In this document: positions 1 through 64,000 of the stretch, one piece after another
Position numbering within the stretch: position 1 is the stretch's first letter
How the letters are laid out: each line of letters starts with the position of its first letter
Source of the DNA: Fibrobacteria bacterium AD312
GTDB lineage: Bacteria > Fibrobacterota > Fibrobacteria > Fibrobacterales > Fibrobacteraceae
NCBI GenBank assembly: GCA_001462345.1
Contig: LIUM01000047.1
Coordinates: 975 to 64,974 of the forward strand
DNA: 64,000 nt
Direction of reading: 5' to 3'
Notes under the pieces: generated by a model
What the model was told of the DNA's origin: nothing
The model's database searches: none
The model's input: only the letters and a program-made list of their open reading frames with translations
Translations under genes and position numbers: made by a program

Positions 1-570
1 TCCTATACAACGAAAGAGGACGGTTATTCGTTAAGTGTTTCCGGAATAACTTATTATAGATACAACGGATCTATACGGACGATACAAAGTGCCTCTAATG
101 AGGTAATAGACTCTATTATAAATTTTGTTATATATTCAAAAACAGAAGCAATTATTACGGATTCTATAGGAACATCTAGTGAAACTAGCTCAGAAACATT
201 TTGGGACGTTACTGATTTGGGGACTGCTAATGAAGAACATCGGTATCGCCTACAAGAACGGAGTGATGATTCTGTTGGCTATGTTATTTACTCTCTGGAT
301 TCATCGGGTTTTAATAGTTCAGTTGAAACCATATCTTTGGAGGGAACGTCAAATAAAACGGTTTATGAAAAAATACCTGGTGTCCCAGAGTCAATAAGAA
401 ATAATTCATTATGTAGTGCAAATAAAACATATTATAATGGGGCAAATCCAATTGTGTCAACTGTTTCCGTTCTTGAAAATACAGATTCAAGTTTTGCCGT
501 GCATGTGACAACAGATTATTTAAATGTAAATATAGGAGAATCAGAGTGTTATTATAATAGGATGCCATAG
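1..570 (+). CDS. hypothetical S/T/N-rich protein, 5'-truncated by the window edge
   Basis: Frame 1 is open from nt 1 to the TAG at 568-570. There is no recognisable motif. The gene is co-oriented with the downstream cassette genes. Confidence 0.45.
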   Translation, partial: SYTTKEDGYSLSVSGITYYRYNGSIRTIQSASNEVIDSIINFVIYSKTEAIITDSIGTSSETSSETFWDVTDLGTANEEHRYRLQERSDDSVGYVIYSLDSSGFNSSVETISLEGTSNKTVYEKIPGVPESIRNNSLCSANKTYYNGANPIVSTVSVLENTDSSFAVHVTTDYLNVNIGESECYYNRMP

Positions 571-651
571 AATAATCGTCTATAATAAAAGAATTCTAGA
601 TAATTGTTGGTTTGTCATTAGGGATCTGAAAAATTTTAGCTCAGAGTTATT

Positions 652-1526
652 ATGGAAACAAAACAAATATCCAAATTTGAAGATGTTATGCTTTTGATTC
701 AGACGTTTGGTACGAAAATCGGTTTTGTATATCGTGGACAGGCTGATGAAATATGGGAATTGAAAGCAAATTTGTTCCGAAAAAAAATTGATGGCGTAAT
801 AGATCCTCTTGCTCATCTAGAAAAATTCAAAAAGTATCTTATCGGGAGAAAAGATGTCAATGACTTATCTGAGAATGAAATTTGGGCAGTTGGGCAACAT
901 TATGGATTGTATACTCCATTACTTGATTGGAGTGTCTCTATAGCTGTGGCCTTATTTTTTTCATTTGAAAATGATCAAATAATATCTGATAATAGGTCTT
1001 TGTTTATTCTGAATGCAGACAAAATGAACAAGAAATTTTGTGATGAATTGGTTTCTCAAATAAAAATAAAATATCCAGAATTTCCTGATTCAAGGTGGGA
1101 TAAGATAGTTAAACCAGAATGGAAGGGAAAATTTTTACTTGATCTTCACGAAAAAAATAATTTAGGATCATCAATGTTTTTTGTTGAGGAGATAGTTCGT
1201 GATTTAGAAAAAAATGGCCACGAATGTTTTCTCCAAAAACATTTGGTTCTGATAGGATTCTTGCACAAAGGGGTCTGTTTTCAATTGTATATAATAATGA
1301 AAAATTTTCAAAGATAATTGATAATATTGGTGAAAATGAATGGCTAATTAAAGTAAATATTGATTCATCATTACGAAAATCAATTTTGAAATATTTAGAC
1401 TCAGTGAATGTCAATTATTTGTCTTTATTCCCAGATATTATGGGCGCAGCACGGTACACGAACTACAAATTGAAGAGTTATCAAGATATACAGGAATCTC
1501 TTAGTGAGAAGAATTTTTGGCTTTAA
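652..1526 (+). pseudogene. FRG-domain protein, reading frame broken (frame 1 to frame 0) near an A7 run
   Basis: The N-terminal ORF (652-1317) carries FRG hallmarks (YRGQ; QHYGLYTPLLDWS). The C-terminal ORF (to 1526) carries the FRG C-terminal motif DRILAQRGLF. Both frames are open across 1203-1317, and an A7 homopolymer lies at 1208-1214. Confidence 0.6.
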
Positions 1527-1599
1527 TAAATGAGGATTTTGTGATTTTTTATGTAAAATACTTTTAGCCTGTTTTATTTACAAAGAAGTGAAAATAGCA

Positions 1600-1810
1600 C
1601 CTAACAGCCGTTGGTGCGCGACCTTCGCTTCATCTCATACATGAGCCAGCTCCTGGCGGCAATTCGAACTAACATTTGCTTTGCAAATGAAGTTCTCATT
1701 GCATATTTTCCGTTTCTCGATTATATTCTCATAAGTTGAAACGGAAAATATAGCGCCAGGGCCGTCTCATCGGAGCGCGGACATGCTCGGCGGCACAACT
1801 AAACGTTATA
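1600..1810. repeat. long attC-like structured element (E1), 211 nt
   Basis: It begins cCTAACAgcc and ends aAACGTTATa. It contains several hairpins (gaactaacatttgc/gcaaatgaagttc; ccgtttc/gaaacgg). Its ends and its gcgacc(t)tcg core resemble the E7 element at 7590-7888. Confidence 0.4.
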
Positions 1811-1848
1811 AGGACTGCATAAAGCAGCAAATCAGAGAGGTGAAGAAA

Positions 1849-2238
1849 ATGAAGAAAAGAATTGTACTAGTATTTATTGTTTTGTTTTTAAGTTCATTTG
1901 GAATTTATGCTCAGAATCAAACAACAGAACCTGTTCAAGAACCTATGGTTCCTTATCGTCTTTATAAAACAACAAATAATTGGATATTCATACAATTAGA
2001 AACTGCAACTGGAAAGATGTGGCAGATACAATATTCTGTTCAAGATGATAAGAGAGGAGGACTTGTTTTGAATGATAAAAATCTTGCCGAAGACAAAGAA
2101 GTTGTTGTTGGCAGATTTACACTTTATCCTACACGTAATATGTGGACTTTTATTTTATTAGATCAAATATCAGGTTCGTCTTGGCAAGTTCAATGGTCTT
2201 TTGACAAAAAAAATAGATTTGTTACTCCAATTTATTAA
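1849..2238 (+). CDS. secreted hypothetical protein with an internal duplication
   Basis: An SD (agagagg) precedes the ATG at 1849, and a signal peptide follows (MKKRIVLVFIVLFLSSFGIYA). There are two related repeats, NWIFIQLETATGKMWQIQYS and NMWTFILLDQISGSSWQVQWS. Confidence 0.5.
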   Translation: MKKRIVLVFIVLFLSSFGIYAQNQTTEPVQEPMVPYRLYKTTNNWIFIQLETATGKMWQIQYSVQDDKRGGLVLNDKNLAEDKEVVVGRFTLYPTRNMWTFILLDQISGSSWQVQWSFDKKNRFVTPIY

Positions 2239-2977
2239 ATCTATGTTTGTTATAATTTTTATTGCATTACTTATTTTATTTATATTTTTAAGTGTAAACT
2301 CTGCAAAAATAAAAGGATTATTTGGTGAAAGAAATGTAGCGGCACGACTTAGTTTCTTAAATCCCAATGAATATAAAATTTTTAATGATTTACTTCTAAG
2401 AACAAACAATAACAATACAGTTCAAATAGATCATCTTGTTATTTCTATTTATGGAATTTTTGTTATAGAAACTAAAAATTATAAAGGTTGGATCTTTGGT
2501 AATGAAAATGCGGAAAATTGGATGCAAATCATTTATAAAGAAAGACATCAATTTAGAAATCCAATAAAACAAAATTGGTCTCATATATATGCATTAAAAG
2601 AAATTTTGAAAGATTATAAAAATATAAGATATTTCCCGATTGTGGTTTTTGTTGGAAGTGGGGAATTAAAGGAAATTCAGACAAAAAGGCCTGTTCTATA
2701 CAGTAATAAACTTTCTGATTATATAAAAAGTCAGTCAATTGTACAGAATTTGTTGCAAGAAGATATACCAAAAATTATTTCGATATTAGAAACAAAAAAT
2801 ATTGGAAATAAGGAAAATAAAAAAGAGCATATACAAAATATACATAAGACGACTGTTGAGCGAAAAAAATTAATTTGCCCGAGATGTAATTCGGAATTAA
2901 AATTAAGGGAAGGAAAACATGGAAAATTTTATGGCTGTTCAAATTATCCATATTGTAAATTTACAATGAAATATTGA
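2201..2977 (+). CDS. NERD-domain (nuclease-related) protein with a C-terminal topoisomerase-type C4 zinc ribbon
   Basis: An N-terminal TM segment is followed by a NERD core (DHLVISIYGIFVIETKNYKGWIFG) and a C-terminal CPRC...CSNYPYC ribbon. The start may instead be the ATG at 2243. Confidence 0.6.
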   Translation: MTKKIDLLLQFIKSMFVIIFIALLILFIFLSVNSAKIKGLFGERNVAARLSFLNPNEYKIFNDLLLRTNNNNTVQIDHLVISIYGIFVIETKNYKGWIFGNENAENWMQIIYKERHQFRNPIKQNWSHIYALKEILKDYKNIRYFPIVVFVGSGELKEIQTKRPVLYSNKLSDYIKSQSIVQNLLQEDIPKIISILETKNIGNKENKKEHIQNIHKTTVERKKLICPRCNSELKLREGKHGKFYGCSNYPYCKFTMKY

Positions 2978-2986
2978 AGAAAATCG

Positions 2987-3117
2987 TATAACACAGTTTT
3001 CAACCTGACATTTGTTTTGTCATAAAACTTGCTAAAGCCTTCGGCTTCTTCACGCAAGTTTTACGCCAATTTTTGCCTACGGCAAAAAACACAAAAGCAG
3101 GTTAAAACACTGTTAGC
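2987..3117. repeat. attC-like element E3 (family A)
   Basis: It runs from TATAACA ... caacctgaca ... through the palindrome ttttgcctacggcaaaa ... to caggttaaa ... TGTTAGC. Its arms are inverted repeats shared with E4 and E10. Confidence 0.55.
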
Positions 3118-3202
3118 TCGGCGCTGCGCGCGAGGCGGAAAAGTAAGACGAAATGATAGTATCTATGAAAAAACACTTCATCGAAAAGGATTAGAAGGAA
3201 CT

Positions 3203-3640
3203 ATGCTTATCAGATTTGCTGAGATAACTGATCTACAACAGATATTAGGACTCTATAATTCACTAAACCCAGATGATAAACCTATTGATTTATCGCTAGC
3301 GCAACAAATTTGGACTAATAGTATTAATTGCAATAATATTAAATATGTTGTTGCAATTGAAAATGGTATAATAATCGCAACCTGTAATATCGCGATTATA
3401 TTGAATTTAACACGATCAGGTAGACCATATGGAATAATAGAAAATGTAATAACGGATGAAAAATATAGAAGAAAAGGAATTGGAAAGGAAATAATAGAAA
3501 CTGCTCTAAAATATGCTAAAGAAATGAACTGTTATAAAGTAGTTCTTCTGAGTAGCAGTAAGCGAAAAGACGCACATGAGTTTTATAGATCAATAGGATT
3601 TGATACTAACTCCAAAAAAGGATTTGAAATAAGGTTTTAG
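3203..3640 (+). CDS. GNAT family N-acetyltransferase
   Basis: The acetyl-CoA binding motif R-R-K-G-I-G-K is present (DEKYRRKGIGKEII). I trimmed the start to the first ATG downstream of E3. Confidence 0.7.
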   Translation: MLIRFAEITDLQQILGLYNSLNPDDKPIDLSLAQQIWTNSINCNNIKYVVAIENGIIIATCNIAIILNLTRSGRPYGIIENVITDEKYRRKGIGKEIIETALKYAKEMNCYKVVLLSSSKRKDAHEFYRSIGFDTNSKKGFEIRF

Positions 3641-3666
3641 ATCTTATACATATGATGAGGATATAA

Positions 3667-4005
3667 ATGAGCGTTTTTACTAACTTGCAAGAGATATTTT
3701 CACATCAGATTATACTTATTCTAGCAGAACAATTAAGCACAAATAGTAACGGAATCAGTATTCAAAACTATGAAGCTAATGGTATTTTATTTATTCCCGT
3801 CTTTACTTCAGCAGAGAAATTAAAAGAATCATTAAAAGGGCATAAATTAGAAAATGAAGTAATTAAAATGGAAGGTTCTTATTTTTGTTCTATATTATTA
3901 GGAAATGAGATAATTATTGTCAATCCAGATTTATCTGATGAAATACGAACAAGTGCAAATGAATTATCAGAATTAATGAAGGATCAAAAAAATAAAAATA
4001 GCTAA
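3667..4005 (+). CDS. small hypothetical protein, possibly SseB-like
   Basis: It sits 26 nt after the GNAT gene. A weak LFIPVFTS-type motif is present. Its TAA stop (4003-4005) lies inside the gcTAAca start of E4. Confidence 0.35.
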   Translation: MSVFTNLQEIFSHQIILILAEQLSTNSNGISIQNYEANGILFIPVFTSAEKLKESLKGHKLENEVIKMEGSYFCSILLGNEIIIVNPDLSDEIRTSANELSELMKDQKNKNS

Positions 4006-4117
4006 CAACTGCTTCAACCTGTCAATTCCTTTTGTCATGAAAATTGCAGTCGCTACGCTCGGCAATTTTCACGCCAATCCCTTCGGGCCGGAATTGCAGG
4101 TTAAGCGAAATGTTAGC
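4001..4117. repeat. attC-like element E4 (family A), 117 nt
   Basis: It begins gcTAACAa and ends aTGTTAGC. The arm aacctgTcaattcc pairs with ggaattgcaggtt, leaving one unpaired T as an extrahelical base. The ORF stop lies inside the first core. Confidence 0.6.
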
Positions 4118-4135
4118 AATACAAAAGAATTTCAT

Positions 4136-4372
4136 ATGACTAGTATAGATAAAATTGATAATAAAATTTTAGAATATTGTTGCCAAAAATGGTTCAAAAA
4201 CCACGCCGGAATTGCCGCATTGGAGTTGGGGCGCGTTTTTGATTTATCCAATAAAAAAGTTATGTCTCTGTTAGAAAGATTAGTCGCAGAAGGTTTTGGG
4301 ACTATAAATAAAAATGTGTCACTGTATTCATTATCTATTTCAGAAAAAAAATATAAGATGAAAAAAATGTAA
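4136..4372 (+). CDS. small putative winged-helix DNA-binding protein
   Basis: The first ATG lies after E4. The 78-aa product ends ...LLERLVAEGFGTI, which resembles a MarR/wHTH recognition helix. Confidence 0.35.
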   Translation: MTSIDKIDNKILEYCCQKWFKNHAGIAALELGRVFDLSNKKVMSLLERLVAEGFGTINKNVSLYSLSISEKKYKMKKM

Positions 4373-4493
4373 CCCATATTTTTTTCCAGCAAACGATACA
4401 TTAAAGAAAAGTTATTATTCATCTGAACTTTCTCAGCAGAATATCCCTGAATTTACAAAGCGGCTTCATTTAGGGGCAAATCAAATTGCATTA

Positions 4494-5297
4494 GTGTGTT
4501 TCAGCGAAGAGGTTTTGAAAAAATATTTTGATCATCCAGAAAAATATTGTATTGAGGATACAGAATCTGGGGGTGAGATAACAACGCCTTATGAAACTGC
4601 ATATTTTTTTGTTCAATACGGGAAAAGAACTATAAATAATGATATTTCTATTGTGGTTTTATACAAAGATCTTACAATGTTAGAAAATTCTGAACAACAG
4701 CATTGGAGTTCTTATGAAATTAATAATTGTAAGATTGATCAAGGAGATGATAATTTTAGGCGTTTTGTACAACGTAACTATTATGGAGAATTCGTTGAAT
4801 ATTCAGATCCAATAAAAAATTTAACTATCGCGATTGATTTAATGAATAAAGTGTGCCGTAAAAATCTATTATTCAAAAAAAATAAGAACATGCATTTATG
4901 TCCACCAGTAGAAAATACACAAAAAGCATATTGCGATTCTTGTTCTGAGCTTTATAAGATTATTGGACCAGATAATATTGATCAGAACGCATTAAAAAGG
5001 ATTTTATTTGAAAAATGGAATATGCAAGAAACGGAATTACAAAATAAAGAATCCCACAGACCGTATAGTTGTAATCAACTTTTTAAGCTTTTAGAAGACC
5101 GTTTAATGGGAAATAATAAATTGACTGAAGTAATAGACCAGATCAAAAAATCTCGCATTGATGCGGACCATAAAATTTTGGAGCCTGATTTTAAAAACCA
5201 AAATTATACAAAACAATTTTATGTTATTTGTAAAAATTTTGTTGTATTGTTGAATCAATTTTCTGGCGCTTTTAGGAGTTTTAAAAAAGATTGCTAA
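4494..5297 (+). CDS. hypothetical protein (GTG start)
   Basis: The 267-aa ORF has no in-frame ATG between the upstream TGA at 4359 and the GTG at 4494. Its TAA stop at 5295-5297 lies inside the gcTAAca start of E5. Confidence 0.45.
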   Translation: MCFSEEVLKKYFDHPEKYCIEDTESGGEITTPYETAYFFVQYGKRTINNDISIVVLYKDLTMLENSEQQHWSSYEINNCKIDQGDDNFRRFVQRNYYGEFVEYSDPIKNLTIAIDLMNKVCRKNLLFKKNKNMHLCPPVENTQKAYCDSCSELYKIIGPDNIDQNALKRILFEKWNMQETELQNKESHRPYSCNQLFKLLEDRLMGNNKLTEVIDQIKKSRIDADHKILEPDFKNQNYTKQFYVICKNFVVLLNQFSGAFRSFKKDC

Positions 5298-5375
5298 CAC
5301 TCGGTGTAGCTGACACTCGCATGAAACTCAGCACAACTGGTTCTAGCAGCGAGTGCAGCTAACCTTTACGTTAGC
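5293..5375. repeat. attC-like element E5 (family B), 83 nt
   Basis: It runs from gcTAACActcggtgtagctgacactcgc ... gcgagtg ... to cGTTAGC. The internal inverted repeat is cactcgc/gcgagtg. The first ~60 nt are about 85% identical to the element at 8898-8970. Confidence 0.55.
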
Positions 5376-5390
5376 TGGATAAAGGAAAAC

Positions 5391-5597
5391 ATGCACATAA
5401 TACTTGAGAAAGCAAGAAGATACATGAAAAACATTCAGCATCATGATTTAAAGCGACTATACTCCTACAGTCAATCGGTTGGATATTGGGTGCAGACAAA
5501 AAATGGGATACCTCTTATGGAGGACCCTTTTGCTAGATTTAGGCCAACGAGTAAAAAGGCTGATGTTGAAACGGGTGAAGATAAGAAAGGCGAATAA
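5391..5597 (+). CDS. graspetide-type RiPP precursor peptide A
   Basis: An SD (aaaggaaaac) is followed by 68 aa. A PFARF motif (DPFARFRPTSKKADVETGEDKKGE) precedes a C-terminal core rich in T/S/K/D/E. It is one of two tandem paralogs directly upstream of an ATP-grasp ligase. Confidence 0.55.
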   Translation: MHIILEKARRYMKNIQHHDLKRLYSYSQSVGYWVQTKNGIPLMEDPFARFRPTSKKADVETGEDKKGE

Positions 5598-5615
5598 CAT
5601 TCTAAAGAGGTAGAA

Positions 5616-5819
5616 ATGCATATAATACTTGAAAAAGCAAGAAAGTATAACAAGAGAGAACATTCAAGAGAAATGTTAAATCAGTTCTCTTATAATCAAA
5701 AACTTGGATTTTGGTCTCATAAGTTAAATAATGTTCCGTTAATGGATGAAAGCGTTGGTTTCAAACCAAGAACAAAAAAAGAAGATATTGAAACAGGAGA
5801 GGATAGGAAAGGTGAATAA
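5616..5819 (+). CDS. graspetide-type RiPP precursor peptide B (tandem paralog)
   Basis: An SD (aagagg) is followed by 67 aa. The N-terminus MHIILEKAR is the same as in precursor A, and the core is FKPRTKKEDIETGEDRKGE. Confidence 0.55.
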   Translation: MHIILEKARKYNKREHSREMLNQFSYNQKLGFWSHKLNNVPLMDESVGFKPRTKKEDIETGEDRKGE

Positions 5820-6750
5820 TGTCAATGTATTAATATTATCAGACTCAGAAGATTTCACATCTGATTTGGTATGCATTGAACTCCATCGACAAGGCGTTTC
5901 TTACTTAAGAATAGACAGAGATCTAATAAATAGCTACGACATTTCCTGGCAATTAAGTGGTAATTTAATAATTACAAATATTGAAACAAATGAAACATTT
6001 TCAATAAGTAAGGAAGAGCTTTCAGGAGTTTACTTCAGAGCCCCAACGTATTTTCGCGAGACATTCACAACAAGTGTGACCCCAGAAATCCAATTAAAAA
6101 GGTCACAAGCGTTATCCATGTTCAGAAATATTGAATACTTTGGTCAAGCAAAATGGATGAATGCGCCTTCAAGAACATTCTTTGCAGAAAACAAAGTAAT
6201 ACAGCTTTTGTATGCAAAGGAAATGGGGTTTAATATTCCAGAAACAGAAATTACTAATGGTAATGAGCCCAAATCATCCCATCAAGAGTATATAGCAAAA
6301 TCAATTGACACCGCACTATTTGATTTCGGAGAAAGCGAGGCGTTTTCTTATGCTGAAATTGTAAGTAAAGGCGATTTAAAAAAGTATGATAATCGTGCGG
6401 CGCCGTATTTTATTCAAGAATATCTTTCGGATAAAATTGATTTAAGAGTAACAGTTATTGGTGATATGGCTTATGCATGCGAGATTCTAGAAGATTCGCA
6501 AGGCATAACTGGTGACTGGAGATTAAGAAAGAATAATGTAAAATTTATCTCAATTGAACTCCCTGATGATATTAGGAGGATGTGTATAGACATTACCGCA
6601 AAGTTTGGACTAATGTTTTCTGGAATTGATTTAATTCGTAGAAAAGGGCGCTATTATTTTGTGGAATTAAATCCGACAGGAGAATGGGCGTGGTTGGTTG
6701 ATTCTTGTGGATTCAAAATTCAACAAAGGATTTGCGAGTGTCTGTTATAA
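5812..6750 (+). CDS. ATP-grasp ligase (RimK/MdnC-like peptide macrocyclase candidate)
   Basis: A GTG start with an upstream caggagagg SD overlaps the end of precursor B. An ATP-grasp fold is evident (…YFIQEYLSDKIDLRVTVIGD…FVELNPTGEWAW). The product is ~312 aa. Confidence 0.7.
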   Translation: MNNVNVLILSDSEDFTSDLVCIELHRQGVSYLRIDRDLINSYDISWQLSGNLIITNIETNETFSISKEELSGVYFRAPTYFRETFTTSVTPEIQLKRSQALSMFRNIEYFGQAKWMNAPSRTFFAENKVIQLLYAKEMGFNIPETEITNGNEPKSSHQEYIAKSIDTALFDFGESEAFSYAEIVSKGDLKKYDNRAAPYFIQEYLSDKIDLRVTVIGDMAYACEILEDSQGITGDWRLRKNNVKFISIELPDDIRRMCIDITAKFGLMFSGIDLIRRKGRYYFVELNPTGEWAWLVDSCGFKIQQRICECLL

Positions 6751-7604
6751 ATAAAATATCTGCAGCAGTATTCGCTGTTTGGCGGTTTATCCAAACCGAG
6801 ATATTGTTTCCAATTCCACTACTTGGGGCTAATAGGCGTATACATAAAAAGCTACACGACTTTGAAAATGAAAAAACGAAAGATCTAGACTATATGAATG
6901 GATATGAAGCTTTATCAATTGAAAGATTGAAAGAGTATTATAAAGATTCATTTGAAACGAAAAAGGTTATTGAAGATAAGCTCAAGACATCTCTTGCATC
7001 ATTAACACTGGCATCAGCATTCATCCTGGCTTTTACTAATTACTTTGTGTCAGGATTTGGAAAGGATTCAATTTCAATATTTGATAGGTTAATAATATCA
7101 ATGATGATATTTTCAATATTGAACTTTATTTTAGCGGCTGTTATGGCGATGGAAACGATTGGAGAGAGAAATAAAATATATTCAATTTTCCCAAAAGATG
7201 AAGCGATCCACTTATCTAAAGATTCGGAATTGAAAGAAATGTATGCCATTCTAACCGAGTGCAATTCTCTTTCAAATACCATACGTCAGAATTTTATGAA
7301 TGTAAGTTTCAAGTCTATTAGAAACGGAATAATTGCAACAATTATGCTGCCGATTCTTTTTGCTCTTGGAAATTCCGATCATAAACAGACTGATCCAAAT
7401 TTGACTTTGGTAACTGCAATAGCAAAAGTGAACACAAGTCTTTATCAAGAATTAGAAAAAATGAACCAATCAATTGATACTTTGTCTAAAATAATAGAGA
7501 ATGCAAATTATAATCGGACAAATGCAATCTGTAATAAGCTAGATAGTATCGCATTAAAGATAAGTTGTATCTCAAAAACAAATACACCAGCTAACAAACG
7601 TTGA
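6705..7604 (+). CDS. multi-TM membrane protein of unknown function (RiPP cluster partner?)
   Basis: It has three or more hydrophobic helices. It overlaps the ligase by 46 nt if it starts at 6705, and the alternative start is the ATG at 6894. It ends ...gctaacaaacgTTGA inside the start of E7. Confidence 0.45.
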   Translation: MWIQNSTKDLRVSVINKISAAVFAVWRFIQTEILFPIPLLGANRRIHKKLHDFENEKTKDLDYMNGYEALSIERLKEYYKDSFETKKVIEDKLKTSLASLTLASAFILAFTNYFVSGFGKDSISIFDRLIISMMIFSILNFILAAVMAMETIGERNKIYSIFPKDEAIHLSKDSELKEMYAILTECNSLSNTIRQNFMNVSFKSIRNGIIATIMLPILFALGNSDHKQTDPNLTLVTAIAKVNTSLYQELEKMNQSIDTLSKIIENANYNRTNAICNKLDSIALKISCISKTNTPANKR

Positions 7605-7888
7605 ACCTGATGGCGCTGTCATCTCGTAGGTCGCTCGCTCCAGGCGTCAATTCGCTTTCGGATTCGTGCTGCGCACGAATGCCACTCCTAACGGCTGAGG
7701 GGTTTTGCCTACGGCAAAAGTCGCTTCGCGACCCTTCGGGCCCTCATCCGTAAGTCGTTCGAAGCTCATTACACAGCCTTCCGATTCATTCCCAGTCTTT
7801 ACTATCTTCTCGTAATGAATCGAAAGACTGTATCGCCTGGGCTCCCTCCTTGTAGCCCTAATGCGGGGCGGGTTACCTCAACGTTATA
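7590..7888. repeat. long attC-like structured element E7 (~300 nt), possibly two tandem sites
   Basis: It begins gcTAACAaacgttgaacctg and ends cctcAACGTTATAcgc. It contains the palindrome ttttgcctacggcaaaa that is shared with E3. It also contains the hairpins ggattcgtgc/gcacgaatc and cagtcttt/aaagactg. Confidence 0.4.
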
Positions 7889-7943
7889 CGCACTAATCGT
7901 AATTGTCTTGCCAATAGTATCAAATGATACTATCATTGATTGT

Positions 7944-8903
7944 ATGAAACCACCTTATGAAATTACGCCAAAGATTTTAAAACTATATGGCCGTATTAAT
8001 GAAGCCATCGGTCAATGTAAAAGTTTGAATCTGGTAAGGCCAGAAGCCAGACTTAGGAAACAGAATAGGATCAAGACAATCCATTCGTCGTTGGCGATTG
8101 AAGGAAATACGCTCAGTGTGGATCAGGTCTCTGCAATAATTGAAAATAATCGCGTGGCAGGGCCGAAAAAGGATATTATTGAAGTTCAAAATGCAATAAA
8201 AGCATATGATGTTTTGAATTCACTGAAGACTTTGAAAATGAGCGATTATTTAAAGTCTCATAAAGTTTTGATGGACGGACTGATTGCAAGCCCTGGAAAA
8301 TTTAGGACAAAACAGGTTGCCATAGTGAAGGGAAAAAACCTACAACATGTGGCACCAAAATATGATATTGTTCCTGGATTAATGAAGGATCTTTTTGATT
8401 ATTTGAAAACAGATCATGATTTGCCGATAATTAAAAGTTGTGTTTTTCATTATGAATCTGAATTTATTCATCCGTTTGAAGATGGCAACGGAAGGATGGG
8501 GCGGTTGTGGCAAACAAGGATATTGATGGATGAAAATCCAATATTTGAATATGTTCCGATTGAAGAGACAATAAAGAATAATCAGGAAAAATATTACAAG
8601 TCATTATCTGATTCAGATAATATTGGCATGTCGACGCCATTTATTGAATTTATGCTTGAAGCAATTGATAATTCGTTACGAGCAACAATTAGCGAGACAT
8701 CGGTTCCAAATTATGATTATGAAGCCCGATTTGAAATATTGTCAAAGAATATTAATGACTGGTTTGATCGTAAGGAATATATGAAAGTGTGTAAAGGAAT
8801 ATCAACAGCGACAGCGAGCCGGGATTTGAAACAGATGGTAAGCGATGGCCGATTAATAGTTTCGGGCACGGGCCGCATGACGAAATACAAAAGAGGCGTA
8901 TAA
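7944..8903 (+). CDS. Fic/Doc family protein (AMPylator-type Fido domain)
   Basis: The Fic motif HPFEDGNGRMGR is present. I trimmed the start to the ATG at 7944 downstream of E7. The TAA stop at 8901-8903 lies inside the gtaTAACc start of E8. Confidence 0.8.
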   Translation: MKPPYEITPKILKLYGRINEAIGQCKSLNLVRPEARLRKQNRIKTIHSSLAIEGNTLSVDQVSAIIENNRVAGPKKDIIEVQNAIKAYDVLNSLKTLKMSDYLKSHKVLMDGLIASPGKFRTKQVAIVKGKNLQHVAPKYDIVPGLMKDLFDYLKTDHDLPIIKSCVFHYESEFIHPFEDGNGRMGRLWQTRILMDENPIFEYVPIEETIKNNQEKYYKSLSDSDNIGMSTPFIEFMLEAIDNSLRATISETSVPNYDYEARFEILSKNINDWFDRKEYMKVCKGISTATASRDLKQMVSDGRLIVSGTGRMTKYKRGV

Positions 8904-8970
8904 CCATCGATGTAGCTGATGCTCGGATGAAACTCAGCATAACTGGTTCTAGAAGCGAGCGCCGAGGAAA
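8898..8970. repeat. attC-like element E8 (family B), 3' end degenerate
   Basis: Its sequence gtaTAACcatcgatgtagctgatgctcggatgaaactcagcataactggttctagaagcgag is about 85% identical to E5. No terminal GTTAGC is present, and the element abuts the rsmH stop. Confidence 0.45.
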
Positions 8971-8976
8971 ATAAAT

Positions 8977-10023
8977 TTATGCTCGTATCGCCCATCGCAA
9001 ACGAACTGATCTTGAGCGTGGATTGCTGAAACGTTCCTCTTTACTTCCTCTTATTTCTTTATCCTGAATGTATGAATATAGTCCTAATCGTTTTCCTTCT
9101 TCAAAGGAATGTACTACGCGATTATCTTCACCTGAATGAAAAGTAAGTATTGCAACGCGACCACCGGATTTTAAGCAATATGGTAAATTGGCTAGCAATG
9201 CTTCCAGCGCTGAAAGCTCTCCATTAATTTCAATACGCAGTGCTTGATATACTCGTCGTTCTGATTTTACGATATCATTATCGCTACGTTTCAATTCAGA
9301 CAAGGTGCTTTTTATTATTCTTGTAAGATCCATGGTTGTTTTCATTTCTGTGCGATTTTGAAAAATGGCGTGGGCAATTATGCATGCGTCTGGTTCATCA
9401 GCATTGTCCCGTAGAAGAGATGCAATTTTATTTTCTGTAATCCGATTCAATAAATGTGATGCGGTCTCTCCTTTTTCCTGGTTCATTCGCATATCCAGTG
9501 GTCCATCTTTTTTAAACGAAAATCCTCGTTCTGGATTGTCAATTTGCATAGATGAAACACCGAGATCAGCTAAAATCATATCAACATATGGAGGGTCGAT
9601 TGCTGAAAGTACCTTGGGAAGAGACGCAAAATTTGCATGGATTGCAACAAAAGATTCCGGTCCAAAACCTTCGCTACGAATTCGTGCCTCTGTTTTCGAT
9701 AACTCTACAGAATCAACATCCAGTCCATAGAGAATCCCGCCTGGTTGTATTTTTTTAAGTATCTCGCGCGTGTGTCCGCCGTAGCCAAGCGTTGCGTCTA
9801 CGGCTATTTCTCCGGGCTTTGGATCGAGAATAGCAAGTACTTCCTGCAAACAAATTGAACGATGAGTCCCTGCTGGTGTATCTCCGCGAGAAATAACATG
9901 TTGTACCTCTGCTTCATATTTTTCTGGGTTCAATTCTTTATACTTCTCAGAAAAGGTGCGAGGGTGTGTTCCCGAATAGCGCGGTCTTCGTTTATGTGGC
10001 TGATTTGAATTTGAATCTTGCAT
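8977..10023 (-). CDS. rsmH: 16S rRNA (cytosine1402-N4)-methyltransferase RsmH
   Basis: Conserved RsmH motifs are present (DATLGYGGHT, DLGVSSMQIDNPERGFSF, GPLDMRM, HSGEDN, NPRSRSVRLR). The ORF track extends the N-terminus to 10179, and I chose the internal Met at 10021-10023. Confidence 0.8.
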   Translation of the reverse strand: MQDSNSNQPHKRRPRYSGTHPRTFSEKYKELNPEKYEAEVQHVISRGDTPAGTHRSICLQEVLAILDPKPGEIAVDATLGYGGHTREILKKIQPGGILYGLDVDSVELSKTEARIRSEGFGPESFVAIHANFASLPKVLSAIDPPYVDMILADLGVSSMQIDNPERGFSFKKDGPLDMRMNQEKGETASHLLNRITENKIASLLRDNADEPDACIIAHAIFQNRTEMKTTMDLTRIIKSTLSELKRSDNDIVKSERRVYQALRIEINGELSALEALLANLPYCLKSGGRVAILTFHSGEDNRVVHSFEEGKRLGLYSYIQDKEIRGSKEERFSNPRSRSVRLRWAIRA

Positions 10024-10114
10024 TGTGTTTCTCTCAATATATAATAGAAAGAAAAAATATACTGAAGTAGTAGAGCTTGATATAAAGTTTATATATATCG
10101 TAGTTAAAAAGAAT

Positions 10115-10210
10115 TCTAACAACTGATAATTCCTTTTGTCACACTTTTTGCAGTCGCTCCGCTGCAAAAAACGCGCCAATATACGCGTTTCAGGTTAAGC
10201 AAATGTTAGC
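10115..10210. repeat. attC-like element E10 (family A), left arm partly deleted
   Basis: It runs from tcTAACAactgataattcc ... through ttgcagtcgctccgctgcaa ... to caggttaagcaaaTGTTAGC. Its right half is nearly identical to E4. Confidence 0.5.
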
Positions 10211-10337
10211 TGTGTGCCATGCAAAGGTGCACCAATCTACTCGGTGGAAGTCCGAGATCGGGAGATGCCAGAATCTGACATGTACCATTTTAACGGACAC
10301 AACCATCAGGTATATTTATATCTGAAAGAGGTATCCT

Positions 10338-10415
10338 ATGTCAGAAGAGAAACGAAAAAGGCAATATAGCCCTGAATACAATGCAAATGCGGTCAAATTG
10401 GCTTTAGGAAATTAG
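10338..10415 (+). mobile_element. IS3-family transposase orfA N-terminal fragment (remnant)
   Basis: A 25-aa ORF encodes MSEEKRKRQYSPEYNANAVKLALGN*, matching the conserved OrfA start (…KRxxYSxEFKxxAVKL). No transposase body follows it. Confidence 0.45.
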
Positions 10416-10518
10416 CAATACAAAATTTGAAAACATTATGAATATCTATTAATTAAAAATGCGCGTCAAAAAATAGGGTTCATAAATCGGATTTTTTTTT
10501 CTACATTTAGTTTTACTT

Positions 10519-10605
10519 GGAGAGATGCCAGAGTGGTCGATTGGGACGGTCTCGAAAACCGTAGTCTCCTCACGGGGACCGAGGGTTCAAATCCCTCTCT
10601 CTCCT
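10519..10605 (+). tRNA. tRNA-Ser (anticodon CGA)
   Basis: A cloverleaf was folded by eye: acceptor GGAGAGA/TCTCTCC, anticodon stem ACGGT/ACCGT with loop CTCGAAA, a long variable arm, and T-arm GAGGG/CCCTC with TTCAAAT. CCA is not encoded. Confidence 0.8.
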
Positions 10606-10615
10606 CTGCAACAAG

Positions 10616-10642
10616 AAAAGGATGCTTCGGTGTCCTTTTTTT
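10616..10642 (+). terminator. hairpin plus T-run after tRNA-Ser
   Basis: The hairpin aaaaggatgcttcggtgtccttttttt contains G·U pairs and is followed by a T tract. Confidence 0.4.
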
Positions 10643-10832
10643 GTTTTAAAACGTTAGGCTTTCATTTTGACTGCATCCAAAATTTTCTATTTAAGAGCAC
10701 TCCTAAAAATTGGTTTGACGAGAGGCATTAGCAATTGGATAAGCACAAAATTCAAGAATATTGGTGGTATTCGTAAGTTTGAACAAAAAATGAGATTTTA
10801 GAGGTGTCCATAACTGAGCTTTTTTGAAAAAC

Positions 10833-11597
10833 TTAAAATGATTTCTTATTTAAGAACGCAAACTCTTTTCCAACACAACAAGGACATTTGGGATTTTTTT
10901 CGACTGGAATTTGAACGAAAGTATTATTCCATAAATTCATTTCCGTTAAAACAGAAGTCGATGAATCGGGCTTTCCTTCAATAAAATAGCGAAGCAGTTG
11001 AGAAACCTCCATACCACCTGTCGTTGATACGGCAGGTCCCCAGACCCCAGCATTTAATGTTTCTTTTTCTGGCTTTTCTGGAAATACACATCTTAAACAT
11101 GGCCCATTAGGTGAAGTTAACGGCATCCATACAGCAGAAGTTCTTCGAATGGCTGCATAAACCCAAGGGATACCATGTTTTACGCAAACATCATTTAGTA
11201 GATATCGTTCTTCTAAACGATCGGTGGCATCAATAATGGCATCGACACCGTCTATTAAGGATTCAATATTTTGTGCATTTACGTCTAAAACGAGACTCTC
11301 TATTTCTACGTGATGATTGATTTGCCTAAGTCTTTGTTCTGCTGCTTTTGCTTTCGGTTTATGAACTTGAGCATCAGATTCATCAAATAAGTGCTGCCTT
11401 TGTAAATTACTCCATTCAACCACATCTCGATCGACTAGGCGTAAAAATTGAACGCCTGCTCTTGTTAAAAATTCGGCACAAGAACAGCCGAGTGCGCCAC
11501 AGCCAAAGACTAAGATGCGTAAAGAACTAATTGTTTTTTGCCCTTCTTCTTTAATGTTCGGAAGAGCAATTTGACGATCATAGCGATTTGAATCCAA
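10833..11597 (-). CDS. ThiF/MoeB family E1-like adenylyltransferase
   Basis: A GCGALG nucleotide-binding loop and two C-terminal CxxC pairs are present (GPCLRC…CPCC). Confidence 0.7.
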   Translation of the reverse strand: MDSNRYDRQIALPNIKEEGQKTISSLRILVFGCGALGCSCAEFLTRAGVQFLRLVDRDVVEWSNLQRQHLFDESDAQVHKPKAKAAEQRLRQINHHVEIESLVLDVNAQNIESLIDGVDAIIDATDRLEERYLLNDVCVKHGIPWVYAAIRRTSAVWMPLTSPNGPCLRCVFPEKPEKETLNAGVWGPAVSTTGGMEVSQLLRYFIEGKPDSSTSVLTEMNLWNNTFVQIPVEKNPKCPCCVGKEFAFLNKKSF

Positions 11598-11611
11598 GAA
11601 GGCCTCCCAAA

Positions 11612-12496
11612 TTAGAGAATGTCTATATTAAGAATCGACTTAAACACAGTGCCGATAGCAAAAGAAACTCCCGTTACAAGAATCGCTAAGATAAGCATTT
11701 CCAAAAATCGTGATTTGAAATGGAGATCTTTTGCAATTGCAATATAAAAGTTAAAAGCGAAAATAATGAAAACGACAATGGCAAGCATTATACTTAACGC
11801 AACTAAAGGCATTGAATTAGGAACTATTAAATAGGGGAATACCATTAAAGCTACAGTGGCTAAATACATGGCCCCAGTATATAAAGAAGATTTTAGTGCA
11901 TCGGGATCGCCGTCGGCTTTGGATGAAAGGTACGAAGAAGATGTCATAGAAAGTGTTGCCGAAACACCAGTGATTAAACCTGCTAGAGCCACAATTCGAG
12001 TGTTTTGCATGGCGAATGTAAAGCCAGCAAGAGCTCCTGTTAGTTCTATTAAGGCGTCATTCATGCCTAGAACCATCGAGCCAACGTATTTCAATCGTTC
12101 CTCATTAAGCATCCCCATAAGCTTGTTTTCGTGATCTGTTTCTTCACTCACAATTCGAGAAACTTCAGGGATTTCGTCCATAATAGATTGATAGGCTAAT
12201 ATTCCTGAGGCTTCCCCTTTTTCTAAAAATTTCACTATAAAAGTGAAACCAAGGAGTTTTGCTAAAAGGCTCACCCAAAAAACATAAAGACGGTTGGGTT
12301 TAAGCTTTTTTTTCGTGTATTTTGACCAAACAAGGGCGTGTTGAGCTTCATCTTTTGCAATTTGCTCTATAATCGCTTTGTTTTGATCTTTAACTTGACT
12401 CGCTATCTTAAAATAGATGGCAGAAGCATTCTCTTCAGTTTGCTGCATTTTAAGAATAATAGCATGTGTCTTAGGGCTAATCGTTTTTTGGTTCAT
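11612..12496 (-). CDS. ferritin-like/VIT1 family membrane iron transporter (MbfA-like)
   Basis: The N-terminal ferritin-like E/H motifs (KDEAQHA) are followed by a C-terminal multi-TM VIT1/CCC1-like domain. Confidence 0.65.
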   Translation of the reverse strand: MNQKTISPKTHAIILKMQQTEENASAIYFKIASQVKDQNKAIIEQIAKDEAQHALVWSKYTKKKLKPNRLYVFWVSLLAKLLGFTFIVKFLEKGEASGILAYQSIMDEIPEVSRIVSEETDHENKLMGMLNEERLKYVGSMVLGMNDALIELTGALAGFTFAMQNTRIVALAGLITGVSATLSMTSSSYLSSKADGDPDALKSSLYTGAMYLATVALMVFPYLIVPNSMPLVALSIMLAIVVFIIFAFNFYIAIAKDLHFKSRFLEMLILAILVTGVSFAIGTVFKSILNIDIL

Positions 12497-12607
12497 ATTT
12501 TTAAAATAGAATAAAAGGAAGTGAATAAAAAAGACTTAGCCTATAAAAGAGGCTAGTGGACTAAAATAATACCCTCTGAACCATATACATAAGTTAAATT
12601 TAGAAAC

Positions 12608-13189
12608 ATGCTTCGTGTAGGAATCACAGGTTCGATAGGCTCAGGGAAAAGTGCGGTAGGGCGTATCCTTTCTGAAAAGGGGTACCCCGTTTTAGATGCT
12701 GATTTATTAGTTCATCAGCTTTACGCCTCCAATTCCCTTTTGCGAGAGTCTCTTTCTGCTCGTTTTGGAAAGGAAATACTTACTCCAGATGGCGTTGATC
12801 GTTCTAAATTGAAAACGCTTGTTTTTCAAGATGATCAAGCGAGGCTTGATTTAGAAGAAATCGTATATCCTGTTTTAGAGCAAGAACAAAATCGAATTCT
12901 CTCTGAATGGGATGGTTCTTTTTCGGTAGCTTTTGTAGAAGCAGCCTTATTATATAGACTCCCTCATTTTGTAGATAGTCTTTTTGCTGTTTGGGTTGTT
13001 TCTGCTTCTGAAGAAGTCCGTTTAGAACGATTAATTCAAAGAGGACTTTCTTTAATGGAAGCGAAAAGCCGAATTGAATTGCAAAAAACGTTTCCTTTAC
13101 CTAATCACAAACATATTTTTTACATCCAGAACGATAGCTCTTTAGTAGAGCTTGCTGATGAAATAAATAAAAGGTTAGTTTTTTTGTGA
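12608..13189 (+). CDS. coaE: dephospho-CoA kinase
   Basis: A Walker A motif is present (GITGSIGSGKSAV). The product is ~190 aa and similar to CoaE. Confidence 0.85.
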   Translation: MLRVGITGSIGSGKSAVGRILSEKGYPVLDADLLVHQLYASNSLLRESLSARFGKEILTPDGVDRSKLKTLVFQDDQARLDLEEIVYPVLEQEQNRILSEWDGSFSVAFVEAALLYRLPHFVDSLFAVWVVSASEEVRLERLIQRGLSLMEAKSRIELQKTFPLPNHKHIFYIQNDSSLVELADEINKRLVFL

Positions 13190-13336
13190 AAAATCGCCTG
13201 TTTTAATTCCTTTTCAAAAAAGGTGATTTTTTATGCAAAAAAAATACAACATAATGCATCTATTTTTTATTGAAATGTCCAAACCAAATTCTAAATTTAA
13301 AACTAAATAGATGGAAAAAGAAAAAAAGAGGCACAA

Positions 13337-15034
13337 GTGTCCCAAATAATGAATGTTGTTGTTTTTTTAGCCGGTGGTTTAGGACTTTTTTTAATGGGCA
13401 TGAAATTCATGTCCGATGGCTTGCAAACGGTTGCTGGTCCTTCCTTAAAAACCTTGATTGGAGCAGTCACTAATAATCGAATTTTAGGCGTTTTAGTTGG
13501 TGTTTTAGTCACCTGTCTTGTCCAATCGAGTTCTATTACTTCTGTTATGGTTATTGGTTTTGTGAATGCAGAACTAATGATGCTCAAGCAAGCGATTGGT
13601 GTTATTATGGGGGCCAATGTTGGAACAACAGTCACTGGCTGGGTTCTAGTTTTAGATATAGGTAAGTATGGTTTACCTCTCGCAGGTGTATTTGGGCTAA
13701 TTTATTGTTTTGTTAGTAAAGAACGGATTAAATATTCTGCCCTTGCTATCTTAGGTGTGGGTCTTATTTTTATGGGTTTAGAGGCTATGAAAGCCGCTCT
13801 TGCTCCTCTGGCAAACTCCCCTGAATTTTGTGATTTTTTAAGACTTTTTGAGGCAAGTAGTTTTTCTGGTTTGATTAAATGTGTGTTTATTGGACTTGTT
13901 TTAACAGCTATAGTACAGTCTTCTTCTGCAATGCTTGGTGTAACTATTGCAATGGCTCATCAAGGGTTGATTGGTTTTGAAACGGCGGCTGCTCTAGTTT
14001 TGGGGCAAAATATTGGAACAACGATTACTGCTTTCCTTGCTTCCATAGGGGCATCTCGTGCAGCTCGTAGAGCGGCTTTATTCCACATTCTATTCAACGT
14101 ATTTGGTGTATTATGGGTAATTGTCATATTTAGATCGTATTTAGGATTTGTGGAGTATGTTCTTGAAGCGGTATTTAATATTACTGATCCTAATATGATT
14201 AAAACGGAAAATGGTGTTTCTGTGGCGCCTTATATGACTGCTTCTATTGCCACATTCCATACGATTTTTAATGTAGTGAATCTTTTGGTTTTATTGCCAT
14301 TTACTGGTATAGTTGCTTCTGTTTTGGAAAAACTGGTTAAGAAAAAAGTGGTTAAAAAGAAAATTGTGGCTACAAAATTGGACTTTCCTTTACTTTCATC
14401 TCCTTTTGCGGCTATTACACAATCGAATCGTGAAATTCTATTAATGAATGAGACGCTTAAAACGATGATGGGTGATCTTCGTGTTTGTTTAACGAATGGT
14501 CCTGATGCCCGCAAGAAACAAGATGCTATTTTTGGTGCGGAATCTCATTTGGATATAGCCCAAGAAGAAATCACTAATTTCTTAACGAACTTGCTTTCTA
14601 ATCGAGCTTCTCTGGCGGTTGCTAATGATGCAGAGCGTCAGTTACGCATGAGTGATGATCTTGAAACCGCGTCTGATTACATTACGCAAATATTGAAATT
14701 GCACTTAAGAATGTCAGAAAAAAATGTGGCTTTTGATGAAGAACATTCGTCAGGGATATTAAAGCTACATGACGAAACGACTCTCCTTGTGGATCGTGTG
14801 CAAGAGTTGCTTGAACAAGCAAATAAAGATGAACGAAATCTATCTGTAATACGCAAGCAGGGTTTTGATATTACACAGCTAGTCCGAGATTTACGAAGTA
14901 TGCATTGGAGTCATTTGGCTGAATGCCAATACGATCCTCTAGTGACAACAACATATACAGATATATTAAATGATTATCGAAAAATTAAAGAACATTTGAT
15001 TATTGCTGCAGAAACTGGTCTTGGAGTTAAATAA
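13337..15034 (+). CDS. Na/Pi cotransporter family protein with a C-terminal PhoU-like domain
   Basis: Two repeated Na/Pi-cotransporter half-domains are present (…QSSSITS…, …QSSSAML…). The conserved start is probably MNVVVFLAGG at 13349, whereas the ORF track uses the GTG at 13337. Confidence 0.75.
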   Translation: MSQIMNVVVFLAGGLGLFLMGMKFMSDGLQTVAGPSLKTLIGAVTNNRILGVLVGVLVTCLVQSSSITSVMVIGFVNAELMMLKQAIGVIMGANVGTTVTGWVLVLDIGKYGLPLAGVFGLIYCFVSKERIKYSALAILGVGLIFMGLEAMKAALAPLANSPEFCDFLRLFEASSFSGLIKCVFIGLVLTAIVQSSSAMLGVTIAMAHQGLIGFETAAALVLGQNIGTTITAFLASIGASRAARRAALFHILFNVFGVLWVIVIFRSYLGFVEYVLEAVFNITDPNMIKTENGVSVAPYMTASIATFHTIFNVVNLLVLLPFTGIVASVLEKLVKKKVVKKKIVATKLDFPLLSSPFAAITQSNREILLMNETLKTMMGDLRVCLTNGPDARKKQDAIFGAESHLDIAQEEITNFLTNLLSNRASLAVANDAERQLRMSDDLETASDYITQILKLHLRMSEKNVAFDEEHSSGILKLHDETTLLVDRVQELLEQANKDERNLSVIRKQGFDITQLVRDLRSMHWSHLAECQYDPLVTTTYTDILNDYRKIKEHLIIAAETGLGVK

Positions 15035-15049
15035 ACCCTAATCTTTTTC

Positions 15050-15076
15050 GCCCTCTCTAACGAGAGGGCTTTTTTT
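15050..15076 (+). terminator. rho-independent terminator
   Basis: The hairpin gccctctc-taac-gagagggc is followed by T7. Confidence 0.6.
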
Positions 15077-15312
15077 ATATAAAAAAAGAATGAATTTAAA
15101 ATAATTTGAGAACATATTTAGTGAGGGTGTTTTTTAAAAATTTGGTAATTTTTGTTTTACTAATTTTAGATTTTTGCGATAAAACGGCTTTCTGACTTTA
15201 ATTTATAATGATTTGAGTTTATTCCTATTGCTTTCCAATGATTTTTTACTTATCTTAAATAATTGCCTGCTGGGATTGTGGTGGGTTAAAAACCAAAAGA
15301 AGGGAATAAAAT

Positions 15313-17004
15313 ATGAGAACATTTAATAAACGAATCGTTATATTGATGTTAATTGCTTTTAATGGGCTGTTTGCTGCTGTGAGTCCTGACTTTCCTATGG
15401 CTGGTTGGGCTGTTTCTGGAAATACAACAGGGGGAGCTGGTTATGGAGAAGTGACAGTCAGTAATGTGACTGACTTAAAGTCTTATGCTAAAGCAGGCAA
15501 TAAGGTTATTTATGTTAAAGCAGGAACTTATGCTGGTCAAATAGATGTGGGCTCAAATGTCACTTTATATGGGTATCCTGGTGCTATTATTACTCAACCA
15601 AATGGCCAGTCGGCGATTAAAATTTCTGGCGTAAGCAATGTTATTATTCGAAATTTTATTGTAAAAGGGATTGGTGCTGTAGATATTGATGCTAATGACT
15701 GTGTTCAAATCAATAGTAGTGCAACTAAGATTTGGATAGATCATTTAGATATTTATGATGGTCAAGATGGGAATTTGGATATTGTGAATGCTTCTGATTA
15801 CGTCACGATTTCATGGACAAAGTTTAGTTATACTTCAGCGTCTTCAGATCACCAGTTTAGCAATCTGATTGGAAATAGCGATAGTAAAACAACAGATAGC
15901 GGGCATTTGAGGGTCACACTTCATCATAATTGGTGGGCTGATGGGGTGAAAGAGCGCATGCCTCGTGTCCGTTTTGGAAGGGTTCATGTGGCTAATAACT
16001 TATTTGATACTAAAACGAGTTCTTCTTGTGTGCGTGCTGGTTATAAAGCCGATTTAAGAGTGGAAAACAACGTTTTCATTGGAGTAAAAAAACCTATTGA
16101 TTTATATGAAGGCGATTATACTGCTGTTTCTGTATCGGGCAATTATTTTGAAGGAACATCAGGGAACACTTCGGGTAATAAAACCGCTTTTACTCCTTCT
16201 TATAACATGCCTTTAACAGATGTTAGTAACCCAGCTAAGGCTTATGCCTTGAGAGATTCTATTAAGAATTTCGCTGGTGCTACTTTACCTGCTCCAGGGA
16301 CAGTTTATTCTTCTTCAAGTGTAATACCCAGTTCTTCTTCATTCGTAAGTTCTTCTAGTTCATTACCTCCATCTTCTTCGAGTGTTATTTCTAGCTCGTC
16401 ATCAGCCATTGTATCTTCTAGTTCGATTGAGGTCACTGAGGCCGCTATTTTAGAAAAACATGGTTCTGGTAGTTCTAATCAAACGGTTGTTGCTGGTGAA
16501 TCCATAGCCTCTTTCTATTACACTTGGGTTAATGCTTTTGGGGTAACTGTTGAAGGGTTACCTTTAGGTGTTTCTTATGTTTTAGATGAAGAAAAGAAAA
16601 ACGTCTATATTGAAGGAACCGTGGAATCTAGTACTCCTGCTGGTGATTACACTTTTACTGTGACTACAGTAGGGAACCCTATTACTAATGCGGTAAAATC
16701 AGGGACCATCAAAGTAACTTCTACAACCTCTATCGAATCCTCTTATTTTAAGACTTCAGGTTTTCAAATCACTCCAAAGATTATTCAGAGCGAAGCTAGT
16801 ATTACCTTTAATTTAAAGAAACAAGGCTTAGTCTCACTTTCGATTATTGATCTTTCTGGTCGTGAGGTGTTTTCGAAAAAATGGAATGCATCCACTGGCA
16901 TGAATCAAATGATTGTGAATAGTTCTTCTTTTACTGCTGGTGTTTATTATGTGCAGTTAAAGACACCTGCATCGGAATCGATTCAGAAAATAGTTATTCG
17001 ATAA
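15313..17004 (+). CDS. secreted pectate lyase (PL1-like) with a poly-Ser linker and a C-terminal secretion-sorting domain
   Basis: A signal peptide is followed by the catalytic block WIDH…NWWADGVKERMPRVRFGRVHVANN, a run of roughly 45 Ser-rich residues, and a C-terminus resembling a T9SS-type CTD (…SLSIIDLSGREV…GVYYVQLKT…). Confidence 0.7.
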   Translation: MRTFNKRIVILMLIAFNGLFAAVSPDFPMAGWAVSGNTTGGAGYGEVTVSNVTDLKSYAKAGNKVIYVKAGTYAGQIDVGSNVTLYGYPGAIITQPNGQSAIKISGVSNVIIRNFIVKGIGAVDIDANDCVQINSSATKIWIDHLDIYDGQDGNLDIVNASDYVTISWTKFSYTSASSDHQFSNLIGNSDSKTTDSGHLRVTLHHNWWADGVKERMPRVRFGRVHVANNLFDTKTSSSCVRAGYKADLRVENNVFIGVKKPIDLYEGDYTAVSVSGNYFEGTSGNTSGNKTAFTPSYNMPLTDVSNPAKAYALRDSIKNFAGATLPAPGTVYSSSSVIPSSSSFVSSSSSLPPSSSSVISSSSSAIVSSSSIEVTEAAILEKHGSGSSNQTVVAGESIASFYYTWVNAFGVTVEGLPLGVSYVLDEEKKNVYIEGTVESSTPAGDYTFTVTTVGNPITNAVKSGTIKVTSTTSIESSYFKTSGFQITPKIIQSEASITFNLKKQGLVSLSIIDLSGREVFSKKWNASTGMNQMIVNSSSFTAGVYYVQLKTPASESIQKIVIR

Positions 17005-17020
17005 AATTCTCTCCATATCG

Positions 17021-17057
17021 AAAGAAGAAGGATCGCCTTGCGGCGATCCTTCTTTTT
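17021..17057. terminator. bidirectional terminator between the convergent pel and GH13 genes
   Basis: The hairpin gaaggatcgcc-ttgc-ggcgatccttc is flanked by A and T runs. Confidence 0.55.
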
Positions 17058-17073
17058 AGGGGGGAGGAGAAAA

Positions 17074-18786
17074 TTAAATGGCTTTAACCACAAACAGATG
17101 CCCAGGTGCCTTATTAGGATCTAGACGCACAAAGTTTTGTGAGCCTCGCCAAACAAAGGATTCATCAGTAATAAGATCCTTGACAAAGAAAAAGGCGTCT
17201 TCAGACAAACCGAGCTCTTGCATATTTAGAGCAATAGTCCCTTCCTGAGCATGATGCATATCCATATTAGCAATACACAAAATGACATCTTTTTCAAGTT
17301 TCTTTGAATATACCATTAAATTAGTATTTTCTGCGTAATGAAATCTAAGATTATCGTATTCTTGCATCGCTGGATGGGCTTCTCGCGCTAAATTGACTCG
17401 ACGAATGAAGTCTTTAATGCCTGGTTCGTGCCAGTGATGCACTTTATACTGGTATTTTTCACTATCATGCAGTTCTTCTTTAATTGGCGACTTGATATTT
17501 TCACAAAGTTCATAGCCATTGTACATGCCTGTCAAGCTAGATAAGGTCGCGGCTAAAAAATAGCGTTGCTTAAATGCTGCTGGCCCTTGATCTGCTAAAT
17601 AAGTAGGGAATATATCTGGAGTTGTGGGGAAGAAAATGCCACGCATATATTCTTTTGCGTCAGATTGAGTTAATTCCTTAAGGTATTCTTCAAACTCCCA
17701 TTTTTCAGAACGCCAAGTAAAATAGGTGTAGCTCATGTCAAACCCTAATTTACCGAGGCGGTGCATTATTTTTGGACGAGTAAAGGCTTCTGCTAAGAAA
17801 ACAATCTCTGGCCGTTTTTCTTTAATGTCAGAAATGAGCCATTCCCAAAAAGGAAATGGTTTCGTGTGAGGATTATCTATACGGAATATATCGATTCCCT
17901 TATCAGCCCAAAAAAGAATTATATCTCGAATCTCTTCCCAAAGTGCTTGGAAGTTTTCGTTATAGTAGTCGAAGGGGTAGATGTCTTCGTATTTTTTGGG
18001 AGGATTTTCTGCAAACTTAATAGAACCATCGGGTTCATGAAAAAACCATTCGGGGTGTTCTTTGACGTAAGGATGATCTGGACTGCAGTTTAAGGCAATA
18101 TCTAAAGCAAGTCTAAAGCCTTTGTTTTTGCATGCTTTTACAAAATGTTCAAAATCTTCCATTGACCCTAATTCAGGGTCAACGGCATAATGACCGCCAA
18201 ATGAATTACCTACGGCATAAGGACAGCCTGGCTCTCCTTTTTTTGCCTTAAGGGCATTGTTTGCCCCTTTTCTATTGGTAACACCAATAGGGTGGATTGG
18301 TACTAAATAAATGGTATCAAACCCTAAATCATCAATGTAATCAAGTCGGTTTTCACAATCTTTCCAAGTGGCGCTCGCTTTTGGATCCTGGCCCTGACTT
18401 TTTGGCCACATTTCATACCATGTGCCTGTTCGCGCGTATTTTGGGTCCACTCTTAATTTCATTACGGGACTTTCCGTTGGAACATCTTCAGGAGCAATTG
18501 TCCAAGCAATGATTTTATACTCATAAAAGCCGATGTTTTGAACAATAAAATAACCTTCCCACAAATCATTTTCAATGAGTTTCATGGGAACTTCTTTCCA
18601 TTTTTTTTGAGACGAGTGTTTGTATAAAATGGCGGCATCGTATTTTTCGTGACTATGTCTAAAAATATCTGCCTGAATGGTCACCTTATCGCCTGGTTCA
18701 CGCTTAATCATAAAGCGCCCTCCCTCAATGGAAGGGCGAATATTTTCAATTACAAAATTTTCTTTTTTTGTTGGTATTATAGCCAT
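17074..18786 (-). CDS. GH13 alpha-glucan enzyme, GlgE-like (alpha-1,4-glucan:maltose-1-phosphate maltosyltransferase family)
   Basis: The GlgE-type block FRIDNPHTKPFPFWEWLI…FLAEAFTRP…YTYFTWR is present in a 570-aa product. Confidence 0.55.
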   Translation of the reverse strand: MAIIPTKKENFVIENIRPSIEGGRFMIKREPGDKVTIQADIFRHSHEKYDAAILYKHSSQKKWKEVPMKLIENDLWEGYFIVQNIGFYEYKIIAWTIAPEDVPTESPVMKLRVDPKYARTGTWYEMWPKSQGQDPKASATWKDCENRLDYIDDLGFDTIYLVPIHPIGVTNRKGANNALKAKKGEPGCPYAVGNSFGGHYAVDPELGSMEDFEHFVKACKNKGFRLALDIALNCSPDHPYVKEHPEWFFHEPDGSIKFAENPPKKYEDIYPFDYYNENFQALWEEIRDIILFWADKGIDIFRIDNPHTKPFPFWEWLISDIKEKRPEIVFLAEAFTRPKIMHRLGKLGFDMSYTYFTWRSEKWEFEEYLKELTQSDAKEYMRGIFFPTTPDIFPTYLADQGPAAFKQRYFLAATLSSLTGMYNGYELCENIKSPIKEELHDSEKYQYKVHHWHEPGIKDFIRRVNLAREAHPAMQEYDNLRFHYAENTNLMVYSKKLEKDVILCIANMDMHHAQEGTIALNMQELGLSEDAFFFVKDLITDESFVWRGSQNFVRLDPNKAPGHLFVVKAI

Positions 18787-18850
18787 GCTACAAATATAAC
18801 TAGAACTGCTCTATAAAAGGGTAAAAAAGATCAGGTCTTTGATTTACAGA

Positions 18851-20137
18851 CTAATCAATTCGGATCAGTTGAATGTTCTTAAACCAAAAGATTCGTTCTG
18901 CTCCACCTAAGTTGAATTCTAAGCGGGCAAAGGTGTTGTCTTCTACGCCTAAATATTCTATTTCATAAGATTTTCCGTTCAGACCAATGATTGGCTTCTC
19001 TTGGAATCCAAGGGTGGTGTATGGCGTATGGTAAGAACCAAGACGAACAGTAATTGGACCTTCTACATTAGACCAGGCCGTAAAGATCAGCTTGTACTTG
19101 CGATTTTGTAAAACAGGAATGTCTTCATGAATTAGTTGTACGCTATAAGACTTAGAACCGCCCTTTGTGACATTGATCTTCATTTGATATTCATTTTTTG
19201 ATTCATGAATAATGGAAGAATCAGCGACACCAGAATATTGTTCCATTAATATCCAGCCAGTAGACCCGTTAGAAAAGTCTCCGTTCACGGCCCAGTTTGT
19301 GGATGTCTTATCAAATTGAGCTAATGCTTCAGAAACATAGTCTGAAATAGTGTCGCCGTCTTTTGATGTCCATGACCAGCGTAAACAAGAGAAGCTAGAT
19401 AGAAAACGTTCATTGAGAGTATTCCACAAAGTGGCGTTTTCTGTCTCGCTAAAACGAACGGTATCATTTTCTATTGAGGCTAATGTAAAATCTATTTCAC
19501 TAATCCATCGTTGAACAAAGAAGGTCACTGGTAAGTTTAGAGAGTCATTATAAATCTCTGCTTGTTGATAATGATAGCGTAAATCAATGGCCTTAAAGGC
19601 AGAAAGAGAATATTCAAATGGAACATCTTCTCCATTGATTTTCAACATGCCAGAAATAGAATAATCATCAGCATTATCGGGTTTAAAACCGATTCCAATT
19701 TCTTTTAAGAGACCTTCTTCTTGAAGATCAATCTTCTTAAATGCTTCGTCAATGACCGATTCTCCTGTTTGGACTTCGTTGCCAAAGTTAACGGTAAGAG
19801 TGGTGTCCGTTGGCATGGTTTCGTATGGCCATAATAAGAGACCTTCTTCAGGATCAATAGTTACATAAACGTAGTAGCTAGAATAAGAGCGAACATGAGT
19901 TAAATCTAGACGGAACTTATCAATAATCATCGTTTCATTATCGCCTGGCATTTTCGCAAGGATAGCACTGGACGTACTCGTATCGGACTGGGATCCGTAG
20001 TCTATGATAAAGCTTGCTGTAAATGCAATACTAGGATTACCTATTTCTATCCCAGCAGATGGTTCTTTTTCAGAACAACCCGTTAAAGAGATTGCTAGTC
20101 CGATTAAGCAAAATAGAAAGAAACGATAGACACTCAT
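18851..20137 (-). CDS. lipoprotein, hypothetical
   Basis: A signal peptide plus lipobox (ISLTGCS) is present. No other motif is recognisable. Confidence 0.5.
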   Translation of the reverse strand: MSVYRFFLFCLIGLAISLTGCSEKEPSAGIEIGNPSIAFTASFIIDYGSQSDTSTSSAILAKMPGDNETMIIDKFRLDLTHVRSYSSYYVYVTIDPEEGLLLWPYETMPTDTTLTVNFGNEVQTGESVIDEAFKKIDLQEEGLLKEIGIGFKPDNADDYSISGMLKINGEDVPFEYSLSAFKAIDLRYHYQQAEIYNDSLNLPVTFFVQRWISEIDFTLASIENDTVRFSETENATLWNTLNERFLSSFSCLRWSWTSKDGDTISDYVSEALAQFDKTSTNWAVNGDFSNGSTGWILMEQYSGVADSSIIHESKNEYQMKINVTKGGSKSYSVQLIHEDIPVLQNRKYKLIFTAWSNVEGPITVRLGSYHTPYTTLGFQEKPIIGLNGKSYEIEYLGVEDNTFARLEFNLGGAERIFWFKNIQLIRID

Positions 20138-21006
20138 TACACTCCTCGGGTCAGAGGAAAAAGCTGAATATTGACTTGAACAATATCATCAGCTTCTCCG
20201 TTACTTGCAGAGAAATCTAATAGTTCTTTTCGCATAAGTTGCAAATGTTTTTTTAAAGAGGGGAAATCTTTGCGCTTAATCGCAAAAGTAACGGCCGAAA
20301 AGTCCCTTTGGTTACCCGGAAGTTCCGATAAAGCCGTTGAAGCGAGCTTTAACATTTGATTATGGTAAAATTTGACTAAAACATCTTGGACTTCGTCATC
20401 TGTTGTTAAAAGAGGGTCTTTTTGGCGAAATCCATTCGCTGTTTTGACTAATAACCCTAACTCGAGCAGAATTTTTAGGGATTCTGCCGTTTGAGCTGGA
20501 GTAATGCCTCCCATGACGTGTTTTGAAATCCACTCTGGGGCGGCATTAAATCCTTTGAGTGAAGTCATTTCTAAAATCACGGAGTGGTACCATTCGCGGA
20601 AAATGCGAAATTGGGCTTTTTCAAGAGAACGTAATTTAGAACGAGGGCTTGCTTTTAATAATTGAGCGTAATAAATCTGTTTTTCTTTGTCGTTTTTAGC
20701 TTGATTAAAAAAGACAAGGCTTTCAAAATAAGCGGCTCTCTTGGCATCAAGGTTTAAGCCAGAGATTAATTTAACGACCGTGTTCTTTGTGATGTTACGT
20801 TTACCATCGATGGCTAGCTTTAAGTGAGCATGGCTTGAAAGCCCTGATTTCTCAGCGAAAAAGCGAAGACTAAAGGCGGAAGACGTTTTCTTCTTATATT
20901 CATAAAAGTCGCGCAAGAAAACACGATAATTCGTGTATTGCAAAATATCAGGTTCTTTACTTTTTGTGTTTGCGCTTTCCATCATATTTATAAGATAGCT
21001 GTTCAA
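20137..21006 (-). CDS. TIGR02147-like family protein (Fibrobacter-type paralogous family)
   Basis: The N-terminal region YRVFLRDFYEYKK…FSLRFFAEKSG is characteristic of that family. Its start overlaps the upstream lipoprotein. Confidence 0.45.
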   Translation of the reverse strand: MNSYLINMMESANTKSKEPDILQYTNYRVFLRDFYEYKKKTSSAFSLRFFAEKSGLSSHAHLKLAIDGKRNITKNTVVKLISGLNLDAKRAAYFESLVFFNQAKNDKEKQIYYAQLLKASPRSKLRSLEKAQFRIFREWYHSVILEMTSLKGFNAAPEWISKHVMGGITPAQTAESLKILLELGLLVKTANGFRQKDPLLTTDDEVQDVLVKFYHNQMLKLASTALSELPGNQRDFSAVTFAIKRKDFPSLKKHLQLMRKELLDFSASNGEADDIVQVNIQLFPLTRGV

Positions 21007-21069
21007 AAGAAATAAAGACAGCTTTATCCCAAGAAACTCGTTTACTTGCGTAAACGAATCAAATTGTTT

Positions 21070-21624
21070 TTAATTCACTAAAAAGGCTGGATCTGTCGAA
21101 AGAAGCGAAAAACGCAGATGATTTAAGAAAACACCATGGAGATTAGCGTATTCTCTAAAAAAGCCTTCTTCTTGAAAACCGACTCGTTTTACTAAAGCAA
21201 TGCTTTTTTGATTATTGGCAGCAATATCTATTTCTAACCTATTTAGTTTCAATGAGTTAAATGCGTATAAGCAAAGACGCTTAAGAGCTTCTGTGGCGTA
21301 CCCTTTCCCTGTATGTGAATGTAATAGCCAATAACCAATAGAAGCAGAAAGATTTTCCCATTGGATCCACTGTAAACAGATGCAACCTAAAAAAGTATGG
21401 TCTTCTTTAAGGAAAAGCCCCCATAGACCTCCATTATCCATTTCACTTTGTAGAGAATAGGAATCAATAAATCGAAGCGCATCTTCTATGGTATGCATGG
21501 CCCTGACCCAAGGAAGCTTTGCGTCTAAAAAAGAACGAGAACGGTCCACTTCTTTTAAAAAAACTTCTGCGTGTTTGTCTTCAAGATGTTCTAAAAAAAT
21601 GCGTTGCCCTTCGATTAAACCCAT
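21070..21624 (-). CDS. GNAT N-acetyltransferase (RimJ/RimL-like)
   Basis: GNAT motifs are present (…HTGKGYATEAL…). Confidence 0.65.
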   Translation of the reverse strand: MGLIEGQRIFLEHLEDKHAEVFLKEVDRSRSFLDAKLPWVRAMHTIEDALRFIDSYSLQSEMDNGGLWGLFLKEDHTFLGCICLQWIQWENLSASIGYWLLHSHTGKGYATEALKRLCLYAFNSLKLNRLEIDIAANNQKSIALVKRVGFQEEGFFREYANLHGVFLNHLRFSLLSTDPAFLVN

Positions 21625-22037
21625 TATTCTATATCCGTTACAAAAAAGGCTTCTTGACTTTCTATGGTTAATGGGGTAGTGGAAGGAATTCGATTAGGGT
21701 AGTAATAACCAGTGATTCTAGTTATTTCATGTTTGGAAGTGTCTTTCCAATTTGGAAAAACGCCTGGCGTGAGTGAGTCCGATAAGAAAATAAAGGTGTC
21801 TAAACGATTTTCTTTGGAATCCAATTCATATAAAAAAAAGCAAGGCTCTCTTTGACAGAGATTTTTATCGTACTTATAAGTTAAGTCTCCGAAAAGAGTA
21901 TAGCATGCTCTTGCATTCTCGTTTTCTGCTGGGATATCTCGCATGTCTTCGATAGAAATGCTTGTGCATTCCTCAAACGGTTCTTCGGCACATCCCAAAA
22001 ATAGTGAAAGGGAAAGAAAAATTAATAGTCTATTCAT
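21624..22037 (-). CDS. small lipoprotein, hypothetical
   Basis: I trimmed it to the internal Met (MNRLLIFLSLSLFLGC lipobox). The longer ORF-track version runs through the tRNA-Leu gene. Confidence 0.45.
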   Translation of the reverse strand: MNRLLIFLSLSLFLGCAEEPFEECTSISIEDMRDIPAENENARACYTLFGDLTYKYDKNLCQREPCFFLYELDSKENRLDTFIFLSDSLTPGVFPNWKDTSKHEITRITGYYYPNRIPSTTPLTIESQEAFFVTDIE

Positions 22038-22088
22038 AATAATAACGATAGAAAAAAAAGACCAGCTTGTGTTGCTAGTCCTTTTCAG

Positions 22089-22172
22089 TGCGGATGAGAG
22101 GACTTGAACCTCCATGTCCTTGCGAACACTAGAATCTGAATCTAGCGTGTCTACCAATTCCACCACATCCGC
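22089..22172 (-). tRNA. tRNA-Leu (anticodon CAG)
   Basis: The reverse complement folds as acceptor GCGGATG/CATCCGC, D-stem GTG/CAC, anticodon stem CTAGA/TCTAG with loop TTCAGAT, a long variable arm, and a T-loop TTCAAGT. Confidence 0.85.
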
Positions 22173-22207
22173 GAATGTTTCAAATTTTGAAAAAAAGAGG
22201 GGCTTTG

Positions 22208-22915
22208 TCAAGGTAATTTAGAAAAGCGGAAATCTCGGATCTGGTTCGGGTGTTTTTCAACCCAATAACTCCAATCGTGTTCTCCTTCAGCATCAAAAAC
22301 AATATTACAAGAAGAACCGATGGATTCACAAAAAGAATAAAGCCAAGGCAAAACATGAGACGCAGGATAAAGGCGATCTCGACCGCCTTGTAAAAAAAGC
22401 CATTTCCCCGTTTTTATTTTTTTGATTTGAGATAATTTTTGGAAATCTCCTAGTATTGACAAATTAGAGCTAATCAATAGTCTGGAGAGGACGTTTCTTT
22501 TCCCATTGATAGAATAAGCTAAAACACCAAGAGTGCCGTCAGAAACACCCGCGAGATGGACTTCCTGAATAGAAAATTTAAAGTGTCCTTCAAGAGAATC
22601 AATGAGTTTATCTGTAATGGAAGTTAAAGAAGGAGATAACCAATGGTTATTTTGGCAAGCAGAAGGGCTTGCAATAATGATATTGGAGTCATTTAAAAGT
22701 TCAAATAATCCTTTGCCAGCAATGAGGCCTTTTTGACAATTAGGGCTTTGCATTCCTCCATGAAACCAAATAATAACGGACGGTGATTTTTGTTTATGGG
22801 AGCTAGTAGACCAAACGCCTGCGAGGCTTTTAAATCCATCTTCAAAAAGAACGATGGAGTCTTGTGTTGCAAAGGCTTGTGAGAAAAGAAAGAAAAGAAA
22901 GAAAAGCCGTTTCAT
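22208..22915 (-). CDS. secreted alpha/beta-hydrolase fold esterase
   Basis: A signal peptide is present, together with the HGG oxyanion motif (WFHGG) and a G-x-S-x-G-like nucleophile elbow (AGVSDG). Confidence 0.5.
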   Translation of the reverse strand: MKRLFFLFFLFSQAFATQDSIVLFEDGFKSLAGVWSTSSHKQKSPSVIIWFHGGMQSPNCQKGLIAGKGLFELLNDSNIIIASPSACQNNHWLSPSLTSITDKLIDSLEGHFKFSIQEVHLAGVSDGTLGVLAYSINGKRNVLSRLLISSNLSILGDFQKLSQIKKIKTGKWLFLQGGRDRLYPASHVLPWLYSFCESIGSSCNIVFDAEGEHDWSYWVEKHPNQIRDFRFSKLP

Positions 22916-22971
22916 ATTTAAAAACTTAGAGCTGTTTTGATACTATTAAGAATTATTTGAAATCGGAAAAT

Positions 22972-23496
22972 CTATAGGGGGTTTTGTCTAAGGAAAAAAC
23001 GTATAAAGTAAATAGAACTAAATAATAAAGACGCTTCAATTAAAATACCCCAGAAGGCAATCCTTAGGTGGTAGTCATTTATGGCTTCTTCTGAAACAGA
23101 ACCATTAATGGTTGTAAGTTCTTTTACAATCCAAACGTTTTTATTGATGCGCGCGGCTTTAATTTCCATGGGTACAGGAGTTTGTGTTTCTGTGTCCCAC
23201 CATTTAAACCATTCCATCATATCTAATTTATGATTCCGTGATAAATAGAGATGAAATTCTGCTTCTTTATCATTGTTGATATTAAACATTTGTTTGTCAA
23301 AAAAAGGAATGTTGGTATTCCCAAAAATACTTGGGATGGCAATAAAACTCACCGTTCCATAAAAGAGATCGTTTTCCTTAAGGAAGCTCGTAAAAACAGG
23401 CTTCATATAGGACAAAAGCCAAATCATAGTAAAAGTCAAAAAAATGGCTAAATTTAAAGCGGATATTTGCTTATAGGATTTACGTTTGAGGGCCAT
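22972..23496 (-). CDS. membrane protein, hypothetical
   Basis: Two TM helices are present, with no conserved motif. Confidence 0.4.
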   Translation of the reverse strand: MALKRKSYKQISALNLAIFLTFTMIWLLSYMKPVFTSFLKENDLFYGTVSFIAIPSIFGNTNIPFFDKQMFNINNDKEAEFHLYLSRNHKLDMMEWFKWWDTETQTPVPMEIKAARINKNVWIVKELTTINGSVSEEAINDYHLRIAFWGILIEASLLFSSIYFIRFFLRQNPL

Positions 23497-23510
23497 TATC
23501 TAACCTTATT

Positions 23511-24299
23511 TTATGTTTTTGATCGGAAAACAAAGAATAATGTAGATAATAAAAGAATGATAGAAAGGAAATAGAAAACCTGAGGAACTCTGGATTTGAA
23601 TATTTCGTCGTTAATCGATTTAATTTTAAAGGCTTGTAATAAATTTTCACTAAGCATTAGAGCATTGTCATCATCAAAGCGATTCCATAAAACAGAGAGT
23701 TCTTCGTTTTCGGCAAGAAGATTTTCGATGTTTGCTATAATCTCAGGAGAAATATTTTTAGTGACGGGAAGAGATGGTGTGAAACCTAGCCTTGCTGAAT
23801 CAAGGCAGCTTAATAGGATACCTGTTTCTACATCTGGAATTTTATACAAAGTATCGTTTATGATCTTGACTTGTCTTGACCAATGATTTCGCTTGGCGAG
23901 GTATTGGCGCATGGCAGCTGTTTTCCCAAAAACTTCTCTTTCAAAGAGTAGGACGTCAGAAGATGGTGGCATCCAATCCCCTTGAAGTCTAAAATTTTCG
24001 ATAGAAGAAGAAATAGAAATGACTATTTCTCTTAAGCTCATGATTTGAGCGACGGTTTTACTCGAATCTTCGATGGCTCCCACTCTTGTTTTTTCAAGGG
24101 ATCTCATCAGGCGTGTTTCAAGAAATTTATACTCTGAAAGATTTTCAACATAACGATTATAAACAACGGCTTGTTGCTTTTGAGAAACGTAAAATAGAGA
24201 AGTTAATCCAATGGTGATAAAAATCACGATCCAAATTAAAGGCGTTTTAATTTTTCTCTTTAGTATGTTTTGAATAGTTGAAGAATCAGAAGAATTCAT
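23511..24299 (-). CDS. membrane protein, hypothetical
   Basis: It has N- and C-terminal TM segments and no conserved motif. Confidence 0.4.
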   Translation of the reverse strand: MNSSDSSTIQNILKRKIKTPLIWIVIFITIGLTSLFYVSQKQQAVVYNRYVENLSEYKFLETRLMRSLEKTRVGAIEDSSKTVAQIMSLREIVISISSSIENFRLQGDWMPPSSDVLLFEREVFGKTAAMRQYLAKRNHWSRQVKIINDTLYKIPDVETGILLSCLDSARLGFTPSLPVTKNISPEIIANIENLLAENEELSVLWNRFDDDNALMLSENLLQAFKIKSINDEIFKSRVPQVFYFLSIILLLSTLFFVFRSKT

Positions 24300-24333
24300 A
24301 TTTCTGAAATTACCTTTTTTCTACCTTATCAAT

Positions 24334-25521
24334 ATGGGAAAAATCATTTTTTTGTTTATTTGTTCGTTTTTTTTGAGCGGATGCTTTGAACGGGCAGAAG
24401 AAAAGGTCTTTGCAATACATCCTAATGGCTATAAAAAGACCTCTTTTTGGGTGTATTCAGACGGAGAGATTTTAAAAAGAAATGAGTGGTATAGTAACGG
24501 CATAAAGGAACTAGAAATTCCCTATAAAAAAAATGAACCGCATGGTCGCTTTAAACGATGGACCGCTTTTGGAGATGTGGCGGGTGTCGGGCGATATAAA
24601 AAAGGAAAAAAAGAAGGGGAGTGGAAAACTTTTTTTGATAATAAAAAAACAGAGACTATTCGTGTTTATAAAGACGATAAAAAAACAGGAACTTGGGAAG
24701 GGTATTTTTACAATCGTAATCCAGCCTGGCTTGAATATTATAGGAATGACTCCTCAGTAGGATTGTGGAAAAAGTGGTATTCTAATGGGACTCTAGAAGA
24801 AGAAAATTCATGCCATCTAGCAGAGGAGGAAGGATTTAAAAAGCATTATTATGCTGATGGAAAGCTTCAATGGAAACTGCGTTGCCGTTTTGGAATTAAA
24901 GATGGGCTCGCTGAACAATATTACCCAAGTGGTTTATTGCATTTAAAGTATTTCTATAAACAGGGGCAGCAAAATGGGCCGTTAGAAATATATCGTGCTA
25001 GTGGGCGCCTTTGGAAACGAGAATTTTGGAAACAAGATGTTCGAGATTCAGTTTGGACATGGTATGATTCTACAGAGACCCCTATTATTAAAAGTCGTTT
25101 TGTTAATGGAACGGGCGTTGCTTATGGATTTTGTCCATCTGGTGATGCTCGTCTGACATGTGCAGAATCCACGTTTGTAAATAATCGTCTAGATGGGCCT
25201 CTTTATTATTACAAAGAGAAAAGCAATTTACGATTTGAAGAAGTATGGAAGAATGGAGTTATTCAAGAGACTCGTAGTTTTTATCCTGATAGCTTAGGTG
25301 GTAGACTAGCTAACGAAGGTTTTTGGAAAGAGGGCAAAAGAGATGGCGTTTGGCGTAACTGGTATCCCTCTGGAATTCTTATGGATAGTCTTCATTTTTT
25401 AAATGGAGAGCGTTATGGTCATCAATTAAGTTATGATTCTACAGGGAAGCTCTATATGCATAAAGAGGTTTTTGGAAAAAATAAACCAGTGATAATGCAT
25501 TTATTGCAATCCCAAAAATAA
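24334..25521 (+). CDS. MORN-variant repeat lipoprotein (YwqK-like repeat family)
   Basis: A lipobox (LSGC) is followed by at least 10 repeats of the form G-x-W-x-x-W/Y-x-x-G. Confidence 0.6.
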   Translation: MGKIIFLFICSFFLSGCFERAEEKVFAIHPNGYKKTSFWVYSDGEILKRNEWYSNGIKELEIPYKKNEPHGRFKRWTAFGDVAGVGRYKKGKKEGEWKTFFDNKKTETIRVYKDDKKTGTWEGYFYNRNPAWLEYYRNDSSVGLWKKWYSNGTLEEENSCHLAEEEGFKKHYYADGKLQWKLRCRFGIKDGLAEQYYPSGLLHLKYFYKQGQQNGPLEIYRASGRLWKREFWKQDVRDSVWTWYDSTETPIIKSRFVNGTGVAYGFCPSGDARLTCAESTFVNNRLDGPLYYYKEKSNLRFEEVWKNGVIQETRSFYPDSLGGRLANEGFWKEGKRDGVWRNWYPSGILMDSLHFLNGERYGHQLSYDSTGKLYMHKEVFGKNKPVIMHLLQSQK

Positions 25522-25618
25522 GTTTTGTTGCTTTTAGCCCCTTTTTGTAGACGCCCAAAATTGATTTTAAGCAAATTCATATTTAAGAAGAAAAAAAATT
25601 TCTAAAATTGTACGTATT

Positions 25619-26641
25619 ATGAGTGAAAGTATTTCTAAACTAAAACAAGATTTTGAAGCTGAATTAGCTTCTTTGGTTTTAACATCTAAAGAAGACGTAG
25701 ATGCTATTCGTGTTAAGTATCTCGGTAAAAAAGGGTTAGTCACCGATTTATTAAAGCAAATGGGAGGGCTATCTGCTGAAGAACGCCCTGCTTATGGAAA
25801 AAAAGTAAACGAACTTAAAGAATTTGTTTCAGAAGCCATAGAAAAGGCTCTATTAGTTGCAGCAGATGCTGCTTTACAGAAGAAATTAGCAAGCGGCTTT
25901 GTGGATATTTCTCTTCCAGAAAATGGAATTTCAGCTGGTAGTACTCATCCTCTGTACGATGTCCGAGAAGAAATTATCGATTTTTTTGCGCACATGGGTT
26001 TCGAGGTTGATTTTGGCCGTGATATTGAGACGGATTGGTATAACTTTGAAGCTTTAAATACACCTCCAGATCACCCTAGTCGTGATATGCAAGACACTTT
26101 TTATCTTGCAGACAAAGTGATGCTACGTACTCATACTTCTGGAACGCAAATCCATTATATGGAAACGCATAAACCGCCATTCCGTATGATTGCTCCAGGC
26201 CATGTTTTTAGAGTAGATAGCGATGCGACACATGCTCCAATGTTTCAACAGTGTGAAGGGCTTGTTGTTGATGAAAACATCACTTTTGCACAGCTAAAAG
26301 GGGTGCTTCAAGTGTTTATGGATAAACTTTTTGGTTCTGGCGTGAAAACAAGATTTCGCCCCAGTTTTTTCCCTTTTACTGAACCGTCTGCAGAAATGGA
26401 TGTTAGTTGTGTTTTCTGTAAAGGAGAAGGTTGCCGTCGTTGTAAGGGAACAGGCTGGATGGAAATCGGTGGATGCGGCTCAGTAGATCCTAATGTTTTC
26501 ATTAATTGTGGAATTGACCCTGAACGCTATACTGGTTTTGCTTTTGGCTTTGGCTTAGATCGAATTGCCATGCTTCGTCATGCAATACCAGAAATTGGCC
26601 TTTTAACAGGGAATGACGAACGATTCCTTTCTCAATTTTAA
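25619..26641 (+). CDS. pheS: phenylalanine--tRNA ligase alpha subunit
   Basis: Class II aaRS motifs are present (…FRVDSDATHAPMFQQCEG…, …GFAFGFGLDRIAM…). Confidence 0.9.
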   Translation: MSESISKLKQDFEAELASLVLTSKEDVDAIRVKYLGKKGLVTDLLKQMGGLSAEERPAYGKKVNELKEFVSEAIEKALLVAADAALQKKLASGFVDISLPENGISAGSTHPLYDVREEIIDFFAHMGFEVDFGRDIETDWYNFEALNTPPDHPSRDMQDTFYLADKVMLRTHTSGTQIHYMETHKPPFRMIAPGHVFRVDSDATHAPMFQQCEGLVVDENITFAQLKGVLQVFMDKLFGSGVKTRFRPSFFPFTEPSAEMDVSCVFCKGEGCRRCKGTGWMEIGGCGSVDPNVFINCGIDPERYTGFAFGFGLDRIAMLRHAIPEIGLLTGNDERFLSQF

Positions 26642-26666
26642 GCCACTTAGGGCTCTTGTAATTAGC

Positions 26667-26699
26667 AAAAGACCCACTAGCAACGCTAGTGGGTCTTTT
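26667..26699. terminator. bidirectional rho-independent terminator
   Basis: A perfect hairpin aaaagacccactag-caacg-ctagtgggtctttt lies between the convergent genes. Confidence 0.7.
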
Positions 26700-26721
26700 G
26701 CATAATAATTTTATTGTTTTC

Positions 26722-27534
26722 TTAGAAAAAGTAAGAGCCGCTAAATTGGAAGCAAAGTGTATTTATGTTTCTATAGTCATCACCAGAGAGTGTTTCATTG
26801 GAATAGTTTGTGAAACTATAAAAAGCTCTTAAATCTAAACCAAGCCAACGATTGACTTGATAGCCAACACCTAGAACAAAGCCGATTTCAACAGAACTAG
26901 ATTCAATGACGTCCAGATCTTCTTTGTCAGTAGAATTGATGTTTTCAAAAGTGACTTTTTCGCTGCTTTTATTGTAAACCACTAGGCCGACTTCAAGACC
27001 TGTAAATGCATAGAGACCTTCTGTGTTATCTAAGAAGAATCTAAGAAGAATAGGGAGTTCTATCACTATATTTGAAAGAGATGTTTCTATGGTATAGCCA
27101 GTTAGGTCATTTTCCCTTGAAAGTCTTCGATAAGTCGCAGTAAGTTCTGGTGTTAAGGCAAAGTAATCCGTTAGGCGAATCTTCATGATTGCACCAAGGG
27201 AGCCTGCTAGGCCAAAAGACCAACCATTACTATTATCTCCCATAAACGTAGGAGTCCCTAACCCCGCTTTTAGGCCAATCGTAACAGCATCAGACCAATT
27301 GCGTAAGCGTTCACTTGCAATGAGATCGGAAGACGTTTTTTGTTCTTGATAGCGTTGGTAAGCTTCGGAATAATCTTCATCATCTTCAAATTCACTTGCG
27401 TTAGATGCATCATAAGAAGAGCTTTCTTCGGTAGAGGATTCTTCACTAGAAGCACCGTCTTCTTCAGCCCAAAGAGAAGTCGAAAATAGAAAGAGAAACG
27501 AAAGAATAAAAATGAGTAAGGAATTCTTTTTCAT
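26722..27534 (-). CDS. outer-membrane beta-barrel protein with an acidic N-terminal region
   Basis: A signal peptide is followed by a D/E/S-rich segment. Alternating hydrophobic beta-strands end in a C-terminal ...SYFF aromatic residue. Confidence 0.55.
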   Translation of the reverse strand: MKKNSLLIFILSFLFLFSTSLWAEEDGASSEESSTEESSSYDASNASEFEDDEDYSEAYQRYQEQKTSSDLIASERLRNWSDAVTIGLKAGLGTPTFMGDNSNGWSFGLAGSLGAIMKIRLTDYFALTPELTATYRRLSRENDLTGYTIETSLSNIVIELPILLRFFLDNTEGLYAFTGLEVGLVVYNKSSEKVTFENINSTDKEDLDVIESSSVEIGFVLGVGYQVNRWLGLDLRAFYSFTNYSNETLSGDDYRNINTLCFQFSGSYFF

Positions 27535-27677
27535 AGAAAAGAAAAGTAGTAAAAAAATAATGTCTTCATAGGATTAAGAATGTAAAAGCGTGCAACATCA
27601 GACTCAATAAAGATTTTTTTTATGATTTTTTCTAGATTTTTCAAAAAAATGCATTAAATCCGGTTTCAGGAGTTTTT

Positions 27678-30389
27678 ATGGCTAAGTATAACCCATCGTT
27701 AATTGAACCAAAATGGCAACATTTTTGGGATGAAAAACATACTTTTAAGACAGGGGAAGATTGTTCAAAGCCAAAATATTATTGTTTAGATATGTTTCCT
27801 TACCCAAGTGGTGCAGGGCTTCATGTTGGCCATCCAGAAGGTTATACAGCAACGGATATCATTTGCCGTTATAAAAGAGCCAAAGGATTTAACGTTTTAC
27901 ACCCAATGGGTTGGGATGCTTTTGGCCTTCCTGCGGAACAATATGCGATTCAAACAGGAACGCATCCAAATGTCACTACGCAAAAAAACTGTGACAACTT
28001 TAGAGCGCAGATTAAACGATTAGGGTTATCTTATGATTGGGACCGTGAAATTAATACGACAGATCCTGGTTATTATAAATGGACCCAATGGATTTTTAGT
28101 CAACTTTATAATACTTGGTTCGATAATTCTATTCAAAAGGGACGTCCTATTTCAGAACTTCCAATTCCTTCTGAAATAGAAAAACAGGGTAAGGCCGCCA
28201 TACGTGAGTATAAAGACTCCAAAAGACTCGCTTATTATGCAGATGCGCAAGTGTGGTGGTGTAAGCATTGCCGAATTGTTTGCGCTAATGAAGAAGTTTT
28301 GAATGATGGATCTCATGAAAAGTGCGGCACAAAAGAAGTGGAACGCCGCCAATTAAAACAATGGCTGATGAGAATTCCTCATTATGGAGAACGCTTATTA
28401 GAGGGTTTAGAACAAGTTGATTGGCCAGATGGCATCAAAGACATGCAACGCAATTGGATTGGCAAAAGTCGTGGTGCAGAAGTTGATTTTACGATTGCAA
28501 ATCCAGATGGATCTGCTGGAACACGTCGCTTAAGAGTCTATACCACACGTCCAGATACCTTGTTTGGTGCAACATATATGGTGGTGGCTCCAGAACATGC
28601 ATTAGTTTCTGACTTATTAAATTCAGACGAAATGGGGGTATCCGATGAGATCAAGAAAGCGGTTTCTGCTTATGTAAAAGCGGCTGCTTTAAAAAGCGAT
28701 ATGGATCGAACGGAGCTCGCGAAAGAAAAAACAGGTGTTTTTACTGGCTTATATGCTTTTAATCCACTAACACAAAAGCCTATTCCTATTTGGGTGGCTG
28801 ACTATGTTTTGACTGGTTATGGTACGGGTGCTATTATGGCTGTCCCTGCTCATGATACACGCGACTTTGATTTTGCTCAAAAGTTTAATTTGCCTGTAAT
28901 TTGTATTATGGAACCCGATAGTGCATGCCCTCCAGAGACGGCCGCCCTTGTTTTAGAAGGCAAAGCTTGTTGGACTGCTGATGGAAAGTATATAAAAAGT
29001 GCGAATGAAATTCTTTCGTTAAATGGCTTGTCTAAGAAAGAAGGAATTGATAAGGTCATCGCTTTTCTTGAAGAGAAAAAATTAGGTCAAGCAGCTGTAA
29101 ATTACAAACTTCGTGATTGGCTTTTTAGTCGTCAACGTTATTGGGGTGAACCGTTCCCTGTAATCCATTGGGAAGATGGTGAAATTACTTTGTTGAATGA
29201 AAACGAATTGCCTTTGGAACTCCCTGAAATGGCTGACTTTAAGCCTGGAGAAGGTGGTGAGTCCCCTTTAGCCAATGCAGGCGAATGGTTGAATGTTGTT
29301 GATGCCAATGGGCGAAAAGGTCGCAGAGAAACAAATACCATGCCTCAATGGGCTGGTAGCTGTTGGTATTACTTGCGTTATATTGATCCTAAAAATGCAA
29401 CTTCCTTTTTAGGCAAAGAAAAAGAAAACTACTGGATGCCAGTGGATTTATATGTCGGTGGTGCTGAACATGCCGTTTTACATTTGCTTTATAGTCGTTT
29501 TTGGCACAAGGTTCTTTTTGATTTAGGGCACGTGAGTACGCCTGAACCCTTTCATAAATTGTTCAATCAAGGCATGATTCTTGCCTATGCTTATGAAGAT
29601 GCCGCTGGTTCAAAAGTGCCTTCCGATGAAGTGGAAGAACGTGATGGTTTATTCTATAAAAAAGGGACTTCCATTCAATTAAAACAGATTATTGCGAAGA
29701 TGAGTAAGTCACTCAAAAATGTAGTGAACCCTGATGATGTTGTTTGTGAGTATGGTGCCGATTCGCTTCGTTTGTACGAAATGTTTATGGGGCCATTAGA
29801 TGCTGTAAAACCATGGCAACCACAAGGGTTAGAAGGCATGCATCGCTTTTTATCTCGTGTTTGGCGTGCGATTGTCGGTGATGATGACGATGTTCTTGCA
29901 GTGTATGAAAATGAAGGCGCTCCTGAAAGCCTAATTAAGGTAATGCATCAAAGTATTATTAAGGTGACTGAAGATATCGAAAAAATGGCCTTTAATACGG
30001 CCATTAGTCAGTTAATGATTTTCAATAACGAAATAATGAAGTCTAATATTCGTTTCCGTGAACCATGTGAAACTTTTGTGAAGTTACTTCATCCTTTTGC
30101 GCCACATCTCGCAGAAGAGCTTTGGAGTATTTTAGGGCATAAAACCTCTTTAACAAATGAGCCATGGCCTGTGGGAGACGTTTCTAAGACTGTGGAAAAT
30201 ACAGTAGAAGTTGTTTTTCAGGTCAATGGAAAGGTGCGTGCGAGAGAAAAGGTTAGCGTTTCGTTGGATAAAGAAACACTTGAAAAAATGGCACTAAACC
30301 ACGAACGAGTTCAAGAGTATACTGCTGGAAAAACGATTGTGAAAGCGATTGTGGTTCCTGGAAAACTCGTGAATTTTGTGGTGAAGTAA
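27678..30389 (+). CDS. leuS: leucine--tRNA ligase
   Basis: The HVGH ([10 protein letters not shown]) and KMSKS motifs are present. The SD is aggag, and the product is 903 aa. Confidence 0.95.
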
Positions 30390-30816
30390 TATTCGCTTGA
30401 TCACTTGAAAACAGTTTCTTAAAATTAGCAAATTAATCCTTTAGTATTAACAGATGAAAACTTCGAAAGAGAATTTCTTTTTTGAAGTTTTTTTATAAAA
30501 CGACGCAAAAAACAATGAAAAAAAGAATGATGAAATTCTCTTAATTTTTTATATTGCAAAAAAAAGTCACTAGGTCCATTTATGGATCTTATAAGTTATT
30601 AATGACTATAGAAAATAAATCCACGTACATTATTTTTAGAGTTCGCTCTTCAACATCAATAGAAGAAATGAAGTCATCGGCATCTACTATTTCTTCTTCA
30701 CACAAACTTGTTGTTAGAAATAATAAAGTAGAGTTACAGAAAAAGACAAATACTGGAAAAATGATATACTATAACTTACATGGCTCTAGAGTCAAATAAG
30801 TTAAATTAAGTATTGC

Positions 30817-31464
30817 TTATTTCAAAAATTCAAAAACGGAATCAACTATAGAATCAAAGAGACTATCTTTTTTGAATTCATTTTTTAAAAAAGAATAGTC
30901 ATCTGTTTCTTGCTCCACTTCTCTTTTGTAAGGCTTGTGTTCAGGAACTTCCTGTAAGTGGCCTCCTGCTTTAATCCACATGGCGAGTTTCTGTAATTCG
31001 CCAGCCTCTAAAAAGACGCCATGATCTCTACAACGATCAATAACCACTCCAGAGACTTGCCCGTAGTTTTGTTGATTCATTAATTTACCACAAACAGGGC
31101 ATGGTTTATAAAAAGTAGCGTTTCCCATTGCTTCACCTGCAATCGACCTTAATGCAGAAAGATGAGAGTGATTCATAGAGCGTACGCCATTTGAATATTC
31201 TTTTAAGAATAAGTCTAATTCTCCGATATCAAAAAACAGACCTAAGCATTTAGGACAACGTTCTAAATAAAATGGTTTTTGATCTCTTGTAACATCAAGA
31301 ATTTCCATGTCTATTTTACAGTTTGGACAAGGTCTTTTTTTCTCTGGCAAGTGAGTTGTATAATAATGCCGCCCAGACAAATCAATATCGATACTTGATT
31401 TACAATAACCACAAATAGAAGAGCCGATTAATAAAGGGGCTCCACAGTTTTTACAACGAGCCAT
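30817..31464 (-). CDS. tandem TFIIB-type zinc-ribbon protein (YdjG-like)
   Basis: It carries repeated C-x2-C…C-x2-C ribbons (CKNCGAPL…CGYC, CPNC…CPKC…, CPVCG…). Confidence 0.55.
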   Translation of the reverse strand: MARCKNCGAPLLIGSSICGYCKSSIDIDLSGRHYYTTHLPEKKRPCPNCKIDMEILDVTRDQKPFYLERCPKCLGLFFDIGELDLFLKEYSNGVRSMNHSHLSALRSIAGEAMGNATFYKPCPVCGKLMNQQNYGQVSGVVIDRCRDHGVFLEAGELQKLAMWIKAGGHLQEVPEHKPYKREVEQETDDYSFLKNEFKKDSLFDSIVDSVFEFLK

Positions 31465-31465
31465 T

Positions 31466-32536
31466 TTATTTCTCTGGAATTGGAGGAGGCGTTTGATTCA
31501 ACAAAGAGGAAAGTTCAGGCCTACTTTTTGCTGCGCTCCAATTATCCATTCCCTGTTTCCAAACAAGAGTCTCGCCGTTTAAGTTTTTCTGTTGAAATAG
31601 GGTAGAGAGAGCTTCTAAAGAATGAGGCCCGTTTTTTTGTCCATTGATGGCGACCCACCATAAAGAAGAACTAGGAATCGGTGGTGGGTTCGATACGGAT
31701 TGCGTCATTTGCTGAGCCATACCAATTCCCATACCAAGACCAATGCCACCAGAGGCTTCTCCTGAATTTTTTGCTGCCGCTTCTGCAGCTGTTGCCATTT
31801 GATAGCGAGTATAGTCTTGTTCTCCAACGACGCCCATGCTTGATTTTTTATCAATGCTCCGTTCAGCTTCTTCTGGGAGAGAAATATTTTCAATAAGTAA
31901 TTGTGAACAAGAAAGACCGTAGCCTTTTGTTTCTGCTGCGATTTTTTGGGAGATGCCTACAGAGAGGGTGTCATAGTTTTCTGCGAGTTGAAATACACCT
32001 ATTTTACTTTCTCCAATCGCATCAGCGAATGCGGCAACAATTAAGTTTCGAATTTGTTCAGAAATGATGGCCATTGAAAATTCTTTTTTAGAACCCAAGA
32101 CTTCTTTTAGTAATAGAAGGGGGTCTGTGGATTGTAATATATAGGTGCCGTAAGCTCGAATACGAACAGGGCCTATTTCTGGATCTTTTAAAATGATAGG
32201 GTTTCGAGTGCCCCACTTTTGATCTGTAAAACGTCTAGTGCTAATAAAGTACACTTCTGCTTTGAATGGGCTATCAAAACCATACTTCCAACCTTTCAGT
32301 GTCGATAGAATAGGCAAGTTTTTAGTGTTAAGAGTATACATTCCTGGTTGAAAAACATCTGCAACTTTGCCTTCGTTTACGAATATGGCCACCTGACCTT
32401 CACGAACAGTCAGCTTTGCATTGTTTTTAATTTCATTTTGATATCGAGGGAATCTCCAAATAAGGGTATCGCTTCCATCTTCAAGCCATTCAATGATATC
32501 AATAAATTCGCCAATGATTTTATCTAGTAAACTCAT
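31466..32536 (-). CDS. SPFH/band-7-like protein (YdjI-like) with a C-terminal GYF-like DUF4339 domain
   Basis: The N-terminal region is SPFH-like. The C-terminus reads WWVAINGQKNGPHSLEAL…GETLVWKQGMDNW. Its stop overlaps the start of the zinc-ribbon gene, indicating an operon. Confidence 0.55.
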   Translation of the reverse strand: MSLLDKIIGEFIDIIEWLEDGSDTLIWRFPRYQNEIKNNAKLTVREGQVAIFVNEGKVADVFQPGMYTLNTKNLPILSTLKGWKYGFDSPFKAEVYFISTRRFTDQKWGTRNPIILKDPEIGPVRIRAYGTYILQSTDPLLLLKEVLGSKKEFSMAIISEQIRNLIVAAFADAIGESKIGVFQLAENYDTLSVGISQKIAAETKGYGLSCSQLLIENISLPEEAERSIDKKSSMGVVGEQDYTRYQMATAAEAAAKNSGEASGGIGLGMGIGMAQQMTQSVSNPPPIPSSSLWWVAINGQKNGPHSLEALSTLFQQKNLNGETLVWKQGMDNWSAAKSRPELSSLLNQTPPPIPEK

Positions 32537-32833
32537 AATAAACCACTCTTTAAAAAGTTTCTAATAAAATACATTAGAACTGGCCTAGATGTTAATTCTT
32601 TCGCTAGCTTTAATTATTAGACAAGACTTCATTCTCTAGTCTAACCATGGGTAGTTATAAAAAAAGAAAGGTTATTGATTTTGAATTCAGCTAATAGAAG
32701 GTACGAACACTTGCGAAGTAATCGAGCCACGCCTATCTAGTGGATGTGCTATCTATTGAAATAAAAAAAGCAAAGTGATGAAAATCACTTTGCTTAAATA
32801 ACTTGAAAAACGTATTCTTTGATAGTAAAGGGA

Positions 32834-33535
32834 CTAAACTTCTGGAGAACGACCTTTTTGAGAAGACAATCCTTTGTATAAAAAGGCGGCTAAGGTATCC
32901 AAATAGACAGGCATATCAATTTTCATTTTATCGAAATTACTAAACGAATGAGCATAAACAGTCATTTCATGAAGAGACATCATAATGATACGAGCAGTGA
33001 CATCCATATCTTCAATAAAAAACTGATTCCGATCTATACCGTATTGTAGCACTCGTTCCACAATACGTTTTGCGTGAACAAGAACTTGGTCAATATAAAA
33101 CTGAGTTAATTCAGGAAAATTATTTGCTTCTGCAGTAATCAACTTTGGGATCCCAGCGCAAGATTCGCTTTCCATGAGATTCCACCATTGGTGTGTGAGT
33201 TCATAGAGTAATTTTTCAGGGGTGCCAGTGTAGTTATCTAAAAATTCATTACTATAAGATAAAACAGGGCTCATTGCTGCATGAATAACAGCTTTGAAAA
33301 GAGCTTCTTTGTTTTCAAAATAAACGTAGATAGTTCCTGGTTGTACTCCAGCACGGCGAGCCACTTCAGCGACTTTTGTCGCGGAAAATCCTTGTTCTAC
33401 AAAAACATCTAATGCCGCGGCAAGAATTTCTTGAGGACGAATTTCTTTTTTGCGTTGCCACGGACGGTGCGTTTTAATCTCTTCAGTTTCGCCTTTAGGG
33501 GTGTTTTCCGGAGGTAAAGCATCTGTATTCATCAT
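32834..33535 (-). CDS. TetR/AcrR family transcriptional regulator
   Basis: An N-terminal HTH is present (…FSATKVAEVARRAGVQPGTIYVYFENKEALF…). Confidence 0.75.
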   Translation of the reverse strand: MMNTDALPPENTPKGETEEIKTHRPWQRKKEIRPQEILAAALDVFVEQGFSATKVAEVARRAGVQPGTIYVYFENKEALFKAVIHAAMSPVLSYSNEFLDNYTGTPEKLLYELTHQWWNLMESESCAGIPKLITAEANNFPELTQFYIDQVLVHAKRIVERVLQYGIDRNQFFIEDMDVTARIIMMSLHEMTVYAHSFSNFDKMKIDMPVYLDTLAAFLYKGLSSQKGRSPEV

Positions 33536-33625
33536 AGCGTTCTCTTATTGAATTTGGATAAGAAATATAAAAAAAAATAAAAAAATGGTTGTGACTAAAA
33601 AAAAAGACTATAAAAAAACGGGAAA

Positions 33626-35008
33626 TCACTGATTAGGCATTTTTTTCCATTCTTTGGAGAGTAAAAATAGACCTAGAAGGGCTGCTAAAACATCTGAAAT
33701 GGGGGCGGCCATAAAAACACCAGAGAGACCATAGAAATTTGGAATGATTAATAATAGGGGAATTAAAATCAAAACCTGACGACTCATATTCAGAATAATA
33801 GATCGTCCTGGTTTTCCTGTGGCTTGAAAGAACGTTCCACAAATCATACCTACTCCAATTGCAGGTAAGCCTAGTAAAAAAATCCTAATAGAACTCGTGG
33901 CTAGTTCTTGGAGTTCCTTGTTTTCAGATGCAAAGGGCTGTATTAAATAAGGGGCGAAGATCTGAATTAGTATCCATGCCACGGTTAAAAAACTGACCGC
34001 AAGAATGAATGCATAATTTACGGTTGATTTTACCCTAGTGTAATATTTGGCTCCGTAATTGTAGCCAAGAATGGGTTGCATCCCTTGAACAAATCCGAGA
34101 AGAGGCATGATAATCATCATGGCTATACTATTAATAACTCCAAAAGCAGAAATAGCTAAATCGCCGCCATAAGTGCTTTGGTTGCCGTATGTAGCAAGGC
34201 TTCGATTCAAAATGACATTCATTAAACTGTTACAAACTTGCATCATGCTCATCGGGAATCCTAAGATTAATATGCGACGTACAAAGGGAAATTGTAAATG
34301 CATGAAACGCGCTTGGATTTTAATGGGGGTGTTTTTTCTAAAGAAAAACCATATGATGAACAAGAATGAAATAAATTGTGAAAGAATGGTAGCCCAGGCG
34401 GCTCCAGCAATACCCCAATGAAACTTTACTATAAAAAGCCAATCAAAAAATACATTACAAAATGCGCCAATGAGCATTCTAAACATCGCTGTTTTGGGGT
34501 GTCCCATGGAGCGAATAAAGTTATTCATCCCAGGATTAATCGTTTGAAAGAAAACCCCGAGTAAGATAATGCTCATATAGGTTTTGGCATAAGGTAAAGT
34601 GACTTCACTTGCACCAAAAACTTTTAAAAGAGGTTCTAGAAAAATTTGTCCTAAAGCAAAGACAATTATGGACACAATAGTTAAAAGAACTAGAGAATGA
34701 TTTAAAATCATTGCCGCTTGTCGATGTTTTTTTTGTCCTAATTTAAGAGAGAACAAAATGTTTCCCCCTATGCCAATTAAAATGGACATGGCCATAATAA
34801 AAAGTGAAATAGGAAAACAAAGTGTGATTCCTGTAATCCCTAAATACCCCACCTCTTCAGCCACAAAAAAACGATCTACTACATTATATAGAGATTCTAC
34901 ACTCATACTAATAATAGAGGGCACAGAAAACTGCAAAATCAGTTTTGGAATGCTCTGTGTACCAATAGAATTAAATCGTGCGTTTGAAAAGTCGGACATG
35001 GTGTCCAA
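33626..35008 (-). CDS. MATE family efflux transporter
   Basis: It has 12 predicted TM helices over ~460 aa and matches the MATE pattern. Confidence 0.75.
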   Translation of the reverse strand: MDTMSDFSNARFNSIGTQSIPKLILQFSVPSIISMSVESLYNVVDRFFVAEEVGYLGITGITLCFPISLFIMAMSILIGIGGNILFSLKLGQKKHRQAAMILNHSLVLLTIVSIIVFALGQIFLEPLLKVFGASEVTLPYAKTYMSIILLGVFFQTINPGMNNFIRSMGHPKTAMFRMLIGAFCNVFFDWLFIVKFHWGIAGAAWATILSQFISFLFIIWFFFRKNTPIKIQARFMHLQFPFVRRILILGFPMSMMQVCNSLMNVILNRSLATYGNQSTYGGDLAISAFGVINSIAMMIIMPLLGFVQGMQPILGYNYGAKYYTRVKSTVNYAFILAVSFLTVAWILIQIFAPYLIQPFASENKELQELATSSIRIFLLGLPAIGVGMICGTFFQATGKPGRSIILNMSRQVLILIPLLLIIPNFYGLSGVFMAAPISDVLAALLGLFLLSKEWKKMPNQ

Positions 35009-35037
35009 AGTTAGAAAATGTAATCGATTTGTAGTGG

Positions 35038-35940
35038 CTAAGTCTCAATTGCGACTTGATTTCTTCCATTTTCTTTTGCAATGTACAATAGCTTATCGGC
35101 TTCAGCGATCATTTCTTCTATTTTAGGAATAGATTTTCCTTTTTTTGACGATAGTCCAAGAGAAATTGTCACAGGAATCATCACATCATTCCAAACAAAA
35201 ATTTGTTTTTCTACGGCAATACGTAATCGTTCTGCACTTCTATAAGCGTCTTCAAGCCCAATTCCAGAAAAGAAAAGAATAAATTCTTCTCCACCATACC
35301 TTGCTAATAAATCGCTTTCTCGCTTTTCTTCTTTCAATAATCGAGCAATCTCTTTTAAAACCATATCACCCGCTTGATGTCCCCACTGGTCATTCACTTT
35401 TTTGAAGTGGTCTACATCAAGTAAAAGAGTGTGTACATAATAGTCATTTCGGCGAGCAAGAGCCGATTCTCCTCCACAACGATCTAAAAAAGTGCGCCGA
35501 TTGGAAATTTTCGTTAAAGGGTCGGTTGTCGCTGCTTCGAATAATTCTCGATCAAAAGCTTCTTCACTAGAATCCTTAAAGTCGATTTTTAGAACCATTT
35601 TACCTATTTGGAGTCTATTTTCAGAATCTAAAACGGCTTCTTTAACTTCTTGACCATCTATAAAAATGCCATTTGTACTATTCAGGTCTCGAATTCGAAC
35701 TGTTTTACCGTCCCAATGAATTTCACAATGACTTCGAGAAACAAGGCCATCATCAAGACGAATATCGGCTTCAATACCACGTCCAAGAATAGATTTCCCT
35801 ATTTTTAGGGGTATTTGGCGAAAAAGTTCTCTCGGATAGAGTATTATTAAATGAGCTCTGGTCTCAAATTCAGGGAGGCGAATCGTTTGGTTTTTGGTCA
35901 CCATTGTTTTTTCCAGATCTTGCATTTGATACCTCTTCAA
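35038..35940 (-). CDS. FHA-domain diguanylate cyclase (GGDEF)
   Basis: An N-terminal FHA domain (…GRGIEADIRLDDGLVSRSHCEI…STNGIF…) is followed by a GGDEF domain with an RYGGEEF active site. Confidence 0.8.
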   Translation of the reverse strand: MKRYQMQDLEKTMVTKNQTIRLPEFETRAHLIILYPRELFRQIPLKIGKSILGRGIEADIRLDDGLVSRSHCEIHWDGKTVRIRDLNSTNGIFIDGQEVKEAVLDSENRLQIGKMVLKIDFKDSSEEAFDRELFEAATTDPLTKISNRRTFLDRCGGESALARRNDYYVHTLLLDVDHFKKVNDQWGHQAGDMVLKEIARLLKEEKRESDLLARYGGEEFILFFSGIGLEDAYRSAERLRIAVEKQIFVWNDVMIPVTISLGLSSKKGKSIPKIEEMIAEADKLLYIAKENGRNQVAIET

Positions 35941-36394
35941 CCCAAATATTATTCTCTTCAGAGTAAAATTAACTTCAAAAAGATAATTAATAATAAAAAA
36001 TACAGTTTTTAGTCTAATATTGAGCTAACGAATCATCAAATCTAGCCGTTCTATTTTTATAGAGGGGATTTGAATTGGACTTTTGTTTTTAATAAAACAA
36101 TGGGGTTTTTTGTCTTGACATCAAAAAAATTATTGTAAAACGATTCCTTATTGCAAAAGGAAGTTTTAATTCTGCTATTAATTGAGATTGACAATCTAAA
36201 AAAAGTTGTTTTTGATTCATTTTAGGCGTTTTAGCAGAAAAAGACGATTATGCTCACTTGTAAACGAAAAAAAATGTTTTACTAAAGAAAAAAGTAGCAT
36301 TTTTATTTAGATTAGCATAGATTTTAGGCGTGGTGACAAAGTTTCCGTTCAGTTGTGACGGTGATTTTGTGTATTGGTTTTGGAGAGAATTTTT

Positions 36395-39300
36395 ATGAAA
36401 AGAGAAACTATGAAACAAAATAATACATCGATTAAAACGGTGGTGTTTGGTTTGGTGCTCCTCCTTATGGGTATGGGTGGAGCTTATGCAGCAATGCCTT
36501 GCGAGGGGACTGTGTATTTTAAAATTCCGTCTACTTGGACTTCTGCATATACTGTCGCAGGTGGTCAAAAGACTGCATTTACTCCAAGTACTTATACTGG
36601 GTGGTCGCAAGTATCTACATCTGCAATAGGTGGAGCGAATGCCGCTAATGAATTCTTCATTGAGCAAACAGGAGCCAATGATTGTAATAGTGCTAAGTGC
36701 GTTCGTCGTGACTCCATGGATGTCATGTACTTGAATTTTGCAACAGGCCGTGGTTTCAAATGTACTGACTTTGGAACTACAGGTGAATTATGGATTTCTC
36801 CAAATCCTGACCCTGCTTATCCGAATGTACCCTATTTTAATTCAGTGGCTCCAGATGTCAAGTATTTCTATATATTTTTACCTGATGAGGCGGTATGGAA
36901 AAGCGCTGTTCCAATGATGAGTTCTGATGGTGGGCCTGGTGAAGCTTTAACGGCAGATCCTGATCGTTGTGGCTGGTATTTCAAACGCTATATTGATGAA
37001 CCTCTTCCTAGTTCCGTGGTTATTTATCGTGATGATGATCCTACACAAGCGGAAGCCATTGGTTTGAATGGTATATGGGATGAAGATGGCGTTGCAGATC
37101 CAATTCCTTTAGTAACGTATTTTACCCTATATTCTGCATCTACTCTTTATTTTGTTGCTGACGATAGTTATTGGGATGCAGCTCTTGAGGCAGAACAAGG
37201 CTGGAGCATTACTGATCCTACAGCGGTAAAAAGTAGTTGTACTTATAATTTGGCAGCGATGATTTATGATACGGATGCTTCTTTGCATGGTGCTTTCACT
37301 TGTGTGCCTGATTGGGTGCAGGGGCAAACCCCTGCTCAAGCGGCGGTGAATGCTTGTTATTATCCTACTGCTCCGTACAATGTGGCTTCTTCCGCTACAG
37401 GTCAAGTGCCTTGTATTGGTGTTACGCCAGGAATTGTGGACCCGATATTAGGGGCAGATAATAAACCTGTTTATAATAATGCTAGTGGTTGTTTCCCTAA
37501 TGGTGGGTTTACTGAATTATTCAACTCCACTCCAAACGTCAATGAAACCTATTGTTTTGATTTACCTTTTTCTCGTTCTGATGATGGTCAATGGGAATTC
37601 AATTCAGATACTTACCAAAGTCCAGGAGCATCTGTCCCTGGCGGGTTTTATCCTGCAGAAACGACTCCAACAGCTACTTTGGTTTCTGCAGCTCTTCCAG
37701 CTGCTGAGACAAAACGTAAAGCAGAAGGCCCTGTATTCCTTTGTAAAGGGCTAAGAGCGTTAGATCCAACAGAAAACGTTCCTGTAATTGACGTGTTCTG
37801 TAAAGGACCTGGTTATAATAGCGTTAATGCAGAGAATTGTGCTGGCTTGTTTAAAGGGGGTAGTGAATTTACTGCTGCTCTTTACCCACAACTGGGTTTA
37901 ATAAATGATGCTGATGGATGGGGTTGGAGTTGTCCTAATGATGCTCCTATTGGTTGGCCAAAATATCTTAAAGGAACAGAAACTCCTTCGGCTGCGACTT
38001 CTGCGGAGAATCGTTGGACCTCTGGTGTAGCTGATAATACACCAACTGGGGCTTTAGGTCGTAACCAGCATTTCTGTTTTGAATCTCATGCTAGCTTTAC
38101 ATATAAACCAGGTTTGCGTTTTAGTTTCCGTGGGGATGACGATATCTGGGTCTTTATTGGTGGTAAACTCGCTGTAGACTTAGGTGGAACTCATTTGGCG
38201 GCTCCTGGTTACGTTAATTTAGATCAAATTACGGATAAGAGCGGAAATCCCTTGGTTGTAGGGGCAACATATCCGATTGATATTTTCTTCTGTGACCGTC
38301 GTACTACGATGAGTAACGTTCGTATTAAAACGAATATGTATATTCAACAAAAAACAGGTATTACTTATGTTCCTGATAATAGTGAACCTGGTGTAAAGAA
38401 GTATAAACTATGCTGGAATGAATCTGGTGATGGTTCTTGTGCTGCGGCAATGGGTGGCACTAGTGGCTCTGTAGAACTTTGTGGTCAAGATATTATTAAA
38501 GCAAATAAAACGATTGACTATACTTTGACCCGTCGAGATGGCTCTGTTGTTCCTAAGGGTGATGTTGCTGATTTAGCTGCTGCAGGAGTGTATTTTGGAG
38601 GCATTGATTTAACTAATCGTCATACAGCTGCCATCAATGTGGAACATATGCAAGGTTTATCTCCTGGAACCTATAAATTAGTGATGGGTATAGGAAATAA
38701 GAGCACATATGTCACATTCCGTGTTTCAGGATCTGTTGATGTAGTTGTTCGTGATGCAATTGATCCAGCGGTATCGCCTTCTCCAACATGGAAATTTGTA
38801 AGTTCGGCTATGGCTGGAACAAAGATTCCTATCTATGTTTCAAGTGTGGCTGACCCAGGCACTGGTAATTTGGAATTAGACCTAGAAGGTGCAGTAGGAC
38901 AGGCTTATTCTTTAACGACTTCTTCGAATTTAAATCTCTATGCAGATAGTGCAAGTGATGCTATTTTAGCACCGACAGATTTCCCTAGAAGTATTGGAGC
39001 AAGTGGTGTTGATACCCTTTGGGCTACAGTTCCTCTAGCTGCAATGACTGCCTCTACTGAGGCTCATACTGTTCAGGTGACTGGCCGTCCAAGTGTAGCC
39101 GCTCTTACTTTCTATGCCCCTAAAATTATCTTTGCGGATGCTGCTGGAACTCAGATAACGACATTAGCAGACACTATGTGGGTTGGTTCTGCTTATAATG
39201 TTCGATTAGTGGCGATTAACCCTCTAACAAATGCGGTTTGTTCTGATTGTAACTTTGCAGTGAATAGTGGTAGCCAAACATCGAATAAGGTCGAAACAAT

Positions 39301-40834
39301 TCCTGCAACAATTGATGTTGTCAATGGTGAAGCTACAGTAACATTCCGTTCTTTGACCGAATACATAGATGTACCAGCTACACTTTCTTTAGTTGGTCCT
39401 AATGCCGCATTATTGAGTGCTACATTATCACCTCTATATTTCAAAGATCCTCCGGTACCGTTCCCAATTCTTGTTGAAATCTATGATAAACATGGTGCTC
39501 CATCGGCAAAGACTCTTGCGATTCCTACGCCATATTTCTCTACTTCTCAAGAATACTTAGATGGTATTGCTGATTCTTTGGTTGTTCATTATCATCGTTC
39601 TTTCCATAAAGATTCATTACCAGACTCTGTATTTGTGAAATGGGATTTAAAAGCGGAGAACGGCGGTGTGTTAGATTCAATTAAGTTGGACAAGAATCAA
39701 ATTATGGCTGGAACTAACTGTAATGGAGATCTTTGTGACAGTATCCTTCGTTTTGGTGGAATTGAATTCTCTAAAGGAATTCAAACTGTCGGTTCTCCTA
39801 ATACCATCCTTTCTTCTTGGGCAACTTATTTAGATAAAACTCGCCCTGTGTCATTAGCTTCACAGGCTATAATCACGGATCGAATTGCTCCTATTCTTTT
39901 GAAAGGTCGTGTTTCAAACGTGAAGGGGTCTGCAGGATTTGATCGTGTGGCTCTTCTAGCTTCTGAACCTGTTTTAATCAAGAATTCGACTGTTTCCGCT
40001 TCTTATGGTTTAAGTGCTTTTACTTATTATCTAAAGTCTGCTACAGAAGTAGGAAATACTGCTGATGCAAAATATCTCAATGTTATTGCTAATTCAGGAG
40101 ACCTTTCTGCAGCAAGAGATACTGTGATGATGCTTTATAACAATACGGATAATCTAAAACCATCTCCACGGGCTGGTGACTACGTTCGCTTCCGTGCAGA
40201 CATTGCAGAATTAATTTCGGATGTCGGAGGCAATTTCCCTACGAATTATGATGCAGAAGTTGCTTCTCCTTGGGCTCCTATTGAAGGTGATGCAAAATCT
40301 GAAGTTCTTTCAATACCATTAAATTCTCCAGATCCTGATAAAATTAAGGATGATATGAAGGATGGAAAAGTGGTTGAAATATTCCCTGTTGATATTTACG
40401 ATAGTAAAGATACGGTTAAAGCAAAATATCCAAATACTTTAGGTCATATCGTGAAAACAGATATCGGTAATATTTTAACTTCTGCTGAATTTGCTGATGT
40501 TGATCCTAAGGGTGTAAGTTTGGTAATTGAAACGCAGTACTTTACTAATTTAGGTTCATTTGTAGCAGGATCGTCTTATACTATTTCTTGTATAGACCCA
40601 TTCTTTAATGCTAGTTACCCTGAAGATAAAACTACAGTAGGTGATTGCAGGCAAAATCCTAAGTATGTTTATGTTGCTTGGAATATGCTTTCTCAAGATA
40701 ATAGAATGGTCGGTACAGGTGCCTACATTTCTAAAGTATCTACTTATGTCACTATCCCTGGCCACGGGACAACAGGTAAGCATGACCTAACAGAAATGTG
40801 GGGTGTGAAACGTGGTGGTAATATTTTCAAATAG
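36395..40834 (+). CDS. giant secreted fibro-slime (PA14-like) domain protein
   Basis: An SD (ggagag) is followed by a signal peptide. The fibro-slime block is FSFRGDDDIWVFIGGKLAVDLGGTH. The product is ~1480 aa and rich in T/S/G/A. Confidence 0.65.
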   Translation: MKRETMKQNNTSIKTVVFGLVLLLMGMGGAYAAMPCEGTVYFKIPSTWTSAYTVAGGQKTAFTPSTYTGWSQVSTSAIGGANAANEFFIEQTGANDCNSAKCVRRDSMDVMYLNFATGRGFKCTDFGTTGELWISPNPDPAYPNVPYFNSVAPDVKYFYIFLPDEAVWKSAVPMMSSDGGPGEALTADPDRCGWYFKRYIDEPLPSSVVIYRDDDPTQAEAIGLNGIWDEDGVADPIPLVTYFTLYSASTLYFVADDSYWDAALEAEQGWSITDPTAVKSSCTYNLAAMIYDTDASLHGAFTCVPDWVQGQTPAQAAVNACYYPTAPYNVASSATGQVPCIGVTPGIVDPILGADNKPVYNNASGCFPNGGFTELFNSTPNVNETYCFDLPFSRSDDGQWEFNSDTYQSPGASVPGGFYPAETTPTATLVSAALPAAETKRKAEGPVFLCKGLRALDPTENVPVIDVFCKGPGYNSVNAENCAGLFKGGSEFTAALYPQLGLINDADGWGWSCPNDAPIGWPKYLKGTETPSAATSAENRWTSGVADNTPTGALGRNQHFCFESHASFTYKPGLRFSFRGDDDIWVFIGGKLAVDLGGTHLAAPGYVNLDQITDKSGNPLVVGATYPIDIFFCDRRTTMSNVRIKTNMYIQQKTGITYVPDNSEPGVKKYKLCWNESGDGSCAAAMGGTSGSVELCGQDIIKANKTIDYTLTRRDGSVVPKGDVADLAAAGVYFGGIDLTNRHTAAINVEHMQGLSPGTYKLVMGIGNKSTYVTFRVSGSVDVVVRDAIDPAVSPSPTWKFVSSAMAGTKIPIYVSSVADPGTGNLELDLEGAVGQAYSLTTSSNLNLYADSASDAILAPTDFPRSIGASGVDTLWATVPLAAMTASTEAHTVQVTGRPSVAALTFYAPKIIFADAAGTQITTLADTMWVGSAYNVRLVAINPLTNAVCSDCNFAVNSGSQTSNKVETIPATIDVVNGEATVTFRSLTEYIDVPATLSLVGPNAALLSATLSPLYFKDPPVPFPILVEIYDKHGAPSAKTLAIPTPYFSTSQEYLDGIADSLVVHYHRSFHKDSLPDSVFVKWDLKAENGGVLDSIKLDKNQIMAGTNCNGDLCDSILRFGGIEFSKGIQTVGSPNTILSSWATYLDKTRPVSLASQAIITDRIAPILLKGRVSNVKGSAGFDRVALLASEPVLIKNSTVSASYGLSAFTYYLKSATEVGNTADAKYLNVIANSGDLSAARDTVMMLYNNTDNLKPSPRAGDYVRFRADIAELISDVGGNFPTNYDAEVASPWAPIEGDAKSEVLSIPLNSPDPDKIKDDMKDGKVVEIFPVDIYDSKDTVKAKYPNTLGHIVKTDIGNILTSAEFADVDPKGVSLVIETQYFTNLGSFVAGSSYTISCIDPFFNASYPEDKTTVGDCRQNPKYVYVAWNMLSQDNRMVGTGAYISKVSTYVTIPGHGTTGKHDLTEMWGVKRGGNIFK

Positions 40835-40854
40835 TATTTTTGACTTTTTAATAA

Positions 40855-40888
40855 AAAAAGAGCTCTCGTGAAAACGGGAGCTTTTTTT
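40855..40888 (+). terminator. rho-independent terminator
   Basis: The hairpin agctctcg…cgggagct is followed by T7. Confidence 0.55.
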
Positions 40889-40915
40889 ATAAATAAAAAA
40901 TGCTATTATTAGAAT

Positions 40916-41320
40916 ATGAGTAAATTATTCTTTTTATTGTGTCTTTTATGTTCCTCTGTATTTGCGGATCCTACGGATTTAGATACTCTTTTTAGAGGAA
41001 AAGAATATAGACCTGTTCTCAATGAATCTTTAAGAACACAGTCTGAAAAAAACAGTGAAATGGTTCAATCTTCTTCGAAATCAGATAAGAAAAACGATGG
41101 CATTTATGTTCTTCAGTTTGAAGCAGTAGCTGATTTTGATGCTGCTCAACGTCGAAAAGCACAGCTTTCTGCAAGTACGGGTTATGCAATTCAAGTTGTT
41201 TTTGATACCCCTTTCTATAAACTAAGAGGGGGAAGCTTTGATTCTAAAGCAAAAGCAGAAGACAAAGCAAGAGAGCTTTCTGTTTATAATGTGAATGCTC
41301 TTGTAATAAAAATTCGTTAA
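40916..41320 (+). CDS. small secreted SPOR-domain (peptidoglycan-binding) protein
   Basis: A signal peptide is followed by a C-terminal SPOR-like fold (…YVLQFEAVADFDAAQRRKAQL…YKLRGGSFDSKAKAE…). Confidence 0.55.
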   Translation: MSKLFFLLCLLCSSVFADPTDLDTLFRGKEYRPVLNESLRTQSEKNSEMVQSSSKSDKKNDGIYVLQFEAVADFDAAQRRKAQLSASTGYAIQVVFDTPFYKLRGGSFDSKAKAEDKARELSVYNVNALVIKIR

Positions 41321-41365
41321 TTTAGAACAAGGCCGAGGGTTTCTAGCTATGCTTGCATAATTGTA

Positions 41366-44300
41366 TTATTCAAGCAAGCCTAAGAATTGGCGTAGGGAAG
41401 CGTTGTCCATAGAAGAAGGTAATAGAGCACGTTCTTCTGGAGAAACATAAGAGAGCTTTCTTTCATTTGGATTGAGTTCACCACGATAGCGTAGCTTAAT
41501 TTCTTTTTGTTTCATGGAGTAATAGAACGGGCCTGTCTTAACAAAGGCTTGTGCTTGTATCCCTTGTTTTAAGGCATTATCTAATATTTGAGTAATCTTT
41601 GGACCTTCTCGATCTAGTTGATGGAGATTAAGAATTCTTCTCCTTAAACAATCACTATGAATAGGACTTTCCTTATCAATATAAAATAGTAGTTGAGAAA
41701 TAATTGATTTTAGAGACAATTCAGGAATTGGTTTGTGGTGCTCTGTACCTTCAATTTGTGGATTCTTAATAATATAGGGTTCTATAGGAATTTCGGGAAC
41801 CGTGGTTTCTTCTATAGATGATTCTGTTTGGGTGTCTGTGGAAGAACTAGATTCTTGTATAGGAGCAACACTTTGTTCGATTGAAATGGTGGCGAGTAGA
41901 TGATCTGTTTCGTCTTGTATAGAAGAAATCCAAATAGGACTCCATATATTGAGAATTTTCCAACCAAGATTACTTAGAGAAAGAGGGCGAATGTATTCAA
42001 TATCTTCTACAGATTCTTTTAAGTATTTTGGATAAGAATCATCTTCGATGGCCGCTAAAAAATGATTTGGGTTATTATTATCATAAACACAAAGACAAAT
42101 AGAAATATTATTTAAAGACCAACCCACTTCATAAGAAATTTCGTTTTTATCAAAAACGGATTGAATGTATCGCAGTAGAGGAGTTTGAACTTCTTTAATC
42201 TGATAGAACTCAAGGGTTTTATATTTTTGTAAATAATCAAACCAAGAATAAAGCAATTCATTTTTTGGAGTTGAAGCTTGATCTTGTATTGTAGAAATAA
42301 AAACTTGTACTTCTTGTTTAGCAAGTGAGGCGCAGACTTTGATTTTGCCTTTAGAAATGGAAGAATTAAAATCTAAATCCTGTTCTGCACATACTAGAAT
42401 GGTGTCTCGATAAAGCCCAGTAGCTCTTTCTGGAGTTTTTATAAAGCAATAACGAGAAAGATTTTTGATGTCAAATACTCTTTTCAATAAAGAAGAATCT
42501 TCAATCTGGTCTTCGAGTTTTTTACGAATTTCTTGGCATTGGTTTTCTGTGAATGCGATAATTCCAAGTGTCTGCGCTGGTTTTGTTTTTAGATGTTGAA
42601 TAGCGAGCTCTGCGATGCTTTGAACTGGATCCACTACTTTTTTTAACCCCAATCCCTTAAAGTTTGATTTATGGGGTAGAGGAAATTGTTGGATTGTATT
42701 GTTGTAAAAAGCTTCGTTAATAAAGTGAAATAAAGCGGGGTGTTGGTATAACCTTGAGAAAGAAAGTGTTCTAAAACCAGCTCCTTTTTGTAGAAGCAGG
42801 CTTAAAATATTTTTTTGTTTAGAAATACTAATCTTTTGTGGTGTATCCGAGTTTTCAAAACCATCGGTAAAGAGAAGCTCTAAATCAGGGTTTTCAACAT
42901 CACCCATGACAATCATTTTGTCAGAAGATAAAATAGCTGGAATGCATTCCGCTGTGGAAATGATTTCAGCATCTAAAATAATGACAACATCATACTTTTG
43001 AGATTTTTTTTGAGAGATGGAATAATAATCGCAGACATTTAATATCTGTAAACTGTCTGGGAATTTCTGAATAGTATCTTCAATAAATCTAAAATTGGCA
43101 TTGCAATAATCATCAATTAGAGATCGATAATTTTTGCTTAATTGAGATTTTTTTTGTGATGAAAGAGAGAATAAATCTTTTTTCTGTTTTGTTAGTTCAT
43201 CTATTTGATATTGACACCAATATTCAGTTAAAGAGGTAATCAATTCTTCTTTTGGTTTTGTTTTATCAAAGATGTAATCAACTAAAGTGAGAAGGCCTTT
43301 TTGCTTTAATCGATCAATCCAGGCGTTTGTTTTCACTTGAATATCTAAGTCAGATAATCCGTCCATCCAGTTTCTTAATAGATTGCCCTGTTCTTTTAAT
43401 GGTATTGTATCAAGAGGATTGATTAGAGAAAGTAGTTTTGATATCTTAATACAATTGTTTTGAATGTTTTTAAGTTGTGTTTCAATTGTTTGAATATCAT
43501 AATCCAAGTTCTTAAATAGATGGTGCTTTTCAAGAATCTTAAATGCTAAAGAAGCTGTTTGTGGGTCTTTGATTTTATTTTTTAAATCAAAGAAATATTT
43601 TTCTTTGACGTGTAATAGAACCCAATTTGATTTCTCATATTTCCAGTCTTTTCCAAAAAGACGATTCGCCATGGGCGCTGAATTTTTATAAAAATTACGA
43701 TGGTTTTGGAGTTCAATTAATTCGTCTATTAAAATAATTAATTCGTCATCAGATTCTATTTCTTTGGGTTCTTTAAATAGAGTAAGAAGTTTCTTTTTTC
43801 TGGAACGATAATTGTCAGAAAAAGCTTTAAACGAATTCTTTGTGATTTCTGCAAATTCATCTCTAATGGCTAAGACGCTTTCGTCAATGGCGGCTTCTGT
43901 ATAAATAAGAGATCCATCTCGGCGATACCTTGCCCAGATGCTTCCTGAGACAGGAAGTTGCAGAAGATTTTCGCTATAATTATCCCAATCGGAAGACTCT
44001 AAATCCCACCCTTCGTAAGAAGGAGTGTCTTTATCAAAATAATTTTGAATAATAGAGAAAACGGGTTTAATCGTTTCTAGGGTTAAGGCTTCGTTAAAAA
44101 CATTTTCTGCTTCTAGAATATCAATAAAAGGAGTTAGGAAATCAATACTTTCAATTGCTGGACTAAGTAGTTGAGCAAGAGCATTTTGTTGCTCTTTATC
44201 AAGAACTTTTATATTACAAGATTTAAAAGTTTCTAATGCTTTTTGTGTTGTGGGGTTTGAAAACTCATGAATTAGTGTTTCTACTGTTTTCTTTACGGCT

Positions 44301-45472
44301 TTATATTCTTTGAATTGAAGCTTTTCAATGCCATTAAAAACAGAATCTGGAACACGATTATAAACAGGAGGGGTATTTAATTTTTCTTCAAATAATTCAC
44401 TTAAGGAAATTTGTCCTGACACTGTTTCTGAATTGACGATTTTATAATAGGCGATTAAATCGGTTCTGACTTTATTTAAGTTATCCTGAATTTCTAAACG
44501 ATTGTCTCCTTTTGAGGAAAAATATTCAGGAAAAAGCATTTTCTTTATGTTTTGAGTAGATGCAGCTCTTTTCGTAAGGACAAGTGTTTTTTGATGATTG
44601 TGTAGAGAATCTGCAATAATATTTGCTGCTGTTTCAAAAGCGAATGTTCCTGGTGGCGTTTGGATGACGTAGGCCTCATTTTTAGGATTTAAGGCATCTA
44701 CAGTGGCTTTAATCGTATTGAAATCAGTAGGGTACAGGAATGCTCGGTCTGAAGGTTGATAAGCTTCGTTAGGTTCTTTTTCATCAAAAACAGAGGTTGC
44801 TACTCGAAAGCCTTCGTCATCAAATAACTTGGAAAAAAGAGAGTTCTCTTGTAATTTAAGCGATTCAGAATTTTGTATTAAATCGAATTGTCTATAGAGA
44901 TAAAAATGAGAAGTACTAAAAAAGGAAAGACATAATCCGCGACGAGAAAACTTCCAGAGGGGCTGTTTGCTGATAGCCATCTCTACCATGCCAAAGTATT
45001 TTTCAAAATCGGGGCGATCATTGACTAATACATCTGTTATTTTGGGCAAGAGAACTTCGCTTTTTACTTGTTCTCGTAAGGGGATATTTTCAATAGGAGC
45101 TAAATCAGATAATTCAACTGATAGACTTTCAAGATCCACTTTTAAGGGGATTAATAAAACAGGAGCCATCTTATTGCCTGTCCACTTTAGAAAACCAGCG
45201 GCAAGGTATAAATCGGGGACTCCAAAGTCTTCCTGTTTTCTTTTTAGAACTTGCTCAAAAAAAGCTGAAGAATCATTAGGGAAAAAAGATTTTAGAGGAA
45301 AGGACTTTCCACTTTTAGTCCAATTATCGATAAATAAATCGCTACTTTCTTTAATCAAGGGTGATTGCAAGACATTTTGTGCTGGAAAATTTAACAGCCG
45401 ATTTTGGAAAGACGAATCTAAAATTTCAAGTTGTAATTTTGAAATTTGAGATGAAAATGACGATTTGGACAT
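41366..45472 (-). CDS. SF1 helicase-like protein (DUF4011/AAA_11/DUF3320-type architecture) with degenerate ATPase motifs
   Basis: The N-terminal block is DUF4011-like (…FLKWTGNKMAPVLLIPLKV…). The Walker-A position reads VIQTPPGTFAFETAANIIA where G-x-G-K-S/T is expected. Motif II is DAEII, and there is a C-terminal DUF3320-like tail. Confidence 0.45.
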   Translation of the reverse strand: MSKSSFSSQISKLQLEILDSSFQNRLLNFPAQNVLQSPLIKESSDLFIDNWTKSGKSFPLKSFFPNDSSAFFEQVLKRKQEDFGVPDLYLAAGFLKWTGNKMAPVLLIPLKVDLESLSVELSDLAPIENIPLREQVKSEVLLPKITDVLVNDRPDFEKYFGMVEMAISKQPLWKFSRRGLCLSFFSTSHFYLYRQFDLIQNSESLKLQENSLFSKLFDDEGFRVATSVFDEKEPNEAYQPSDRAFLYPTDFNTIKATVDALNPKNEAYVIQTPPGTFAFETAANIIADSLHNHQKTLVLTKRAASTQNIKKMLFPEYFSSKGDNRLEIQDNLNKVRTDLIAYYKIVNSETVSGQISLSELFEEKLNTPPVYNRVPDSVFNGIEKLQFKEYKAVKKTVETLIHEFSNPTTQKALETFKSCNIKVLDKEQQNALAQLLSPAIESIDFLTPFIDILEAENVFNEALTLETIKPVFSIIQNYFDKDTPSYEGWDLESSDWDNYSENLLQLPVSGSIWARYRRDGSLIYTEAAIDESVLAIRDEFAEITKNSFKAFSDNYRSRKKKLLTLFKEPKEIESDDELIILIDELIELQNHRNFYKNSAPMANRLFGKDWKYEKSNWVLLHVKEKYFFDLKNKIKDPQTASLAFKILEKHHLFKNLDYDIQTIETQLKNIQNNCIKISKLLSLINPLDTIPLKEQGNLLRNWMDGLSDLDIQVKTNAWIDRLKQKGLLTLVDYIFDKTKPKEELITSLTEYWCQYQIDELTKQKKDLFSLSSQKKSQLSKNYRSLIDDYCNANFRFIEDTIQKFPDSLQILNVCDYYSISQKKSQKYDVVIILDAEIISTAECIPAILSSDKMIVMGDVENPDLELLFTDGFENSDTPQKISISKQKNILSLLLQKGAGFRTLSFSRLYQHPALFHFINEAFYNNTIQQFPLPHKSNFKGLGLKKVVDPVQSIAELAIQHLKTKPAQTLGIIAFTENQCQEIRKKLEDQIEDSSLLKRVFDIKNLSRYCFIKTPERATGLYRDTILVCAEQDLDFNSSISKGKIKVCASLAKQEVQVFISTIQDQASTPKNELLYSWFDYLQKYKTLEFYQIKEVQTPLLRYIQSVFDKNEISYEVGWSLNNISICLCVYDNNNPNHFLAAIEDDSYPKYLKESVEDIEYIRPLSLSNLGWKILNIWSPIWISSIQDETDHLLATISIEQSVAPIQESSSSTDTQTESSIEETTVPEIPIEPYIIKNPQIEGTEHHKPIPELSLKSIISQLLFYIDKESPIHSDCLRRRILNLHQLDREGPKITQILDNALKQGIQAQAFVKTGPFYYSMKQKEIKLRYRGELNPNERKLSYVSPEERALLPSSMDNASLRQFLGLLE

Positions 45473-45492
45473 GCTTTGAATATACCTAATTT

Positions 45493-46371
45493 TTATTGAA
45501 GATATCCTTCAATTTGCTTAGAAAACAAAAAAATAGATTCATTTAGTGTCATTGGAACTTCTTTTTCTATTAAATGTAGCTTAAAACAGATTTGTCCAAG
45601 TAGGACTTCCCGAGATAGGCCTTTCATTTTTTCAGCTCTAAGGCTTTGAGAATGTTGCCTTTTTGATAATTTTAAGCCTGTTAGGGGATCGTATAGTAAA
45701 GAATGATGGAAATAGTGCGGGGGGGTCTTTTTTCCTAAAAGGGACATTAAAAAAATTTGTCTTGCTGTAGAACTCCTAAGATCTTCACCCCTGACAATCA
45801 TGCCTATGTTTTCTTCTATATCATCCACGCAAACCGCAAATTGATACGTCCATTGCCCTAAACGGTCTCTTAAGGCAAAGTCACCACATTGTACGGCTGG
45901 ATTTTCTGTAAATGGGCCGAGTTTAAGATCATTCCACTGCACTGGAGATGATTCTACAATAAGACGGGTGGTATTTGGTGGAGTAATTTTTAGATCTTTG
46001 TTTAGACAATGTCTTTGGTAGATGATTTCCCCATCAGAAGAGGAGGGGTTTTCTAAGGATAGGCTTTTTCTTGAACAATCGCATCCATAAATCAAGTGTT
46101 GTTTCTCTAGTTTATAAAGGGCTTGTTCGTAAATTTCGTGTCGATTGCTTTGTTTGCTCTTTGAGTCCCATTCAAAACCAAACCATTCTAAATCTTCATA
46201 TATGGCGTCAATATACTCGTTTCGAGCACGGCTTTGATCATGATCTTCGATTCGTAAATGAACAGGGTAGTTTTTTAGTTTTGCCATAGCCCAAACATAT
46301 AGAGCGGAAAGCAAATGGCCTTCGTGTAAATATCCAGTTGGGCTTGGTGCAAAACGTATGTTGAGTGTCAT
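45493..46371 (-). CDS. gluQ: glutamyl-Q tRNA(Asp) synthetase
   Basis: It has a truncated GluRS catalytic domain (…RFAPSPTGYLHEGHL…) with no anticodon-binding domain, in a 292-aa product. Confidence 0.8.
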   Translation of the reverse strand: MTLNIRFAPSPTGYLHEGHLLSALYVWAMAKLKNYPVHLRIEDHDQSRARNEYIDAIYEDLEWFGFEWDSKSKQSNRHEIYEQALYKLEKQHLIYGCDCSRKSLSLENPSSSDGEIIYQRHCLNKDLKITPPNTTRLIVESSPVQWNDLKLGPFTENPAVQCGDFALRDRLGQWTYQFAVCVDDIEENIGMIVRGEDLRSSTARQIFLMSLLGKKTPPHYFHHSLLYDPLTGLKLSKRQHSQSLRAEKMKGLSREVLLGQICFKLHLIEKEVPMTLNESIFLFSKQIEGYLQ

Positions 46372-46455
46372 ACATCAAAAATAGTTTTTTGAAAGTTTTA
46401 AACTATAAAATGGATAGTATATTTAAAAAATGTTCCTGTTTTTTGGAGTGTTTTC

Positions 46456-47055
46456 ATGGGTAAGTTGATTTTTTCTTCATTTCATATCTCTAAAGCCTTT
46501 TTTATAGGTGCTCTTTTTTCTTTTATTGGTTTGAGTTTTGCTTCGCAAATGGCGACAACTTATAATGGGGCTACAGTGATTTTACATGACAACGGGAGTT
46601 GGGAATATTATCAAAATAATGAGAATGTACGCGATTTAAGGCCTTCGTCTATTCCAGAAGAGGCGAAGGTTAAAATTTATGTAATGCATGAGAGTTATGA
46701 TAAACTACGTAAAAACAAAAGGCTTGAATTAGAGGCTGATTATGCTCCAGAAGAAGAGATACTAGATAGTTTACGTCAAATTCCAAAAGGTGGAATTCTT
46801 CATTTTTGCGTGCCAACAGATCAATTAAAGCCAAATGCGGTTAAAACTTATACCTATACTGTTTGGAATGATGGTAAAAAGCCTGTTTTTCAAACGACAA
46901 AACTAGATTCGGAAGCTTCACCAAGTGAAGAGTCGGGTGTTTCCTACCTTTTGTCTGTCCCCATTTATTCACGTTTGAAAGTGAAGGTTATTAAGGCGAG
47001 GGTTGAAAATAAGGAAGGAAAACAGACTCTCGATTTTGAGGTGCCTGTTAATTAA
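46456..47055 (+). CDS. secreted hypothetical protein
   Basis: A signal peptide is present, with no diagnostic motif. Confidence 0.4.
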   Translation: MGKLIFSSFHISKAFFIGALFSFIGLSFASQMATTYNGATVILHDNGSWEYYQNNENVRDLRPSSIPEEAKVKIYVMHESYDKLRKNKRLELEADYAPEEEILDSLRQIPKGGILHFCVPTDQLKPNAVKTYTYTVWNDGKKPVFQTTKLDSEASPSEESGVSYLLSVPIYSRLKVKVIKARVENKEGKQTLDFEVPVN

Positions 47056-47090
47056 TTTATATTAGAGTTTTGGGTGAAGAGGTTTAGATT

Positions 47091-47753
47091 TTGAATGATG
47101 CTATAATTGTAAAAACAGCCTTTAATTATGATGCCGTAGTCATTTGGATGCATGGTTTAGGTGCCGATGGGCATGATTTTGAAGATGTGATTCCTTCGTT
47201 GTCTTTACCAGAGAAATTAAAAATCAAATTCATCTTTCCAAACGCTCCCATTGTACCAGTGACTATTAATAATGGATACAAAATGCGTGCCTGGTATGAT
47301 ATTAAAACAATGGATTTAGCACTTGAACCTGATATAAAAGGGATTCAATCTAGTGCTGAATTTATATCTACATGGGTAGAGCGTGAGATAGGAGAAGAAG
47401 TGGCTCCTTCGCGAATTTTGCTTGCGGGATTTAGCCAAGGTGGGGTCATTGCTCTAGAATTGGGCCTCCGTTTTCCTAAGAGACTTGGCGGTATTATCGC
47501 TTTATCAACTTACTCTCCGACGATCTCTCTTTTGCATTCAGAAAAAAGTGAGGCGAATCAGAAAACGCCTATCTTTTGGGGTCATGGATCAGAGGATAAT
47601 GTGGTTCCTCTTGATTACGGAAAAAGATCTTCTGATGCTTTAAAAGCACAAGGGTATTCTGTCTATTTTCATGAATATCCTCTTTTACCTCATTCTGTTT
47701 CTTTACCTGAAATTAAAGATATAGGCGCTTTTATCGTAAAGGTGCTCTCTTAA
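47091..47753 (+). CDS. carboxylesterase/phospholipase family alpha/beta hydrolase
   Basis: The nucleophile elbow GFSQGG and the Abhydrolase_2 pattern are present. Confidence 0.7.
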   Translation: MNDAIIVKTAFNYDAVVIWMHGLGADGHDFEDVIPSLSLPEKLKIKFIFPNAPIVPVTINNGYKMRAWYDIKTMDLALEPDIKGIQSSAEFISTWVEREIGEEVAPSRILLAGFSQGGVIALELGLRFPKRLGGIIALSTYSPTISLLHSEKSEANQKTPIFWGHGSEDNVVPLDYGKRSSDALKAQGYSVYFHEYPLLPHSVSLPEIKDIGAFIVKVLS

Positions 47754-48316
47754 TGCGTTTTGCTGTAGTGGATTTAGAAACTACAGGTGGACAACCTAAA
47801 GAGGATCGAATCATTGAGATTGGAATTGTTTTAATAGATGGAGATCAAATCGTTAAAACATATGAGAGTTTAGTTTATCCTGGTCGCTTTATTCCTCCTT
47901 TTGTTCAGAATTTGACAGGTATTTTTCCTGAAATGGTGGAGTCCTCGCCTCCTTTTATGGAGCTTGCTGAGACGGTTTTTGAGTTAATTGAAGGTCGTGT
48001 TTTTGTAGCTCATAATGCTCCCTTTGATTTTGGGTTTCTTAAAGTGGAATTAGGGCGCGCTTGCTGTAAGTGGGATCCACCTCGTTTATGTACGGTTAAG
48101 CTTGCTCGTAAAGTGTTTCCTGGGTTCCCAAGCTATAGTTTACATTCTCTAATACAATCTTTAGGCTGTGAAGATTTTAAGCACCACCGCGCTTTAGGAG
48201 ATGCTATTGCTGCAGCGGAAATATTGAAATTAGCGCTAGGAAAAGTGGGTGAAAGCGGCGTTTTAAAAGAAATTAAAAATTTGTCGGCTTCAAAAGTCCG
48301 GAATTATATTTCATAA
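47753..48316 (+). CDS. DnaQ-like 3'-5' exonuclease (DEDDh)
   Basis: Exo I (VVDLETTG), Exo II (AHNAPFDFGFL) and Exo III (HRALGDA) motifs are present. The ATG overlaps the upstream stop as TAATG. Confidence 0.75.
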   Translation: MRFAVVDLETTGGQPKEDRIIEIGIVLIDGDQIVKTYESLVYPGRFIPPFVQNLTGIFPEMVESSPPFMELAETVFELIEGRVFVAHNAPFDFGFLKVELGRACCKWDPPRLCTVKLARKVFPGFPSYSLHSLIQSLGCEDFKHHRALGDAIAAAEILKLALGKVGESGVLKEIKNLSASKVRNYIS

Positions 48317-49442
48317 GAATAATCTTAAGTGCTGATTCTTCAATTTGCTTGCGATATTTCGCATTTTTCTTCGCTAGTCTTTCTAAATAGTGAATCATTT
48401 CTACTGCTTTAGCAGGGTAAGTGATCATAAACATATCGTTCCCTGCTTGGAGCGTTTTTAAAATTAGTTTTTGAAAATCGGCTTTAGGATAGTTTTTCCT
48501 TTTGAGATTTTCTCTCTTGCTAATCCATGATCTTAGAGAGGTTCCCCATAAATCATCAGTTAGAATAATCGTTTTAGGATGAAGGGCTTTTGCTTGTGCC
48601 ACTATCTTTTTTTCAAAAACAGCTGGGGCATCAGAAACTTTTCTAAATCGAACGCTAGACATCATAATGAAAGGAATATCTTCAACAAGCATCTTAAATG
48701 GAAGGATGTTTCTTTCGATTGTTTCTTTAGGAGCAGAACTCATTGCAATTTGATGGTCACTATTAGTCCAGCTATCATAACCAGGGAAGTGTTTACTGAC
48801 GCAAAATACGTTTGATTTAGCAAGGCCTGTGACAAAAGCCCTTACTTTTTCAACGTTTGTAGAATCCAAATTGCCCCAAGATCGATCGCTCTCTTCAATA
48901 AATGTTTTTTTTCCTCGATGATCTGTGGCTGGATCTAGTACAGGAGCTAAATTTAAGTTGATTCCAAGACTTGCTAAGGCTTCTCCTGTGATTCTTGCCA
49001 CGGAATCAATGGATTCGATAGACCATGATCTCATTGTTTTGGCACTAGGTAATGGATTCCATTTGGGATCGACATTGGCTAAACGATTGACAAAGCCACC
49101 TTCTTGATCTGTGGCGACAAGGAGTGGAATTTTTAGATTTTGGTTGGCTTTAGAAAGAGATTCTTTTAATCGATTGGTATCCTTAAGATGAGGCTTCATT
49201 ATAAGGACTGCTCCAAATTGATGTGTAATGATATAGTCCTCTGGAGGCATATAAACCATGATCATTTGAGCGATTTTTTCTTTTAATGTAAGCGAGTCCC
49301 ATAAGGGAAGAATTTCTTCAGGAATGTCAAGAGTATTATTCAGGGTTCCTGCAGAGGTGATACTGAATTGAAATAAAAAAAACAACAGAAAAATTTTCTG
49401 GAAAAAAGAATTCTTAGTTGTGTCTTTTAGAAAATGAGACAT
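48273..49442 (-). CDS. glycoside hydrolase family 3 (NagZ-like beta-N-acetylhexosaminidase)
   Basis: The GH3 N-terminal domain carries the KHFPGYD…D…H catalytic region. A signal peptide is present. Confidence 0.65.
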   Translation of the reverse strand: MSHFLKDTTKNSFFQKIFLLFFLFQFSITSAGTLNNTLDIPEEILPLWDSLTLKEKIAQMIMVYMPPEDYIITHQFGAVLIMKPHLKDTNRLKESLSKANQNLKIPLLVATDQEGGFVNRLANVDPKWNPLPSAKTMRSWSIESIDSVARITGEALASLGINLNLAPVLDPATDHRGKKTFIEESDRSWGNLDSTNVEKVRAFVTGLAKSNVFCVSKHFPGYDSWTNSDHQIAMSSAPKETIERNILPFKMLVEDIPFIMMSSVRFRKVSDAPAVFEKKIVAQAKALHPKTIILTDDLWGTSLRSWISKRENLKRKNYPKADFQKLILKTLQAGNDMFMITYPAKAVEMIHYLERLAKKNAKYRKQIEESALKIILMKYNSGLLKPTNF

Positions 49443-49478
49443 AGCTTTTTTTTTAAGAACCTTTTAGGAGCTTTTTAG

Positions 49479-51962
49479 TTAATCATCATTAGAACTATCA
49501 CTTGCTTTTGTTGTTTTTTTTCTAACAAATGTTTTTTTTGCAGAAGCAACTCGAGGAGGAAATTCAAATTTGATTTTTCCATTTTTATCAAGAGTTAAAT
49601 AGGCATCAAAAAGACGTTTTGTTTTTGCAGAACGGAATCCTTGTATAAGTTCGCTTTTTTCTCCAGCGAGCATTTTTTTGATGTTCTCAATAGAAATTTC
49701 TTTTCCAAGAATTATTTTGCTTAGTCTAAAGCCCGTTTTTTCTTTTTGTAAAGCACTTTCAGAAATATAAGCGGTGAGAGAATCAAATACAGGGCTTTGG
49801 TCTATAGGAGAAATGCCGATTTGTTCCCCTACCTCCACATCATTATCTGCATTGTCAAAGAAAAATTCCACTTTATTCTTATCATTAATTGTAATTACAG
49901 CAGAGAAGGGGGCACCACGTTTGGATCTGAATCCAGAAAGAGGCCCTATTTTTCTTTTTAACAATAACGTTTGGACCTCTTCTTCATTGATGAGTCGGCC
50001 ACCGAGCATTTTTCGAATCATAATGCCGTCTTCTGTTTCGTAACGAGAGACGGAATCAAATACGCGAATCCCATTCACTGGACTAAAGGAGGCTTCTTTT
50101 TTGGTGTCTTCTTCCTTAAAAGATTTAATGGAGGAAACAATTTGTTGAGTAAGTCCAATAATCCCCTTCATAAAGGATTCTCTAGATTCTTCGCCCTTTT
50201 CAATCAGCCCAAGTTGATGTTCCCATTCGCCAGTGAGTTCTGCTGAAGTTAGAGGCTCAATATTCATCGCTGAAAGTAGACGAATTAAATCAAAAGCCTT
50301 GCTTGTGGGTACAAGTTCTTTTCCGTCGCGAATCACATATTTATCGGTAATTAATTTTTCAATAATCGCTGCTCTAGTGGCTGGCGTACCAAGACCTCGG
50401 TCTTTAAGAGCATCTCGCAAATCATCATCTTCCACAAGCTTACCTGCGCTTTCCATAAGAGAAAGCAACGAACTTTCTGTGTAGCGAGCGGCGGGTTTTG
50501 TGACTTCTTGATTCACTTTTAATTCGATGGTTTTAGCTTCGTTTGTTTTCCCTAAAGGAGGAAGAGTTTGTTCCGCATCGGCATCTTTTCCATAAACGGC
50601 TTTGAAACCAGGATCTTCAAGGACTTTCCCTTCGGTGATAAATGATTCGCCTTCAATAAGGGTAATTCTTGTGGTATTTAAATACTTTGCTGGAGGAAAA
50701 AATACGCTAATGAAACGTTGGCTAATAAGAGTAAATATTTTTTGTTCGGCTTCAGATAAATTCTTTGGCACATTCCCTGTAGGGATAATGGCATGATGGT
50801 CTGAAATATTCTTATTGTTAAATATTTTAGGGTCTTTTTTAACCCAATTATTTTTCAAAACATTTTGTGCATGAACAGCTAAAGATCCAGTAATGGATTC
50901 GAGTACTTTCTTGACTGTACTAATATAGTCTTCAGGAAGACATTTGCTGTCTGTTCTAGGGTATGTTGTTAGCTTATGACGCTCGTAAAGAGCTTGTGCA
51001 ATTTGTAAAGTCGTTTTTGCAGAAAAACCAAAGCGATTATTGGCTTCTCTTTGTAGGGTGGTCAAGTCATATAGGGGAGGACTTTTCTGTGAAGACGGTT
51101 TTGTGGTCTCTGTAACCGTTCCTGTTTTCTTTTCACATTTTTTAACAATGGCTTCGGCAGTCCCTTGCTCCCATAATTTTTGAATGGTTTCTTTGCCTTC
51201 TGTACGGAACCATTTTCCTTCGTATTCTTGATTATTGTTCTTGAAAAGGCCAAGGATGGTCCAGTAGTCTTGAGGTACAAACGCATTGCGCTCATCTTCT
51301 CTTTTGACAATCATTGCGAGTGTTGGTGTCTGAACCCGACCACAAGGAGTGAGTTGAAAACCACCAAAGCTACTTTTATAAGCTGTTAAACCACGGGAAC
51401 CGTTAATCCCAATAAGCCAGTCCGCTTCAGAACGACTAATGGCTGCATCTTGAAGTTTTTGCATTTCTTCTGAAGTACGAAGATTCTCAAAAGCTTCTTT
51501 GATTGCTGAAGTGGTCATACTTTGCATCCAAAGACGCTTAATCTCTTTGTTTTTAAGACCCGTTTTCCCTTTTTCGTGCTCTATAATATAATGAAAGATA
51601 AGTTCACCTTCTCGGCCCGCATCACAAGCATTAATAATCGTGGAAACGTCTTTATTTCGTATGAGTTTACCTAAAGCGGTAAGTTGACTTTTCGTTTCAG
51701 GAATAGGCATAATAACAAATTGGTCTGGGATAATAGGTAGGGTACTCATATCCCAAGATTTATATGCATCATCCATGTTTTTAGGGTCGGCAATCGTTAC
51801 AAGGTGACCAATAGCCCAAGACACAATGGTTGTGTCGCTTTCAAAATGGGTCTTTTCTTTTTTGAAGTTTTTAGCTCCGAGGGCTTTTACTAAGTCAGCG
51901 GCTACACTTGGTTTTTCGGCAATAATAAGGGTTAATTTAGATTTTTCCGTTTTTTTATTCAT
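49479..51962 (-). CDS. topA: DNA topoisomerase I
   Basis: An N-terminal Toprim (LIIAEKPSVA) and a type IA core are present (…TTLQREAN…, 827 aa). Confidence 0.9.
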   Translation of the reverse strand: MNKKTEKSKLTLIIAEKPSVAADLVKALGAKNFKKEKTHFESDTTIVSWAIGHLVTIADPKNMDDAYKSWDMSTLPIIPDQFVIMPIPETKSQLTALGKLIRNKDVSTIINACDAGREGELIFHYIIEHEKGKTGLKNKEIKRLWMQSMTTSAIKEAFENLRTSEEMQKLQDAAISRSEADWLIGINGSRGLTAYKSSFGGFQLTPCGRVQTPTLAMIVKREDERNAFVPQDYWTILGLFKNNNQEYEGKWFRTEGKETIQKLWEQGTAEAIVKKCEKKTGTVTETTKPSSQKSPPLYDLTTLQREANNRFGFSAKTTLQIAQALYERHKLTTYPRTDSKCLPEDYISTVKKVLESITGSLAVHAQNVLKNNWVKKDPKIFNNKNISDHHAIIPTGNVPKNLSEAEQKIFTLISQRFISVFFPPAKYLNTTRITLIEGESFITEGKVLEDPGFKAVYGKDADAEQTLPPLGKTNEAKTIELKVNQEVTKPAARYTESSLLSLMESAGKLVEDDDLRDALKDRGLGTPATRAAIIEKLITDKYVIRDGKELVPTSKAFDLIRLLSAMNIEPLTSAELTGEWEHQLGLIEKGEESRESFMKGIIGLTQQIVSSIKSFKEEDTKKEASFSPVNGIRVFDSVSRYETEDGIMIRKMLGGRLINEEEVQTLLLKRKIGPLSGFRSKRGAPFSAVITINDKNKVEFFFDNADNDVEVGEQIGISPIDQSPVFDSLTAYISESALQKEKTGFRLSKIILGKEISIENIKKMLAGEKSELIQGFRSAKTKRLFDAYLTLDKNGKIKFEFPPRVASAKKTFVRKKTTKASDSSNDD

Positions 51963-52990
51963 TAGAGTAGAGAACCTTGTTTTTTCATTCGGAGAAAACG
52001 ATAAAGGGATAATAAGCTGCTTATGGTGATAAGCGGAGCTTGTAATAACTCAAAAAGCAAAAAAGATTTCCAGGAAATGGGGGTACCTGAGATTTTCATG
52101 CCGCGAATTATAAATAAAAAGTCCATATATAATTTTAAAAACCATGTAAATAAGATGGTAAAAAAAAGCTCAATGCTAAAAAAAACGAAAAAAACAGAGA
52201 TACTTAAATAGATAAAGAACGCTTTTATGAAGAAGGGAGTACTTTTTTGTGCAGTATTAATAGTCTGTTTAATGGAAGGAACTGATTTTTGTGAAAGACT
52301 TTTTTCTAAGATGGAATGCGTGTTATTTGTCGTTTGGATTCGACCAGGTTTATTAAAAACTGGTTTGAAGTTCGAAATTAAAAAGGATTTTAAGAAAGCG
52401 ATGTTGTCTGTGGGGATTAATAAGTCTTTTTGTTGGATAATCTTTGCCATGTTACTTATGTCTAAAAATGACTTAGAGAAGGTAATGCTTTTTTGAATCC
52501 AATTTTCTTTAGAAAAAGCATATCGAACGGGTGCTTTAACTATTTCAATGCCTGGCTCAAATTCCCTAATTATAGAGTTCAACCATTCTGAAGAGATAAC
52601 ATCTTCATTATCAATAGAGCAGATGATTTCTCCTTCGGCCATAGAGGCAATTGTTTTTAGAATATCGATTTTATTCAAAGAAGAGGTGTCATTGATTTGA
52701 AGAAACTGTATTTTTGAATGCGTTTCAATAATTTTAGACTCTTTTCCAACGATCCAAATATCAAAAGAAGCTTTATAATTCTGTTTTAAGAGTTGTTCTA
52801 TAGTACTAGAAATAAAACAAGAGGAACGAAAAAAAACAACAATGCTTACCTTCGGAAGGGGCTCTGTTATAGAAAGGTGTTTTTGGATCTTTTTTAAACT
52901 TAAAAAAGAGATCATTTGTTCTATAGAATAATAAGCAGAGCCTATTATCAATAAAAAAATCAAGAAATAGAATAATATAGATAGAGTCAT
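51962..52990 (-). CDS. membrane-anchored glycosyltransferase-like protein (family 2-like)
   Basis: An N-terminal TM segment is followed by VSIVV…DNED-type GT-A hints and C-terminal TM helices. The assignment is weak. Confidence 0.3.
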   Translation of the reverse strand: MTLSILFYFLIFLLIIGSAYYSIEQMISFLSLKKIQKHLSITEPLPKVSIVVFFRSSCFISSTIEQLLKQNYKASFDIWIVGKESKIIETHSKIQFLQINDTSSLNKIDILKTIASMAEGEIICSIDNEDVISSEWLNSIIREFEPGIEIVKAPVRYAFSKENWIQKSITFSKSFLDISNMAKIIQQKDLLIPTDNIAFLKSFLISNFKPVFNKPGRIQTTNNTHSILEKSLSQKSVPSIKQTINTAQKSTPFFIKAFFIYLSISVFFVFFSIELFFTILFTWFLKLYMDFLFIIRGMKISGTPISWKSFLLFELLQAPLITISSLLSLYRFLRMKKQGSLL

Positions 52991-53109
52991 TTCGATGAAA
53001 ATTTAATTCAAGAATTAATGAATAAACTTTTTTTTCTCTTTTTAAGGACAAAAATAAAAAAAAGACGAGATTTCTAATATTTATAGGGCTTTTAAAGGGA
53101 TCATCAATA

Positions 53110-53670
53110 TTGACAACTGTCTTTAGACCTTGTATATTTGCCCTTACCTTGAAAATAGAAATATTACAAACCATGGTAGAACCTGTCACAAAGACAATTT
53201 TGTGGGATCGTTCTGCCAATTCTGCTTTATTTGATGAGCTTCATCTAGTAGGAGATCTTTCTGCTCAGGTGTTAATTAGTCCAGAAGGTAAGGATAAATG
53301 GCTTGTAACGGGTTCTCTTTCTGGGGTTCAACTTTTGACTTGCGTTCGTTCGCTTGAGCAATTTAATAGACCTTTTGAAACCGATCTGGCGATAGAGGTT
53401 GAAAGAACTCAACGTGTGGCAAAACAAGAGACGAACGATGAAGATGAAGAAGTCTTTACGATTTCCATTCCTGTCGTTCAAACTGAAGTAGATATTTCTG
53501 AGTGTGTTCGGCAATTAGTTTTGCTCCAAGAACCACTCAACCCGATGAAAAATCCAGATGAAGATTTCATCTACACCGCAACGGATCCTTCCGAAGAGCC
53601 TGTAGAAGATCTACGCTGGGAAAAACTGAAAGCGCTAAAGCGCAAAATGGAAAATTCGAACAGGAGTTAA
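53110..53670 (+). CDS. yceD: YceD/DUF177 family protein
   Basis: A CxxC…CxxC acidic protein lies immediately upstream of rpmF, which is the conserved yceD-rpmF-plsX arrangement. Confidence 0.65.
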
Positions 53671-53855
53671 TGATGGCTGTTCCAAAGAGAAAAACCTCGA
53701 CCGCCCGCCGCGACAAACGTCGCACCCATTGGAAAATGGAAGTCCCTGCAATGGCTACATGTGATCATTGCGGTGCTGTTAAGCGTCCACATCGTGTTTG
53801 CCCCGTTTGTGGGTATTACAAAGGGGTCGAAGTAGTTCGCCCTGAAGTCGCATAA
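53670..53855 (+). CDS. rpmF: 50S ribosomal protein L32 (zinc-ribbon form)
   Basis: The N-terminus is [17 protein letters not shown], followed by CDHCG…CPVCG. Confidence 0.85.
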
Positions 53856-53874
53856 AATTATGTAGGAGAAACCT

Positions 53875-54846
53875 ATGATACGCATTGCCCTTGATGCCCT
53901 TGGTGGAGATTATGCTCCAGATATGGTGATAGATGGAGCTGTTCGCGCCGTCAAAGCCAATGAAGGTAAATTTCAAGTCGTTCTTTGTGGCCCTAAAACA
54001 GAGGTCGAAGAAGGATTAAAGAAACTAGGATACAACGGCGATGCCATATCAGTGGTAGATGCTCCGGATTTTGTGGCCATGGATGAACACCCGACTGAGG
54101 TGCTTCGCAAGAAGCCTAATTCGGGTTTAGTCACTTGTGTTGGCTTACAAAAGAAAGGGTTAGTTCAAGCTAGTGTTAGTGCTGGTAATTCAGGCGCCAT
54201 GATGGCATCTTGCCTTATGTTACTCGGTCGCTCTAGTGAAAATTTTGCTCGTCCACCAATTGGTTGTGCTATTCCAACAGGTAAGAATCGAGCTGTACTA
54301 GTGGATGCTGGTGCTAACGTGGATGAAAAAGCATCTGTGTTGGTTGATTTTGCAATTGCAGGATCAGTGTTTGCTGAATGTTATTTAGGTTATGAAAAAC
54401 CTAAAGTGGCTTTACTGAATATGGGAGAAGAAGAAAAGAAAGGTCCCGCCGTTATTCAGGAAGCTTATCAATTATTAAAAAATTCATCATTGAATTTTAT
54501 CGGTAATGTGGAAGGGAGAGATTTAATTGCTGGTGAAGCGGATGTCGTTGTTTGTTCTGGATATACAGGAAACGTAGTTCTAAAAATGTTAGAAGGTTTT
54601 TACGAATTACATCAAGAACTTTTTGGTACTATTGATACTCCTGCTGGTCATCGCTTTGCCCAAATGTGGGATTACCGTTCCACTGGAGGCGCTTTGCTTT
54701 TAGGCTTGAATGGCACAGGTATTATTGCTCATGGACGTTCTGACGCCAAAGCGATAGAACAAGCTGTGATTGCTGCTTATCAATATGCTGAAAGTAAAGT
54801 GGCTGAAAAAGTTGGCCAAAAACTCGCTGAATATAAGCAATCTTGA
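53875..54846 (+). CDS. plsX: phosphate acyltransferase PlsX
   Basis: The product is conserved with PlsX across its full length (MIRIALDALGGDYAP…). Confidence 0.9.
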   Translation: MIRIALDALGGDYAPDMVIDGAVRAVKANEGKFQVVLCGPKTEVEEGLKKLGYNGDAISVVDAPDFVAMDEHPTEVLRKKPNSGLVTCVGLQKKGLVQASVSAGNSGAMMASCLMLLGRSSENFARPPIGCAIPTGKNRAVLVDAGANVDEKASVLVDFAIAGSVFAECYLGYEKPKVALLNMGEEEKKGPAVIQEAYQLLKNSSLNFIGNVEGRDLIAGEADVVVCSGYTGNVVLKMLEGFYELHQELFGTIDTPAGHRFAQMWDYRSTGGALLLGLNGTGIIAHGRSDAKAIEQAVIAAYQYAESKVAEKVGQKLAEYKQS

Positions 54847-54879
54847 TAATTCTATCACATTCATTCTTGTAGGATTTTT

Positions 54880-55800
54880 ATGTCAAAAAACATTTTTTTA
54901 TTCCCAGGACAGGGAGCCCAGTATATTGGTATGGGGTCATCTCTTGCACAAAATTTTGAACCTGCAAAAAAGATGCTTGAATACGCAGACGAAATTTTAG
55001 GTTTTTCTCTTTCCAAAATTATGGTAGAAGGGCCAGAAGAAGTTTTAAAAAGTACCGATAATACACAGCCTGCTCTTTTTGTTACTTCTATGATGGTAAT
55101 GGAATTATTGATTTCCGAGGGGATTACTTGTGATATGGTAGCTGGTCATTCTTTAGGAGAATATTCAGCTATTTGTGCTGCTGGTGGTTTAAGTTTTGAA
55201 GATGGCTTGCGTTTAGTTCGTAAACGTGGCGAATTAATGGCTACAGCAGGCTCTCGTTCTCCAGGAAAAATGGCCGCCATCGTCGGTGCCGAAGATTCTG
55301 TTGTCGAAGCCCTTTGTGCTGAAGCTTCCATTAAGGGAATTGTAATTCCTGCTAATTTTAATTGCCCTGGTCAAGTGGTGGCATCTGGAAGTGTGGAAGG
55401 AATTAATGCACTTGTGGAATTATGCGAAGCAAGTTCTATTAAAGTCGTTGTTCTTCCTGTATCTGGAGCATTCCATAGTCCTTTAATGCAATTTGCAGTA
55501 GACGGTCTTGTAGAAGCTATTTCTAAAGTGAAATTTTCTGATTTGAAATACCCTTTAATTGCGAATGTGACGGCAGAGCCTATCGTTGATGGGGCTCTAT
55601 TACCAGATCTTTTAGCTCGTCAGATTGTTAGCCCTGTTCGCTGGGGTGCTTCCATGCAAAAAGCAATTTCTCTTGGCGTTACTTCTGGTGTAGAAGTTGG
55701 TGCTGGCAAAGTTCTTATGGGTTTGATGAGAAAAATAGATCGTAACATCAAAATTGTTCCTGTTGAAAACATCGCAGATCTTGCACCATTAAAAGGATAA
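54880..55800 (+). CDS. fabD: malonyl-CoA:ACP transacylase
   Basis: The GHSLGEYSA active site is present. Confidence 0.9.
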   Translation: MSKNIFLFPGQGAQYIGMGSSLAQNFEPAKKMLEYADEILGFSLSKIMVEGPEEVLKSTDNTQPALFVTSMMVMELLISEGITCDMVAGHSLGEYSAICAAGGLSFEDGLRLVRKRGELMATAGSRSPGKMAAIVGAEDSVVEALCAEASIKGIVIPANFNCPGQVVASGSVEGINALVELCEASSIKVVVLPVSGAFHSPLMQFAVDGLVEAISKVKFSDLKYPLIANVTAEPIVDGALLPDLLARQIVSPVRWGASMQKAISLGVTSGVEVGAGKVLMGLMRKIDRNIKIVPVENIADLAPLKG

Positions 55801-55802
55801 TT

Positions 55803-56543
55803 ATGATTAACCTAAAAGAGAAAACAGCTGTAGTTACTGGCGCTTCACGAGGTATAGGGTTAGAAATAGCTCGCGTTTTAGCTTCTCGCGGTGCTAGTAT
55901 TGCGATGATTGCTACGAAAGAAAACAAAGAATTGGCTTCTTCATTAGAGGCTGAATTTAATGTTAAGGTAGTGTCGTATGCTTGCGATGTTTCTTCTTCA
56001 GAAATGGTAGAATCTACTTTTAAAAATATTATTGAATCGTTTGGTGCGATTGATATCTTAGTCAATAATGCAGGTATTACAAGAGACGGTCTCTTGATGC
56101 GTATGAAAGACGAAGATTTTGATGATGTATTACGTATAAATTTGCGTTCTGTTTTCATTTGTACAAAAGCGGTGGCTCGTCATATGATGGGACGTCGTCA
56201 AGGACGCATCATTAATATGGCTAGTATCAATGGAATTAGAACTCAAGCAGGTCAAGCAAATTATGCTGCTTCTAAAGCAGGCGTTATTGGAATTACAAAA
56301 TCAAACTCAATGGAATTTGCCGCTCGTGGTATAACAGTGAATGCTGTTGCGCCTGGTTTTATTCAAACGGATATGACCGCGAAATTGAACGAAGATACAA
56401 TAAATAAATTTAAAGAAAGTATCCCTGTAAAAGATCTTGGAAAACCAGCAGATGTGGCGAATTTAGTTGCTTTTTTGGCTTCTGATGAAGCTCGTTATAT
56501 CACTGGTCAAATTATTGGTGTAGATGGTGGGTTGAACGCTTAA
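55803..56543 (+). CDS. fabG: 3-oxoacyl-ACP reductase
   Basis: The SDR motifs TGASRGIG and YAASKAG are present. Confidence 0.9.
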   Translation: MINLKEKTAVVTGASRGIGLEIARVLASRGASIAMIATKENKELASSLEAEFNVKVVSYACDVSSSEMVESTFKNIIESFGAIDILVNNAGITRDGLLMRMKDEDFDDVLRINLRSVFICTKAVARHMMGRRQGRIINMASINGIRTQAGQANYAASKAGVIGITKSNSMEFAARGITVNAVAPGFIQTDMTAKLNEDTINKFKESIPVKDLGKPADVANLVAFLASDEARYITGQIIGVDGGLNA

Positions 56544-56588
56544 TAATTATTACTAAATTTATCTCAAACCTTATAATGGAGTTATAAA

Positions 56589-56831
56589 ATGAACGAAGAA
56601 CTTATTAAAAAAGTCACAGACGTAGTTGTTGAAAAGCTTGGTGTTAAAGCTGAAGACGTTACTCTTGATTCTACTTTTGTGAACGATCTTGGTGCAGATT
56701 CCTTGGATCGCGTTGAGCTAGTCATGGCTCTTGAAGACGAATTTGATCTAGAGATTATGGATTCTGACTCAGAAAAGTTTATTAAAGTTTCTGACGTGGT
56801 TTCCTTTATTGAAAGCAAGAAGAACGCTTAA
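56589..56831 (+). CDS. acpP: acyl carrier protein
   Basis: The phosphopantetheine site DLGADSLD is present. Confidence 0.9.
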   Translation: MNEELIKKVTDVVVEKLGVKAEDVTLDSTFVNDLGADSLDRVELVMALEDEFDLEIMDSDSEKFIKVSDVVSFIESKKNA

Positions 56832-56870
56832 TTATAGTTCTAATTGTTTTTGACTGAAAATCAGTAAATG

Positions 56871-56897
56871 AAGGCAACCTTAGGTTGCCTTTTTTTA
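56871..56897 (+). terminator. rho-independent terminator after acpP
   Basis: The hairpin aaggcaacc-tta-ggttgcctt is followed by T7. Confidence 0.65.
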
Positions 56898-56910
56898 TGG
56901 GGGTTAATTT

Positions 56911-57660
56911 TTGAAAAAAAGAACAAATGTGATTCGAAAAATAATGCGACTCTGGTTTCGCCACAAGTCTGGAGACGGGCTTGAGGCAAAGCTTGGGTAT
57001 CGTTTTAAGGATCCAGCATTATTAGCTCATGCATTAGTGCATCGGTCTTGGATTGCTGGAAAGGATATTCCTTATACAGAAAATAATGAACGCTTAGAGT
57101 TTTTAGGTGATTCTATTTTAAATATGCTTGTAACAGAGTATCTATATGAAAAATTTCCTGATGCTCCAGAAGGGCAGATGTCTAAATGTAAAAGCGCCGT
57201 TGTTTCTGGCCATGCTTTAGCCCAAACTTCTGTATTATGGGATTTAGGAAATTACCTTCGAATTGGTAAAGGCGAAGCCCGCATGGGTGGTCGGAATAAA
57301 GAAAATATTTTGGCTGACGCTTTTGAAGCGATTCTTGGCGCCGTTTACTTAGATGGGGGGCTTGATCGTGTAAGAGATATTCTGGTGCGATTCCATTTCC
57401 CTCGTATTGAGTCGATTGTGGAAGGGGGAGACTTTGTCAATCATAAGAGTGCTCTTCTGGAGGTTATGCAATCAAAATCAAAGCCTCTTCCTGAGTACAA
57501 AGTAGTTCGAGAATCTGGGCCCGAACATCATAAAATTTTTGATGTCGAAGTTCTTTTAGATGGAGTTGTCTATGGATGTGGAAGCGGCATCTCTAAAAAG
57601 AAGGCCGAACAAGAAGCCGCTGGCGCCGCTCTTGCATTATTAGAAAAGGAAAAAAAATGA
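56911..57660 (+). CDS. rnc: ribonuclease III
   Basis: The RNase III signature ERLEFLGDSIL and a C-terminal dsRBD are present. Confidence 0.85.
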   Translation: MKKRTNVIRKIMRLWFRHKSGDGLEAKLGYRFKDPALLAHALVHRSWIAGKDIPYTENNERLEFLGDSILNMLVTEYLYEKFPDAPEGQMSKCKSAVVSGHALAQTSVLWDLGNYLRIGKGEARMGGRNKENILADAFEAILGAVYLDGGLDRVRDILVRFHFPRIESIVEGGDFVNHKSALLEVMQSKSKPLPEYKVVRESGPEHHKIFDVEVLLDGVVYGCGSGISKKKAEQEAAGAALALLEKEKK

Positions 57661-59447
57661 ATCGATACAAACTATTAGCTTTTTTAGGTTGTTTTATATT
57701 TTTGCTGAATGGCTGTAATGAGAAGAAAACGGTAAAGACAAGTGCACTAGAAAACTGTCCTGAAAAAGCGGTCTACGATTCTAACTCTACGGGAGAATAT
57801 GATCCTATTGCTTCTTTAGATGCCGTGCCTTGTGGAGCCATCAATCTTTGGGGCTCTTCAATGCCTAAATCTTTTAATATGTGGCAGGATTATAATAGTT
57901 TTTCTGTAGGCTTAATGAACCTAATGTTTGAGCCTCTTGTAAGTCTACATTCTACAGAAGATCGTGAAATAGGAATCCTTGCAGAGTCCTTTGAAATTTC
58001 TGAAGATGGGAAAACCTTTACATTTCACTTAGATCCAAAAGCTCGTTTTAGTGATGGGGAAAAGATTACAGCTGAAGATGTTCAGTTTTATTATGATGTG
58101 ATTATGGATCCAAAAAACTTGACGCCTATATTTAAGGTGGGGTTAAGTCGCTTTGAACGCCCTGTTATAATTGATTCTTTAACTGTATCAATCACTGCAA
58201 AAGAAGTCCATTGGGGTAATTTTTGGGAAGCCGCAGGAATGCTTGCATTTCCAAAGCATCTATGGAAGGACTTAGATTTTAATTCTATTCGTTATGATTT
58301 TCCTGTCGTGAGCGGGCCATATAAAATCAAAACATTTAGAGAAGATCGTTTTGTAGAATTAGAACGTCGCTCCGATTGGTGGGGATTTCAAAAAAAATGG
58401 AATCATGGAAAGTATAATTTTCAAACCATTCGATATCGCTTTATGGAAGATCGAAATAAAGCTTTAGAGGCATTTAAGAAACAAGACTTTGATTCTTATT
58501 CTATTTACACATCTTCTATTTGGATGAAACAAACGGATTTTGAGGCCATTCAAAACGGCTGGGCTGTAAAGCAACGCGTTTATAATAAAGAGCCTATTGG
58601 ATTTCAGGGCATGGCGATGAATTTGCGTCGAGCTCCTTTTAATGATGTACGAGTTCGTCGAGCGTTATCATTTTTAATGAATCGAGAATTGATGAATGAA
58701 AAATACATGTTCAATCAGTATTTTCTTCTCAATAGTTATTATCCTGATTTGTGGCCTGAAAATAAAAATCCAGAATCTCCTTTTTATCATTACAATCCAG
58801 ATAGTGCCCGGGCTCTTTTGGCTGAGGCAGGATACGTTCAAACAGAACAAGGAATGTTAATGAAAGAAGGAAAACCTCTTTCCATTACGTTTATAACACA
58901 AGCAGAAGATTTAAGGCATTTGACTCTTTATCAAGAAGATTTACGTAAAGTAGGGATTCAAGTGCAAATAGATCAGATGTCACAAAGTACTCTTCGGAAA
59001 CGTTTAGATGATGCTGATTATGATATGTACTGGATTAATTGGGGGGCAAGTCGTTTGAGAGATCCTGAAGCTTCTTGGCATTCAAGTACTGCCATGCAAA
59101 AGGGAACGAATAATTTAGCGGGTTTACAAGATTCTGCTGTGGATGCTTTAATCGAAATGCAAAAAACGGAATTTGATTTATCCAAAAGAAATGACATTCT
59201 TCGTCGCTTAGATGTTCGCTTAAATGAATTAGTCCCTTATGTGTTAATGTGGCAAAGCAATCATCATCGATTACTTTATTGGAATCGTTTTGGAATGCCT
59301 GAAACGGTTTTTGATAAGTATAATCGAGAAGAGTCGATTCCTGTATATTGGTGGTTAGATTCTAAAAAAGCCTCTACACTGAAAGAAGCGATTGCTTCGA
59401 GAAAAAACTTGCCAAAACCTGAATATGATGTATTTTATAAAGAGTGA
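57657..59447 (+). CDS. ABC transporter substrate-binding lipoprotein, family 5 (oligopeptide/dipeptide-type)
   Basis: A lipobox (LNGC) is followed by the SBP_bac_5 pattern in a 596-aa product. It overlaps the rnc stop. Confidence 0.7.
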   Translation: MNRYKLLAFLGCFIFLLNGCNEKKTVKTSALENCPEKAVYDSNSTGEYDPIASLDAVPCGAINLWGSSMPKSFNMWQDYNSFSVGLMNLMFEPLVSLHSTEDREIGILAESFEISEDGKTFTFHLDPKARFSDGEKITAEDVQFYYDVIMDPKNLTPIFKVGLSRFERPVIIDSLTVSITAKEVHWGNFWEAAGMLAFPKHLWKDLDFNSIRYDFPVVSGPYKIKTFREDRFVELERRSDWWGFQKKWNHGKYNFQTIRYRFMEDRNKALEAFKKQDFDSYSIYTSSIWMKQTDFEAIQNGWAVKQRVYNKEPIGFQGMAMNLRRAPFNDVRVRRALSFLMNRELMNEKYMFNQYFLLNSYYPDLWPENKNPESPFYHYNPDSARALLAEAGYVQTEQGMLMKEGKPLSITFITQAEDLRHLTLYQEDLRKVGIQVQIDQMSQSTLRKRLDDADYDMYWINWGASRLRDPEASWHSSTAMQKGTNNLAGLQDSAVDALIEMQKTEFDLSKRNDILRRLDVRLNELVPYVLMWQSNHHRLLYWNRFGMPETVFDKYNREESIPVYWWLDSKKASTLKEAIASRKNLPKPEYDVFYKE

Positions 59448-59457
59448 ATGAAAAAGT

Positions 59458-59482
59458 AAAAGCCCTGACATTCAGGGTTTTA
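59458..59482 (+). terminator. rho-independent terminator
   Basis: The hairpin aaagccctga-cat-tcagggtttt is present. Confidence 0.5.
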
Positions 59483-59510
59483 GGGAAAATAATTCATCAT
59501 CGGAGGGGAG

Positions 59511-60095
59511 ATGTATCGATTTTTAATTTTGGCTTTGTTTCTGTGTTCTCTAGAAGGACATGCTTCTTTTATTTCAGGCTCTATTGGAATGAGCCATTTA
59601 ACATCAAGTGTCTATTCCCCTAGCAAGCCTTATCCATCACTATATTTAGAATTAGGCTTTTTTGATGAGCCCACCAATATATTGGATTTTAAATATTCTT
59701 TGGGCTTAAGGCGGTATGGCTTTTTTTATCAAAAAAAATCTTATGCCATTTCATCTATTGTTGTAAAACCAATTATTTTATCAGTGACCATTATGGGTTT
59801 AATGGTGGAATCTTATATAAATCTTTATCAAAATTTTTTGGCTGATGAGGTGGTAAATGGGCGAAATGATGATGAAGATTTATTATTCAGCCCTCGTATA
59901 GGTGTTGGATATGGGTTTAGAACAGGTTACTATGTTACGGAGTCTTTTTTGGTTGCCTTAAATTACGAATATAGCTCTCTTACTTTTGATTTTCCTGCAG
60001 AGTTTTATTATGTCCATCTCTCCTTTCAATGGAATTTCGAAAGCTTGATAGATTATATTAATCCGATGGGGAAAGATCGAAATCGCTGGCATTAG
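59511..60095 (+). CDS. secreted hypothetical protein (possible small beta-barrel)
   Basis: A signal peptide is followed by alternating hydrophobic strands. Confidence 0.4.
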   Translation: MYRFLILALFLCSLEGHASFISGSIGMSHLTSSVYSPSKPYPSLYLELGFFDEPTNILDFKYSLGLRRYGFFYQKKSYAISSIVVKPIILSVTIMGLMVESYINLYQNFLADEVVNGRNDDEDLLFSPRIGVGYGFRTGYYVTESFLVALNYEYSSLTFDFPAEFYYVHLSFQWNFESLIDYINPMGKDRNRWH

Positions 60096-60120
60096 CGATA
60101 ATAGTATTGTTAGGGAAAAA

Positions 60121-60816
60121 TTATTGTAAAATTACAGGTATTATTGAAAACGCAGTGATTAAAGCCAAGAAGGCTCCAAGTAATATATAAAAGAACGCAA
60201 GCATAGATGCCGTTTGCCCATCTCCCTGAAGGATTCCTTTTTTAGCAGGGTAAGTACCATCATCAATATGATAAAGATCTTTAATAATCCATACCCAAAG
60301 AATAATTAAGGGAATTATTAAATAAGAACCGAATAGTAAAAGAATTTTAATAAATCCATTTTTTTTGTTCCCTAAAATGAAATCGTGAATGCCAAGAAAG
60401 CCAAAAAAGAATGTGACTAAAGCAATCGATCGTCTTCGGATCGGATTTGTTGGGGTGGGCCAAAAAAAAGATCGATTTTCAATACATAAAAAAAAGAGAC
60501 AAAAAAAAGTTTCTATTCCAAAAAAAGATGCGGGTCCAGATAAAAAGACAAGGGGAGCTGTTGATGAGGAATTGACTACAGATGGAGAATAAACATAAGC
60601 GGTCAACGCAAGTAGAATAAGGGCGGATATGGTGAGAGATTTATAGCTTTTATTTTCAAAGATGAAAATATTACGTAAAAGAGCAATGATATAAGGGGAT
60701 GAAACATAAAGAAGAAATAAAAGATCATTTTTGTTATTTAGAGGTTTAGAAACACTGTAATAGAGAAAAAAGCAAATCATCATGGAAAGAAATATTATGA
60801 CATTTTGTATTTTCAT
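60121..60816 (-). CDS. TM2-domain membrane protein
   Basis: The TM2-like block is FFGFLGIHDFILGNKKNGFIKILL…ILWVWIIKD, and the protein has several helices. Confidence 0.4.
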   Translation of the reverse strand: MKIQNVIIFLSMMICFFLYYSVSKPLNNKNDLLFLLYVSSPYIIALLRNIFIFENKSYKSLTISALILLALTAYVYSPSVVNSSSTAPLVFLSGPASFFGIETFFCLFFLCIENRSFFWPTPTNPIRRRSIALVTFFFGFLGIHDFILGNKKNGFIKILLLFGSYLIIPLIILWVWIIKDLYHIDDGTYPAKKGILQGDGQTASMLAFFYILLGAFLALITAFSIIPVILQ

Positions 60817-61023
60817 AGCCAGACCCTCTTAAGGTAATTCCATTAGAAAATACTCTTAAATATATTTCATGGTCAATAATTTTTTCTTTTTTTATAGATC
60901 GTTTTTTTTAATTATTGAGATAAAGTATGCTTTTCCTCCAATCTCATTTTATGAATATAGAGATAGATAGAATATAAAGAAAAAAACTGATATCAGGTCT
61001 TTTGAAGATTTGATTTTTTATGA

Positions 61024-64000
61024 TTATTTCTCTAAAAGCTTTTGTTGGTGCTGATAAAGAATCTTTCCGTTTTCACTATAGATTGTAATGTTTGCTATTA
61101 CAATGCCAGAGAAGTCTGCTCCATCTATTACAAATTCATTTAGCCCAAGATTTACATTAGCGGTTGCATTGCTTAATTTCTTGCCTTTGATATTATGTAA
61201 AGAGAGGACAGCTTTTGAACGATCAAGAGCAATACCTGCATTAAATTGAATCTTCCATGCTGAACCTTGTTTGTAGTAAGAAAGATTGTCTATTTTTTGA
61301 GCTAAAGAGAATTGTTCTGCAGGCATTACGGTAATCGTTGCTTTGGAGCCGTCTTGCTTTGTACTGAGAAGAATAGGAGTGTTCTCTTTTACTTCAAAAA
61401 TTTCACCATCTTTATTTAGAACAACTCTATATCCCATTTCTAAAAGAGCTTGAACGCCTTCCATTTCAAGAGACGCTTTGTCGCCATTGGTAGAAGAAAG
61501 TAGAATGTCAAAGCTCCAGATAGAATTATTTGAGGAAAGAATTTGCTCCGCTAATTTATCTTTTTCTTTGAGAATGGATAAGTTAACAAAAGAGCCCATT
61601 CCTTGAGGAGGTTCTTTTAAGGATGATGCTTTTGCACCTACCCCAATAAAGTTATAAGCATCTTCTTTTCCGAGAGCATTTTTTAGCTTAAGTTGGATTC
61701 GCCAGTTTTTAGGAGTTACCTCTTTTTTAGCGAGTCTACGTTTAGGCGCTGCCGTTTCTGTTGAATTAAAGAAAGGGGCTGCCGTTGTTTCCCATGTTTT
61801 GTTTTTGGATACTTGAACCCAAGCAGCACTATTTGCTTCTAGGTGATAAATACGATCATAAGCACCAAGAGAATCATTCCATTTCCAGAATGCGATAGAA
61901 TCATTATCTTGAGAAAGATTTAAGCTAATCGGCCAGTGGAATGGGTTTGCTATTAAATTCCATCCTGTTTCTCCTGAAATTAAATCCCAAGAGACTTTAG
62001 TCTCTGGAGTTAGAGAAGAGGCTATTCCCATACATTTATAACTCCAGATGTCGCAAACGGTTTCAGAGGTTACAGAAGAGGAATAATCGACTTCTAAAGG
62101 AATGCTCGTTTCGCTTAAAGATTGATACCAATACCCATGGAATGGATTGGGCTTTTCTCTAAAATAGAATTCTTCATATTGCCAAAAGTCCCCTAAAGCA
62201 GTGGAATCGTTCCAGCCAAAGAATATTTCATCTCTGGATTTTTTATAGGCAGGGCTAACATTGGATAGAGAAATCATTTGCCAAGAAGAAGGCTTAAATT
62301 GGAGAGAAGAATCGACAAAGAAATCATATTCTTTCGAAAGGGTTGTATTTGCTGTTTTTAATAAAGCTCTGAATTTAAGATTCCCAAGAGGCAAGTTGAT
62401 TTTTTCAAAAGAGTATATTTTGCCTATATCATTTTTGTTACAAATACTAAATGATGTAGAATCCTTAAAAGTTTCTTCTTTGTTTTGAATCATAAGAGTA
62501 AGTTGAGTAAAGCTATCTTTAGTATCTACTTGACTAAGGGAACCGCTATAGGAAAGGGCTCCGCCTTTTTGAACAAAGGAATGAGGGCCAAAGGCAAGAG
62601 TCGTTTTAAAGAAATCACCTGATATAGAAACGTCTCTATTAAAAAGATAAGACTTAGAGAAATCTTCTGTTGTGCTGTCAGATGTTGTGTTATTATTATT
62701 GGTGTAGCGAAGAGTAATGTTTTTAATTTCATAGCTGCTATCAGCAACAGGTTTTATGAGAAGAGGGGGAGTTATCTCTTGAAGTTGTTCATCATTTCCA
62801 GGAATCATTTGCATGTATTCTTCTGTTATTGGAAATAAAATTTTTCCAGGCCCTTTTAGAACAAGTCTGTTGCCATTCCATAAAGTTAAATAACCATGTT
62901 CTAGCGTTTTTACTTCTACTTGAACTAATGTACGTTCTTCTTTTTCAATAGGTTCAAAAATTGGTTTTAGTATGATATTGCCTTCGAAAGAAGAAGGTAT
63001 TTCAAAATAGCCGTGTTCAAATCCATTAAAATTTTCAACGAAAGGGGAATCCGTTTTATAACCATATTGAGTACAAGTCCCTGTGTCTTTACATGTGATT
63101 TCCCAGTCATTAAAGTTCTTGTATGCTTGTACTAATTTAGGCAATTGAATTGATTGGTCGATTTTAGAACTGTACTTTTGAATAATACTATCTGATGTAA
63201 ATAATATAGGCGTGTTTACATCTTGAGTGCTAACATCGTAAGTTATAGTATAGAGAGGGTCAGCGGCTCCTGTGGTTGATTTGAATTCAGCATAAATTCT
63301 AATATAAGATGAATTTTCAAGAATAGAATTTAAAGAAAAGAACTTTTTACTGTTGTCATTATTATAGTAATAGAGTGACGCTAACTCATACCCAGGTTTA
63401 GCCTGTACATCAACACGGATAGGAATAGTAAATGTTTTGTAATCTTTGTCGTAAACTACAGGAATACTATAACCCCAAGCTCCAGGGGTAAGAAGTCTTC
63501 CTTTGTTGCTAAGAGAGACTAGTCCGTTTGTGGTGTTTACAGAAAAAGTAGCATTGTTTAATTTCTCTGATTTTAGTCCCGGACAATCTGTGAGATTTCC
63601 CCATTTTGCAGTAAGGGTAATGTCAGAAAAAGAATCAGGGTCAAAAAAACCATCAAAATAGAAAATGTCTAAAGATGGCGTTGTTGGAACATTGGTTCCT
63701 TCTGCTGAAACTGTCCAACCTAAAAAGCAAGAATTTTCTTTTATGATTTTTGGCATTTCTAGTAATGTATGATTTTCACTGAAATCGGTAATGGAGTCTG
63801 TCAACCAGTAGACAAAATCATTAGTATTTAAATTGTATTTTATTGAATATCGAGTGGCTTGAGTTAGTGTGAATGTTGCATTTCCATGGATTATTGTTTC
63901 AGGGGTTAATGATTTTCCCGTGAACATGAAGTCTTCATTTATTTCTTCAAAAGAATACTTGTCTTTTCCTGCACCTTCTTCTAGCGGAGGGTATTTGTCA
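61024..64000 (-). CDS. large secreted protein with a C-terminal sorting-type beta-sandwich domain (N-terminus may lie beyond the window)
   Basis: The ORF of at least 967 aa is open to the window end. Its C-terminus …ANITIYSENGKILYQHQQKLLEK resembles a T9SS/Fibrobacter-type CTD. Confidence 0.45.
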   Translation of the reverse strand, partial: DKYPPLEEGAGKDKYSFEEINEDFMFTGKSLTPETIIHGNATFTLTQATRYSIKYNLNTNDFVYWLTDSITDFSENHTLLEMPKIIKENSCFLGWTVSAEGTNVPTTPSLDIFYFDGFFDPDSFSDITLTAKWGNLTDCPGLKSEKLNNATFSVNTTNGLVSLSNKGRLLTPGAWGYSIPVVYDKDYKTFTIPIRVDVQAKPGYELASLYYYNNDNSKKFFSLNSILENSSYIRIYAEFKSTTGAADPLYTITYDVSTQDVNTPILFTSDSIIQKYSSKIDQSIQLPKLVQAYKNFNDWEITCKDTGTCTQYGYKTDSPFVENFNGFEHGYFEIPSSFEGNIILKPIFEPIEKEERTLVQVEVKTLEHGYLTLWNGNRLVLKGPGKILFPITEEYMQMIPGNDEQLQEITPPLLIKPVADSSYEIKNITLRYTNNNNTTSDSTTEDFSKSYLFNRDVSISGDFFKTTLAFGPHSFVQKGGALSYSGSLSQVDTKDSFTQLTLMIQNKEETFKDSTSFSICNKNDIGKIYSFEKINLPLGNLKFRALLKTANTTLSKEYDFFVDSSLQFKPSSWQMISLSNVSPAYKKSRDEIFFGWNDSTALGDFWQYEEFYFREKPNPFHGYWYQSLSETSIPLEVDYSSSVTSETVCDIWSYKCMGIASSLTPETKVSWDLISGETGWNLIANPFHWPISLNLSQDNDSIAFWKWNDSLGAYDRIYHLEANSAAWVQVSKNKTWETTAAPFFNSTETAAPKRRLAKKEVTPKNWRIQLKLKNALGKEDAYNFIGVGAKASSLKEPPQGMGSFVNLSILKEKDKLAEQILSSNNSIWSFDILLSSTNGDKASLEMEGVQALLEMGYRVVLNKDGEIFEVKENTPILLSTKQDGSKATITVMPAEQFSLAQKIDNLSYYKQGSAWKIQFNAGIALDRSKAVLSLHNIKGKKLSNATANVNLGLNEFVIDGADFSGIVIANITIYSENGKILYQHQQKLLEK

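Follow-up and report, generated by a model that had tools for sequence, protein, structure and literature searches.

A probable integron gene-cassette array with some unusually long attC sites and no adjoining integrase gene in an uncultured Fibrobacteraceae bacterium

Positions 1-10.2 kb of the 64,000-nt stretch of DNA analysed here (the window) very probably represent the larger part of a true array of integron gene cassettes, carried by an uncultured member of the Fibrobacteraceae. The array is chromosomal and comprises about ten cassettes over about 13.3 kb, the distal three quarters of which lie in the window (Table 1). Within 1-10.2 kb, seven co-oriented elements split co-oriented groups of ORFs, and each cassette is made up of one to four ORFs in the same direction and, behind them, an attC of its own. 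This is a gene-capture system of a known kind; here it has a rarely reported host, some sites of unusual length and no adjoining integrase gene. The first-pass annotation, made from the sequence alone, had described the elements as attC-like and the region as a cassette array, and this description is supported by the core anatomy of the elements, their census in related contigs, the homology breakpoints at G|TT and the linkage to an integrase. All seven elements were located where it had placed them, with slightly refined coordinates, and all of them start with xxTAAC as it had claimed; however, the 3' core that it had counted in five elements (while listing six) is present in six of the seven, which end with GTTAGC or GTTATA. 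The plus-strand orientation of the ORFs up to 8.9 kb holds for the main ORFs, and the stop codons at positions 4003, 5295 and 8901 are the TAA of the first core. The FRG, NERD, Fic and GNAT cargo was confirmed by Pfam, as was an ATP-grasp domain.

Table 1. Cassettes, attC elements and neighbouring features in the window.
Feature	Position	Strand	Description
Cassette 4 body	1-1598	+	Start upstream of window, at about nt 2630 of contig L001
Cassette 4 ORF	1-570	+	335 aa; 3' end only in window
Cassette 4 FRG-domain gene	652-1317	+	Pfam FRG, E 2e-20
Cassette 4 second ORF	1224-1526	+	Overlapped by FRG gene
E1	1599-1811	+	attC-like, 213 nt; R'' ACCTAAC, R' GTTATAA; multi-branched top
Cassette 5	1806-2985	+	Secreted protein and NERD nuclease
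Cassette 5 secreted protein	1849-2238	+	129 aa
Cassette 5 NERD nuclease	2243-2977	+	With Zn-ribbon; Pfam NERD 2e-33, Zn_ribbon_Top1 9e-13
E3	2986-3118	+	Canonical attC, 133 nt; TAAC/GTTA ends; L box AACCTG/CAGGTT; two-hairpin top
Cassette 6	3114-3999	+	GNAT and SseB-like protein (Pfam)
Cassette 6 GNAT acetyltransferase	3203-3640	+	Pfam
Cassette 6 SseB-like protein	3667-4005	+	112 aa; Pfam
E4	4000-4118	+	Canonical attC, 119 nt; structural template match with 0 mismatches
Cassette 7	4114-5291	+	Two ORFs
Cassette 7 small ORF	4136-4372	+	wHTH-like
Cassette 7 ORF	4494-5297	+	267 aa; no assigned family
E5	5292-5376	+	Canonical attC, 85 nt; commonest family
Cassette 8	5372-7588	+	Predicted four-gene ATP-grasp RiPP module
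Cassette 8 precursor peptides	5391-5597 and 5616-5819	+	
Cassette 8 ATP-grasp maturase	~5812-6750	+	Pfam RimK/ATP-grasp_3
Cassette 8 membrane protein	6705/6897-7604	+	
E7	7589-7889	+	Very long attC, 301 nt; CTAAC/GTTAT ends; L box AACCTG/CAGGTT; two bulges 6 bp apart
Cassette 9	7885-8897	+	Fic-domain protein
Cassette 9 Fic-domain protein	7944-8903	+	Pfam Fic 5e-18
E8	8898-8962	+	E5-type attC, 3'-truncated (right arm and R' deleted)
rsmH	8977-10023	-	16S rRNA m4C1402 methyltransferase; Pfam MraW 5e-71; convergent with array
E10	10114-10211	+	Degenerate E4-type attC; 10-nt left-arm deletion; R' GTTAGCT
Group II intron stump	10212-10285	+	5' 75 nt; inserted just past E10; cut off here

E3, E4, E5 and E7 possess a complete attC core, with RYYYAAC/GTTRRRY-type ends, an unpaired spacer of 4-6 nt between the AAC...GTT ends and the L box, and an L box whose R''-side arm, the one expected, has two bulges of 1 nt flanking a 6-bp stem. 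AAC/GTT ends, spacer and bulged L box are the defining features of attC sites (PMC5027507). The unpaired T previously noticed in E4 is real and is accompanied by a second unpaired base 6 bp off. The attCs of the class 1 cassettes aadA5 and aac(6')-IIc have the same core (AAC/GTT ends, a 5/5-6 nt spacer, 3 bp, bulge, 6 bp, bulge, stem) and the same extra bases as E3, whose top-strand C and A correspond to G and T of the bottom strand. However, the sites described here are longer, their tops are branched instead of forming simple triloops, and they have no sequence similarity to class 1 attCs; Rfam motifs derived from class 1 sites gave no match to them, nor did any other Rfam family, even at E ≤ 10. 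A sequence-free structural template of attC, run on both strands of the 64 kb and on shuffled windows, matched only E3, E4 and E5 in the window, compared with 0.63 matches per shuffled window, so that the pattern exceeds chance, and it recovered the aadA5 and aac(6')-IIc attCs with 0 false matches in 39 kb.

E1 (213 nt) and E7 (301 nt) exceed the published attC length range of 57-141 bp (PMC5027507), and both have conserved branched tops. The core of E7 is canonical, and its branched top, about 230 nt long, has kept its structure, with compensatory changes. E1 is related to the other elements yet non-canonical, its L box consisting of 4 bp, a bulge and 5 bp without the 6-bp spacing between unpaired bases. 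It serves as a cassette boundary, since the 129-aa/NERD cassette begins at its G|TT in the window, and its family comprises 77 copies that are 92-97% identical.

G+C-rich palindromes directly past stop codons, some of whose hairpins read cTTCGg on the mRNA strand, could also belong to a generic REP/MITE family or be structured 3'-UTR RNAs or terminators unrelated to integrons, and a catalogue of candidate RNAs includes multi-stem motifs that recur in successive intergenic regions (DUF1874 motif; Weinberg et al. 2017, PMC5737381). We regard this explanation as extremely improbable. The better fold, the G:T pairs and the GAA triloops are all on the antisense (bottom) strand: this strand gave the more stable fold in 5/5 intact elements (DNA fold of E3, -33.2 kcal/mol vs -27.9 for the top strand; alignment fold of E7, -101.3 vs -85.6 kcal/mol), and the conserved bottom-strand folding that the first-pass annotation had proposed as a check was thus found. 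The E5 family has 272 copies in related loci, and among 242 unique copies AAC was retained in at least 241 and GTT in all 242, one pair covaried between GC (129) and AT (106), and cells with G:T only on the bottom strand outnumbered those of the top strand by 50 to 9. Moreover, the element families, with at least 393 copies in 132 related contigs or loci, were confined to arrays and never occurred on mixed strands, and BLAST detected none in the adjoining 53 kb of core genome (10.3-64 kb of the window); the dispersal outside arrays that had been considered initially was not found. The median spacing of the elements was 932 nt, and the longest ORF was co-oriented with them in 246 of 261 segments. 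A terminator-like scan remained at chance level, Rfam offered no match, homology broke exactly at G|TT, and an integron integrase gene lies in physical linkage with the elements. The DUF1874 motif itself, multi-stem and located in consecutive intergenic regions as here, was put forward as an attC of unusual complexity, and no integrase was seen in its vicinity (PMC5737381). In contrast, both the link to an integrase and the breakpoints at G|TT have been demonstrated for the present elements, and E1 and E7 match no Rfam family at E ≤ 10.

Across related contigs, identical cassettes were located behind attCs that differ, with homology beginning exactly at G|TT. The Fic cassette, with copies 94-98% identical, starts at acG|TTATACGCACT (G|TTATAC) in six contexts. 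The 129-aa/NERD cassette has three upstream contexts, each starting at G|TT: it sits behind E1 in the window and behind E5-type and E4-type sites in L126 and L132. At the level of sequence, these comparisons showed that cassettes have moved by exchange at G|TT. When 25 cassettes (clusters) present in at least two contexts were compared, the attC family varied upstream in 12/25 and downstream in 2/25 (Fisher p=0.004), and the median attC identity was 0.95 downstream and 0.56 upstream (p=7e-7). Cassettes thus appear to keep their own 3' attC. In the two exceptional clusters, copies end in different 3' attCs and the switch is located at R'', which the simple model does not predict.

The window contains no IntI, as had been stated: tblastn with IntI1 returned nothing at E ≤ 1, and the best match of the Fibrobacteraceae IntI had an E value of 0.076. 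An intI is nevertheless present in the lineage, on related contigs. The protein encoded on L025 and L107 scored 278.8 bits against TIGR02249 (cutoff 265) across the whole profile and aligned end to end with VchIntIA (PDB 2A3V; residues 6-317) with no gap in the IntI-specific insertion; judged by these matches, it is a bona fide integron integrase. The intI gene adjoins attI and is divergent from cassettes ending in E5-type attCs; on L110 the intI-linked attI occurs together with E1-type sites, and on L134, which encodes a 65%-identical IntI, the first cassette beside intI has an E7-type site behind it.

The start of the array, an attI-like G|TT junction, is on L001 and precedes window position 1 by 3,093 nt; this contig continues the window upstream with 99.9% identity (2 mismatches in 1,648 nt). 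The first-pass annotation had left open whether intI lies upstream or the array is a CALIN, i.e., a cluster of attC sites lacking an integron integrase (Cury et al. 2016, PMC4889954). A complete integron, with intI and attI directly upstream of the array and outside both the window and L001, seems very unlikely to us. The array is oriented as expected downstream of a divergent intI, intI adjoins cassettes in related contigs with the same attC families, and the upstream sequence of the source contig is known only through L001 and sister contigs, from which the upstream flank in this genome was inferred. However, nt 1-30 of L001 match a helicase-linked junction (GGGTTAAATGGGGTG|TT), unlike the intI-linked attI (AAATGACTAG|TT), and in the sisters L126, L125 and L127 this junction leads within about 430 nt to a DEAD-box helicase gene and not to intI. 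Moreover, 25/25 members of the integrase 90% cluster are on contigs of ≤27 kb, so none is on the source contig of 180,774 bp. The evidence from these contigs therefore favours a CALIN-like array over an intI directly upstream.

The first cassette at the intI-linked attI is one of three different ones, and at the helicase-linked junction it is one of five; every one of them is joined at G|TT. A TAAATG-N4-GTTAG motif was found at 12 junctions of this kind, and neither the remainder of the 138 loci nor the window contained another copy. Because at least five first cassettes are joined at one G|TT and the TAAATG-N4-G|TT motif is common to it and the intI-linked attI, the helicase-linked junction seems to behave like a second attI and not like a broken array piece. 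It has no hairpin fold and in this resembles attG sites, double-stranded chromosomal sites away from intI/attI at which the integrase inserts cassettes (Loot et al., bioRxiv 10.1101/2022.09.11.507474); unlike attG, one site is reused here, carries a whole array and has a motif in common with the cognate attI. According to the integron literature, an integron integrase would cut the 3' core between G and TT, and such a cut would excise a cassette as a circle or insert one at an attI-type site. The array junction is beside a DEAD-box helicase gene in sister contigs, and the integrase probably acts in trans, coming from a separate integron that is complete (intI, attI, attCs of the same families) and was observed only on different contigs of this lineage.

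The array shares with CALINs at least two co-oriented attCs with cassettes, no intI nearby, and scars of IS or mobile elements at one end; it differs in having kept a defined proximal junction, with at least five first cassettes at one G|TT. Its distal end has decayed, with a truncated E8 (the right arm is deleted, in agreement with the missing 3' core noted before), a degenerate E10, the group II intron stump and an IS3-like remnant. These E8 and E10 deletions, together with the half attC at nt 1801-1825 of L001, the four broken pairs beside the L box in the window copy of E7, the FRG gene, whose overlap with the following ORF is possibly a frameshift, and the lack of an integrase in the window, are what would be expected of a fossil, i.e., a CALIN left by a lost or inactive integron in which recombination has ended and repeats are kept by descent only. 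This is rather unlikely, however. Cassettes 5 and 6 together are 99.6% identical in the window and L126, with different neighbours on both sides, and intact 449-aa integrase ORFs were present in the sample series that also gave array contigs. Taken together with the six contexts of the Fic cassette and the eight different first cassettes at the two junctions, this points to recent reshuffling of cassettes in the population.

The host had been considered not proteobacterial but FCB-like, and the LeuRS encoded in the window indeed clusters at ≥90% identity with proteins of 'Fibrobacteraceae bacterium', a family of the FCB group, while the integrase cluster includes Fibrobacteres bacterium CG2_30_45_31. 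Such a host is rarely reported, as had been assumed, but less exotic than expected: NCBI names 'integron integrase' in Fibrobacteres/Fibrobacteria MAGs, and integrons have also been reported in Chlorobi, Ignavibacteriae and Bacteroidetes. The array resembles sedentary chromosomal integrons such as the Vibrio cholerae superintegron (VCR attCs) in its chromosomal location, in its many cassettes of about 1 kb with mostly unknown or defence/toxin-type functions, in the toxin-antitoxin cassettes (Phd/ParE in the sister contig L125), in its highly similar attC families with long, branched tops, and in cassettes more AT-rich than the core genome. The latter had been noted before, and the cassette bodies have 31.5% G+C compared with 37.0% in 10.7-64 kb (sd 2.7, 1-kb windows), the elements themselves having 48%. 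The GC skew suggests that attC bottom strands are on the leading-strand template, as in 25/30 SCIs (PMC5371416). In contrast to such integrons, the host is a member of Fibrobacterota, intI does not adjoin the array in the window, attC families of several lengths coexist (85, ~115-133, 208-213 and 291-331 nt), and the 449-aa integrase of the lineage is extended by about 120 aa at its N-terminus.

The ATP-grasp protein of cassette 8 gave full-length matches to TIGR04187, MvdC and MvdD, all below cutoff. The rsmH product matched TIGR00006 (222 bits vs a cutoff of 154), and the gene is conserved at 95-99% at the array end in L011, L057, L125, L128 and L139-L144; it belongs either to the chromosomal flank or to an old reversed cassette that ends in E10. 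Where the truncated E8 meets the 3' end of rsmH in the window, the sister contig L125 has a complete attC, and L143 carries a complete group II intron with a reverse transcriptase.

The seven plus-strand elements that the first-pass annotation had described between co-oriented groups of ORFs were recovered at refined coordinates. In the window sequence all seven elements begin with xxTAAC, and six of the seven end with GTTAGC or GTTATA; the elements first listed as having a 3' core were thereby confirmed as six, and it was the written total of five that was wrong. The ORF calls agreed that the TAA of the first core is the stop codon of three ORFs. The cores correspond to RYYYAAC (R'', the first core) and GTTRRRY (R', the last core) with the conserved AAC/GTT triplet of attC sites.

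Elements of the array (E1 to E10) and features at its distal end, in window coordinates
Feature	Position	Strand	Remarks
E1	1599-1811	+	213 nt
E3	2986-3118	+	133 nt
E4	4000-4118	+	119 nt
E5	5292-5376	+	85 nt
E7	7589-7889	+	301 nt; relatives 291-331 nt
E8	8898-8962	+	E5-type, right arm gone
rsmH	8977-10023	-	TIGR00006, 222 bits against a cutoff of 154; Pfam
E10	10114-10211	+	E4-type, 10-nt deletion in left arm
Group II intron 5' end	10212-10285		75 nt; directly after E10
25-aa ORF	10338-10415		MSEEKRKRQYSPEYNANAVKLALGN
tRNA-Ser	10519-10606		beyond the IS3-like remnant

An attC site is defined by its R and L boxes, by a central spacer that stays unpaired and by a terminal structure that varies; on its L'' arm stand two or three extrahelical bases, the first and last of them 6 bp of stem apart (PMC5027507). 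The DNA folds of E3, E4 and E5 showed a TAAC/GTTA R box followed by an unpaired spacer of 4-6 nt, above which stems alternated with one-base bulges (3 bp, bulge, 6 bp, bulge, further stem) up to a variable top, with both bulges on the arm adjoining the first core. The succession of R box, unpaired central spacer and L box was present in E3, E4, E5 and E7 and partly in E1, and in the first four the R''-side arm bears two bulges of one base each, separated by 6 bp. On the bottom strand the two extrahelical bases read G/T in E3, G/A in E4 and C/T in both E5 and E7. In DNA folding the bottom strand was more stable than the top strand in all intact elements (E1, E3, E4, E5 and E7), and GAA hairpin loops occur on the bottom strand; both are published attC properties (PMC5027507). 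The bottom-strand fold, proposed as a check by the first-pass annotation, was further borne out by the mismatch cells of the E5 family, 50 of which are G:T on the bottom strand only vs 9 on the top. Thus, the bottom strand is favoured by both G:T pairs and folding energy. E8 and E10 are damaged attC copies; where the window has E8, the related contig L125 has a complete attC that meets the 3' end of rsmH at the same place.

When both strands of the whole window were scanned with a structure-only template (attC geometry plus AAC...GTT, and no other sequence), the matches were exactly E3, E4 and E5, compared with a mean of 0.63 per shuffled window. As a positive control, the template recovered the aadA5 and aac(6')-IIc attC sites of plasmid class 1 integrons and matched nothing else in 39 kb of class 1 integron plasmids, but it missed the other attC sites there; it is therefore specific and not sensitive, and in its strict form it also misses E1 and E7. 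None of the elements matched Rfam, either at the gathering cutoff or at E ≤ 10, which rules out that they are DUF1874 motifs or the class 1 attC motifs.

The 19-nt core of the E5 family, used as a query, identified at least 120 metagenome contigs, and further contigs were added via the window proteins. BLAST with the element families, each named after an element of the window, found at least 393 elements in 132 loci. Among the matches listed, the E5 family had 272 copies, the E1 family 77, the E4 family 19, the E7 family 13 and the E3 family 10, and there were two copies of the family of the attC at 2551-2635 of L001, the contig that extends the window upstream. Exact-pattern scans of a species-representative genome collection gave no match, and a hit on a 1.09-Mb contig (L060) was a 24-nt chance match and not an element. 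Of the 242 unique E5-type copies, at least 241 retain the AAC and all 242 the GTT; their consensus is (G/A)(C/G)CTAAC ... GTTAG(G/C)(C/T), and one L-box pair alternates between GC (129 copies) and AT (106 copies). The inter-element gaps have a median of 932 nt, and in 246 of 261 the longest ORF points the same way as the elements. The same repeats could belong to a generic REP or MITE family, for which the first-pass annotation had suggested looking for dispersal at non-cassette loci. Such a family would leave dispersed copies in either orientation; the BLAST search found no element copies in window 10.3-64 kb and no mixed-strand locus among the 132, and we rejected this explanation.

The behaviour of the cassettes (ORF groups with their own 3' attC) argues in the same direction. 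The Fic cassette (window 7885-8897) has copies of 94-98% identity in five related contigs (L011, L122, L035, L023 and L140), where it stands behind E5-type, E1-type or hybrid attCs, and its homology always starts at acG|TTATACGCACT (6 contexts). The attC ahead of the 129-aa/NERD cassette is E1 in the window, E5-type in L126 and E4-type in L132, and the cassette starts at G|TTATA in its three contexts. Breakpoints at G|TT in R', the crossover point of attC sites, were seen for the Fic and 129-aa/NERD cassettes and at both types of attI-like junction treated below. Two neighbouring cassettes are common to the window and L126 at 99.6% identity, with different flanks on both sides. Among 25 cassette bodies, each found in at least two contexts, the attC family varies upstream in 12 of the 25 clusters and downstream in 2 (Fisher P = 0.004), and the median attC identity is 0.95 downstream vs 0.56 upstream (P = 7e-7). 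This asymmetry is what the integron model predicts, since a cassette carries its own 3' attC, and it is foreseen by none of the REP, MITE and terminator models. The matches listed comprise more than 200 different cassette bodies. Two cassettes of L023 carry E1-type 3' attCs (5114-5319 and 6332-6542) where their homologues carry E5-type ones, with the switch exactly at the first core, and the 60-nt attC at 8676-8725 of L140 is a hybrid whose left arm is E4-type and whose right arm is E5-type. Taken together, cores, folds, G|TT breakpoints and co-travel support the interpretation as attC sites and a cassette array.

Published attC lengths are 57-141 bp, with variable tops of 20-100 nt (PMC5027507, PMC4889954); E5, E4 and E3 lie inside this range and E1 and E7 outside. 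The range is descriptive and not a mechanistic requirement. When E7 was aligned with its relatives in L055 and L122 (70-74% identity), a canonical core became visible, with CTAAC/GTTAG ends, an L box of AACC(T)G/CAGGTT, and the C and T bulges 6 bp apart on the bottom strand. The top is branched and about 230 nt long, with two-sided changes in 28 of 95 pairs, and the consensus fold of this alignment is 16 kcal/mol better on the bottom strand (-101.3 vs -85.6 kcal/mol). Members of the E1 family are 208-213 nt long, and the copies among the matches listed are 92-97% identical, with an invariant right arm. In E1 the cores and the spacer are in place and the correct arm bears a bulge, with the next unpaired base only 5 bp away; despite this spacing, the junction and co-travel analyses show it acting as an attC. 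Promoter-like and terminator-like sites in window 1-10.6 kb were at chance level (in a scan without the promoter type of this phylum), and therefore no promoter role can be claimed for E1. The default of IntegronFinder for --max-attc-size is 200. A 2026 study set this option explicitly to 300. If search tools assume 57-141 bp, the cassette content of the FCB group would be under-counted, and if the long sites are functional, the size limits of integron finders would have to be raised for such genomes.

The first-pass annotation had also stated that the window lacks an integrase, and tblastn found none there or in L001. An intI adjoining a cassette array was present only on the related contigs L025, L107 and L134. 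With IntI1 as the tblastn query (100% identical to its database copies), a homologue was detected in L025 and L107. This 449-aa protein scored 278.8 bits vs a cutoff of 265 on TIGR02249 'integron integrase' over the full profile length, and it aligned end to end with VchIntIA (PDB 2A3V, residues 6-317), the IntI-specific insertion being gap-free. The intI gene of these contigs is divergent from cassettes with E5-type attCs. L025, L107 and L110 share their sequence up to ...AAATGACTAG|TTAG and then continue into three different first cassettes, and E1-type sites are present in the L110 array. On L134 a 65%-identical integrase gene (P0046) is followed by attI, one cassette and an E7-type site, and the contig also holds GH5/GH8/GH18 and Por-tail genes. 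The Fibrobacteraceae-type integrases (L025 2604-3953; P0046-P0069) have an N-terminal extension of about 120 aa without a Pfam match and a total length of 418-521 aa vs about 320 aa for IntI1 and VchIntIA.

At its proximal end, the window is continued by L001, which reaches 3,121 nt upstream with 2 mismatches in a 1,648-nt overlap and adds three cassettes, whose sites are an E5-type attC, one half of an attC and a canonical attC of 85 nt. The first 30 nt of L001 read GACTCTTATATAAGGGTTAAATGGGGTG|TTGGGC, and the sequence up to G|TT also precedes four other first cassettes (L126, L122, L044 and L132). L001 nt 1-30 thus contain an attI-like junction with interchangeable first cassettes. In L125-L127 a divergent DEAD-box helicase gene, and no integrase, is present at a distance of about 430 nt from this junction; L141 ends short of the proximal flank. 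The helicase-linked junction could have been a half attC, and we dropped this explanation when neither of its strands folded better than shuffles. The same was true of the intI-linked attI, and non-folding is expected of double-stranded attI-type sites. Both share the motif TAAATG-N4-G|TTAG; across 138 loci and the window it was present at 12 such junctions and at no other position.

The window and L001 together contain at least eight attC sites and no intI, and farther upstream an intI is probably absent too, judging from the helicase-linked sister contigs L125-L127. These data support the window array as an integron cassette array in a Fibrobacteraceae MAG, probably of the CALIN (an attC cluster without an integrase) or sedentary type. 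From the L001 extension, the helicase-linked context and the shared motif we infer an array of about 13.3 kb and about ten cassettes, which would hang on a second attI-like site without an adjoining intI and be served in trans by an integrase such as those seen on other contigs. The variant features are the long structured attCs and the reuse of an attI-like site away from intI. A more far-reaching reading, which we advance only tentatively, is that the integron system of the Fibrobacteraceae differs from the textbook layout on two counts, namely that one integrase serves two chromosomal sites, its own attI and an 'orphan' attI by the DEAD-box helicase gene that bears the array of the window, and that about a quarter of the attCs, at 208-331 nt far above 57-141 bp, have conserved, covarying, multi-branched tops. 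Sites of 85 to 331 nt that apparently share one integrase family, together with an attI-like site away from intI, provide natural test cases for attC biology.

The host had been judged FCB-like and not proteobacterial from its gene content, which agrees with its lineage (Fibrobacterota, FCB group). At the 90% level the LeuRS of the window clusters with MAG proteins of 'Fibrobacteraceae bacterium', and the integrase cluster includes a protein of Fibrobacteres bacterium CG2_30_45_31. To our knowledge, nearly all well-studied integrons come from Gammaproteobacteria. In surveys integrons are mostly gammaproteobacterial, with a few in Chlorobi, Ignavibacteriae, Bacteroidetes, Spirochaetes and others. 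A literature search found no papers on integrons of the phylum Fibrobacterota; NCBI labels of integron integrases already exist in Fibrobacteres and Fibrobacteria MAGs. The locus and at least 130 related contigs point to a large, actively shuffled cassette pool in an uncultured fibre-degrading lineage of the FCB group.

The distal end of the array bears traces of other elements. In L143 (60-1954, minus strand) a complete intron stands in place of the 75-nt piece of the window, with Rfam group-II-D1D4-4 (64 bits), a 439-aa RT/maturase ORF and domain V/VI (44 bits), and L125 has an ORF-less intron remnant (6923-7135) ahead of the Phd/ParE genes. Published group IIC-attC introns occupy the bottom strand (PMC3001079), unlike the Fibrobacteraceae intron, which is on the cassette (top) strand. 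The rsmH gene is located away from any dcw genes and is convergent with the array, with the attC remnants E8 and E10 on its two sides. It is 95-99% conserved at the array end in many contigs, and may be chromosomal flank, perhaps the sole copy, or the cargo of an old reversed cassette. The 25-aa ORF seems to resemble the N-terminus of an IS3-family OrfA and is presumably an IS scar between the array end and tRNA-Ser.

Pfam confirmed the cargo domains named at first reading (FRG, NERD with a Zn-ribbon, GNAT, ATP-grasp and Fic), and the array is indeed AT-richer, with a G+C content of 31.5% in the cassette bodies vs 37.0% (sd 2.7) in the remaining window; the elements themselves have 48%. The four-gene cassette at 5377-7588 has the appearance of an ATP-grasp RiPP (graspetide/microviridin-like) cluster, with two paralogous precursors of 67 and 68 aa (PFARF-type leader motif, T/K/D/E-rich core), an MvdC/MvdD-like ATP-grasp enzyme (below curated cutoffs) and a membrane protein. 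Besides this cluster, the cassette pool carries defence-type genes (NERD, Fic, TIR, toxin-antitoxin) and a class D beta-lactamase-like gene. The latter is the first cassette at the helicase-linked junction of L126 (2487-3266; also L125, L127 and L131) and encodes 259 aa, the L126 protein scoring 221.6 bits on NF012161, just under the cutoff of 250. A TIR-domain protein cassette was found in L132 (1964-2836) and a Phd/ParE toxin-antitoxin cassette in L125 (7207-7820). The FRG-domain gene at 652-1526 of the window is in two overlapping pieces (ORFs 652-1317 and 1224-1526) and may be a frameshifted pseudogene; its 221-aa product is called identically on four Logan contigs. Finally, GC skew is positive on the plus strand over nearly the whole window (cumulative skew up to 6.5), which suggests that this is the leading strand; the bottom strands of the attCs would then belong to the leading-strand template, the arrangement of most sedentary chromosomal integrons.

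Follow-up and report, generated by a model that had tools for sequence, protein, structure and literature searches.

Gene content of the locus

The analysed window is a 64,000-nt stretch of contig LIUM01000047.1 from Fibrobacteria bacterium AD312. Between two attC-type sites, it carries two paralogous small ORFs, a gene for an ATP-grasp ligase and a gene for a membrane protein (Table 1), as stated in a preliminary description of the sequence. By exact look-up, all four products were recovered as existing gene calls, both on an NCBI contig of 180,774 bp and on Logan contigs.

Table 1. Features of the graspetide gene cassette and its flanking sites (positions in the window).
Feature	Position	Strand	Size	Remarks
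attC of preceding cassette	5292..5376	+		R' core GTTAGC at 5370-5375; crossover G/TT at 5370/5371, the start of the cassette
Graspetide gene cassette	5371..7883	+	2,513 bp	Four ORFs and own attC; bounded by R' cores at 5370 and 7883
Precursor A	5391..5597	+	68 aa	Core PTSKKADVETGEDKKGE, encoded at 5544-5594
Precursor B	5616..5819	+	67 aa	Core PRTKKEDIETGEDRKGE, encoded at 5766-5816
Predicted graspetide synthetase (ATP-grasp macrocyclase)	5812..6750	+	312 aa	GTG start
Family-specific membrane partner	6738..7604	+	288 aa	GTG start; 13-nt overlap with ligase gene
attC-like site of the cassette	7588..7889	+	302 nt	R'' GCTAAC at 7590; R' GTTATAC at 7883-7889

Precursor peptides and assignment to group 7

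The coordinates and quoted sequences of the two small ORFs were confirmed, and their products, precursors A and B, shared 49% identity over their full length (E = 2e-24). Family counts refer to 80 species-representative genomes or related loci and to 88 aligned precursors. A homologous ORF of 60-70 aa was located directly 5' of the ligase gene in 78 of the 80 related loci, often with the same 8-nt overlap as in the window. At least two precursors occurred in only seven of the 80 genomes, as well as in the closest metagenomic relatives. An identical precursor B protein was encoded on three other contigs, and precursor A showed a Y11-to-stop polymorphism in contigs L001 and L092. The possibility that the small ORFs are non-coding was considered and dropped.

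The C-terminal core contains donor residues (T/S, K, K) and acceptor residues (D, E, E, D) that are invariant among the 88 homologues; K55, K56, D58, E60, G62, E63, D64, K66 and W33 were unchanged in every aligned precursor. Leader motifs conserved in the family are an N-terminal H-I/L-L-L-E-K-A-x-x-Y and a central G-x-W. A resemblance of DPFARF in precursor A to the PFFARFL leader of microviridins, pointed out earlier, was not supported. This stretch is the least conserved in the family, only two of the 88 aligned sequences, that of precursor A included, carry F50, an insertion, and VGFK stands at this position in precursor B, which lacks the motif; the resemblance is ascribed to chance. A microviridin-like leader was dropped as a candidate. 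The observation that the core, TKKxDxETGED, does not match the microviridin TxKxPSDxxE pattern was borne out, and the precursors showed neither the PFFARFL leader nor the TxKxPSDxx(D/E) core by which microviridins (group 1) are recognized.

It had been suggested that the same core may define a new graspetide group. Both precursors were found to fit the published cluster171 consensus, xxHILLxxA...PExxxYDxxxGxW...PxTKKxDVETGEDQKGE, which is labelled Lee gr_07 (Makarova et al., 2022) and equals group 7 as defined in JACS (Lee et al., 2020). As they also showed 33-38% full-length identity with the characterised Gra-3 precursor, they do not represent a new group. Both precursors aligned over their whole length with members of the cluster171 file, for example those of Cohnella panacarvi and Bacillus JCE/JCA, and a Fibrobacteria genome is already present in the published group-7/cluster171 list. 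The same group 7 was reportedly recognized by Ramesh and colleagues in 2021.

Characterised members of group 7 are Gra-3 of Bacillus sp. S66 (Ayikpoe et al., 2022) and marinomonasin (Kaweewan et al., 2021). In E. coli, Gra-3 undergoes three dehydrations in a C-terminal fragment (-54 Da), and its locus has the order precursor, ligase, hypothetical protein (Ayikpoe et al., 2022). Acetyltransferase or efflux genes have been described as group-7 neighbours (Carter, 2026). The window unit resembles group 7 in its precursor consensus, HILLxxA...Y(D)xxxGxW...(T/S)KKxDxETGEDxKGE, in its gene order of precursor, ligase and hypothetical membrane protein, and in the size of its ligase (~312 aa). Unlike most of group 7, it has two tandem precursors where relatives usually have one. 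Moreover, it is carried as a promoterless integron cassette, whereas in relatives 150-200 nt lie upstream and flanking attC sites are lacking. The unit is a further member of group 7 in a new genetic context; the graspetide module is of an already catalogued type, and its only unusual feature is carriage on a Fibrobacteraceae chromosome as one mobile integron cassette.

The ATP-grasp ligase

In agreement with the preliminary description, the ligase gene starts with a GTG that is preceded by AGGAAAGG and overlaps the end of precursor B by 8 nt. In a profile search against graspetide ATP-grasp groups, the ligase sided with graspetide macrocyclases and not with RimK. NCBIfam E-values were 5.8e-47 for TIGR04187, 1.7e-37 for MvdC, 7.6e-28 for MvdD and 1.7e-10 for RimK, with bit scores of 160 for GRASP_SAV_5884, 129.2 for MvdC, 97.6 for MvdD, 76 for grasp-with-spasm and 40.7 for RimK_fam. 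Matches to TIGR04187, TIGR04185, TIGR04184 and TIGR04192 were full-length. The equivalog cutoffs of MvdC (425 bits) and MvdD (475 bits) were not reached, and the ligase missed the curated cutoff of every NCBIfam graspetide model, because none of these was built for group 7. A weak match to the MvdD pre-ATP-grasp domain was located at residues 5-77. Ligases of genomes listed under gr_07/cluster171 were 41-46% identical over residues 1-312 (E ~1e-80).

The ligase profile matched every solved graspetide synthetase (7m4s at 5e-47, 7mgv, 5ig8, 5ig9, 9bou and 7drm), a set that comprises AMdnB, CdnC, MdnB, MdnC and PsnB. Its D235-W236-R237 is invariant and aligned with the DWR of 5ig8, 7mgv and 7m4s, and NPTGEW in its ELNPTGEW motif is likewise invariant and aligned with the solved enzymes. 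The unit shares enzyme superfamily and reaction type, including the conserved DWR and NPTGEW, with the microviridin pathway (MdnA/MdnB/MdnC, group 1), whose MdnB and MdnC were among the best solved-structure matches. In contrast to that pathway, it has one ligase instead of two and lacks the PFFARFL leader, the TxKxPSDxxE core and GNAT or ABC-transporter genes.

A RimK-like system that would extend the ...KGE end of the small proteins by poly-glutamate had been offered as an alternative. The best Pfam match of the ligase was the RimK ATP-grasp domain (1.5e-06), and both window peptides end in Glu. However, the RimK_fam match stayed far from its cutoff of 143.4 bits and covered the C-terminal half only, full-length graspetide maturase models outscored it 2-4-fold (98-160 bits), and all top PDB matches were graspetide synthetases. 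Furthermore, conservation does not extend to the terminal Glu, which was present in 58 of the 88 family precursors; Gln took its place in nine, and Bacillus members end in ...EDxK. The homologue Gra-3 loses 54 Da and shows no mass gain. Poly-glutamylation is thus refuted as a reading of this locus, with hardly any probability left to it. By its sequence, the ligase is assigned to the graspetide macrocyclase clade and not to RimK, and, with precursors adjoining this ligase, the interpretation as a complete graspetide-type RiPP module was supported.

The membrane partner

The fourth product had been called polytopic, which holds loosely: two strong hydrophobic segments (~86-104 and ~117-139) were found, along with a weaker third (~195-211). 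The protein has 2-3 TM helices and a coiled-coil tail; the motif (L/I)EDKAK precedes TM1, and ExNxxxNxIRNN precedes TM3. An AlphaFold2 model consisted of helices throughout, and a fold search with this protein returned no recognisable fold relative and no clue to function. A word-indexed single-sequence search retrieved only two proteins; a profile search retrieved 32. The partner gene was present in 78/80 loci, always co-directional with and adjacent to the module, and precursor, ligase and membrane partner form a near-universal three-gene unit (78/80 species-representative genomes). The partner is an obligate component throughout the family and most probably handles the product at the membrane, by export, immunity or anchoring.

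Cassette boundaries and genomic context

The attC site upstream of the cassette is canonical (85 nt) and 85% like the sites at 8901-8962 and at 1010-1095 of contig L083. When folded, its bottom strand forms an R-box stem and a bulged L-box stem with an unpaired spacer between them (-21 kcal/mol, z = -4.3). The site at the 3' end of the cassette has correct terminal cores and a multi-stem fold closed by its terminal arms (z = -7.5). It is atypical in being much longer than canonical sites and was not called by a simple attC detector. Over its 3' half, it is 79% like the element found before the cassette in L092, and the same GTTA core ends both; independent assemblies break within the site, at 7661, 7677 and 7683.

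Over ~13 kb, the array contains at least seven attC-type sites of single polarity between co-oriented ORFs, with fold z-scores of -4.3 to -8.1. In the window, the array also includes SoFic, FRG/PDC-S15 and NERD cassettes, and a gene in a neighbouring cassette is frameshifted. An Rfam scan of positions 1-11000 yielded a tRNA as sole match. As for the host, LeuRS and GlgE belonged to clusters (at least 90% identity) that bear the names Fibrobacteraceae or Fibrobacter. No integron integrase was detected in those window ORFs that were examined and no attI in the window, nor did either turn up in 3.1 kb of upstream sequence (from L083), so that the array may be an integrase-less attC cluster. With lenient settings, the home-made attC detector called sites at the level of shuffled sequence and served as a negative screen only; strict settings combined with folding recovered canonical sites only. 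Across related loci totalling 746 kb, the detector indicated no consistent attC flanks around relatives. At the corresponding locus of a relative with 95% identity, the array is missing.

Other copies of the cassette provided direct evidence on its limits. The module was 99% identical in L001, L002, L091 and L092, which are metagenome or MAG contigs. Upstream of the cassette, three contexts were distinguished (window with L001; L002; L092). They split exactly 5' of GTTAGC and are followed by a ~99% identical cassette, and the three junctions, ...GCAGCTAACCTTTAC/GTTAGC, ...GCAGCTCAACCGAAA/GTTAGC and ...CGCTAAACTAAAT/GTTAGC, meet at GTTAGCTGG. The upstream contexts thus diverge at the crossover of the preceding attC, which supports carriage of the module as a single integron cassette and makes that claim firmer than the first reading could tell. 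The cassette has attC flanks and is joined at G/TT in all three array contexts.

Only 15 nt separate R' from the first ATG, so that the cassette has no space for a promoter and is regarded as promoterless; promoter-like sites within it were no more frequent than in shuffled sequences. Any Pc would be at least 8.5 kb distant from the cassette. Among copies from other samples, precursor A was seen with a nonsense codon and the ligase with a frameshift, which suggests that the cassette is not under equally strong selection everywhere. These features, together with the frameshifted gene in the adjoining cassette, would fit a passenger that is silent or decaying, far down an array without promoters and unexpressed in its host. 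Against this, none of the four window ORFs is disrupted, Shine-Dalgarno sequences and overlaps that couple translation are present, and only two substitutions over ~2.3 kb separate the window cassette from that of L002. Silence in the array would, moreover, be compatible with function after reshuffling. A mere passenger is considered quite unlikely.

As in multi-gene cassettes of sedentary chromosomal integrons (toxin-antitoxin, anti-phage defence), the genes are promoterless, co-oriented and bounded by attC, and several translationally coupled genes constitute one functional unit. The window cassette differs from these cassettes in its cargo, a RiPP biosynthetic module, in its 302-nt attC and in having no integrase in view. 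No paper was found in the literature that joins integron, attC and ATP-grasp.

Proposed mechanism

These results point to a promoterless integron cassette in a Fibrobacteraceae chromosomal array that very probably encodes a complete group-7 graspetide module acting as follows. Both paralogous precursors would be translated, from a transcript presumably supplied by read-through. The leader, through the N-terminal HIILEKARxY and the central GxW, may bind and recruit the ATP-grasp ligase, which would phosphorylate Asp/Glu side chains in the near-invariant core (T/S)KKxDxETGEDxKGE. Closure of the activated acceptors with the hydroxyl of Thr/Ser and the amines of both Lys residues would then create about three macrocycles between side chains (-54 Da), in an exact pattern that we infer. 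Marinomonasin is reported to contain one ester and two isopeptide bonds, which would fit the T-K-K donors. Formation of such bonds is known for the homologue Gra-3, from its threefold dehydration, and for marinomonasin, and would be expected on the window peptides as well. The membrane protein encoded by the fourth gene would act on the product at the membrane, in export, immunity or anchoring.

The same chemistry could serve a conflict module complete in itself, for anti-phage defence, addiction or competition, whose invariant cross-linked tail would act on or via the obligate membrane partner. The core is near-invariant from Bacillota to Methanobrevibacter and Haloarcula, whereas typical RiPP cores diversify; neither a protease nor a transporter belongs to the unit, and its membrane partner is near-universal. 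SoFic, FRG/PDC-S15 and NERD cassettes lie alongside in the window array, and elsewhere the only recurrent neighbours are GajA, GajB, restriction-modification and AbiO/Nhi-like genes. However, none of the four proteins had a PADLOC match, and each defence neighbour occurred in only 3-5 of the 80 loci, which may equal the background of accessory islands; beyond the unit's own genes, no gene recurred in more than 5/80 loci. The acetyltransferase and efflux neighbours (Carter, 2026) read more like self-resistance to a product. That this unit, and group-7 units as a whole, would be a widespread three-component conflict module (a small protein whose invariant tail is cross-linked and acidic/basic, the ligase and the obligate membrane partner) rather than natural-product pathways is judged unlikely on this comparative evidence. 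If true, the module would be self-sufficient to the point of moving as one integron cassette alongside those for defence.

Implications

For the preferred reading, a group-7 graspetide module in an integron cassette, the cassette bounds provide independent limits, set by recombination, for the smallest group-7 unit, which consists of the precursor(s), a single ligase and the membrane protein. This minimal unit shows experimenters the gene set for co-expression. It includes a strictly co-occurring partner (78/80 loci) that escapes Pfam-based co-occurrence surveys. Near-invariance of the core in bacteria and archaea hints that its target or partner in the cell is itself conserved. For integron biology, the locus puts unusually long, multi-stem attC-type sites on record and, with direct junction evidence, presents a four-ORF peptide-modification pathway that moves as a single cassette in Fibrobacteraceae.

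The Ligase and Precursors of a Graspetide Module

All four products of the module were already called as genes on the 180,774-bp NCBI contig and in several Logan assemblies. In NCBIfam, the whole length of the ATP-grasp ligase matched graspetide maturase models (GRASP_SAV_5884, 160 bits, 5.8e-47; MvdC, 129 bits, 1.7e-37; MvdD, 98 bits, 7.6e-28; grasp-with-spasm, 76 bits, 2.3e-21), and the RimK family matched over half its length (41 bits, 1.7e-10). None of these scores reached a curated NCBIfam cutoff. Judged from the profile scores, the ligase is therefore a separate branch and not an orthologue of MvdC, MvdD, or SAV_5884. A profile of 34 ligase homologues matched every solved graspetide synthetase (AMdnB 7m4s, 5e-47; CdnC, MdnB, MdnC, 9bou, and PsnB) and barely matched LysX/ArgX-type enzymes. 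The motifs D235-W236-R237 and E-L-N-P-T-G-E-W, invariant in the ligase family, aligned with the same motifs in MdnB, CdnC, and AMdnB.

The list of ORFs and the underlying sequence agreed with the two paralogous small ORFs of the preliminary description, which share the N-terminus MHIILEKAR(R/K)Y and are 49% identical (E = 2e-24). Among genomes sampled at one per species, a scan for ligase relatives gave 380 loci, 80 of which were fetched. A precursor homologue of 60-70 aa lay directly upstream of the ligase relative in 78 of these 80, often with the same 8-nt overlap as in the window. In an alignment of 88 precursors, K55, K56, D58, E60, G62, E63, D64, K66, and W33 were invariant and T/S54, T61, G31, and H2 nearly so. 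This pattern reproduces, word for word, the consensus that Makarova et al. (2022; PMC8939145) give for cluster171 in their supplement; their table labels cluster171 "Lee gr_07" (graspetide group 7) and already contains a Fibrobacteria genome and several of the loci found here. Gra-3, a group-7 cluster of Bacillus sp. S66 made up of a precursor, an ATP-grasp ligase, and a hypothetical protein, has been expressed; its C-terminal tryptic fragment was dehydrated threefold and it was likened to the tricyclic marinomonasin (Ayikpoe et al., 2022; PMC9576775). Over their full length, the window precursors share 33-38% identity with the Gra-3 precursor. The proposal of a possible new graspetide group is thus not supported. 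A resemblance of DPFARF to the microviridin leader was likewise abandoned: it lies in the least conserved stretch, involves an insertion present in 2 of the 88 sequences, and is absent from precursor B.

The full-length maturase matches and adjacent group-7 precursors support a complete graspetide-type module. An alternative first reading, RimK-type tailing (poly-glutamylation) of small proteins, had drawn on the glutamate at the end of both peptides; it is excluded by the ligase family scores, by the lack of conservation of the terminal Glu among precursors, and by the loss of mass in Gra-3.

Features of the graspetide cassette and its surroundings (window coordinates)
Feature	Position	Strand	Remarks
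Neighbouring cassette genes	7944-8903; 652-1317; 2201-2977; 3029-4005		resemble defence or toxin genes
attC-type site	1597-1816		220 nt, long, multi-stem; fold z = -8.1
attC-type site	2986-3118		inter-ORF palindrome
attC-type site	4000-4118		inter-ORF palindrome
attC-type site	5292-5376		inter-ORF palindrome
Graspetide cassette	5370/5371 (crossover) to 7883		2,513 bp
Precursor A	5391-5597	+	68 aa; C-terminal end PTSKKADVETGEDKKGE
Precursor B	5616-5819	+	67 aa; C-terminal end PRTKKEDIETGEDRKGE
ATP-grasp ligase	5812 (GTG start)	+	312 aa; GTG preceded by AGGAAAGG; 8-nt overlap with precursor B stop
Membrane protein	6738 (GTG start)	+	288 aa; 13-nt overlap with ligase
attC-type site	7588-7889		302 nt, long, multi-stem; fold z = -7.5
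Degraded attC	8901-8962		3'-truncated
rsmH/MraW-type 16S rRNA methyltransferase gene	8977 to ~10022	-	Pfam 7.7e-71
Degraded attC	10110-10212		degenerate
IS3 orfA remnant and tRNA-Ser(cga)	10338-10606		adjoin array end

A Conserved Membrane Partner

Immediately after the ligase, homologues of the 288-aa protein were encoded in 64 of the 80 loci by single-sequence search and in 78 after transitive clustering, co-directionally in every case; outside the module, no gene was shared by more than 5 loci. In this family, two transmembrane helices are clear and a third is weaker; (L/I)EDKAK is conserved ahead of TM1 and ExNxxxNxIRNN ahead of TM3, and the coiled-coil tail that comes after is variable. 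Sequence searches of Pfam, NCBIfam, PADLOC, and PDB returned no relative. By default, its role is guessed to be export, immunity, or anchoring; a transport role was proposed for another uncharacterised membrane-protein family at transporter-less thuringinin loci (Makarova et al., PMC8939145). Carter et al. (2026) reported only an acetyltransferase or efflux as group-7 neighbours, probably because a family lacking a Pfam domain is invisible to their co-occurrence survey.

The best-supported interpretation is a group-7 graspetide pathway, in which side chains of the TKKxDxETGEDxK core would be cyclised under guidance of the leader and at the expense of ATP, yielding about three rings, accompanied by an obligate membrane partner.

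An Integron Cassette in Several Contexts

From position 1 to ~10,212, all long ORFs but one are on the + strand. GC content is 27-38% over 1-9,000, lowest toward the 5' end, and 35-41% in most of the remaining window. The ORFs are separated by imperfect palindromes that start with ...TAAC and end with GTTA..., and whose bottom strands adopt the attC shape (z -4.3 to -8.1). Two further such sites occur in 3.1 kb of upstream DNA recovered from a Logan contig (L083). Usual attC lengths are 57-141 nt, which the two long multi-stem elements far exceed; a third precedes the graspetide cassette in contig L092. Short internal modules, e.g., TTTTGCCTACGGCAAAA and CCCTTCGGGCC, are common to long elements and canonical sites. 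In the graspetide cassette, the first ATG follows R' after just 15 nt, and promoter-like sites were no more frequent than by chance. No integrase was found in the window or the recovered upstream DNA of this Fibrobacteraceae host.

The module is ~99% identical on four other contigs, with three versions of its upstream neighbour diverging exactly at the G of GTTAGC: GCAGCTAACCTTTAC in the window and contig L001, GCAGCTCAACCGAAA in L002 (SRR13442943), and CGCTAAACTAAAT in L092 (GCA_020049715.1), each followed by GTTAGCTGG. In L092, the sequence before the cassette shows 79% similarity to the 3' half of the long attC, at 7800-7865. Breaks in independent assemblies also fall within attC sites. Together, the three contexts joined at G/TT and these breaks are the signature of integrase-mediated cassette exchange. 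With the attC-shaped flanks, they bear out the proposal that the module travels as a single cassette.

No flanking attC was present at the 80 genomic relatives or the closest metagenomic relatives (54-57% identity), which instead have an upstream region of 150-200 nt. In the closest non-cassette relatives, a conserved element, GGTTAAGTGATATTATT...TCAAGGAGGC, lies just before the first precursor (L087, 2190-2240; L089, 1060-1102); this element, possibly a promoter or 5' UTR, is missing from the cassette version.

The copies differ in integrity. Codon 11 of precursor A (5421-5423) is TAC (Tyr11) in the window and L002 and TAG in L092, where the gene call starts at Met12 (57 aa), losing the conserved HIILEKA leader motif; the same 57-aa call implies TAG in L001. 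The L092 ligase is frameshifted and split into 234, 106, and 73 aa, and precursor B is intact in all copies. These lesions lend some support to a decaying passenger cassette, against which stands the intact window copy.

Neighbouring Cassettes and Locus Ends

The neighbouring cassettes encode a Fic protein of the SoFic type (PADLOC SoFic, 1.7e-47), a protein with an FRG domain (PDC-S15, 5.7e-30) whose gene may be frameshifted relative to ORF 1224-1526, a Zn-ribbon-containing NERD nuclease, and, in one cassette, a GNAT acetyltransferase and an SseB-like ORF. Within 5 kb of group-7 modules in other genomes, recurring extra genes were GajA (5 loci), GajB (4), type II methyltransferase (4), type I restriction enzyme (4), AbiO/Nhi-like (3), and serine recombinase (4), at loci including L056, L036, L014, L062, and L016; no other kind recurred there. 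Such Gabija, restriction-modification, and AbiO-like genes, the defence cassettes adjoining here, a core invariant across domains of life, and a unit without protease or exporter would suit reading the unit as a three-gene conflict module and not as a pathway to a natural product. That reading is improbable; its neighbourhood signal is weak, with raw counts of 3-5 of 80 loci for each gene.

In L001 (1-1254), the upstream-cassette ORFs 4037-4372 and 4494-5297 are joined without interruption into one ORF of 417 aa or more, so the window copy (4037-5297) has a frameshift or an assembly error. The rsmH/MraW gene normally heads the dcw cluster, which makes the array an odd location; flanked by the two degraded attC sites, the segment resembles a last cassette that was inverted or rearranged. 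A 94.8% identical relative (L093, 7775-12427) is syntenic only from 10356 rightwards, a point within the IS3 remnant beside tRNA-Ser; where the array would stand, it carries a Por_Secre_tail gene. At this locus the array as a whole is thus strain-variable.

The module belongs to a known, partly characterised graspetide group. A literature search found no paper joining integron, attC, and ATP-grasp, and a group-7 module as a mobile integron cassette seems to be new to the literature. The addition is useful, if modest, and does not amount to a new type of system.
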